Origin: Candidatus Aminicenantes bacterium
Lineage (GTDB): Bacteria; Acidobacteriota; Aminicenantia; Aminicenantales; Saccharicenantaceae
DNA: 35,497 nt
Reading direction: 5' to 3'
Assembly (NCBI GenBank): GCA_041304225.1
Contig: JBFYNT010000309.1
Location: 1-35,497 of the forward strand
Made by a program: the position numbers and the translations under genes. A model generated the notes under the pieces. It was not told the DNA's origin. It ran no database searches and worked only from the letters and a program-made list of their open reading frames with translations. This document shows positions 1-35,497 of the stretch, piece by piece (position 1 is the stretch's first letter; each line of letters starts with the position of its first letter).

Positions 1-1146
1 GGCTTCGCCTACGACGTCTTCGGCGACTCGAACCTCAAGGTCTTCGGCAGCTTCGGCATCTTCACGGACGTCATGAAGCTCAACATGGGCGCCAACGGCC
101 TGGGCGGCTTCAAATGGCAGAGCGCCTATTACACCCTCGACGACTGGGATTACACCCAGATCGGCGTCGACGGCAATTTCCCCGGCACCCTGCTCACGGT
201 CATCGACTTCCGCCCGCCCCTATTCGACGTCATCGACCCCAACATGAAGCCCTTCACCCAGCGGGAGATCTCCTTCGGCCTCGAGAAGAAGCTGGCCGAG
301 GACGCCTCGCTCTCCCTGCGTCTGGTCAACAAGAAAGTCCTCTGGGCCATCGAGGACGTCGGCGTCCCCATCGAGAACTACTACTACGGCAATCCCGGCA
401 GCGAATTCATGCACAACATCTTCGAGGAATGCCGCGAGAGCGGCCTGCTCCTGCCCGGGACCCCGGACGCGCCCAAGGCCAAGCGGGACTATTACGCCAT
501 GAACCTGTCCCTCGAAAAACGCTTCAGCCACAGCTGGCAGGGCGGCGTGTCCTACACGCTCAGCCGGCTGGCCGGCAACTACAGCGGCCTGGCCTCGTCC
601 GACGAGGACGGCCGCAACTCGCCGAACGGCGAGAGGTTCTGGGACATGTGGCACCTGTCCTACGACAAGGCGCTCAATCCGATCGACGGCGCCCTGCCGA
701 CCGACCGGACGCACTCCCTCAAGGCCTACGGCAGCTACGCCCTGCCCTTCGGCCTGACCGTGGGCCTGGTGGCCAACGCCTACAGCGGCACCCCGATCAC
801 CGAGGAATGGAATGTCGATTCTGTGGGCTACTTCCCTTACAACCGGGGCAACATGGGCCGGACGCCGTTCGTTTTCTTTGCCAACGGCTATGCCGAGTAC
901 GAAGTCCGGCTGGGCGGCCGCAAATCGCTCCGGTTCAACGTCAACGTCGACAACATCTTCAACGCCCGGACGGCCCAGCGGATCTATTCGCTGAAGTACC
1001 GGTACAACATCTCGCCGGGCGACGCGGCGCTTCTCTCTCTCGACTGGCAGCCGGACCCGGACGAGCCCCTCGATCCGAGGTTCGGGATGCCCTACAGCTT
1101 CATGGCTCCCATTTCCGGGCGCTTCGGCGTACGGTTCACGTTCTAG
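1..1146 (+). CDS. TonB-dependent-receptor-like outer membrane beta-barrel protein, C-terminal part (5' end outside window)
   Basis: Frame 1 is open from base 1 (GFAYDVFGDSNLKVFGSFGIF...). It has alternating beta-strand-like segments and ends ...GRFGVRFTF with the terminal Phe typical of OMPs. It resembles Acidobacteria-type TonB receptor barrels. The family call is by eye only. Confidence 0.6.
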   Translation, partial: GFAYDVFGDSNLKVFGSFGIFTDVMKLNMGANGLGGFKWQSAYYTLDDWDYTQIGVDGNFPGTLLTVIDFRPPLFDVIDPNMKPFTQREISFGLEKKLAEDASLSLRLVNKKVLWAIEDVGVPIENYYYGNPGSEFMHNIFEECRESGLLLPGTPDAPKAKRDYYAMNLSLEKRFSHSWQGGVSYTLSRLAGNYSGLASSDEDGRNSPNGERFWDMWHLSYDKALNPIDGALPTDRTHSLKAYGSYALPFGLTVGLVANAYSGTPITEEWNVDSVGYFPYNRGNMGRTPFVFFANGYAEYEVRLGGRKSLRFNVNVDNIFNARTAQRIYSLKYRYNISPGDAALLSLDWQPDPDEPLDPRFGMPYSFMAPISGRFGVRFTF

Positions 1147-1181
1147 TCGATCCGCGAGGGGAGTGACGCGGAGCCCGTCAC

Positions 1182-1225
1182 GGCCCGCCCCTATCCCGGA
1201 GGGGCGGGCCACCCCTCCTTTTCTT
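1182..1225 (+). terminator. Intrinsic terminator-like hairpin after the OMP gene
   Basis: GGCCCGCCCC (1182-1191) pairs perfectly with GGGGCGGGCC (1201-1210) across a 9-nt loop. It is followed by CCTTTTCTT and sits between convergent genes. Confidence 0.5.
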
Positions 1226-1246
1226 ACCTTCCCCGGCCCGGGGACG

Positions 1247-3682
1247 CTAACGGGCCTTGCCGGCGGTCGCCGGCAGGGACGACAGGCGGCCCCGGGCCTC
1301 CTCTATCTCGCGCCGGCCGGGCTCGGCGTCCTTCCAGAGATCGAGGAACGCGCGATAGCCCTCGCGGGCCGCGTCCGCCCGTCCGAGCTTTTCGTCGAGT
1401 CGGGCCAGGTCGAAGACCGCCAGGGCGTAGCGCCCTTCGGAGCGCAGGATATCCCCGGGCGAGGCGACGAGCGTTCTCAAGGCCTCGGCGGCCCCGGCGG
1501 CGTCGCCCGCCCTCTCGAGGGCGGCGGCGAGAGCGCGGCCGTAAAGGAAGATCCGGCCGTCGAAGTGGTCGCGCCGGGCGATCATCGCAACGGCCTTCCC
1601 GATGAGCTTGACGGCCTCGGCGGTCCGGCCCACCTCGAGCTCGATGAGCCCCCTCAGGAACTCGTGCTCGCGCCGCAGCCGGGGGGTCTTTCCGGTCGAG
1701 GCCAGGGCCAGGGACTGGGCCGCCGTCGCTTCGGCGGCCGCGGCGTCCCCCGCGGCGAGCTGAGCCGTCGACAGGAAGGTGAGCGCCGCGGCGAGCCGGA
1801 AGCCCTGGCTCGCCCTGCGGGCCGCCTCGACCGCCTTCCCCGCCTCGGTCAGCGCGGCCGCGGCGTCCCCGGCATCGAGATAGGCTTGGCCGCGGCTGAG
1901 ACGGAGGCTCGACACCCAATCGTGCTGCCCGGTCGTTTCGGCCACCTCGGCCCCGATCCCGAATTCCTCGGCGGCCTCCCGCAACCGTCCCTCCGCCAGG
2001 GCGACGGACCCGAGCCGCTCGTGGGCCTTCAGGAACCAGGGCGCCTCCTCCATGAGGAAGAGCCGGCGGAACTCCTCCCGGGCCGCGGCGGCGCCATGAG
2101 CGTGGAACAGGACCGTGCCGCGCCAATAGGACCAGGAGGGATCGGGGAACACGGCCACGGCCTTTTCGAGCACGGCCGCGGCCGCCGCGACGTCGCGGTC
2201 GTCGATCAGGACGTCGAGCAGGGTCTCATAGACCAGCCTGTTGGCCGGGTGTTCCTCGTGATAGGACTCGAGCAGCCGGACGGCGTCCCCGCCCCGGCCC
2301 AGGGCGTTCAGCGAGATCGCCCTGGTGTGATAGGGGAAGGGGCTGTCCGTGCCCCGGCGGATGGGGACCTCGGCGCACCGGGCCGCGGCCGCGAAATCCT
2401 CGAGATCGAAGTAGAGCATGGCCAGGTTGTTGTTGGCCACGATGTCGTCCGGGTGGCTCTCCAGGACCGTTTGGAAGGCCTCGACGGCCAGGGGGAAGGT
2501 GGACTCCGAGAGACTGTAATAGTCGCCCCGGATGAGGTGGCGTTCCCGGGAATTTTCGGGCAGACGGCCGCTCAGATCGAAGGCCGTCCGCATGTAATCG
2601 ATCTCCTGAGCGAAATAACCGAGGTTGCGGGCGTCGACGGACATGAGCCGGTAGGCCATGGCGAACTGGGGATCGAGCTCGACGGCTTTCTTCAGCATCA
2701 GGAGGCTCTGCTCGTAATCGCCGGTGCCGTGGTAGCGCAGGGCCTCCGCGTAGTACCGGTAGGCCAGGGCGTAGGACGTCGTCAGGTCCTCGACGTCGAA
2801 GTCGACGTCCTCCCCGGCCGCGGCCGACCGTTGGGCGAGCCCGGACTTGACCTGGCGGACGAGCGCGTCCGCCTCGTCGAGCAGGGCCTGTTCGTCGGCG
2901 CAGACGATCCGGTCGGTCCGGACGGTTTCCCCGGTCCGGGCATCCTGGAGGAAGGTCGTCACGACGATGGCGCCGCCGGCCTTCATCAGGCTGCCGCAGA
3001 GGAGGTAATCGGCCTTCAGCTCCCGGGCCAGGCGCCGCAGCTCCTCCCGCGAGAAGCGGCGGCTCGCGGTGAGGCCGTGCTTCCTGAGGGCCCCGTAGAC
3101 GAGGTCGCTGCCCACCGTCCGGAGACGCCGCGATTGGAGGAGGTCCGTGGTCAGAAGAGTGGGGAATCCGGTCGCCCACTTGTCGAGGTCCGGGTCGCCC
3201 GAAACGTTCTCGAAATCGAGGACGGCCAGGGCCGGCGCCGGCGGCAGGACGGCCGAGGCCTTTCCCCTCTGCCAGGGCTTCCAGGCGACCAGGGCGACCG
3301 CGGCGACGCCGAGAACGAGGACCGCGGCGAGCGCCGTCCGGCGAAGGCGAGACGTCGGGCCGGGAACGAGGGCGGACCCGGCGGCCGGGGCGCGGCCGGC
3401 TTCCTCGAGGGCGGGCTGGAAGCACCGGACGAGCTGGACGCGGTTCCGGACGCCGAGCTTCCGGTAGATGTTGTGGATGTGGTTCTTGACCGTGTGGTCG
3501 GAGATGAAGAGCTCCGCGGTGATCCGCTTGTTGTCCTTGCCCTCGAGGAGCAGGCGGACGATCTCGCCTTCGCGGGCCGTGATCCCGAACCGCTCGGCGC
3601 AGGCGGCGAAGGCGTCCCCGTTCTTGAGCCGGAGCGAGGGGGGAGGGCCGGTCCGGCGGAAAAGAGAACGGAACGATGCCAT
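1247..3682 (-). CDS. Membrane-anchored LuxR/GerE-family HTH regulator with large TPR-rich C-terminal domain
   Basis: The N-terminus has a GerE HTH (EGEIVRLLLEGKDNKRITAELFISDHTVKNHIHNIYRKLGVRNRVQLV). One hydrophobic span follows (LRRTALAAVLVLGVAAVALVAW), then about 670 aa with TPR-like repeats (YEQSLLMLKKAVELDPQFAMAY etc.). The antisense 852-aa ORF is a shadow. Confidence 0.8.
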   Translation of the reverse strand: MASFRSLFRRTGPPPSLRLKNGDAFAACAERFGITAREGEIVRLLLEGKDNKRITAELFISDHTVKNHIHNIYRKLGVRNRVQLVRCFQPALEEAGRAPAAGSALVPGPTSRLRRTALAAVLVLGVAAVALVAWKPWQRGKASAVLPPAPALAVLDFENVSGDPDLDKWATGFPTLLTTDLLQSRRLRTVGSDLVYGALRKHGLTASRRFSREELRRLARELKADYLLCGSLMKAGGAIVVTTFLQDARTGETVRTDRIVCADEQALLDEADALVRQVKSGLAQRSAAAGEDVDFDVEDLTTSYALAYRYYAEALRYHGTGDYEQSLLMLKKAVELDPQFAMAYRLMSVDARNLGYFAQEIDYMRTAFDLSGRLPENSRERHLIRGDYYSLSESTFPLAVEAFQTVLESHPDDIVANNNLAMLYFDLEDFAAAARCAEVPIRRGTDSPFPYHTRAISLNALGRGGDAVRLLESYHEEHPANRLVYETLLDVLIDDRDVAAAAAVLEKAVAVFPDPSWSYWRGTVLFHAHGAAAAREEFRRLFLMEEAPWFLKAHERLGSVALAEGRLREAAEEFGIGAEVAETTGQHDWVSSLRLSRGQAYLDAGDAAAALTEAGKAVEAARRASQGFRLAAALTFLSTAQLAAGDAAAAEATAAQSLALASTGKTPRLRREHEFLRGLIELEVGRTAEAVKLIGKAVAMIARRDHFDGRIFLYGRALAAALERAGDAAGAAEALRTLVASPGDILRSEGRYALAVFDLARLDEKLGRADAAREGYRAFLDLWKDAEPGRREIEEARGRLSSLPATAGKAR

Positions 3683-3737
3683 CCCGGTTTCACCTCGCTC
3701 CTGGAGCCAGGGCGGTCATGACCTGACGAACGCATCC

Positions 3738-3766
3738 ATGATAACGGCCGCCCGGAGGGGTGTCAA
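3738..3766 (-). promoter_or_regulatory. Sigma70-like promoter for the LuxR-TPR gene
   Basis: On the minus strand: TTGACA (3766-3761), a 17-nt spacer, then TATCAT (3743-3738), about 55 nt upstream of the ATG at 3682. Confidence 0.45.
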
Positions 3767-3779
3767 ACAAGCGAACGGG

Positions 3780-4952
3780 TCAGCGGCCGTGGCTCTCCAC
3801 GAGCTTCGAGGCGAACCAGGTCCAAATGGCCTTGTTGAAGGCGGCGCTCGGCGGGGCCTCCTCGAGAATGGCCTTCAGGCTCGTCGGCGGGTCGCCCGGC
3901 TTCATCCGGAAGCGCGGCTCGGCGTCGAAGTGGAGATAGTGCTCCGGGTGGAACTGCACCCCGAGGAGGTTCGGATACCGCTTGTGCTCGACCGCCTCGA
4001 TGATCCGTCCGTCGCGCGAGCTGGCCACGGCGACCAGGTCCCGGCCCATCTTCTCGAGGGCCTGATGGTGCGAGCTGCGGATGCGGGGGTGGTCCGACGA
4101 CTTGAAGCCCATGGCCTTGACGAACAGGCTGGCGTCGCCGAGCTGGAGCGTGTGGTAATTGACCCCCATGACCCGGTCGAGAGGGAAGAGGAAGCGGTAG
4201 GGATTGTTGTGCCACTGCTCGGGGCCGAGGGCGATGACGTCCTCGACGGCCGACTTGCCGTAAGCCTCGGTCCAGATGTCCTGCACGAGCGTCCCGCCCG
4301 TGCCGACGTTGAGCGTTTGGAAGCCGAGGCAGATGCCGAGGACGGGGAAGCCGGGACGGCCGTCGAGGAGGGGCTTGGCCTTCTCGTCCTGGGACCCCCC
4401 GAGCAGGTGGAAGACGGCCGAGGCCTCGAGGTAATGGCGGTAGGGATCGCTGATCTCGGTGAGGAGGAGCGTCTTCTCGCCGAAGACCGAGGGCGGGATG
4501 TCGGGGCCGCCGAAGAAGATGACGCCGTCGGCCTTCCGGACGATCTGCTCGAACTCGGGCGTGCAGGGATTCCTCTTGAACAGGACCGGCTCGCTGATTT
4601 CGGCCGATACGACGTGGAACTTGATCCAGTCGAGCCCGTTCTCGGCCACGTACTTGCGGGCGTCGGCGAAGTCGTCGGTCTGCCGGGCGTGGTAGACGCC
4701 GACGACCGTCAGGCCGGGAACGTCGAGGGCGCCGTTCTTCCGCAGGGCGTCCAGGCAGCGGAGGTTGAAGGTCTCGGGATTGAAGACGACCAGGCGGACC
4801 GAGCCGTCCCGGTCGGGCGCGCCGTCGAGCCAGCGGTCCGCGGCCGGAGCGGGCGTCTGGCAGACCAGGGGCACGGCCGCGGCCAGGACCAGGGCCAGGA
4901 GGAGGAAGGCGAGGACGGAACGGGGGGATCTGGGGTCCGGGATGGTCATCAT
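3780..4952 (-). CDS. Exported class-I glutamine amidotransferase-like / peptidase C26 (gamma-glutamyl hydrolase family) protein
   Basis: GATase1/C26 motifs are present: GICLGFQTLNV (nucleophile Cys), SSHHQAL, VQFHPE. The N-terminus MMTIPDPRSPRSVLAFLLLALVLAAAVPLV looks like a signal peptide or anchor. The start at 4952 is preferred because GGAGG lies 7 nt upstream and the predicted promoter lies downstream of the 5012 ATG. Confidence 0.75.
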   Translation of the reverse strand: MMTIPDPRSPRSVLAFLLLALVLAAAVPLVCQTPAPAADRWLDGAPDRDGSVRLVVFNPETFNLRCLDALRKNGALDVPGLTVVGVYHARQTDDFADARKYVAENGLDWIKFHVVSAEISEPVLFKRNPCTPEFEQIVRKADGVIFFGGPDIPPSVFGEKTLLLTEISDPYRHYLEASAVFHLLGGSQDEKAKPLLDGRPGFPVLGICLGFQTLNVGTGGTLVQDIWTEAYGKSAVEDVIALGPEQWHNNPYRFLFPLDRVMGVNYHTLQLGDASLFVKAMGFKSSDHPRIRSSHHQALEKMGRDLVAVASSRDGRIIEAVEHKRYPNLLGVQFHPEHYLHFDAEPRFRMKPGDPPTSLKAILEEAPPSAAFNKAIWTWFASKLVESHGR

Positions 4953-4988
4953 GGGCGCACCTCCGCGTGGTCCGGGATTACGCCGCGT

Positions 4989-5017
4989 ATTATAGGCGTC
5001 CGCGAGCCCCACCGCAA
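4989..5017 (-). promoter_or_regulatory. Sigma70-like promoter for the C26-family gene
   Basis: On the minus strand: TTGCGG (5017-5012), a 17-nt spacer, then TATAAT (4994-4989). The leader is about 30 nt and contains GGAGG. Confidence 0.4.
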
Positions 5018-5173
5018 CCGCCCGCCCGGGCTCTTATCCCCCGGAGGGGAACCTTTCCCGGACCGCTTTCGTCATCTTTTATGCGCGGAGAAAGAAACGA
5101 CCCGGTGTCTCAGGCGTATGACAGGGGAGGAAGGTATCGGGAACGGGATCGATCCGAAAGAAGGAAGACGGAC

Positions 5174-7345
5174 ATGAAAAAACGAACAGCGCTCTTGTTG
5201 ACATCGTTGGCCCTCGTCTATGCCGGCGTCCTGGCCGCCGCCTCCCCGGCCGCCCAGACGCCCGCCAAGGAGCCCCTCCGCATCCCGCGCCTGGCGGAAG
5301 CCCCCAAGATCGACGGCGTCCTCGACAATCCCATCTGGGAGACCCAGGCCCTCAAGGTCGAGAATTTTATCCAGCTCGCGCCCAAGGAGAACGGCGCCCC
5401 GACCGAGAGGACCGTCGCCTACCTCGGCTTCGACGAGAAGCACCTCTACATCGCTTTCCGGGCCTTCGATTCTCAGCCGTCCAAGGTCCGCTGTACCATC
5501 ACCAAGCGCGACGGCTGCATGGAGGACGACTGGGTCTTCGCCATGATCGACACCTTCAACGAGAAGCGCCGGGCCTTCTCCTTCCTCATCAACCCCGCCG
5601 GCGTCCAGATGGACATGATGCGGGTCGAGGAAGGCGGCAACGACAACATGGACGACAGCTGGGACACGGTCTTCTATTCCGACGGCAAGGTCGACGCCGA
5701 AGGCTACACGGTCGAGATGGCCATCCCCTTCAAGAGCCTGCGCTTCCCGGACCAGGACCTCAAGACCTGGAACATCGTCCTCGGCCGCAACCTGCCCCGG
5801 ACCGGGGAGATCATCCTGTACCCGAGCTTCTCCCGCGACATCCCGGGGCTGCTCTCGAACGGGCAGACCTATATCCTCAAGGGCGCCGTCGAGCACAGCC
5901 GGAACGTCGAGGTCATGCCCTTCGTCACCTCGCTCGCGCGGGGCGGGGCGTCGGTCGAAGGGAAGAAGCTGGCCTTCGAACCGGGCGCCAACTTCAAGCT
6001 CGGCGTCTCCTCCAACATGACCGTAGACCTGACGGCCAATCCCGACTTCAGCCAGATCGAGGCCGACGAGCCCAAGATCGATTACAACGTCCGCTACGCC
6101 CTGCGCTACAACGAGAAGCGGCCCTTCTTCCTGGAGGGCATGGAGATCTTCAACTCGCCCGAGATCGAGACGGTCTACACCCGCCAGATCAACGACCCCA
6201 TCTTCGGGGCCAAGGCCTCCGGCAAGTCCGGACGCTTCACCTACGGGCTGCTGTCGGCCTACGACATGCACCCCGTCGAAAGCCTCTGGGACATCTCCGG
6301 CGGGGAGGGCCTGCCCGATACCAAGTCCTTCTCCAACGTCTTCCGGACCAAGGCCGACGTCGGCCAGGGCTCCTACGTGGGGTTCACCCTGACCGACAAG
6401 GAGCTCGGCGGCGGCACCTGGAGCCGGCTCGGCGGCCTCGACGGCCAGCTGCGCTTCAAGAACCGGGTCTTCTTCAACTTCCAGGCCCTGGCCTCGAGCT
6501 CGAGCTTCGAGGGCGACCGGACGGACCTCGCGCCGGGCCTCTACGGCGAGCTCTACTACACCAACAAGCACTTCTCGGTGGGCGGCTTCTACAAGGCCAT
6601 CCACCCGGATTTCCAGGCCTCCCTGGGCTTCGTCAACAGGACCGACTACCGGAGCGCCGGCGGCTTCGCCTCCTACCACATCTACACGGACAAGAAGTTC
6701 CTCAACCAGATCCAGCTCCGCCTCCAGGCCGGGCAGCGCTTCGGCTACGCCGACAGCGTCAAGCAGGACACTTGGATCCGGCCCATGGTCCAGTTCCGGC
6801 TGACCGAGTTCAACCAGGTCTTCGTCAGGTACGAAGCGGGCCTGGAGCGGTTCGCCAACGTCGATTTCAAGAAGCAGAGTTTCGGCATCGAGTCGCAGTT
6901 CATCGTCATCAGCTGGATGCCTTTCTTCCTCTTCTTCGAGACCGGCGACAGCATCAACTACGATCCCGACGACGCCTTCCTGGGCACCAGCAACACCTAC
7001 GGGGTGTCCCTGACCTTCAAGCCCAGCAAGCGCCTCCAGCTCGGCACGGATTTCAGCAAGCAGACCTTCTGGCGCTCGGCCGGCGGGGAGCGGCTCTGGG
7101 ACTACAACGTCGTCCGCGAGAAGGCCACCTACCAGGTCAGCAAGACGCTGTCCTTCCGGGCCATCGTCGACTACAACTTCTTCTACAAGGAGGCCTTCGG
7201 CAGCCTCCTCGCGAGCTGGGTCTTGCGGCCCGGCACCGTCTTCTTCCTGGGTTTCGACAACAATTACCTCCGGGACGAGTACGGCCACCTCATCCGGGAC
7301 AACTACAACGTCTTCGTCAAGTTCTCCTACTGGTGGCGCCTGTAG
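5174..7345 (+). CDS. Secreted CBM9-like / DUF5916-type outer-membrane-associated protein
   Basis: Signal peptide MKKRTALLLTSLALVYAGVLAAASPAAQ. The N-terminal region (PKIDGVLDNPIWETQALKVENFIQLAPKENG...HLYIAFRAFD) resembles CBM9/DOMON-like modules fused to a long beta-rich C-terminal domain. An AGGAAG SD-like motif precedes the ATG at 5174. The upstream ORF extension from 4967 is Arg/Pro-rich junk. Confidence 0.7.
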   Translation: MKKRTALLLTSLALVYAGVLAAASPAAQTPAKEPLRIPRLAEAPKIDGVLDNPIWETQALKVENFIQLAPKENGAPTERTVAYLGFDEKHLYIAFRAFDSQPSKVRCTITKRDGCMEDDWVFAMIDTFNEKRRAFSFLINPAGVQMDMMRVEEGGNDNMDDSWDTVFYSDGKVDAEGYTVEMAIPFKSLRFPDQDLKTWNIVLGRNLPRTGEIILYPSFSRDIPGLLSNGQTYILKGAVEHSRNVEVMPFVTSLARGGASVEGKKLAFEPGANFKLGVSSNMTVDLTANPDFSQIEADEPKIDYNVRYALRYNEKRPFFLEGMEIFNSPEIETVYTRQINDPIFGAKASGKSGRFTYGLLSAYDMHPVESLWDISGGEGLPDTKSFSNVFRTKADVGQGSYVGFTLTDKELGGGTWSRLGGLDGQLRFKNRVFFNFQALASSSSFEGDRTDLAPGLYGELYYTNKHFSVGGFYKAIHPDFQASLGFVNRTDYRSAGGFASYHIYTDKKFLNQIQLRLQAGQRFGYADSVKQDTWIRPMVQFRLTEFNQVFVRYEAGLERFANVDFKKQSFGIESQFIVISWMPFFLFFETGDSINYDPDDAFLGTSNTYGVSLTFKPSKRLQLGTDFSKQTFWRSAGGERLWDYNVVREKATYQVSKTLSFRAIVDYNFFYKEAFGSLLASWVLRPGTVFFLGFDNNYLRDEYGHLIRDNYNVFVKFSYWWRL

Positions 7346-7550
7346 CCATTTCGAAGCGCTTATCCCCGAACGGGTCCTGTCCAGTGGCGTCCCCGCCCGG
7401 CTTCGGCTCCACCCATCCCCCCGTGGGGTACCCCTTCCGCCTCCAGACGGCCGGGGACTAGCCCCCGGCCACCCGTTCTCGGGATAATCGCCTTGCCCTT
7501 ATGGAGAGAAGCCAAGTGATCAGTTGTCTGTCACCGTAATCGATGTTAAG

Positions 7551-8978
7551 ATGGCCGTCGCCGGGGAGACCATGGGTAAATACCGCTGCCGCATTTGTCA
7601 ATATGTTTACAACGAGAAGACCGAGGGCATCTTTTTCGACGACCTCTTCCCCGACTGGATCTGCCCCGTCTGCGCGGCGGCCAAGTCGGAGTTCGACAAG
7701 CTCGAGGACGAATCCGCGCCGCCGCCCGCGCCGGCCGAACCCGTCCGGGAGCCGAAATCGATCGAAGACCTCCGCCGCGCCTCCGACGAGCTCGAGACGC
7801 GGATGTCCGACATCCACCGCATGGCCCTTTCGGGCGAATCCGTCGTCGAGCCGATGCGGACGCGCAAGCCCGTCGTGTCCTGGGACGACATCCTGATCAA
7901 GGGCGCCCAGCTGGCCCGCCTGCCGCTCAACCGCGACGAGACCGTGGACACCCGGACGGTCATCGGGCCGCGGGCCAAAAAGCCCCTGGCCCTCGGCACC
8001 CCGATCATCGTCAGTCACATGTCGTTCGGGGCGCTTTCGAAGGAGGCCCACTCCGCCTTGGCCCTCGGCAGCGGCGCGGCGGGCACGGCCATGGGCTCGG
8101 GCGAGGGCGGCATCCTGCCCGAGGCCCTGGGCCTGGCCCATAAATTCATCTTCGAGTACGTCCCCAACCGCTACGGCGCCACCGCCGAGAACCTGAAGCG
8201 GGTCGACGCCGTCGAGATCAAGATCGGACAGTCGGCCAAGCCCGGCATGGGCGGGCACCTGCCCGCGAGCAAGGTGACCGCGGAGATCGCCGCCCTGCGC
8301 GGCTTCCCCGAGGGAGCGGACATCGTCAGCCCCTCGCGATTCCCCGACATCGCCACGCGGGAGGACCTGCGGCGCAAGGTCGACGAGCTGCGCGAGCTCT
8401 CCGGCGGCCTCCCGATCGGCATCAAGTTCGCCGCCGGCGACGTCGAGGCCGACCTCGAATTCGCCCTGTCGGCGGGGCCGGACTTCGTCACCATCGACGG
8501 CCGGGCCGGAGCCACCGGCGCCGCGCTCAAGATCATCAAGGACGCCACCTCCCTCCCGACCATATACGCCCTCGACCGGGCCCGCCGCTGGCTCGAGGCG
8601 CGGGGCATCGAAGGCGTGACGCTCATCGCGACCGGGGGCCTGCGCGTCTCGTCGGACTTCGCCAAGGCCCTGGCCCTCGGCGCGGACGTCGTGGCCGTCG
8701 GAACGGCCGCGCTCATGGCCATCGGCTGCCAGCAGTACCGCATCTGCGATTCCGGGCGCTGCCCCGTCGGCATCGCCACCCAGGACCCGGGCCTGAGGGC
8801 CCGGCTCGACGTCGACGAGGCGGCCCGCGGGCTGGCCAATTTCCTGCGCGTCTCGACCGAGGAGCTCCGCGACTTCGCCCGGCTCACCGGGCACGACAGC
8901 GTCCACAAGCTTTCCGTGCGCGACCTGGTCACGACGAGCTCCGAGATCTCGAACCACACGTCGATCCCCCACGCCTAA
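7551..8978 (+). CDS. Rubredoxin-fused glutamate synthase-related (GltB FMN-domain, COG0069-like) protein
   Basis: The N-terminal rubredoxin has two CxxC pairs (YRCRICQYVY...DWICPVCAAAKSEF). An FMN/TIM-barrel GltS-domain-2-like region follows (IIVSHMSFGALS, KIGQSAKPGMGGHLP, TIDGRAGATGAA, ATGGLR). The start could instead be the ATG at 7572 (MGKYRC). Confidence 0.85.
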   Translation: MAVAGETMGKYRCRICQYVYNEKTEGIFFDDLFPDWICPVCAAAKSEFDKLEDESAPPPAPAEPVREPKSIEDLRRASDELETRMSDIHRMALSGESVVEPMRTRKPVVSWDDILIKGAQLARLPLNRDETVDTRTVIGPRAKKPLALGTPIIVSHMSFGALSKEAHSALALGSGAAGTAMGSGEGGILPEALGLAHKFIFEYVPNRYGATAENLKRVDAVEIKIGQSAKPGMGGHLPASKVTAEIAALRGFPEGADIVSPSRFPDIATREDLRRKVDELRELSGGLPIGIKFAAGDVEADLEFALSAGPDFVTIDGRAGATGAALKIIKDATSLPTIYALDRARRWLEARGIEGVTLIATGGLRVSSDFAKALALGADVVAVGTAALMAIGCQQYRICDSGRCPVGIATQDPGLRARLDVDEAARGLANFLRVSTEELRDFARLTGHDSVHKLSVRDLVTTSSEISNHTSIPHA

Positions 8979-9095
8979 AGGGGCGCATGCCCTGCCCCCG
9001 CTCACGCGTGGGACCGCCCCTCGCGGCTCGGGGGGAGTGAGAATCCCGACGCCCAGGGGGAGTCCCTTATGATATGAGCGATCGGTTCGGAAGCC

Positions 9096-9124
9096 TTGAC
9101 AATTCGGAGGGTATGACCTATGGT
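9096..9124 (+). promoter_or_regulatory. Sigma70-like promoter of the mazEF-like operon
   Basis: TTGACA (9096-9101), a 17-nt spacer, then TATGGT (9119-9124), 19 nt upstream of the ATG at 9143. Confidence 0.5.
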
Positions 9125-9142
9125 AATACCAAGGGTCCGGTC

Positions 9143-9385
9143 ATGCCCAAAGCCAAGATCGCCATATCCATCGATGAAAAAGCTCTCGAGCGGTTGGATG
9201 CGCTGGTCCGCGGCGGCGTCTTCCGCACCCGAAGCCAGGCCATAGAACGGGCGGTCGCCGACACGCTCGAGCGCCTCGGGCGGACCCGTCTCGCGGTCGA
9301 GTGCGCCAAGCTCGATCCGGTCGAGGAAAAAGCGTCGGCCGAGGACGGTCTGACCGAAGAGGCAAGCGAATGGCCCGAATACTGA
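9143..9385 (+). CDS. Ribbon-helix-helix (CopG-like) antitoxin paired with MazF
   Basis: MPKAKIAISIDEKALERLDALVRGGVFRTRSQAIERAV is a typical RHH N-terminus. The C-terminal tail is acidic. It overlaps the downstream toxin gene by 16 nt. Confidence 0.75.
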   Translation: MPKAKIAISIDEKALERLDALVRGGVFRTRSQAIERAVADTLERLGRTRLAVECAKLDPVEEKASAEDGLTEEASEWPEY

Positions 9386-9708
9386 GGGGCGAGATCCGCT
9401 GGGCCGAGCTCGGCCCGGCCCGGGGCCATGAACAGACCGGCCGCCGGCCGGTGCTCGTCATCAGTCACGGCGTTTTCAACGACCGGTCGGGGACCGCGAT
9501 CGTCTTGGCCATCACCAGCCAGCCTCCGAAAGCCGGGTTTCCCCTGACGCTCGAGACCGCCGCGAAAGGGTTGCCGAAGAGGTCCTGGATCAAGATCGGA
9601 CAGGTCCGGACGCTGGCCGTCGAGCGGATCGGCAAGCTGGCGGCCGTCCTGCCGCCCGAGGACCTGGCCAGGGCCGTCGAAGGCTTGAACGAGATCGTAG
9701 GGGACTGA
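9370..9708 (+). CDS. mazF: MazF/PemK-family endoribonuclease toxin
   Basis: MARILRGEIRWAELGPARGHEQTGRRPVLVISHGVFNDRSGTAIVLAITSQ...SWIKIGQVRTLAVERI matches the PemK/MazF fold signature (GSEQ-like loop, RPVLVIS, ITS). Confidence 0.85.
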   Translation: MARILRGEIRWAELGPARGHEQTGRRPVLVISHGVFNDRSGTAIVLAITSQPPKAGFPLTLETAAKGLPKRSWIKIGQVRTLAVERIGKLAAVLPPEDLARAVEGLNEIVGD

Positions 9709-9713
9709 GCCGA

Positions 9714-9736
9714 GGGGCTCATGTCCGCATGACCCC
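9714..9736. terminator. Hairpin between convergent mazF and hydrolase genes
   Basis: GGGGCTCATG-tccg-CATGACCCC, a 9-bp stem with one bulged C. There is no clear U-tract. Confidence 0.3.
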
Positions 9737-9742
9737 CGGCCG

Positions 9743-11113
9743 TCAGTGCTTGGCGATCCAGGCGGCGATGTCGTCGACGACCTCGGCGGCGACGCTGCCG
9801 TGCTTCTGCGTGTACTCGAGCGGGACGAGGACCCCTTCGCCCTCATAGAAGAGATGGTTGAGCTTGGGATAGAGGCGGAACTCGACATCGGGCCGTGAGC
9901 CCAGGGCCTTCTTCCAGTTCTCGAGGTCGGCCGTCTGGACCTGGTAGTCGCGGCCGCCCTGCAGGAACAGCATGGGCTTGCGGACCGCTTTGGCCGTCTC
10001 GGGCGGATCGTAGCCGCGCACGTCGAGCCAGTAGGCCGGCATGACCCCGACGAGCTTCTCCGTCGAGCCCCGGTCCGCGTCGGTCAGGGCCTTGATCTTG
10101 GCCACCTGGGCTTTGATGTCTTCGAGCCTCTTCCGGTCGTCGCCCGAAAGCGTGTCTCCGGCCAGCCCGTAGAGATAGGTCATCTGGCGGACGATCGTGT
10201 CGTCGAGCGGGCGGGTCAGGCCGGCCAGGCTGACGAACCCGGCGATCCCGAGCGGCTCGGCGGCCAGGGCGATCCGCGGCAACAGAAAGCCGCCCAGACT
10301 GTGGCCGAGGATGAAGACGCGCAGCGGATCGATGCCCTTCGTCTTTTGGAGCAAGGCCGCCGCGGCCAGGGCGTCGTCGATGGTCTCGTCCTTGACCGTC
10401 ATCGTCGCCTCGAGCTTGGGATCGGCCAGGATCTTCTTGCCGTGGACCTTGCTGCGCTTTTCGTATCGCAGGACGGCGATGCCGCGCGTGGCCAGCCCCC
10501 AGGCCAGGTCCTTGAACGGCTTGTTCGGGCCGAGCGTCTCGTCCCGGTCGTTGGGACCCGAGCCGTGGACAAGGACGAGCCCGGCGAACGGGCCGCCGCC
10601 CTTCGGCATGGTCACCGTTCCCGGCACGGCCCATTCCCCGGACCCCACCGTGACCTCGGTCTCCGTGAACTTGGCCGCGTCGGCATAGGCGGGCGGCCCG
10701 TATTTCGCGGGCGGCGCCGGCGGCACGAATTGGAGGCCGGCGATCTTGCCCGCCTTGTCGAAGACGACGCGGGCGTCGAGCAGGGCCTTCTCGAACGCGC
10801 AGGTGATCAGGACGATCTGATAGCCCTGAAGCTCCTCCCGTCGAGCCGGGCCCTGCTGCTTGAAGGCCCCGACCTGGGCCGGCAGCTGCTTCGTCCACAT
10901 CGGCTCGAGCTTGTCGGGCCCCGAGAGCTTGAGCATGGTCTCGTCGAAATCGACGACGGCCTGCTTGAAATCGCCTTTTTCCATGGCCGCGAGGAAGGCC
11001 CGGGCTTTGACCGTCAGAGCGTCCTCGGCTTGAGCGGGGCCCTGGGCCAGGAGCGCGCCGGCGAGCGTGAGCACGGCGATGGCAACAAATGAGAGCCGGA
11101 CCTTTCTATTCAT
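9743..11113 (-). CDS. Secreted alpha/beta hydrolase with N-terminal DUF3887-like domain
   Basis: Signal peptide MNRKVRLSFVAIAVLTLAGALLAQGPAQA. It has the nucleophile elbow GHSLGG and a DUF3887-like segment (FLAAMEKGDFKQAVVDFDETMLK). The start at 11113 was chosen over the upstream 11281 extension. Confidence 0.8.
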   Translation of the reverse strand: MNRKVRLSFVAIAVLTLAGALLAQGPAQAEDALTVKARAFLAAMEKGDFKQAVVDFDETMLKLSGPDKLEPMWTKQLPAQVGAFKQQGPARREELQGYQIVLITCAFEKALLDARVVFDKAGKIAGLQFVPPAPPAKYGPPAYADAAKFTETEVTVGSGEWAVPGTVTMPKGGGPFAGLVLVHGSGPNDRDETLGPNKPFKDLAWGLATRGIAVLRYEKRSKVHGKKILADPKLEATMTVKDETIDDALAAAALLQKTKGIDPLRVFILGHSLGGFLLPRIALAAEPLGIAGFVSLAGLTRPLDDTIVRQMTYLYGLAGDTLSGDDRKRLEDIKAQVAKIKALTDADRGSTEKLVGVMPAYWLDVRGYDPPETAKAVRKPMLFLQGGRDYQVQTADLENWKKALGSRPDVEFRLYPKLNHLFYEGEGVLVPLEYTQKHGSVAAEVVDDIAAWIAKH

Positions 11114-11382
11114 TTTTAACACCTCATCGAGAGCCTCGAAAAGTGAGGGGGGAATGGATGGGGGACATGTACGCCGGGTACTCGTCCCCAGGGATCCCGT
11201 CCCTAGGGCAAAAATATAGCTCAAGGCAGGTCCCGAATCCAGCCCGACCTGAAAGGGCGGGCGAAAGGAGGGGACACGCATCGGACCCGGAAATATCCCC
11301 GAATCTCGGAAAGGGCCAGGTCTTCACATCCCTGCCTGTAAAGGGCCGTCTGTGAAGACCAGGTCCTGTCCGCTCTGTCCGT

Positions 11383-11411
11383 TTGACCGCGTCCGGCCCG
11401 GCCGTTAGAAT
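11383..11411 (+). promoter_or_regulatory. Sigma70-like promoter positioned for a leaderless mfd transcript
   Basis: TTGACC (11383-11388), a 17-nt spacer, then TAGAAT (11406-11411). The GTG start at 11418 lies only 6 nt after the -10. Confidence 0.45.
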
Positions 11412-11417
11412 AGCCCG

Positions 11418-14840
<3,423 letters not shown>

Positions 14841-14866
14841 AATACAATGAGTTGATATTAAAAAAG

Positions 14867-15832
14867 ATGGACAGATTTCGCCGGACCGCTATTCTCGTCG
14901 TGGCCCTGTCGGCCGCCCTGGCCTGCGGCCGCGACGAGGGCCGGGGGCCGGTCTCCCGCGTCGCCGGGCTCGTCCAGGGGACGCTGCGCGGCCGCGCGGT
15001 CCTCGAAGTCGAGAAGCGGGACTACTATAACGCCGATTTTCGGACTTACGTCGAAGCCACGGGGGCCGACGCCGGGGACCTGCCGGCCGAATCGCTGAGC
15101 CGGCTCTTCGACCGGTTCGCCGACGAAAGGATCCTCCTCGGGGCGGCGCGCGAGCGCGGCATCGTCCTCACCGAGGACGAGAAGACGGAGTACCTGGCCC
15201 GGCTGGCCGTCGCCGGCCTCGCGTCGGACGCGGACGGCGGCTCGTCCGCCGATCCCTCCGACGGGGTCTTCGACCGGCTCCTCGTCGAGAAGTACACCTT
15301 TCTCGTCGTCAAGGACGTCCGGGTCGACGCCGGCGAGATCCGGGACCACTACGAGCGGAACAAGAAGGACTTCCTCCACCAGGGCCGGGTCCAGGTCAGC
15401 CAGATCCTGGTCGCGACCGAGGAGAAGGCGATCGACGTCCTGCGGCGGCTCCAGCGGACGGGCGAGCCGGAGTTCCGCAAGATCGCCGCCGGGGAATCCC
15501 TGGGGCCCGAATCCGCCCGCGAGGGCGTCATGGGCGTCTTCGAGCAGGGGGACCTGCCCGCGGACATGGAGAAGGTCATTTTTTCGCTCGACGAGGGCCG
15601 GACGAGCCAGGTCGTCGAGTCCTCCTACGGCTACCACATCTTCCGGCTGGACCGGAAGTTCCCCCCGGCCCTGCGGACCGAGGAGGAGGCCGCCCCGGAG
15701 ATCCGGGAGCGCCTCCTGGCCCAGAAGATGAAGGACGCCCTGTCCTCCCACCTGGGCGGGCTCAAGGAGACCCTGAGCTGGCGGGCCCTGACCGAGAACC
15801 TATTCTTCAAGTATCAGAGGTCGGACGAATGA
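14867..15832 (+). CDS. PpiC/parvulin-type peptidyl-prolyl isomerase (SurA/PrsA-like), membrane- or lipid-anchored
   Basis: N-terminal hydrophobic anchor MDRFRRTAILVVALSAALACG. The parvulin domain includes VQVSQILV...GVMGVFEQGDLPADMEKVIFSL...SSYGYHIFRL. Confidence 0.8.
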   Translation: MDRFRRTAILVVALSAALACGRDEGRGPVSRVAGLVQGTLRGRAVLEVEKRDYYNADFRTYVEATGADAGDLPAESLSRLFDRFADERILLGAARERGIVLTEDEKTEYLARLAVAGLASDADGGSSADPSDGVFDRLLVEKYTFLVVKDVRVDAGEIRDHYERNKKDFLHQGRVQVSQILVATEEKAIDVLRRLQRTGEPEFRKIAAGESLGPESAREGVMGVFEQGDLPADMEKVIFSLDEGRTSQVVESSYGYHIFRLDRKFPPALRTEEEAAPEIRERLLAQKMKDALSSHLGGLKETLSWRALTENLFFKYQRSDE

Positions 15833-16815
15833 AAAAGATCATCGCGTGTCTGGCAATGGCCGGCGTCCTCTCCCCGCTGGCGGTCCCCGTCGCGGGCCAA
15901 GAGGTCGTCGAGGAGATCGTGGCCGTCGTCAACGACGACGTCATCACCCTGTCCGAGTACCGGGGCCAGTTCGAGCAGGCCGCGGCCCAGCTGCGGGCCC
16001 AGCAGATGGACCCGGCGGAATACGACAGGCAGTACGACAACCTCAAGAAACAGATGCTCGAGCTGATGATCACCGAGATGCTGCTCCTGCAGAAGGCCAA
16101 GGAGCTCGGCCTGAACGTCCAGGAGCAGCTCAAGGGGATGATCGAGAAGATCAAGGAGGAGAACAACTTCGCCTCGGACCAGGACCTGCGCCGGGCCATC
16201 CAGCAGTCGGGCATCTCCTACGAGGCCTGGATCAGGGAATACGAGGAAGGCATGATGCGGCAGGGCGTCCTCTACACCGAGGTCGAGCGGGCCATCGCCC
16301 TCGAGGATTCCGAGATCGTCCAATACTATAAAAAGAACCCCGCCGAGTTCACCGTGCCGACCGAGTACCGGATCAGCGCCATCTACCTCGCCGCCGAAGG
16401 CCGCACGCCCGAGGCGCTCGGAGAGCTCAAGGCCGCGATCGACGCCAAGCTCAAGGGCGGCGCGGCGTTCGGCGATACGGCGGCGGAGCTGTCCGACCCG
16501 CCGATGAAGGACGCCAAAGGCGACCTGGGGACCTTCAAGGCCGGGGAGCTCGACAAGGACCTCGAGACGCCCGTCGAGAAGATCAAGGCCGGCGAGACGA
16601 CCCCCTGGATCAACACCAAGAACGGCTGGTACCTGCTCCAGCTCGTCGAGAAGAAGGACAGCCACCTGCTGCCGTTCGACGAGGCCCGGAGCCGGGTCGA
16701 GGAAAGGCTCTACGGCGAGAAGCGCGCCGTCAAGGGCGAGGCCTACATCAAGACGCTCCGCGAGCGGAGCTACGTCAAGATCCTGAAGCCCGATCCCCTG
16801 GGATTGGATAAATAG
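15829..16815 (+). CDS. SurA-like periplasmic chaperone / parvulin-domain protein
   Basis: Signal peptide MKKIIACLAMAGVLSPLAVPVAG. It has a SurA_N-like region (IVAVVNDDVITLSEY...LELMITEMLLLQKAKELG) and a degenerate C-terminal parvulin-like domain (GDLGTFKAGELDKDLE...NGWYLLQL). Its ATGA start overlaps the stop of the previous gene. Confidence 0.8.
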   Translation: MKKIIACLAMAGVLSPLAVPVAGQEVVEEIVAVVNDDVITLSEYRGQFEQAAAQLRAQQMDPAEYDRQYDNLKKQMLELMITEMLLLQKAKELGLNVQEQLKGMIEKIKEENNFASDQDLRRAIQQSGISYEAWIREYEEGMMRQGVLYTEVERAIALEDSEIVQYYKKNPAEFTVPTEYRISAIYLAAEGRTPEALGELKAAIDAKLKGGAAFGDTAAELSDPPMKDAKGDLGTFKAGELDKDLETPVEKIKAGETTPWINTKNGWYLLQLVEKKDSHLLPFDEARSRVEERLYGEKRAVKGEAYIKTLRERSYVKILKPDPLGLDK

Positions 16816-16928
16816 GGGTCAAACCTACCTTTTATTACTTTTCCCCGCCGGCGCGGCTGCGGTTCCGACCGGATGCGGGAGTCGCACGGCTCCCCGCGTA
16901 AAAAGTAATAAAAGGTAGGTTTGACCCC
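16815..16928. repeat. Perfect 28-bp inverted repeat flanking a 58-nt GC-rich core
   Basis: GGGGTCAAACCTACCTTTTATTACTTTT (16815-16842) is the exact reverse complement of 16901-16928. It fills nearly the whole gap between the surA-like stop (16815) and the pdaD stop (16932). Confidence 0.9.
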
Positions 16929-16931
16929 GTC

Positions 16932-17474
16932 TTAACAGATCAGTACGGCGGCCGCGATGACCGTCGTCCAGACGCCCTTTTCCCCCCGCGCCGTCCGGGT
17001 CGCGCTCCGCGTCTTGAGGGACAGGCCGTTCGAGATGCGGAACGACCGGGCGGCCGTTCCCGGCTCCTTGAGCGTGTGCCCGAGCTTGGTCGCCAGCATC
17101 TCGGCGGCCAGGTACTCGGTGTGCAGCGAGATCTCCCGTTGGGCCTTGCCGACGTCCGAGTGCTCGGCCAGGTAGCCGTACCGCGCGGGATCGTCGGGGA
17201 CGGCGACGCCGATCGAGGCCGAGATCAGGCACCCGGGCTCGTCCGTGGCGTTCTCGCTGAGCACCACGAACAGGATCTGGCCCGGGTCGAGGAGCCGGAG
17301 GCCCGCCTCCTTCGAGACGAACTTGGCGCGCGGCGGGAAGATGCTCGAGACCCGGACGAGGTTGAAGGGGGCGATGCCGGCCTCGCGCAGGGCCTTCTCG
17401 AAGCTGACCAACTTCTCCTTGTGCCGGCCGACGCCGCGGACCAGGAAGACCTTGGAGGGGACGAGGGGACCCAT
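16932..17474 (-). CDS. pdaD: Pyruvoyl-dependent arginine decarboxylase
   Basis: NLVRVSSIFPP matches the PdaD self-cleavage region (NLIRISSIMPP in the archaeal enzyme). Size (180 aa) and overall pattern fit the PdaD/AaxB family. Confidence 0.9.
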   Translation of the reverse strand: MGPLVPSKVFLVRGVGRHKEKLVSFEKALREAGIAPFNLVRVSSIFPPRAKFVSKEAGLRLLDPGQILFVVLSENATDEPGCLISASIGVAVPDDPARYGYLAEHSDVGKAQREISLHTEYLAAEMLATKLGHTLKEPGTAARSFRISNGLSLKTRSATRTARGEKGVWTTVIAAAVLIC

Positions 17475-17475
17475 C

Positions 17476-18003
17476 TTACTTCTTCGGCTCCACCGGCTCG
17501 GGCTCCTTGAAGTCGATGTCGCGCGAGACGTCGTAGACGCCGAGGAGGACGGGCGTCGAGCCCTTGGAGATGGCGAAGAGCCGGACGAAAGCCTGTTTCC
17601 ACTGCGGATTGTCGCGGATGCCGGCCAGGTTCTTGCCCTCGACGCCGAGGTTGCTCTTCAGGACGATCAGGTCGCCCGTTGCGCCGGGCGGGATGGCCTT
17701 GCCCCTGATGGCGGCCAGGAAGGAGTCGCCGAAGTTCTCCGGGTCGCCCTTGAACTGGTAGACGGCGTTGAAGTTGACGTAGGTCATCGGCTTGTCCCCG
17801 ACGTTCTTGACGCGGAACGAGATCTGGGGAACGAGGATGAGCCTCTGCGGCCAGGGCTGGTAGTACTTGGCGACCCAGGCCGACGCGTAATCCACGATCT
17901 CGATCGAGCCCTTCAGCTCGTCGCTGGACATGGACTTGCAGGCCGGCAGGACCGCCAGCGCCAGGACGCCGCACGCGAGCGCGATGGGGGCGATTCTCTT
18001 CAT
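17476..18003 (-). CDS. Lipoprotein of unknown function, co-transcribed with pdaD
   Basis: MKRIAPIALACGVLALAVLPAC|KS has a lipobox-like LPAC. The body is beta-rich. Its stop lies 1 nt from the pdaD start. GGAGG lies 5 nt upstream of the ATG. Confidence 0.7.
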   Translation of the reverse strand: MKRIAPIALACGVLALAVLPACKSMSSDELKGSIEIVDYASAWVAKYYQPWPQRLILVPQISFRVKNVGDKPMTYVNFNAVYQFKGDPENFGDSFLAAIRGKAIPPGATGDLIVLKSNLGVEGKNLAGIRDNPQWKQAFVRLFAISKGSTPVLLGVYDVSRDIDFKEPEPVEPKK

Positions 18004-18027
18004 GGGCTCCTCCTCTCTCTCGCTCGT

Positions 18028-18056
18028 ATGATAGCGCCCGGACGGCGATTACGCAA
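18028..18056 (-). promoter_or_regulatory. Sigma70-like promoter for lipoprotein-pdaD
   Basis: On the minus strand: TTGCGT (18056-18051), a 17-nt spacer, then TATCAT (18033-18028), followed by GGAGG and the ATG at 18003. Confidence 0.4.
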
Positions 18057-18068
18057 CTGCCCGTCGAA

Positions 18069-18117
18069 ATCCCGGGACACGATGCGAGATCCGGAGATCT
18101 CGCTCATGTCCCGGGAT
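18069..18117 (-). terminator. Nested two-tier hairpin immediately after the yibQ-like stop
   Basis: The outer stem pairs ATCCCGGGACA (18069-18079) with TGTCCCGGGAT (18107-18117), 11 bp. The inner stem is GCGAGATC-cgga-GATCTCGC, 8 bp. There is no long U-tract. Confidence 0.45.
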
Positions 18118-19356
18118 CTATCGGACGAGCTTCGAGACGGGGACGGCCTCGAGGCCGTAGGCGTCGAGGAGGCGGTAGGTCGACCGGAGGACGGCCAGCG
18201 TCTCCGGGAAGGGATGGCAGATGCCGACCGCCCGGCCCTTCTTGCGGGCTTTCTGGAAGAGCTCGATCAGGCGCCCCCGGATGCGGCCGCGGTCCTCGTC
18301 GGCGTCGAGGAAGACGTCCCGCTGGGTCGACGGGATGCCCATCCTCCGCGCCTCTTCGAGGGCGACGGTCTTGGCCGTCGTCCGGCTGTCGACGAAGAAC
18401 AGGCCCTTGTCCTTGATCGGCCTCAGGAGGACGCGCATCAGGTCGCGCTCGGCGGTGAACCGCGAGCCCATGTGGTTGTTCGTGCCGGTCGCGAAGGGCA
18501 CCCGGTCGTAGCTGGCCTCGAACGCGGCGACGATCGCCGGCCCGGTCATCATGGTCATGATCAGGCCTTCGGTGCCGGTCATGGCCTCGTGGTTGTTGAC
18601 GGACTCGAGCGGGAGGTGGAGCAGGACCTCGAGCCCCCGCTCGTGGGCCAGCCGGGCCGTTTCGGCCGCGTACGCGCTGTAGGGGAGGACCGAGACCGTG
18701 ATGGGCCGGCCCAGGGCGATGAGCTCGTCGAGGATCTCGAGGCTCGAGCCCATGTCGTCCATGATCAGGGCGACCTGGCCGCGCGGCGCTTTCTTCGCGG
18801 CCGGCGCCCTCGCCGCGACGGCGGCGGGCGGCTCGACCGGCAGGACGAACGAGATGGCCGCGTCCTGCTTCGTCGGCCGGCGCAGCGTCCAGAGGACCTC
18901 GGTCCGCTCCTCGCCGGGCGTCCGCTTCTTGGCCAGGACGCGGACGCCTTCGCCCTTGAGCGCCTTCTCGACCGCGGGCCCGACCGATTCGTAGAGCTCC
19001 GTCGGGATCTCGACCTCGAAGAGCGGCCGGCCCTTCGGCCCCTTCAGCCGGAGGACGGAGTCCTCGGAGACGCCGGCCGCGGCCAAGCTGGCCGCCAGGA
19101 CCTCCTCGAAGGACTTGACGGCGGTGCCCGGCGCCTGTTCCGGCCCGTACGGCCTCGTTCCGGCGTCCGGGGCGGCCATCCCGGCCGTTTCTTTCAGGGC
19201 CGCGGCGAAGGAGAACAGGTAAGACCGCTCGCCCCGGCGGGCCCCGAGGTAATCGAGGACCAGCGCCGAGACGATCGCCGAGGCCGCGAGGACCACGGTA
19301 AGCAGGGTGAAGACCGGTCCGGGCGGGCGACCTTTGGGCTGGGGCCTCTTCCTCAT
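18118..19356 (-). CDS. Divergent polysaccharide deacetylase family protein (YibQ-like)
   Basis: An N-terminal TM segment is followed by a YibQ-type domain (VALIMDDMG...VSVLPYS...LLHLPLE...TNNHMGSRFT). Confidence 0.85.
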   Translation of the reverse strand: MRKRPQPKGRPPGPVFTLLTVVLAASAIVSALVLDYLGARRGERSYLFSFAAALKETAGMAAPDAGTRPYGPEQAPGTAVKSFEEVLAASLAAAGVSEDSVLRLKGPKGRPLFEVEIPTELYESVGPAVEKALKGEGVRVLAKKRTPGEERTEVLWTLRRPTKQDAAISFVLPVEPPAAVAARAPAAKKAPRGQVALIMDDMGSSLEILDELIALGRPITVSVLPYSAYAAETARLAHERGLEVLLHLPLESVNNHEAMTGTEGLIMTMMTGPAIVAAFEASYDRVPFATGTNNHMGSRFTAERDLMRVLLRPIKDKGLFFVDSRTTAKTVALEEARRMGIPSTQRDVFLDADEDRGRIRGRLIELFQKARKKGRAVGICHPFPETLAVLRSTYRLLDAYGLEAVPVSKLVR

Positions 19357-19359
19357 CCG

Positions 19360-20517
19360 TCAGAGCTTGGGGAGGTGCGAGGCGGTCTTCTCGAAGTAGT
19401 TCTTGTCGTCGAGCTTGTCCACGGGGAGCCCGGCGTCGGGGACGATCCCTTCGTCCCAGAGCTTGCGCCCCGAAGGCAACGCGTAGATGCCGGAGGTCAG
19501 GAGGACCGCGCTGTCGTCCTTCATCGGGAAGAGCGTCGTCCGCCCGGCCAGGCCGGACGTCGCGAAGCCGACCACCTTGGCCTTGCGCAGCTCCTGGAGC
19601 AGGCCGGCGACTAGCTCGGCTGGCCCGGCCGTCCCGGCGTCGGTCCAGACGACGAGCGGCAACGTGGCGAGGGCGGCCTCGCCGGGGCAGGAGAGGGCCG
19701 TCTTCTCGCCCCCCCGGCCCTCGAAGCGCCCGGCATCCGGGGCTTTGACGAACAGGTTGGCGAGCGCGAGGGCCTCTTCGAACCCGCCCTCCTGGCAGCT
19801 CCGGAGGTCGAGGACGAGGCCGGTCTTCCCGCCTTTGAGGGCGGGGACGACGGTCTTGCGAAGCTCGGGGACGAGCGAGGCGTCGATGCGGCGGACGCTG
19901 AGGACCGGGGGCCGGCCCGCCGCCCGGACGAAGGTATAGGCCGCCGGGAAAAGGAGGGCCCGCGGCACGTCGAGGTCGAGGGTCTCGTTGGCGCGCAGCA
20001 CGCGGAGCCGGACGGGCTTCTCGTCCCGGCCGCGGAGCAGGATCTTGACCTCGGCCAGGCTCATGCTCAGCGTGTTCCGGCCCTCGATGGCGCTCAAGAG
20101 ATCGCCCATCCGGATCCCGGCCGCCTCGGCGGGGGACTTGGGGACGACGGCCACGACCTGGGGGAAGGCGGCGTAGCGCTTCAGGACGACCGCTCCCGGC
20201 TCTGTCTCGAGGCCGTCGCGGGCTTGGTATCCCGCGAGCAGGTCCTTGGAGAGGTAGGCGGACAGCGGGTCGAGGGAATTGACCAAGCCGCGGTAGGTCC
20301 CCTCGGCCGTCTGGAGCGGATCACGTTCCTCGAGATAATCCCGGCGGATGTGGCTCATCAGGGAGTCGAGGAGCTCGAAGCCCTTGGACACCTGGGCCCC
20401 CGGCTTGCCCCGCAGGAAATCCATCTGGATGACGAAGAACAGGGCCGCGGCCAGGAAGGCCGCCCAGAGGATCCAGCGGTATCTCGGGACCTTTTTCATG
20501 GCGGAACGGACATCCAT
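19360..20517 (-). CDS. S41 (C-terminal processing peptidase, CtpA-like) family protein with PDZ domain; catalytic dyad positions substituted
   Basis: It has a PDZ domain (SPAEAAGIRMGDLLSAIEG) and an S41 core (LVLDLRSCQEGG; LPLVVWTDAGTAGPAELVAGLLQE; KVVGFATSGLAGRTT; LLTSGIYALPSG). GTAGPAE replaces the GSASASE-type Ser motif, and SGLAG replaces FGKG. The alternative start is MKK at 20499. Confidence 0.8.
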   Translation of the reverse strand: MDVRSAMKKVPRYRWILWAAFLAAALFFVIQMDFLRGKPGAQVSKGFELLDSLMSHIRRDYLEERDPLQTAEGTYRGLVNSLDPLSAYLSKDLLAGYQARDGLETEPGAVVLKRYAAFPQVVAVVPKSPAEAAGIRMGDLLSAIEGRNTLSMSLAEVKILLRGRDEKPVRLRVLRANETLDLDVPRALLFPAAYTFVRAAGRPPVLSVRRIDASLVPELRKTVVPALKGGKTGLVLDLRSCQEGGFEEALALANLFVKAPDAGRFEGRGGEKTALSCPGEAALATLPLVVWTDAGTAGPAELVAGLLQELRKAKVVGFATSGLAGRTTLFPMKDDSAVLLTSGIYALPSGRKLWDEGIVPDAGLPVDKLDDKNYFEKTASHLPKL

Positions 20518-20521
20518 TCTA

Positions 20522-21748
20522 TCACCTCCGATTCAGCCATTGCAAGGGATCGAGGGCCTTGGTCTTGTAGCGGACCTCGAAATAGAGGCACTCGCCCTTG
20601 AGGGAGCCGCTGTCCCCGACCACGGCCACGGGCTGGCCGGTCCGGACCATGTCGCCGACCGCGGCCAGGAACTCCGAGCAGTGCCCGTAGAGGGTGTAGT
20701 AGGTCATGCCGTGGTCGACGATGAGCAGGTTCCCGTAGCCCTGGAAATAGTCCGCGTAGACGACCTTGCCCGCGTGGACGGCCAGGATGAGCGACCGGCC
20801 CTTGGCCGGAGCGATCTCGACGCCCTTGTTCATGACCACGGTGTTGAAGTCCGGGTGCTTCTCGAAGCCGAACGGCGTGACGATCCGCCCCTCGATCGGC
20901 CAGGCCAGCCGGCCCCGCCGCTCATAGAGGGGGACGAAGGCGGCCGGCAGCACCCACTCCTGGGCGATGATCTTATTCATCAGCTTCTGGAGCTCTTCGG
21001 CGCTCTCGGCCAGCTCGGCCAGGGTCCGCTTATAGGTCTCCCGGTTCTTGCGGATATCCTGGACCAGGGTGGCGTTCTTGCGGGCCTCGGTCTCGAGCTC
21101 CTGGCGCTTGAGGCCCGCGGCCCGGGCCATCTCGGCCAGGTCCCGCTGCTTGCTCTCGAGCGCGGACTGGGCCGCGCGCAGCTCGTCGAGCGAGGCCAGA
21201 TAGCCCGCGACGATCTCGTCCTGGCTGCGGGCGAGCAGGGCCAGGTGCTTGCTCTCGGAGGCGTAGGTCTCGATGTCCCGGGCCTGGAGCAAGAACTGGA
21301 AGAAGTCGAAGCGGCCGAACTTGTAGAGCGTGACCAGGGTCCTCTCCATCGATTCGCGCTCCCGTTCGATGCCGGCCCGGAGCCCCTTGAGGTTCGCCTG
21401 GATCGCGGCCAGCTCGGACCGGCCGCGCTCGAGCTCGACGTTCTGGGCGGCCAGCTCCCTCTCGACCAGGTTCCTGGTGAGGTTGATGCGGGCCAGCGAG
21501 GAGAGGACCGACGATTCCCTCCGGGCTTCCGTCTCGAGCCGCGTCCGGAGGTCCTTGATCTGCCCGTTGATGCGGGAGAGGCGCTGCTCGAATTCGGCGA
21601 CGTTCTTGTCCTGGGGCTCGGCCATGGAAGCGGGGGCGGACTGTCCGGCGGCCAGGCCGGGGAGGCGGAGGAACGCCGCGGGACCGGCCAGGGCCAGGAG
21701 GAGGACGACGGCGCCCGGGGCGGGAAGGCGCGAGGCCAATCTTCGCAT
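20522..21748 (-). CDS. EnvC-like murein hydrolase activator (coiled coil plus degenerate LytM/M23 domain)
   Basis: A signal peptide is followed by a long coiled coil (LETEARRESS...ELERGRSELAAIQANLK...). The C-terminal M23 domain has NKGVE in place of HxxxD and CLYFEVR in place of HLHFE. Confidence 0.85.
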   Translation of the reverse strand: MRRLASRLPAPGAVVLLLALAGPAAFLRLPGLAAGQSAPASMAEPQDKNVAEFEQRLSRINGQIKDLRTRLETEARRESSVLSSLARINLTRNLVERELAAQNVELERGRSELAAIQANLKGLRAGIERERESMERTLVTLYKFGRFDFFQFLLQARDIETYASESKHLALLARSQDEIVAGYLASLDELRAAQSALESKQRDLAEMARAAGLKRQELETEARKNATLVQDIRKNRETYKRTLAELAESAEELQKLMNKIIAQEWVLPAAFVPLYERRGRLAWPIEGRIVTPFGFEKHPDFNTVVMNKGVEIAPAKGRSLILAVHAGKVVYADYFQGYGNLLIVDHGMTYYTLYGHCSEFLAAVGDMVRTGQPVAVVGDSGSLKGECLYFEVRYKTKALDPLQWLNRR

Positions 21749-21755
21749 CGCCTAT

Positions 21756-21764
21756 TTTATAGCA
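21756..21764 (-). promoter_or_regulatory. Extended -10 promoter placed for a leaderless envC-like transcript
   Basis: On the minus strand: TGcTATAAA (21764-21756). Only 7 nt (ATAGGCG) lie before the ATG at 21748. Confidence 0.4.
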
Positions 21765-21802
21765 CAGATCGGCCTTTCCGATTAGCCGGCGGATAGGTTC
21801 GA

Positions 21803-21811
21803 TGATAGAAT
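21803..21811 (+). promoter_or_regulatory. Extended -10 promoter placed for a leaderless anSME transcript
   Basis: TGaTAGAAT (21803-21811). Only 7 nt (CGGGCCG) lie before the ATG at 21819, and there is no SD. Confidence 0.4.
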
Positions 21812-21818
21812 CGGGCCG

Positions 21819-22970
21819 ATGACGGCCGTGTCGCGGAGCTTCCAGGTCTTCCTCAAGCCGGCGGGAGCGGCCTGCAACCTGGCCTGCCGTTACTGCTATT
21901 ACCTGGGCCAGGGGCCGTCGGGGGAGGCCACGGGCGTTCCCGACCGCATGCCCGAAGACCTCATCGAATCCTATATCGCCCAGCACTTCGCCGCCTCGCC
22001 CGACGAGGTCGTCCGTTTCGCGTGGCACGGCGGCGAGCCGACGCTCCTCGGCGTCGACTATTTCCGCAAGGTTGTCGCGATCGAGCGCCGGCTCCTCCCG
22101 CCGGGGCGCTCGGTCGCCAACGGCCTGCAGACGAACGGGACCCTCCTGGACGACGAGTGGGGACGCTTTCTGGCGGCCGAAGGGTTCTCCGTCGGGCTCA
22201 GCCTCGACGGCCCGCGCCAGGTCCACGACCGCTTTCGCCGGGCCCGCGACGGCCGGCCGGCCTTCGACGAGGCGATGCGGGGCTACGGCGTCCTGCGCCG
22301 GCACGGCGTCCCGACCGACGTCCTCTGCGTCGTCGGCGCGCACAACGCCGCCCGGCCCCTGGAGGTCTACGGGTTCTTCCGGGAGATCGGCGCCGCGTTC
22401 GTGACCTTCCTGCCGCTCGTCGAGCGCCGGCCCGGCGCGTCCGGCGGCGCCAGCGCCGATTCCGTATCGCCCGAAGCCTGGGGCGAGTTCCTCTGCGCCG
22501 TCTTCGACGAGTGGGTGGAGCGCGCCATCGGGCGCGTCAAGGTCCAGATCTTCGAGGAAGCGGCCCGCGCGGCCTTCGGCCAAGAGCACTCGCTCTGCCT
22601 CTTCCGGCCGGTCTGCGGCGACGTCCCCGTCCTCGAGCGCGACGGCGGCCTCTTCTCCTGCGATCACTACGTCGACGCGGCGCACCGCGTCGGGACGATC
22701 CTCGAAACCCCGCTCGCCGTCCTCCTCGAGAGCCCCGCCCAACGGGCCTTCGGACGGGCCAAGCTCGAGTGCCTACCGCACGTCTGCCGGACGTGCGAGG
22801 TCCTCGCCATGTGCAATGGGGAATGTCCGAAGAACCGCTTCGTTCCCGCGCCGGACGGGGGGCCCGATCTGAACTACCTCTGCGCGGGATATAAGAAGTT
22901 CTTCACCCACGCGCGTCCGTTCGTGGACGCCGTGGCCGCCGCCTGGCGCCGCGGGACCGCTAGCTCTTGA
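21819..22970 (+). CDS. Anaerobic sulfatase-maturating enzyme (radical SAM/SPASM, AtsB/ChuR family)
   Basis: CNLACRYCYY is the radical SAM cluster motif. GGEPTL is present, and the C-terminal SPASM cysteines are CLFRPVCGD...FSCDHY...CRTCEVLAMCNGECPKNR. Confidence 0.9.
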   Translation: MTAVSRSFQVFLKPAGAACNLACRYCYYLGQGPSGEATGVPDRMPEDLIESYIAQHFAASPDEVVRFAWHGGEPTLLGVDYFRKVVAIERRLLPPGRSVANGLQTNGTLLDDEWGRFLAAEGFSVGLSLDGPRQVHDRFRRARDGRPAFDEAMRGYGVLRRHGVPTDVLCVVGAHNAARPLEVYGFFREIGAAFVTFLPLVERRPGASGGASADSVSPEAWGEFLCAVFDEWVERAIGRVKVQIFEEAARAAFGQEHSLCLFRPVCGDVPVLERDGGLFSCDHYVDAAHRVGTILETPLAVLLESPAQRAFGRAKLECLPHVCRTCEVLAMCNGECPKNRFVPAPDGGPDLNYLCAGYKKFFTHARPFVDAVAAAWRRGTASS

Positions 22971-23817
22971 GCTTGTCCGCGAGGAACGCGACCGTCCGCT
23001 TCCAGGCCAGCTCGGCCGCCTCCTTGTGGTAGCGCTGTCCCGTGTCGTTCATGAAGGCGTGGCCCGCGCCCTCGTACATGTGGATGGCGTATTCGACACC
23101 GGCCTTCTTGAGCGCCTCCTCGAAGGCTGGGATGCCGGCGTTGATGCGCTCGTCGTCCCCGGCATAGTGAAGGAGCATGGCCGCCTTGATCTTCGCCACG
23201 TCCTCCGCCGCGGGCGGACTGCCGTAGAAGGGGACGGCCGCCGCGAGGCCGGGCGCGTGGACGGCCACCTGGTTCGTCACCGCCCCGCCCCAGCAGAAGC
23301 CCATGCAGGCGACCTTGCCCGTGGCCTGCGGCCCGGTCTTGAGGTAGGCCACGGCCGCGACGAAGTTCCTCGTGTTCGCCTCCCGGTCGAGCTTCTGGAA
23401 AAGGGGCCGGGCCTCGTCCGGGTTCGCCGGCGTCCCGCCGAGGGGCGACAGGGCGTCGGGCGCGACGGCGTGATAGCCTTCGAGGGCCACGCGCCGGGCC
23501 ACGTCCTCGGTGTGGGGATTGAGGCCCCGGTTCTCGTGGATGACGATGACCCCGGCGAGCTTCCCGCCGCCCTTGGGCTTGGCCGAGTAGGCCTTCATCG
23601 TCCCGCCCTCGATGGGATACTCGATGTATCCCGTCTCGAGCCGCGGATCGTCCTTGGCCACGAGCTGGGTGCGGGGCTCCGCGCCTTCGAGCGATGAGAG
23701 CGACACCACCGCGACGGCCGTCCCGCCGGCGAGCGCGGCGAGCTTCGACAGGAACTCGCGGCGGTCCATCCCGCCCCGGGCGTATTCGCCGTAAAGATCT
23801 TCGATCTCGGGTTTCAT
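22960..23817 (-). CDS. Tat-exported dienelactone hydrolase family protein
   Basis: The Tat-like signal is GGMDRREFLSKLAALAGGTAVAV. The DLH core includes VIVIHENRGLNPH and the nucleophile motif GFCWGG, plus a C-terminal HAF. Confidence 0.85.
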   Translation of the reverse strand: MKPEIEDLYGEYARGGMDRREFLSKLAALAGGTAVAVVSLSSLEGAEPRTQLVAKDDPRLETGYIEYPIEGGTMKAYSAKPKGGGKLAGVIVIHENRGLNPHTEDVARRVALEGYHAVAPDALSPLGGTPANPDEARPLFQKLDREANTRNFVAAVAYLKTGPQATGKVACMGFCWGGAVTNQVAVHAPGLAAAVPFYGSPPAAEDVAKIKAAMLLHYAGDDERINAGIPAFEEALKKAGVEYAIHMYEGAGHAFMNDTGQRYHKEAAELAWKRTVAFLADKLKS

Positions 23818-23940
23818 GGGCGACCTCCCTGATGACGGTAAGCCATCGTTCGCCCCAATCGTAGGCCACCGCCCGCCAGTGTGTCAATCCGGAAAAAGGG
23901 TATCCCCTAGACCGGCGATTTGGTCTATAGTAATACCGCC

Positions 23941-25299
23941 ATGGATCTCGCCCGGGGGAGGAGCGGTTTCGCCGGCGACGCCGAGGCCATCTGGCGCGCG
24001 GCCGTTGCGGCCGTCGACCCCTGGTCCCTCATCCGGGAGAGCGTCGGGCGCGAAGGCGACGTCGTCCGGATCAAGGGCCGCGAATTCGACCTGTCCGCCC
24101 GGGACCGCGTCTTCCTCGTCTCTTTCGGCAAGGCCGCCGCGGCCATGGGCGAAGCCCTGGCCGCCGTCCTCGACGACCGGCTGACCTCGGGCCTCGTGGT
24201 CGTGCCCGGGCCGGTCGGGCACGAAGGGTCCCGGCTCGAATATATCGAAGCCTCCCATCCCGTCCCGGACTCGCGGAGCGTCGAGGCCGCCCGGCGGGTG
24301 CTCGAGATCGCGACCGCGGCCGGCGAGCGCGACCTCCTTTTCGTCTGCATCTCCGGCGGCGGGTCGTCGCTCCTGACGCTCCCGGCCGAGGGGATCGCGC
24401 TCGACAAGAAGCGCCGCCTGGCCGACGACCTGATGCGCGCCGGGGCGACCATCCAGGAGCTCAACGCCGTCCGCAAGCATCTCTCGGCCATCAAGGGCGG
24501 GCGGCTGGCGCGGGCGGCCTTCCCGGCCGAAGTGGTCACCCTGGCCATCTCCGACGTCGTCGGGGACGACCTCGGCACCATCGCCTCGGGCCCGACGCAC
24601 TGGGACGAGTCGACTTTCGCCGAAGCGCGGGCCATCCTCGAACGCTACGGCGTCTGGGACTCGGCCTCGGCCCTGGTCCGGGCCCGCATCGAGGAAGGAG
24701 AGCGCGGACTCGTCGAGGAGACCCTCAAGGAGGGCGACCCCGTCTTCAACCGCGTCCGCTCGTTCGTCGTGGGCGGCAACATGACCGCCCTCCGGGCCGC
24801 CAAGCACGAGGCCGAGAAGCGCGGCTTCGAGCCCATCTTCCTGTCGTCGGGCGACGGCGGAGAGGCCCGCAAGGCGGCCGCGAGCTACGCCGCCTTCCTG
24901 GCCGAGCTGGCCTGCTCCGCCTCGTCGCTGCCCCGCCCCCTCTGCCTCCTCGCCGGGGGCGAGCTCACGGTCACGGTCACCGGGCGGGGGAGAGGAGGCC
25001 GCAACACGGAGTTCGTGCTGGCCTCGCTCGTCGAGATGGAGCGGGCCGAGGTCGGCGGGCTCGACTGGCTCATCCTCAGCCTGGGCACGGACGGCATCGA
25101 CGGCCCGACCGACGCCGCCGGGGCCTGGGCCGACCGCTCGACCGCCGGACGGGCGCGGGCCCTCGGGCTCGATCCGGCCGCTTATCTCGAAGACAACGAT
25201 TCCTACGGCTTCTTCAAACAGACGGGGAACCTCATCGTCACCGGGCCGACCGGAACCAACGTGATGGACCTCCGGATCTTCCTGCTTCGCGCCGCCTGA
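23941..25299 (+). CDS. Glycerate 2-kinase / hydroxypyruvate reductase-like protein (DUF4147 + MOFRL)
   Basis: Matching segments are FGKAAAAMGEAL, ISGGGSSLL, LNAVRKHLSAIKGGRLA, LLAGGELTVTV.GRGRGGRNTEF, GTDGIDGPTDAAGA and TGPTGTNVMD. Confidence 0.85.
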   Translation: MDLARGRSGFAGDAEAIWRAAVAAVDPWSLIRESVGREGDVVRIKGREFDLSARDRVFLVSFGKAAAAMGEALAAVLDDRLTSGLVVVPGPVGHEGSRLEYIEASHPVPDSRSVEAARRVLEIATAAGERDLLFVCISGGGSSLLTLPAEGIALDKKRRLADDLMRAGATIQELNAVRKHLSAIKGGRLARAAFPAEVVTLAISDVVGDDLGTIASGPTHWDESTFAEARAILERYGVWDSASALVRARIEEGERGLVEETLKEGDPVFNRVRSFVVGGNMTALRAAKHEAEKRGFEPIFLSSGDGGEARKAAASYAAFLAELACSASSLPRPLCLLAGGELTVTVTGRGRGGRNTEFVLASLVEMERAEVGGLDWLILSLGTDGIDGPTDAAGAWADRSTAGRARALGLDPAAYLEDNDSYGFFKQTGNLIVTGPTGTNVMDLRIFLLRAA

Positions 25300-25310
25300 C
25301 CGGCGCGACC

Positions 25311-26141
25311 CTATTTGTAGACGCCGGCCGCGTCCCACTTCCCGATCGTCTCGAGGACGAGCCCGGCGACGCGGTCGTTGACCCTGCGGAAATAGTCCTT
25401 GGCCTGGGCGGCGTCGAAGGTCGGATAACCCTGGCCCTTCTCGTAGAGGAGGATCGTCGAGGAGACCGGGACCATATAGTAAGCCCCGGCCGGGGCGTTG
25501 GGCTCGGCCATCTCGGGCTTGTAGCGCTCGGGGTGGATGTAGGCGGGGAGGAACGCCTGCACGTAGGCCGTCTCGTTGTTGCCCGCGTGCCCGCCGTTCT
25601 GCTTGAACACGGCCTTGGTGATGTCGTCGGCCAGCGTCCACCAGTTGACGACCAGGACCCGGACGCGGCGGGCGTTGGCGACCTTGGTCGCGGCGGCGTT
25701 GAGGACGGCCGTATTGCCGCCGTGCCCGTTGAGGACGATGAGGTTCTTAAAGCCTTGCGCGGCCAGGTTGTCGAGGACCGATTCGGCGAACGGCGCGTAG
25801 GCCTCGGCCGGGATGGAGACGGCCCCCGGATAGGCCTTCATCGCCTCGGTCATCCCGTAGTTCAGGGTCGGCGCGATCAGGGCATCCACCCGGCCGGCGA
25901 TGTCGCGGGCCATGGCCTCGGGCGCGAGGCTGTCGGTGCCGTTGGGGATGACGCCGTGGGGCTCGAGCGAGCCGAAGGGGACGAGGACCGTCCGGACGCG
26001 CGCCGGCACCAGCTCGCCGAATTCCTGCCAGCAGAGCAGGGCCATCTCGCGCGTCGTCGGGGCTTTCGTCTGGGCCGCGGCCGGGGCGGCGGCCGCCGCC
26101 GCCAGGATCGCCGCCGTCAGGACCGTCAGGGCTTTTCTCAT
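25311..26141 (-). CDS. Creatininase (creatinine amidohydrolase) family protein with signal peptide
   Basis: Signal peptide MRKALTVLTAAILAAAAAAPAAAQ. Family motifs are VPFGSLEPHG and LNGHGGN. GGAGG lies upstream of the ATG. Confidence 0.85.
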   Translation of the reverse strand: MRKALTVLTAAILAAAAAAPAAAQTKAPTTREMALLCWQEFGELVPARVRTVLVPFGSLEPHGVIPNGTDSLAPEAMARDIAGRVDALIAPTLNYGMTEAMKAYPGAVSIPAEAYAPFAESVLDNLAAQGFKNLIVLNGHGGNTAVLNAAATKVANARRVRVLVVNWWTLADDITKAVFKQNGGHAGNNETAYVQAFLPAYIHPERYKPEMAEPNAPAGAYYMVPVSSTILLYEKGQGYPTFDAAQAKDYFRRVNDRVAGLVLETIGKWDAAGVYK

Positions 26142-26211
26142 GTCGTTCGCCTCCTCGCTCCCCCCATCTTACGACATCCGGCGCCCGTTTTAAAAAATCC
26201 GCCGGCGCCTC

Positions 26212-26239
26212 TTGATTTTTTCCGCGGGGGGACTATAAT
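26212..26239 (+). promoter_or_regulatory. Near-consensus sigma70 promoter P1 (tandem unit 1)
   Basis: TTGATT (26212-26217), a 16-nt spacer, then TATAAT (26234-26239). The context GGACTATAATG is identical to P2. Confidence 0.5.
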
Positions 26240-26245
26240 GACCCC

Positions 26246-26340
26246 AAGTTTTCTTGGGCCGGCTGGAGAAAACTTCAACCCCATGAAATACATCATTTTC
26301 CCCCTTATCTGCTGTTAAAAAAACAGCCGGCATTTTCCCC
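26246..26340 (+). ncRNA. Candidate small structured RNA, unit 1 (family unknown)
   Basis: It lies downstream of P1. A 9-bp hairpin pairs AAGTTTTCT (26246-54) with AGAAAACTT (26267-75). The 12-nt loop contains GCCGGCTG, which is complementary to CAGCCGGC (26324-31). That is followed by ATTTTCCCC. There is no conserved ORF. Confidence 0.3.
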
Positions 26341-26363
26341 GCGCGACGAAAAAAAATTACTCC

Positions 26364-26391
26364 TTGATTTTCCGGCCGGCCGGACTATAAT
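26364..26391 (+). promoter_or_regulatory. Near-consensus sigma70 promoter P2 (tandem unit 2)
   Basis: TTGATT (26364-26369), a 16-nt spacer, then TATAAT (26386-26391), exactly 152 bp downstream of P1. Confidence 0.5.
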
Positions 26392-26397
26392 GGCCTC

Positions 26398-26481
26398 GGC
26401 TCTCTTTCGCCGGCTGGAGAGGGCTCCCTCAATTATCCAATCATCACCCCCCTTTTGCTGACCTCAGCCGGCACTTTCCCC
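26398..26481 (+). ncRNA. Candidate small structured RNA, unit 2 (paralog of unit 1)
   Basis: A hairpin pairs CTCTC (26400-04) with GAGAG (26417-21). The 12-nt loop contains GCCGGCTG. The downstream complement is CAGCCGGC (26465-72), followed by ACTTTCCCCCC. Shared blocks with unit 1 are GCCGGCTGGAGA, ATCAT, CCCCCTT, TGCTG and CAGCCGGCA. Confidence 0.3.
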
Positions 26482-26505
26482 CCGCTTCTCCCGGCGGCGC
26501 GATTG

Positions 26506-26514
26506 TGCTATCAT
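26506..26514 (+). promoter_or_regulatory. Extended -10 promoter for the 154-aa orphan gene
   Basis: TGcTATCAT (26506-26514). GGAG (26534-37) lies 6 nt before the ATG at 26544. Confidence 0.4.
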
Positions 26515-26543
26515 ACGGGCAATTCCCGAGCGCGGAGTTCCCG

Positions 26544-27008
26544 ATGGGCAAGATCGACTGGAAGAAAGAGCTGGCCAACCACTTCGAGAACGTGCGGGTC
26601 ATCGAGCTCTGCCAGGCCGAGACCGTCGGGCAGTTCGACCAGTTCTGCGAGTTCATCGCCGAGCCCGCCTTCGAGACCCTGGCCGACGAGCTGGGGAGCT
26701 TCCGCATCAAGTGCGAGCAGCAGAAGACCAAGGGCAAGAGCATCCGCTTCGTCATCTGCTTCCCGGGCCTCAAGGACGAACAGTTCCATTACCGGATCTC
26801 ACTGCCCAAGAACGCGGTCGAGCTGCGGCTGAAGCTGCAGGTCAAGGCCCGGCGCACGCCCAAGGCCGAATATCAAACGGTGGACGAGGATTTCATGCCG
26901 GGGCTGTTCCCGTTCAAGGTGCTTAGGATGGACAAGGACGAGGTCATCGCCGACGTCGTCAAGCACTACACGGGTTTTTGCTACACCGCGCTGACGTCGC
27001 CGGACTGA
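26544..27008 (+). CDS. Hypothetical cytoplasmic protein, 154 aa, no family recognised
   Basis: Third-position G/C bias looks like that of the neighbouring genes, and the SD is good. No signal peptide and no recognisable motifs (MGKIDWKKELANHFENVRVIELCQAETVGQFDQF...). Confidence 0.6.
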   Translation: MGKIDWKKELANHFENVRVIELCQAETVGQFDQFCEFIAEPAFETLADELGSFRIKCEQQKTKGKSIRFVICFPGLKDEQFHYRISLPKNAVELRLKLQVKARRTPKAEYQTVDEDFMPGLFPFKVLRMDKDEVIADVVKHYTGFCYTALTSPD

Positions 27009-27024
27009 GCGGCGGGGAGAGCCC

Positions 27025-27360
27025 CTACTTCTTCTTCTTGGCTTTGGCCGCTTTCGGCGCGCCGGTCTCGATCTTCCTCCACTTGCCGGCCTTCCAGACC
27101 CAGCGGCTGCCGACCTGTTCCCACGTGCCCGGGACCCATTCCCTGCCCTTCTTGGCTTTGACCCAGCGGCCCTCGACCCAATCGTAGTTGACGACCTTCC
27201 ACTTCCAGTAGCCGGGGACCCAGACGTGCGCGGGACCGGGCCGGAGGGTCGGGGATTCGACCCGGAGGGGAGGAGGGCCGACCCGCGGCTGCTCCGCGGC
27301 CAGGCCGGACACGGTCATCAGGCAAACGGCGGCCAGTATGAAAAGAGCGGTCTTCCTCAT
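27025..27360 (-). CDS. Small secreted WxxGxW/YXWGXW-repeat protein with Lys-rich tail
   Basis: Signal peptide MRKTALFILAAVCLMTVSGLAA. Repeats are VPGYWKW, VEGRWVK, VPGTWEQ and KAGKWRK. The C-terminus is AKAKKKK. The longer 294-aa ORF call is an out-of-frame run-on into the redoxin gene. Confidence 0.7.
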   Translation of the reverse strand: MRKTALFILAAVCLMTVSGLAAEQPRVGPPPLRVESPTLRPGPAHVWVPGYWKWKVVNYDWVEGRWVKAKKGREWVPGTWEQVGSRWVWKAGKWRKIETGAPKAAKAKKKK

Positions 27361-27407
27361 CGCTTCCTCCACCTGTTTAGTCGGCGGAGGGGAGGAAAAG
27401 TCGGGCT

Positions 27408-28178
27408 TTACTTCCCGGCGTTGACGACCTCGAGGACCTTGAGGAGGTAATCGTAGCCCGGGCGGTCGACCGTGTTCTGGCTGACATACTTGAACTGCAG
27501 CACGCCCTGGGCGTCGACGATGTAGACGGCCGGGATGTTCTGGTCGACCTTGCTGCCCGTCCACTCGTGCCGGAAGAGGTCGAGCTTCGTGGACAGCGCC
27601 CGCTCGCCGTCGACCAGGATGGGGAAGGGGGCCAGGACCGCGCCCTTCTCGAGCGCGTAGTCGTTGGGGTAGATCTGGCGCGACCGCTCCATCCGGGTCC
27701 TGCCGGCGTCGTCGAGCTTGGCCGGATCGGCCGGGTATTTCCGGGCCTTGATGGATTCGAGCTGACCGGGCAGGGCCTCGAGCCAGACCTTGACGGTATC
27801 CTGGGGGTAGGGGAAGACGACCAGGATCTCCAGGTTGTACTTGTCGCGGATCTTCTGGGCCTTCTCGAGCTCGGCCAGCTCGACGTAGCGGTAATTGCAG
27901 ATCGTGCACCAGTAGCTCTCGGCCGCGTAGCCGCGGGGGAAGAGGATGAGGACGTTCTTGCCGCGGAGCGACGACAGGGTCAGCGTCCCGCCCTGGTAGA
28001 CGGGCAGGGTGAAGTCGGGCATGGGCTGGCCGACGACGGCCGGCGAGGGCCTGGCCTCGGGCTTGGCCGGCACGGCCTGCTGTCCCTTGGCCTGGCCCTT
28101 GAACAGGATGATCATCGCGGCAACGGCCAGGACGGTCAGGGCGATGGCGAAGATCGCGGCTTTCTTTTTATTCACCAT
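27408..28178 (-). CDS. Membrane-anchored thioredoxin-fold redoxin (AhpC/TSA-TlpA-like) with CxxC
   Basis: N-terminal TM segment MVNKKKAAIFAIALTVLAVAAMIILF. The redoxin domain includes PDFTLPVYQGGTLTLSSLRGKNVLILFPRGYAAESYWCTIC. Confidence 0.75.
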   Translation of the reverse strand: MVNKKKAAIFAIALTVLAVAAMIILFKGQAKGQQAVPAKPEARPSPAVVGQPMPDFTLPVYQGGTLTLSSLRGKNVLILFPRGYAAESYWCTICNYRYVELAELEKAQKIRDKYNLEILVVFPYPQDTVKVWLEALPGQLESIKARKYPADPAKLDDAGRTRMERSRQIYPNDYALEKGAVLAPFPILVDGERALSTKLDLFRHEWTGSKVDQNIPAVYIVDAQGVLQFKYVSQNTVDRPGYDYLLKVLEVVNAGK

Positions 28179-28207
28179 GGGCGGGTCTCCTTGGACGGAA
28201 TACCCCT

Positions 28208-28236
28208 ATTAGAGACGACCCGCCCCGGGGTGTCAA
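28208..28236 (-). promoter_or_regulatory. Sigma70-like promoter for the redoxin gene
   Basis: On the minus strand: TTGACA (28236-28231), a 17-nt spacer, then TCTAAT (28213-28208), followed by AGGAG and the ATG at 28178. Confidence 0.45.
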
Positions 28237-28241
28237 GCAGG

Positions 28242-28268
28242 CCCCCGTCACTCGTTTCGTGACGAGGG
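28242..28268 (-). terminator. Hairpin after the OMP gene
   Basis: CGTCAC/GTGACG pair as a 6-bp stem. On the minus-strand RNA a G-U pair and CCC/GGG extend it. There is no U-tract. Confidence 0.35.
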
Positions 28269-28287
28269 CCCGCGCCGCTCCCGGGCC

Positions 28288-29271
28288 TTAGAACCGGATG
28301 CGGAAGCCGGCCCTGAGGCCGAAGCCGCCGAGGTCGAACTTGGGCTCGCGGACGGTCGTACCGGGGTCCGGCTCGGGCTCGGTCTCCGAAATCTCGAAGA
28401 TGCTGATTTCGGTGTCCCCGATATTTCCGGTCAGGAGATAGAGCCGGCCTTCGGTCGATTCCGGCGGGTCGTCGGAGGACTCCTCCGTCCCCGTGACCAT
28501 ATCGAAGTTCTTGAACTTGGCGTAGCGGCCCAGGCCCTCGACGAAGAAGCCGAGCTTGGGGGAGAGCTTGTACTCGAAGCCCAGGCTGCCGTGGAAGCCG
28601 ATGTCGGCCCCGCTCCGCTCGGTGGCTTCGAGGGACATCCTCATCCAATCGTCGGTCGCGAGCTCCACACCCTGCATCCCGGTGAACTTGAGCCCCAGAT
28701 AATAGGCCGCTCCCGCGTTGGCCGTCAGGGCCAGTTTCCCGCCTAGCGGGACGTCCAGGAACAGGCCGATGCGGATAGGGATCGCGGAGAGCGTCGTCTC
28801 GGCGACCAGGTCGACCGTTTCCTCGCTGGTATACGTCCCCCTCGAATCGGCCGAGCTGCGCAGGAAGCCGGCGCCCACCCCGATGCCGAAGGAGGGAGTG
28901 ATCTGGTAGATGAGGTCGGCCCCGAAGTCGTAGCCGCCGTGGAGGGGATTGTAGCCTCCGGTGGCGGTCCCGAATCCTTCGGCGATATAGGCCTCGACGA
29001 GCTCGAAATAGTAGTCCGCGCCCTTGTTAACGTCCCCGGCGAGCATGTAGTTGTAGCCGCCGTAGAGCTTGAGGCTGAGCCGCGAGAAGGCCTGGGACGC
29101 GCCGGTCTCGCCCTGGGAGCCCAGGATGGCGTAGGCATCCTTGTCGAAGAGGAAGCCGGGGCCGGGGGGAACGGGGCGGGCGCCCGGCGTATCCGCGGCC
29201 GCGACGGGGGCCGCCCACGCGAGAGCGCAGACCGCCAGGAATCCGAGGATCATCCACTTGTTCTTGAGCAT
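28288..29271 (-). CDS. Outer membrane beta-barrel protein (porin-like, unknown family)
   Basis: Signal peptide MLKNKWMILGFLAVCALAWAAPVAAA. It has alternating amphipathic strands rich in Gly and Tyr. The C-terminus is GLRAGFRIRF. Confidence 0.75.
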   Translation of the reverse strand: MLKNKWMILGFLAVCALAWAAPVAAADTPGARPVPPGPGFLFDKDAYAILGSQGETGASQAFSRLSLKLYGGYNYMLAGDVNKGADYYFELVEAYIAEGFGTATGGYNPLHGGYDFGADLIYQITPSFGIGVGAGFLRSSADSRGTYTSEETVDLVAETTLSAIPIRIGLFLDVPLGGKLALTANAGAAYYLGLKFTGMQGVELATDDWMRMSLEATERSGADIGFHGSLGFEYKLSPKLGFFVEGLGRYAKFKNFDMVTGTEESSDDPPESTEGRLYLLTGNIGDTEISIFEISETEPEPDPGTTVREPKFDLGGFGLRAGFRIRF

Positions 29272-29371
29272 GGAACACCTCCGAGAGTACATCCGACAAA
29301 GATTTAGTCGGACGAACGGAGGGATTCCGGAATCCGGCTTCGAATGGATCCCGCGACCCGGCGCCGGAGGC

Positions 29372-30577
29372 CTACCCCTTGATGCGGTACTCCTTGAACT
29401 GGGTGCCGCGGAGCTTGTCCAGGAGGAAGAGGCGGTCGCCGAAGATGAAGATGCCGTCGACGAAGAGATCGAGCGGGAGCGAGCCGAGCAGCGCGCCGTC
29501 GGCGTCGAAGACCTCGAGCTTGTAGGCGTCGGTCGTCCGGAGCTCCTGGCCCTCGCCCTGGGGCTTCATCCCCATCGTCCGCCCGCCGCCGGCTTCCATG
29601 CTCATGGTCATCATCATCCCGACCTGCTCCTCCTTCTTGAGCTGGCGGGTCATGGTGACGACCCAGACCCGGCCCCGGCCGTCGACGGCGATCCCCGACG
29701 CGCAACGGTTCAGTTGCGGCCCCCGGACGGAGACATTGCCGCCGTCCCGTTTGATCTCGCCCTTGTCCTTGATCTCCATGGAGTAGGGGAGCTCGCGGTC
29801 GGCCCGCCAGAGGAGCTTTCCGTCGGCCGCGTATTTCTCGATCCGGTTCTGGACGGTGTAGGCCAGATAGACCTGGCCGGCCTTGTCGACCGCCAGGAGG
29901 ACCTCGTTCCCGGCGGTGTTGAGCATGTCGGCCCCGAACTCGCGGGGCTCGCCGAATTCGCGGACGGGCTTGCCGTCGGCATCGAGGACCTTGACCAGCT
30001 TGGGGAGGGCCGCGGGCTTCGCCTCGTCCGGATTGATGAAGAAGCGCATCCGCGGCGCGCCCATGACGAGCTCCCCGCCGGTCCCGAGGAAGACCGGCCC
30101 GGCGCCCTGCTCGAGACCCTTGATCACCTTGTGGTCCTTGCCGTCCGGCGTCAGGACCTGTATGCGCTGGTTGTACGGGTCTGTGATGTAAATGAAGCCC
30201 TGGCCGTCGACCGCCAGCCAGGCGGGGTATTGGAACTCGCCGGGGCCCTGGCCGTGGCGGCCGTAGGTGGCCAGGTATTTCGCGTCGGGGCCGAACTTCT
30301 GGACCCGGTGGTTGCCCGTGTCGAGGACGTAGAAGTTGCCGGCGCCGTCGAGGGCGATGGCCGACGGCATGAAAAAGGCCAGGTTCTCGTCGGCCGTGTC
30401 GACGTCGCCGAGCGTGCGGACGGGCTCGAGCGCGACCTTGGGGGCCTTGCCCCAGGCCCCGGGCCCGGAGTTGTGGACGAGCTTGGCGCCGTTCGCGGTC
30501 TCGGCCTTCTGGCCGGCGGCGAGAGCGGCCGCCAGCGCCAGCGCGAGGGATAGAAGAACGACGGATCTTGTTTTCAT
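29372..30577 (-). CDS. Secreted NHL-repeat six-bladed beta-propeller protein
   Basis: Signal peptide MKTRSVVLLSLALALAAALAAG. NHL-like blades include FFMPSAIALDGAGNFYVLDTGNHRVQKFGPDAK and FQYPAWLAVDGQGFIYITDPYNQRIQVLTPDGK. Confidence 0.8.
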   Translation of the reverse strand: MKTRSVVLLSLALALAAALAAGQKAETANGAKLVHNSGPGAWGKAPKVALEPVRTLGDVDTADENLAFFMPSAIALDGAGNFYVLDTGNHRVQKFGPDAKYLATYGRHGQGPGEFQYPAWLAVDGQGFIYITDPYNQRIQVLTPDGKDHKVIKGLEQGAGPVFLGTGGELVMGAPRMRFFINPDEAKPAALPKLVKVLDADGKPVREFGEPREFGADMLNTAGNEVLLAVDKAGQVYLAYTVQNRIEKYAADGKLLWRADRELPYSMEIKDKGEIKRDGGNVSVRGPQLNRCASGIAVDGRGRVWVVTMTRQLKKEEQVGMMMTMSMEAGGGRTMGMKPQGEGQELRTTDAYKLEVFDADGALLGSLPLDLFVDGIFIFGDRLFLLDKLRGTQFKEYRIKG

Positions 30578-30645
30578 GCCCTATTCTCCTTGTATCGTTA
30601 ACGGATTATAGACCGAAACCGTTGCCGTAGAGAATCGCGCGGGAA

Positions 30646-30674
30646 TTGAACGGGGTATCCGATTCCATTATAGT
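30646..30674 (+). promoter_or_regulatory. Sigma70-like promoter for M20-yfcC
   Basis: TTGAAC (30646-51), a 17-nt spacer, then TATAGT (30669-74). GGAGG precedes the ATG at 30705. Confidence 0.45.
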
Positions 30675-30704
30675 GGCGGCGAAGGACCGACCGGAGGGAC
30701 GGAT

Positions 30705-31877
30705 ATGGACGACCGCGGCATCCTCGAGCTGCTGATGGAGATGGTCAAGGCCCCGAGCCACCCCGGCGTCCCGAGGCAGGAGGAGGCGGCCGCCCTGGCC
30801 CTCGCGGGCTATCTCCGGGAGCGCGGCCTGACGGCCGATCTCGTCGAGGTCCGGGAGGGGCGTCCCAACGTCGTCGCCTCGATCGCCGGCCCGAAGCCCG
30901 GGCCGCATCTCCTTTTCTGCGGCCACCTCGACACCGTGCCGCCCAACGCTGGCTCGTCGGCGGACTTCTTCTCGGCCGCGATCCGGGACGAGCGCATGTT
31001 CGGGCGCGGCACCGTGGACATGAAAGGCGCCCTGGCGGCCATGGCCGGAGCGCTGGTCGAGATCCGGGATTCGGGAGGGCTCGCCTCCGGCCGGGTCACT
31101 CTCGCCGCGGTCATCGACGAGGAGATGGAGAGCCTCGGCGCGGAAGCCCTCATCCGGAGCGGCTTCAAGGCCGACGGGGCGGTCATCGGTGAGCCGACGG
31201 CAAACCGCGTGGCCATCGGCCACAAGGGATTGGAGTGGCTCGAAGTCGGGTTCACGGGCCGGGCCGCCCACGGCAGCACGCCCGAGGCGGGGATCAGCGC
31301 CATCGCCGCCGCGGCCCACTTCGTCTCGCTCGTCGAGTCGGAGCTCGTCCCGGCCTTCGAGCGCCGGCGCGACCCCGTGCTGGGACTTCCGGCCATCAAC
31401 ATGGGCACGATCAGCGGCGGCCAGCAGCCGAGCATGGTCGCCGCCGGCTGCGTGGTCCAGCTCGACCGGCGCTGGGTGACCACGGAGACGATCGAGCAGG
31501 TCATGGGCGACCTCGAGGCCATCCTGGCCAAGGTCCGCGAGGCCCGCCCGGGGCTAAAAACGCGGCTCGAGCGGATGCCCGGAGGCATGGCCACGATGCT
31601 CCACGGCCCGCTCGTCATCGACCCCACCCACCCGCTCGTCGTGGCCGCTCAGGGCGCCTTCGGCGACCTGGGCCGGGCGGCCGGCCCGCTCGACGTCTTC
31701 CCGGCCTGGACCGACGGGGCCCTCCTCTCGCGCGAGGCCGGCATACCGACCCTGGTCTGGGGTCCGGGAGAGCTGGCGCTCGCGCATTCGGCCGAGGAGA
31801 GCGTCCCGCTCGACGAGATCCTGCTCGCGGCCCGCCTCTACGCCGCGGCGGCCCGCCGGTTCACGGCGGCGCGCTGA
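30705..31877 (+). CDS. M20-family metallopeptidase (ArgE/DapE/acetylornithine deacetylase-like)
   Basis: Matching segments are LLFCGHLDTVP, RGTVDMKGALAAM, IDEEMESLGA, GHKGLEWLEV.FTGRAAHGS and the HSAEE ending. Confidence 0.85.
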   Translation: MDDRGILELLMEMVKAPSHPGVPRQEEAAALALAGYLRERGLTADLVEVREGRPNVVASIAGPKPGPHLLFCGHLDTVPPNAGSSADFFSAAIRDERMFGRGTVDMKGALAAMAGALVEIRDSGGLASGRVTLAAVIDEEMESLGAEALIRSGFKADGAVIGEPTANRVAIGHKGLEWLEVGFTGRAAHGSTPEAGISAIAAAAHFVSLVESELVPAFERRRDPVLGLPAINMGTISGGQQPSMVAAGCVVQLDRRWVTTETIEQVMGDLEAILAKVREARPGLKTRLERMPGGMATMLHGPLVIDPTHPLVVAAQGAFGDLGRAAGPLDVFPAWTDGALLSREAGIPTLVWGPGELALAHSAEESVPLDEILLAARLYAAAARRFTAAR

Positions 31878-31881
31878 GACG

Positions 31882-33261
31882 ATGAAGCTCCGCGTCCCGC
31901 ACACCTACGTCCTGCTCGTCGGGCTCATCGCCCTGGCCGCGGTCGCGACCTGGATCGTCCCGGCCGGCAGCTATGACCGCGTCGTCGCCAACGGCAGGGA
32001 GGTCGTCTCCCCGCTGTCCTATCATCCTGTCGAGGCCCGGCCGGCCGGGCTCGGCGAGATCTTCCTCGCCTTCCCCCGGGGCCTGGCCGAGATCGCCGGG
32101 ATCGTCTTCTACATCTTCATCATCGGCGGGGCCTTCGGCGTTCTCGACGGCACGGGCGCCATCCGGGCCGGCGTCCGCGGGCTCGTCCGCCGGCTCGGCG
32201 GCCGGAAGGCCCTCATCGTGCCGCTCCTCACCGTCGTCTTCGCCGTCGGCGGCGGCACGATCGGCATCGCCGAAGAGACGCTGGTCTTCCTCCCGGCGCT
32301 CCTCCTCCTGGCCCGGTCGCTCGGTTACGATTCGCTCGTCGCCGGGGGCATCGCCCTCGTCGGGGCCAACGCCGGCTTTGCCGCGGCCTTCATGAACCCG
32401 TTCACGGTCGGGGTCGCCCAGGGCATCGTCGGGCTGCCGCTCTTCTCGGGGATGGGCTTCCGGCTCGGGCTCTGGACGGTGATGACGGCCGTGACGGTCG
32501 TCTTCCTCACGCGATACGCCCGCCGGGTCGCGGCCGACCCGGCGAAGAGCCCGATGTACGAGCTGGACAGGACGCGCGAGCCGCTCGCCGAGCAAGCCGC
32601 GGCCGGCCCCGGCGGCCGGAGGCACCCGCTCGTCCTGGGCGCTCTTCTGACGGCCTTGGCCCTGCTCGTCGTCGGCGCGCTCCGCTGGCAGTGGGGCATC
32701 CTCGAGCTCTCCGGGCTTTTCTTCGGGCTGGCCCTCGTGTCCGGCCCTCTCGGCGGGCTCTCGTTCGACGACACCGTCCGGGCTTTTATCCGCGGCGCCG
32801 CCGACATCACCTACGCCGCGCTCATCGTCGGACTGGCCCGGGGAACGCTCGTCGTCTTGCGCGACGCCAACGTCCTCGACACCATAACCCACGCCCTGGT
32901 CGCGACGATCCGCGGCTGGTCGACCTGGCTGAGCGCCGTGGGCATCTACGCCGTCCAGAACCTGCTCAACTTCTTCGTGCCGTCCGGCAGCGGCCAGGCC
33001 GCCGTCTCCATGCCCATCCTCGCCCCGCTCGGCGACCTCGTCGGCGTGACGCGGCAGACCAACGTCCTGGCCTACCAGCTCGGCAACGGCCTGACCAACA
33101 TCGTCGTGCCCACCCAGGGCTATTTCATGGCGGCGCTGGGCATCCTGCGCATCCCCTGGACGAAATGGGTCCGCTGGCTCCTGCCGCTCCTCCTGATCTG
33201 GCTGGCGATCGGGTGCGCCGCGGTCGTCCTGGCCAGCCTTATCCGCCTCGGCCCGTTCTAG
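31882..33261 (+). CDS. YfcC/DcuC-like (C4-dicarboxylate anaerobic carrier superfamily) membrane transporter
   Basis: It is polytopic. The N-terminus (KLRVPHTYVLLVGLIALAAVATWIVPAGSYDRV) is typical of YfcC-family proteins. It begins 4 nt after the M20 gene. Confidence 0.8.
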   Translation: MKLRVPHTYVLLVGLIALAAVATWIVPAGSYDRVVANGREVVSPLSYHPVEARPAGLGEIFLAFPRGLAEIAGIVFYIFIIGGAFGVLDGTGAIRAGVRGLVRRLGGRKALIVPLLTVVFAVGGGTIGIAEETLVFLPALLLLARSLGYDSLVAGGIALVGANAGFAAAFMNPFTVGVAQGIVGLPLFSGMGFRLGLWTVMTAVTVVFLTRYARRVAADPAKSPMYELDRTREPLAEQAAAGPGGRRHPLVLGALLTALALLVVGALRWQWGILELSGLFFGLALVSGPLGGLSFDDTVRAFIRGAADITYAALIVGLARGTLVVLRDANVLDTITHALVATIRGWSTWLSAVGIYAVQNLLNFFVPSGSGQAAVSMPILAPLGDLVGVTRQTNVLAYQLGNGLTNIVVPTQGYFMAALGILRIPWTKWVRWLLPLLLIWLAIGCAAVVLASLIRLGPF

Positions 33262-33276
33262 GGACCGGGGCGGATA

Positions 33277-33621
33277 CTAATGGGGACCTAGGCCGACGGC
33301 CTTCTTCAGGGACTTGACGACGAACGAGTTCAGGCTCTCGCCTTCGCCGAGGGCCCGAACGGAGAGGGCCCGGTGCATGTCGGGGCCGGTCCGCAGGACA
33401 AAGCGCCCCGAATAGCCCCGGTTGGTGGGCGGGGGGGCGGGCCGACCGTCCTTACGACAGATCTCGATCCATTCCTCCAAGACGCGGCAGAGCTCCCGGT
33501 AGACCTCCGCCTCGTCGGGGCCGTGACAACAGGCGTCGATCCAGCCGGGCACGGACCCGACATAGCACCCGTCCTCTTTTGACCAGAGCACCATCTTCAA
33601 GTATTTGTCGCTCGGCTTCAT
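33277..33621 (-). CDS. hicB: HicB-family antitoxin (orphan)
   Basis: The HicB N-domain is MVLWSKEDGCYVGSVPGWIDACCHGPDEAEVYRELCRVLEEWIEICRKDGRPAPPP. The RHH-like tail is GRFVLRTGPDMHRALSVRALGEGESLNSFV. Confidence 0.8.
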   Translation of the reverse strand: MKPSDKYLKMVLWSKEDGCYVGSVPGWIDACCHGPDEAEVYRELCRVLEEWIEICRKDGRPAPPPTNRGYSGRFVLRTGPDMHRALSVRALGEGESLNSFVVKSLKKAVGLGPH

Positions 33622-33713
33622 TGAGCCGCCTCCCTCAGCTTGTTCTTTACGAGGCGAGCCTGATAGGGCTTAGCGTCGTCACCCGGATGTCCCGAGATGG
33701 CATTATTATGATA
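33618..33713 (-). pseudogene. hicA: hicA toxin remnant (C-terminal ~25 codons only)
   Basis: The frame ending in the ATGA overlap with hicB reads ...AISGHPGDDAKPYQARLVKNKLREAAQ*. It aligns with the tail of the intact HicA at 35124-35384 (KPHPGNIMKKYQMDLVEESLRAKG). A TAG lies immediately upstream and there is no start codon. Confidence 0.6.
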
Positions 33714-33736
33714 CTAAAATGATACTATAACGTCAA
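33708..33736 (-). promoter_or_regulatory. Sigma70-like promoter with 9-bp direct repeats upstream of orphan hicB
   Basis: On the minus strand: TTGACG (33736-31), a 17-nt spacer, then TATCAT (33713-08). TAGTATCAT occurs twice with an 11-bp period (33708-33727). Confidence 0.5.
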
Positions 33737-33856
33737 TTTGCGCGCCGATTTCGGCCCTATCCCAAGGACGCCCTGCTTCGGGTTCTTTTCTCAGCGGAGG
33801 GCGAGCCGGATCGAAAAGGGGAGGGATTCCCGAAGGGGGGGAAGGCGGCTATCCCG

Positions 33857-34795
33857 TCAGCGGGAAAGCGCCGCCTCGAGACGGGCGCGGGCGGCCGCCT
33901 CGTCCGGCTCGCCCAGGACGAGCGCGGCGTTCTTCCCCCGCAAGGCGAAGAGGAACCAGCGGCCGACTTCGTTCCGGCCTTCGATGAGGCCGCCTTCCCG
34001 CCGGACGTCCCGGAGATAGTATTGGAAAGAGTCCATTACGGCGTCCACGAGCGACCCGGTCGGGGGATCTTCGGCGAATTCGACGAGGGCGAACTTCGAG
34101 ACGCCGGGCGCCGTGCCGTATTTCGCGGTGAAGGCCAGCGTGGCGGCTCCGCCGGCGGCCCCGCCGAATCCCCAGTATTCGCCTTCGAGGAACGGCGACT
34201 CATTGGCCGCGGCGACCGCGCCCTTGATGAACCGGGCGCTCGACGCGACCATCCCGTCGCGCGGCAGCCGTCCCAGGCCCTTCGGCCGCACGGTGCCGGC
34301 CCCCGGGATCTTTCGCTCCACGACCGCCGCGAACGCGCCGATCTCCCGGTCCGTGAACTCCGGGGCCATGATATTGACCACGAAGGCGCCTTTGACCAGG
34401 CTGGCCTGCCCGGGTCCGATCCAATTGTCCGGCGCGATCCCCGGCCAGCCCGTTTCGCCGCCCTCGAGCTTGGTCGAATAGAGGCCGTAGGCGTCCTCCC
34501 CCGCGGCCATCCGGTAGATCTCGAGGACGATCTCCCTATCGCCACCCGTTGCCGGCTCGAACCGGGCCACGGCGACCTCGAGAAAACCGTAGGGGAGGAC
34601 GATCTCGGCCCCGCCGTCGATGTAGCCGTAGAGCCCCTCCCGGTTGAAGGTCTCGACCTCGCCCGTCAGCGTCCATCCGGGGATGCCGCCCACGCCCCGG
34701 ATGACGGAAGCGGCGTCCGGCTTACCTCCCGAGCAGGCGTAAGCGATCAAGAAGGCCAGGACGACCCCGAACGACCGGGACAGCCGTTTCTTCAA
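33857..34795 (-). CDS. Putative lipoprotein of unknown function, translationally coupled to hicB
   Basis: The proposed start is the TTG at 34795, which overlaps the hicB TGA (TTGA). GGAAG lies 7 nt upstream. The N-terminus (L)KKRLSRSFGVVLAFLIAYAC|SGG is lipobox-like. The 53 codons upstream in the ORF overlap hicB out of frame. Confidence 0.6.
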   Translation of the reverse strand: MKKRLSRSFGVVLAFLIAYACSGGKPDAASVIRGVGGIPGWTLTGEVETFNREGLYGYIDGGAEIVLPYGFLEVAVARFEPATGGDREIVLEIYRMAAGEDAYGLYSTKLEGGETGWPGIAPDNWIGPGQASLVKGAFVVNIMAPEFTDREIGAFAAVVERKIPGAGTVRPKGLGRLPRDGMVASSARFIKGAVAAANESPFLEGEYWGFGGAAGGAATLAFTAKYGTAPGVSKFALVEFAEDPPTGSLVDAVMDSFQYYLRDVRREGGLIEGRNEVGRWFLFALRGKNAALVLGEPDEAAARARLEAALSR

Positions 34796-35127
34796 TCCCG
34801 CACTTCCTTCTCGACGGCGCGCTGAACGAGCTGGTTGAGCGATATCCCCAGCAGGGCGGATTTCCGGGCCGCCTTTTGATGGAGCTCTGCCGGCATCCGG
34901 ATGTTGAAGGTCCCGGCGTACGATCTGAACAGGGGTTTCCCGGTCTGCCGGCATAGACCGATGTAGTCGTCCACGGCTTCCCTGAAGGAGCGAGCCAAGC
35001 CCTCGACGTCGCGGCCTTCGAAAGTCGCAAGGTCATCGATGCCCTCCAGTTTGCCGAAGAAGCAGGCGTCTTGCGCGCTGAAGTGGACCGATCCGATGAA
35101 ATCCTTGTATCGGAGGACATCTTTCAT
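34792..35127 (-). CDS. hicB: HicB-family antitoxin
   Basis: Matching segments are YKDFIGSVHFSAQDACFFGKLEGIDDLATFEGRDVEGLARSFREAVDDYIGLC and the RHH tail FNIRMPAELHQKAARKSALLGISLNQLV. Confidence 0.85.
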   Translation of the reverse strand: MKDVLRYKDFIGSVHFSAQDACFFGKLEGIDDLATFEGRDVEGLARSFREAVDDYIGLCRQTGKPLFRSYAGTFNIRMPAELHQKAARKSALLGISLNQLVQRAVEKEVRD

Positions 35128-35384
35128 GGGATCATCCCTTTCGCCCTCAGGCTTTCTTCGACGAGGTCCATCTGGTACTTCTTCATGATGTTACCGGGAT
35201 GCGGTTTATGCAGGCGGATGATGTGACCGCTCGTCTTGTTGTAAAAAGCGATACGCGATCCCGAGGTCTTGCCGGAGCGGATCCGATCATACCCGAGATC
35301 TCCTAGCAGAGCGCTCATTTCGTCGAATCCGAAATCCACCGGCTTGGCCAGGAATCGTCGCAGCCACTTGTCCCGGCGGCTCAT
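35124..35384 (-). CDS. hicA: HicA-family mRNA interferase toxin
   Basis: MSRRDKWLRRFLAKPVDFGFDEMSALLGDLGY...GKTSGSRIAFYN...IIRLHKPHPGNIMKKYQ is the HicA (YcfA-like) pattern. It overlaps hicB by 4 nt. Confidence 0.8.
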   Translation of the reverse strand: MSRRDKWLRRFLAKPVDFGFDEMSALLGDLGYDRIRSGKTSGSRIAFYNKTSGHIIRLHKPHPGNIMKKYQMDLVEESLRAKGMIP

Positions 35385-35412
35385 GGCCAGAATACCATCC
35401 CATCCTCCGAAA

Positions 35413-35433
35413 TGCAACTATATAATAGTTGCA
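35413..35433. promoter_or_regulatory. 21-bp palindromic operator overlapping the hicAB -10 region
   Basis: TGCAACTAT-ATA-ATAGTTGCA is a perfect 9-bp inverted repeat. It contains TATAAT/TATATA-like hexamers. TTGTGA (35447-42, minus strand) is a possible -35. Confidence 0.55.
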
Positions 35434-35497
35434 CAGGATGCTCACAATCCCCGGATCATCCCTTTCCTGGGCAATGGGCGGGGCCTGCGAATTGCCG

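Follow-up and report, generated by a model that had tools for sequence, protein, structure and literature searches.

Two tandem units in an intergenic gap of an Aminicenantes contig most likely represent types A and B of a hitherto undescribed family of Aminicenantes small RNAs. Judging from their sequence and its conservation, we consider it highly probable that both are genuine genes for structured non-coding RNAs and that they are transcribed. The RNA genes are well defined and apparently strongly expressed, and they lend themselves to a clear structural model. The Aminicenantes, also known as candidate division OP8, occur in large numbers in sediments and anaerobic digesters and are, to our knowledge, uncultured; our literature searches recovered no paper on regulatory RNAs in Aminicenantes, nothing on this group in combination with riboswitches or small RNAs, and nothing on the literal motifs described below. 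In the following, the window denotes the whole stretch of DNA that was analyzed (35,497 nucleotides).

Organization of the locus

The gap (26142-26543, 402 bp) is non-coding, with a Creatininase-family gene on one side and a 154-aa ORF, henceforth p154, on the other, and has a GC content of 0.52 as against 0.68-0.73 in its flanks. Within 26205-26500 it holds two paralogous units that align at an offset of 152 bp with 76% column identity. The initial annotation had described them as paralogous, promoter-driven, non-coding structured units, a description that our analysis supports; their first helix is denoted S1 below. The sequence blocks that it had listed as shared are present in the pairwise alignment, the common ones being CTTGATTTT...GGACTATAATG, TCTT..GCCGGCTGGAGA, ATCAT..CCCCCTT and CAGCCGGCA(T/C)TTTCCCC. 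We also found an inverted repeat of 9 bp (AAGTTTTCT/AGAAAACTT) and, in both units, 8-nt complements (GCCGGCTG/CAGCCGGC) as well as the local GCTG/CAGC hairpin that had been pointed out as a competing structure. The folding energies of the single sequences are unremarkable for both units of the window (z = -0.1 to -0.2), and the evidence for structure is comparative. The elements of the locus are listed below, with S2 denoting the proposed pseudoknot helix.

25311-26141, minus strand: Creatininase-family gene, left flank of the gap
26212-26239, plus strand: unit 1 promoter, with -35 TTGATT at 26212-26217, a 16-nt spacer and -10 TATAAT at 26234-26239; predicted start at about A26246
26246-26336, plus strand: type A RNA of unit 1, roughly 90 nt, bounded by the predicted start and by the U run 3' of the S2 3' strand
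26246-26255, plus strand: unit 1 S1 5' arm AAGUUUUCUU, pairing with 26266-26275 (-7.9 kcal/mol)
26256-26257, plus strand: unit 1 L1 loop, 2 nt
26258-26265, plus strand: unit 1 loop octamer GCCGGCUG, proposed S2 5' strand, invariant in 110/110 distinct cores
26266-26275, plus strand: unit 1 S1 3' arm GAGAAAACUU, pairing with 26246-26255
26276-26310, plus strand: unit 1 G-poor, C/U/A-rich linker, including AUCAU (26292-26296) and CCCCC (26300-26304)
26311-26327, plus strand: unit 1 local hairpin GCUGUU-AAAAA-AACAGC (-6.6 kcal/mol), whose CAGC is also wanted by S2
26324-26331, plus strand: unit 1 invariant CAGCCGGC, S2 3' strand (duplex -15.9 kcal/mol)
26332-26336, plus strand: unit 1 AUUUU directly 3' of CAGCCGGC
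26364-26391, plus strand: unit 2 promoter, with -35 TTGATT at 26364-26369 and -10 TATAAT at 26386-26391; predicted start at about G26398
26398-26480, plus strand: unit 2 RNA (type B), with the conserved core at 26398-26474 and the 3' end predicted to lie before the promoter at 26504
26398-26406, plus strand: unit 2 S1 5' arm GGCUCUCUU, forming 9 bp with 26417-26425, of which 3 are G·U (-10.3 kcal/mol)
26407-26408, plus strand: unit 2 L1 loop
26409-26416, plus strand: unit 2 invariant loop octamer GCCGGCUG, S2 5' strand
26417-26425, plus strand: unit 2 S1 3' arm GAGAGGGCU, pairing with 26398-26406
26426-26456, plus strand: unit 2 G-free linker CCCUCAAUUAUCCAAUCAUCACCCCCCUUUU, near-invariant except for a short A/U spacer
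26457-26468, plus strand: unit 2 local hairpin GCUG-ACCU-CAGC, overlapping CAGCCGGC
26465-26472, plus strand: unit 2 invariant CAGCCGGC, S2 3' strand
26504-26514, plus strand: extended -10 promoter TGTGCTATCAT of the p154 gene, kept as TGTGnTAnnAT in L001, L002, L006 and L007
26544-27008, plus strand: p154, gene for a 154-aa orphan protein, constant neighbor 3' of type B

Distribution and novelty of the family

A pattern scan of the GTDB species genomes recovered 100 stretches, made up of about 95 Aminicenantes bins and 5 chance matches, and nhmmer added 12 more copies, all of which the exact pattern had missed. The family as collected numbers about 120 distinct copies, spread over about 95 genome bins of Aminicenantes, with one or two copies per genome at syntenic positions, and no copy was encountered in the viral contigs searched. 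The NCBI taxonomy labels the phylum Aminicenantota, and some of the bins are tagged Acidobacteriota. The copies fall into three subtypes, namely type A, to which unit 1 belongs, type B, to which unit 2 belongs, and type C, which is that of the AT-rich lineages and has an optional inserted hairpin. The core of type B (77 nt) is near-invariant over its full length, and the mean identity of this type is 93% where the accompanying p154 proteins are 35-50% identical.

The fold had been suspected to lie outside the known families, in agreement with which a scan of the whole window against Rfam 15 (4227 covariance models) gave nothing at the gathering score; 12 related loci likewise showed no Rfam match save for tRNAs elsewhere in these loci. 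The only weak match, to the M23 RNA (RF03006) at 26373-26422, covers the unit 2 promoter and half of S1, and with 18.8 bits against a cut-off of 41.2 (E = 0.5) it was set aside as a chance match. The covariance model of RsaE produced no match with E up to 10 even under permissive filters.

Promoters and ends of the RNAs

The arrangement TTGATT-N16-TATAAT, earlier said to head each unit, was confirmed in both, and the promoter scan returned exactly 2 sites for it against 0.2 expected from shuffles. Each unit carries its own predicted, near-consensus promoter of the sigma-70 type. Across the family the -10 hexamer agrees with the consensus in at least five of six bases in 112 of the 120 copies and is a perfect TATAAT in 85, while TTG is found at the -35 position in 93/120 copies with a spacer of mostly 16 nt. 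The distance from the -10 hexamer to S1 is 6-8 nt in 114 of the 120 copies, and the predicted transcription start is the first base of this 9-10-bp hairpin.

The start sites and 3' ends of both RNAs are predictions. A simple scan of the gap in the window found no terminator; we infer that the unit 1 RNA ends at the ATTTT that follows CAGCCGGC. Many type A copies have a U run after CAGCCGGC(A), and L084 and L028 show hairpin-plus-U terminators; in tandem arrangements, U runs or hairpin-plus-U terminators lie 3' of type A in L021, L032, L012, L084 and L028. A C-run/G-run hairpin is found 3' of 20 of the 58 type B copies. Downstream of type B, the extended -10 of the p154 gene can be discerned at many further loci through the recurring translation 'CYHT'/'LSYG', and the p154 gene is, as predicted here, a transcription unit separate from unit 2.

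Helix S1 and the level of conservation

S1 consists of 9 pairs, for which 97.1% of the cells in the alignment are paired, with changes on both sides at 5 pairs. Its covariation score was reached by none of 500 shuffles, registers slid against it leave only 40-56% of cells paired, and the covariation is also visible inside the subtypes. The earlier proposal of a hairpin at the equivalent place in both units, with compensatory differences between them, is supported. For unit 2 the place was correct, but the register proposed for it, CTCTC/GAGAG with 5 bp and a 12-nt loop, is 2 nt off; it corresponds to a slide of -2, in which 41% of the cells pair. The register that matches both unit 1 and the covariation joins GGCUCUCUU to GAGAGGGCU in 9 bp around a 10-nt loop. 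With the conserved U·G pair that closes it taken into account, the loop claimed to have 12 nt in both hairpins has 10 nt; the octamer said to be presented in it was correctly recognized: the loop always consists of 2 variable nt and the invariant GCCGGCUG. A mini-hairpin of the form GGAG-NNNN-CUYC was also considered and rejected as incompatible with the supported S1. The helix is rich in U·G and G·U pairs, which exist only on the plus-strand RNA, and their number fixes the RNA strand as plus.

As anticipated, the conservation lies at the level of RNA rather than peptide. The ATG codons fall within the -10 hexamers and show no conservation, and the distances between anchor blocks fall into all three modulo 3 classes within each subtype, with no start codon or frame kept; the alignments thus show that the units, as read from these copies, encode no conserved peptide. 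The linker between the helices is an almost G-free C/U/A-rich strand that is unable to fold upon itself: over its approximately 30 nt, the share of G is lowest in type B (0.5%), followed by type A (2.8%) and type C (6.4%), compared with 33% in the window.

The proposed pseudoknot helix and competing folds

S2 joins the loop octamer GCCGGCUG to the downstream CAGCCGGC in 8 bp, with a duplex energy of -15.9 kcal/mol as against -4.3 to -6.6 kcal/mol for the local hairpin, and RNAalifold picks this helix. A pairing of this kind is strong and, on steric grounds, plausible. None of the 8 pairs varies among 62/62 aligned sequences, and the surroundings of the loop show no insertions or deletions in 110/110 cores, while the distance from the loop octamer to CAGCCGGC ranges from 34 to 68 nt. 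No intact copy departs from the common sequence in either strand, which leaves covariation with nothing to say on S2, and variants were obtained by scanning metagenomes with a pattern in which U20 had to differ. In L113 the pair U20-A89 is replaced by C20-G89, a compensated change, whereas the S2 changes in L114 (one C·A mismatch) and L112 (two mismatches) are uncompensated; the promoters of L114 and L112 are weaker. A decayed paralog in L061 keeps 7 of the 8 S2 pairs and has the same double change as L113, so that the variants amount to one or two compensated against two uncompensated. Of the H-type pseudoknot put forward in the initial annotation, the complementarity of the loop and the downstream strand stands in both units, while covariation is mute on the pairing itself and the variants point both ways.

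The comparative support for the local GCUG/CAGC hairpin is weak. As a required element it was rejected: it is reduced to 2-3 bp in L016, L026, L053, L056, L068 and L083, G76 is lost 6 times with its partner C88 unchanged, and in type B an apparent A-U pair would leave a loop of 2 nt. A pyrimidine-motif triple helix was discarded for its wrong strand polarity.

Gene neighborhood and the possibility of cis-acting leaders

The family has a conserved gene neighborhood with the order MOFRL, type A, GT9, type B, p154. At about 55-60 loci, down to protein identities of 35-50%, p154 follows type B on the same strand at a distance of 61-182 nt. In about 25 other lineages type A is the 5' leader of the gene for a GT9 glycosyltransferase (identity confirmed by PF01075), 7-60 nt before its start codon, for example at +7 in L053, +11 in L102, +13 in L023 and L074, and +19 in L007; at these approximately 25 loci there is no room for another promoter, and type A is thus part of the 5' UTR. 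The RNA of type C faces a convergent gene in at least 7 of 15 loci by ORF heuristics and is often far from the next gene. The synteny of type B with p154 and the leader position of type A before GT9 make a cis role possible.

On this footing both units could be cis-acting 5' leaders, be it a riboswitch, a protein-binding operator or a Rho/attenuation element, with type A controlling GT9 and type B p154; we regard this as possible, though on the unlikely side. The pseudoknot helix beside a start codon or U run would then be the switch, and the window would have lost its GT9 gene, leaving type A stranded before type B. The spacing of 7-27 nt between type A and the GT9 start codon at many loci speaks for such leaders, as does the constant position of type B ahead of a co-oriented p154, and the combination of a covarying stem, invariant loops, variable spacers and the optional type C hairpin is reminiscent of riboswitch aptamers; the C-rich, G-poor tract also resembles a Rho loading site. 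However, the conserved extended -10 of p154 intervenes between type B and that gene, type C is often convergent with or distant from the next gene, tandem loci have a terminator after type A followed by the type B promoter, and the downstream genes share no link of ligand or pathway. A two-state switch is conceivable in that pairing is also possible, in 92% of cells, between the C/U tract and the 3' arm of S1, which is purine-rich. We nevertheless rejected this alternative helix: slid registers reach 75-78%, its covariation comes from a single split of type A versus type B, and it is not maintained where S1 varies, with an A·C mismatch at columns 27/68 in 21 of the 62 sequences.

Sibling small RNAs and other functional readings

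Overall we lean, by a modest degree, toward reading the two units as sibling small RNAs with a regulatory role, each exposing a single-stranded C/U-rich segment; that this segment would work by base-pairing in trans is a more tentative proposal, which we hold to be somewhat doubtful. In the mechanism envisaged, GCCGGCUG would pair with CAGCCGGC and stack on S1 to give an H-type pseudoknot, S2 doubling as the terminator stem wherever a U run comes next. The knot would be a compact, nuclease-resistant scaffold in which the linker (AAUCAUCACCCCCCUUUU in unit 2, AUCAUUUUCCCCCUUAUCU in unit 1) is held permanently single-stranded, and this strand would pair with purine-rich, Shine-Dalgarno-like sites in mRNAs or bind a single-strand-specific protein. 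The type A and type B RNAs would then be paired sibling regulators operating in trans, and in lineages whose GT9 start codon directly follows type A the RNA might serve in cis as a leader as well. Target sites resembling AAAAGGGGGG occur in the window at chance level only. The near-invariance of the whole 77-nt core of type B exceeds what is usual for a base-pairing small RNA and counts against the trans model.

This conservation raises the broader idea, which we judge unlikely, of a clade-wide, near-invariant structured RNA with a dedicated partner, either as a particle with p154 or as a pseudoknotted sensor or decoy, such as a mimic of the 16S 3' end that displays an anti-Shine-Dalgarno-like strand; the palindromic GCCGGC loop might in that case be frozen by several simultaneous pairings. 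In its specific form, in which the transcripts would serve as the RNA component of a conserved ribonucleoprotein, possibly with p154, or mimic the 3' end of 16S rRNA, and would not pair with mRNAs at all, the idea appears to us distinctly unlikely. It would account for a tRNA-like conservation of the core (about 93% against 35-50% for p154) and for the invariance of both S2 strands and of GGAGA beyond the needs of simple pairing, and the constant linkage of the RNA to a lineage-restricted orphan protein fits it. Both GCCGGCUGGA and AAUCAUCACCCCCCUUUU appear to resemble the 16S 3' end (CUGCGGCUGGAUCACCUCCUUU), which would speak for mimicry; no 16S 3' end was present within the fetched loci. The p154 protein has no sequence match in Pfam, NCBIfam or PDB, and its confident model (pLDDT 89.6), a further point in favor of a particle, shows a helix, a five-stranded sheet and a helix. 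Yet a search of this fold against the PDB returned nothing significant (best E-value 0.076), phage coat and PUR RNA-binding folds appearing only among the non-significant matches; moreover, the AT-rich lineages L008 and L010 have p154 without an upstream RNA, and no type C copy lies near p154 within the 8-kb loci.

That there is no functional RNA at all is highly improbable; the units would in that case be copies of a promoter accompanied by inverted repeats (GCCGGC palindromes) that a protein binds as DNA, or small peptide genes, or a mobile repeat. The S2 strands are indeed invariant DNA inverted repeats containing this palindrome, and short ORFs run through the units, but S1 is kept by means of G·U pairs that are meaningless in duplex DNA or on the opposite strand, the spacing of the half-sites varies over 34-68 bp, the frames are broken by insertions and deletions with an ATG inside the -10 hexamer, and the copies number one or two per genome at syntenic positions, with none in viral contigs.

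Significance and comparison with known systems

Sibling small RNAs of this kind could offer an entry to post-transcriptional control in the Aminicenantes phylum, and the family might serve as a lineage marker in metatranscriptomes. That it is more conserved than the protein encoded beside it marks it out as a candidate for roles outside routine small-RNA regulation.

Among characterized RNAs, RsaE/RoxS of the Firmicutes, which mask ribosome-binding sites by means of C-rich segments, are similar in being short, promoter-driven and conserved across a wide clade, and in having C-rich runs (CCCC then U), here predicted to be unpaired, that might pair with G-rich Shine-Dalgarno regions. The RNAs described here, however, belong to another host phylum, show no sequence or structure match by cmscan against the 4227 Rfam families, and carry their C-rich tract in the long G-free linker of a proposed pseudoknot and not in hairpin loops. 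The CcsR or 'cuckoo' RNAs of Alphaproteobacteria, and siblings such as Qrr1-5 and OmrA/B, offer a parallel in their tandem paralogs, in their pyrimidine-rich, anti-Shine-Dalgarno-like motifs and in invariant blocks common to copies whose stems differ. They are set apart from the present family by the separate promoter of each unit here, by the motif (CCCCCCUUUU or CCCACCU here, as opposed to CCUCCUCCC), and by the 5' hairpin and long-range helix, for which there is no Rfam match. The SAM-II and preQ1-II riboswitches and the gene 32 pseudoknot of phages T2/T4 resemble type A before GT9 in that a loop pairs with a downstream strand beside the start codon, and these H-type leaders share a short first loop, a long third loop and strongly conserved single strands. 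The third loop of the present RNAs is, in contrast, 45-57 nt long and G-free, their S2 strand is not a Shine-Dalgarno sequence, Rfam gives no matches, many copies are without a downstream gene to regulate, and the pseudoknot is a proposed one. Finally, as in the dimerization initiation site of HIV-1, the loop contains a 6-nt palindrome of G and C only (GCCGGC), and loop-loop dimers, including those between A and B, would be possible in principle; the likeness to this kissing loop is a formal one, the loop having in CAGCCGGC an intramolecular partner here.

Two promoter-driven units in the intergenic gap

The features of the window that concern us are the following.

26142-26543, non-coding gap between the Creatininase-family gene (- strand) and a 154-aa orphan ORF, p154 (+ strand)
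26212-26239, + strand, promoter of unit 1, TTGATT-N16-TATAAT (consensus scan)
26246-26255 with 26266-26275, + strand, first helix (S1) of unit 1 (comparative pairing)
26364-26391, + strand, promoter of unit 2, TTGATT-N16-TATAAT (consensus scan)
26398-26406 with 26417-26425, + strand, S1 of unit 2 (comparative pairing)
26504-26514, + strand, extended -10 promoter of p154, TGTGCTATCAT (TGTGnTAnnAT conserved in relatives)
26544-27008, + strand, p154 ORF

The gap has a GC content of 0.52 as against about 0.7 in its flanks, in keeping with the AT-richer island holding two units described in the initial annotation. The consensus scan recovered both of the tandem promoters proposed there and no other promoter-like site nearby, compared with 0.2 in shuffled sequence. 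When aligned at the suggested 152-bp offset the units show 76% column identity and have the listed blocks in common. The inverted repeats claimed for the hairpin (AAGTTTTCT/AGAAAACTT) and for the loop and its downstream complement (GCCGGCTG/CAGCCGGC) are exact. Folding energies of the single units are unremarkable for either (z about -0.1 to -0.2), and hence the case for structure had to rest on relatives. At 26073-26122, the beginning of the Creatininase-family coding sequence (- strand) contains short GGCCGC and 15-nt tandem repeats, which encode an Ala-rich, signal-peptide-like N-terminus.

A clade-wide RNA family absent from Rfam

Contigs with diverged p154 homologs were found to carry the same units upstream. 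A scan of the GTDB species genomes with the pattern GCCGGCTGGAGA-N12-40-ATCAT-N12-40-CAGCCGGC returned 100 stretches, about 95 from Aminicenantes bins and 5 representing chance matches in other phyla; nhmmer across all loci, as proposed for collecting homologs, added 12 further copies that lack the exact pattern. Those that are intact all retain both octamers, whereas a few others are clearly decayed. No copies were found in IMG/VR viral contigs. The copies fall into three subtypes: type A (unit 1), type B (unit 2) and type C, found in AT-rich lineages and distinguished by an additional small hairpin in its linker. Decayed or rearranged copies at five loci (L012 6177-6236; L059 2394-2479; L061 5736-5810, - strand; L068 1833-1872; L079 6491-6538), which have lost an internal segment, exchanged the 5' half or kept just the 3' half, show turnover of paralogs.

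The fold had not been recognized as a known family, and cmscan of the whole window indeed gave no Rfam match at gathering thresholds; a permissive search of 26100-26600 gave M23 as the sole match (18.8 bits versus a cut-off of 41.2), falling on the unit 2 promoter. Scans of one relative of type C and of 12 related loci were equally negative, and full-text literature searches for riboswitches or small RNAs in Aminicenantes, or for the literal motifs, retrieved nothing relevant. The two units in the window are genuine paralogous genes that specify a structured non-coding RNA and have a promoter apiece; the family to which they belong is clade-wide in Aminicenantes and absent from Rfam.

Among 120 distinct copies, the -10 element is a perfect TATAAT in 85 and matches at least 5 of 6 bases in 112, its end lies 6-8 nt 5' of the first paired base in 114, and TTG is present at -35 in 93. 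The spacer is mostly 16 nt and its sequence is not conserved among copies. This placement points to a predicted RNA start at the 5' arm of S1, near 26246 in unit 1 and 26398 in unit 2.

Genomic context

The p154 protein has no sequence relatives in Pfam, NCBIfam or PDB. It appears restricted to Aminicenantes, all named ones among its 135 homologs coming from Candidatus Aminicenantes or Acidobacteriota bins, and its motif FCEFIAEPAFE is nearly invariant. Its confidently predicted model (pLDDT 89.6) has a long helix followed by a five-strand sheet and a second helix, and found no significant neighbor in a PDB fold search. At about 55-60 loci type B is found in the same orientation as p154 and 61-182 nt upstream of it, a linkage that holds down to 35-50% p154 identity with the window protein; RNA identity at that distance remains about 93%. 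Between type B and p154, some 30 nt upstream of the ATG, stands the extended -10 promoter, which makes p154 a transcription unit of its own, and the gap contains three successive promoters. The short p154 5' UTR (26516-26544) contains a direct repeat, CGGGCAATTCCCGA / CGCGGAGTTCCCGA, with a GGAG ribosome-binding site in the second copy.

Type A occurs either immediately before type B, as in the window, or, at about 25 loci, ahead of a glycosyltransferase family 9 (GT9) gene that is situated between types A and B, with 7-60 nt separating the end of the RNA from the start codon. Ancestrally, the locus was apparently arranged as MOFRL, type A, GT9, type B, p154. In the window the MOFRL gene (23920-25299) is present, a Creatininase gene has been inserted and GT9 is missing. 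In one relative (L002, 18-482) an IS200-like Y1 transposase gene is found just upstream of the MOFRL gene, which fits local rearrangements at this locus. Tandem loci show U runs or clear hairpin-plus-U terminators after type A. Type C copies lie away from p154, facing a convergent gene in at least 7 of 15 loci; at two (L035, 4115-4200; L055, 6058-6143) an 86-nt tRNA gene is divergently transcribed about 120-150 nt from the RNA.

The first helix and the proposed pseudoknot

There are no indels around the loop in family copies, so S1 pairs can be counted from an anchor; formal counts for both helices used a 62-sequence MAFFT alignment. S1 comprises 9 pairs (columns 3-11 with 22-30) with 97.1% of cells paired, while registers slid by 1-3 columns pair only 40-56%. 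Both-sided changes occur at five pairs, for instance C-G/U-A in two of them and G-C/A-U in a third, and the covariation score was reached by 0 of 500 shuffles, bearing out the proposed hairpin in both units. Changes within subtypes (GAUUCUU/AGAAUC in L035; GGCUUUC/GAAAGCC in L056) indicate that the signal is more than an A-versus-B split, and frequent U·G and G·U pairs identify plus-strand RNA as the functional strand. In unit 2 a hairpin does exist, but the CTCTC/GAGAG register of the initial annotation is off by 2 from the covarying one.

In every copy the S1 loop consists of 2 variable nt followed by GCCGGCUG, the next base already being in S1, and CAGCCGGC lies 34-68 nt downstream of this octamer. 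The duplex between them (S2) is predicted at -15.9 kcal/mol versus -4.3 to -6.6 for the local GCUG/CAGC hairpin, which was correctly noted as a competitor, and RNAalifold picks S2. In the T2 gene 32 pseudoknot a single nucleotide spans 7 bp. Here a 2-nt first loop would span 8 bp and, with the second loop missing and the third long, this geometry seems acceptable for an H-type knot. Covariation is silent on S2 since none of its 8 pairs varies in any intact copy. A metagenome scan was therefore made to require a variant at U20, which would pair with A89 in S2, and returned 3 copies: one (L113), with a good -10, has GCCGGCCG with CGGCCGGC and is compensated; another (L114) retains CAGCCGGC, giving a C·A mismatch; the third (L112) combines two mismatches with a weak promoter and further damage. 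A decayed paralog in L061 (GUAGGCCG with CGGCCGGC) has the same double change as L113 and retains 7 of 8 pairs. In the local hairpin G76 was lost six times and its partner C88 never altered, which is consistent with S2 placing a constraint on C88. Except at its edge, the palindrome GCCGGC showed no variation in the S2 variants seen, which may be a reason for the frozen core. We regard S2 as likely rather than demonstrated.

The linker and possible modes of action

About 29-35 nt separate S1 from the GCUG block. The G content of this linker is 0.5% (type B), 2.8% (type A) and 6.4% (type C), as against 33% in the window, so that the strand cannot self-pair. Motifs within it are AUCAU and a run of C with a U on its 3' side; many copies also have CCCACCU. 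At 26409-26456, GCCGGCUGGA and AAUCAUCACCCCCCUUUU resemble CUGCGGCUGGAUCACCUCCUUU of the 16S rRNA 3' end, perhaps by chance. An alternative helix between the purine-rich 3' arm of S1 and the linker tract pairs in 92% of cells, but slid registers do nearly as well and its covariation reflects only the A-versus-B split; it was not counted as supported. Apparent ATGs sit within TATAATG and differ among copies, anchor-to-anchor distances take all three classes modulo 3 inside each subtype, and no reading frame is preserved across family copies, confirming that conservation is at the RNA rather than the peptide level.

As the best-supported mechanism, we infer that the units are sibling small RNAs acting via a displayed C/U-rich strand: the hairpin-pseudoknot scaffold would present this G-free strand, which might pair with purine-rich targets or bind a protein. 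The GT9 arrangement shows that type A RNA can occupy a 5' UTR, and a cis-acting leader function accordingly keeps about a quarter of the probability. That the RNAs form part of a ribonucleoprotein, or are mimics, is a less probable reading, kept alive by their unusual sequence invariance and by p154 as a constant neighbor. The finding is genuine and new as a family; as to its kind, it belongs with the small or leader RNAs of bacteria.
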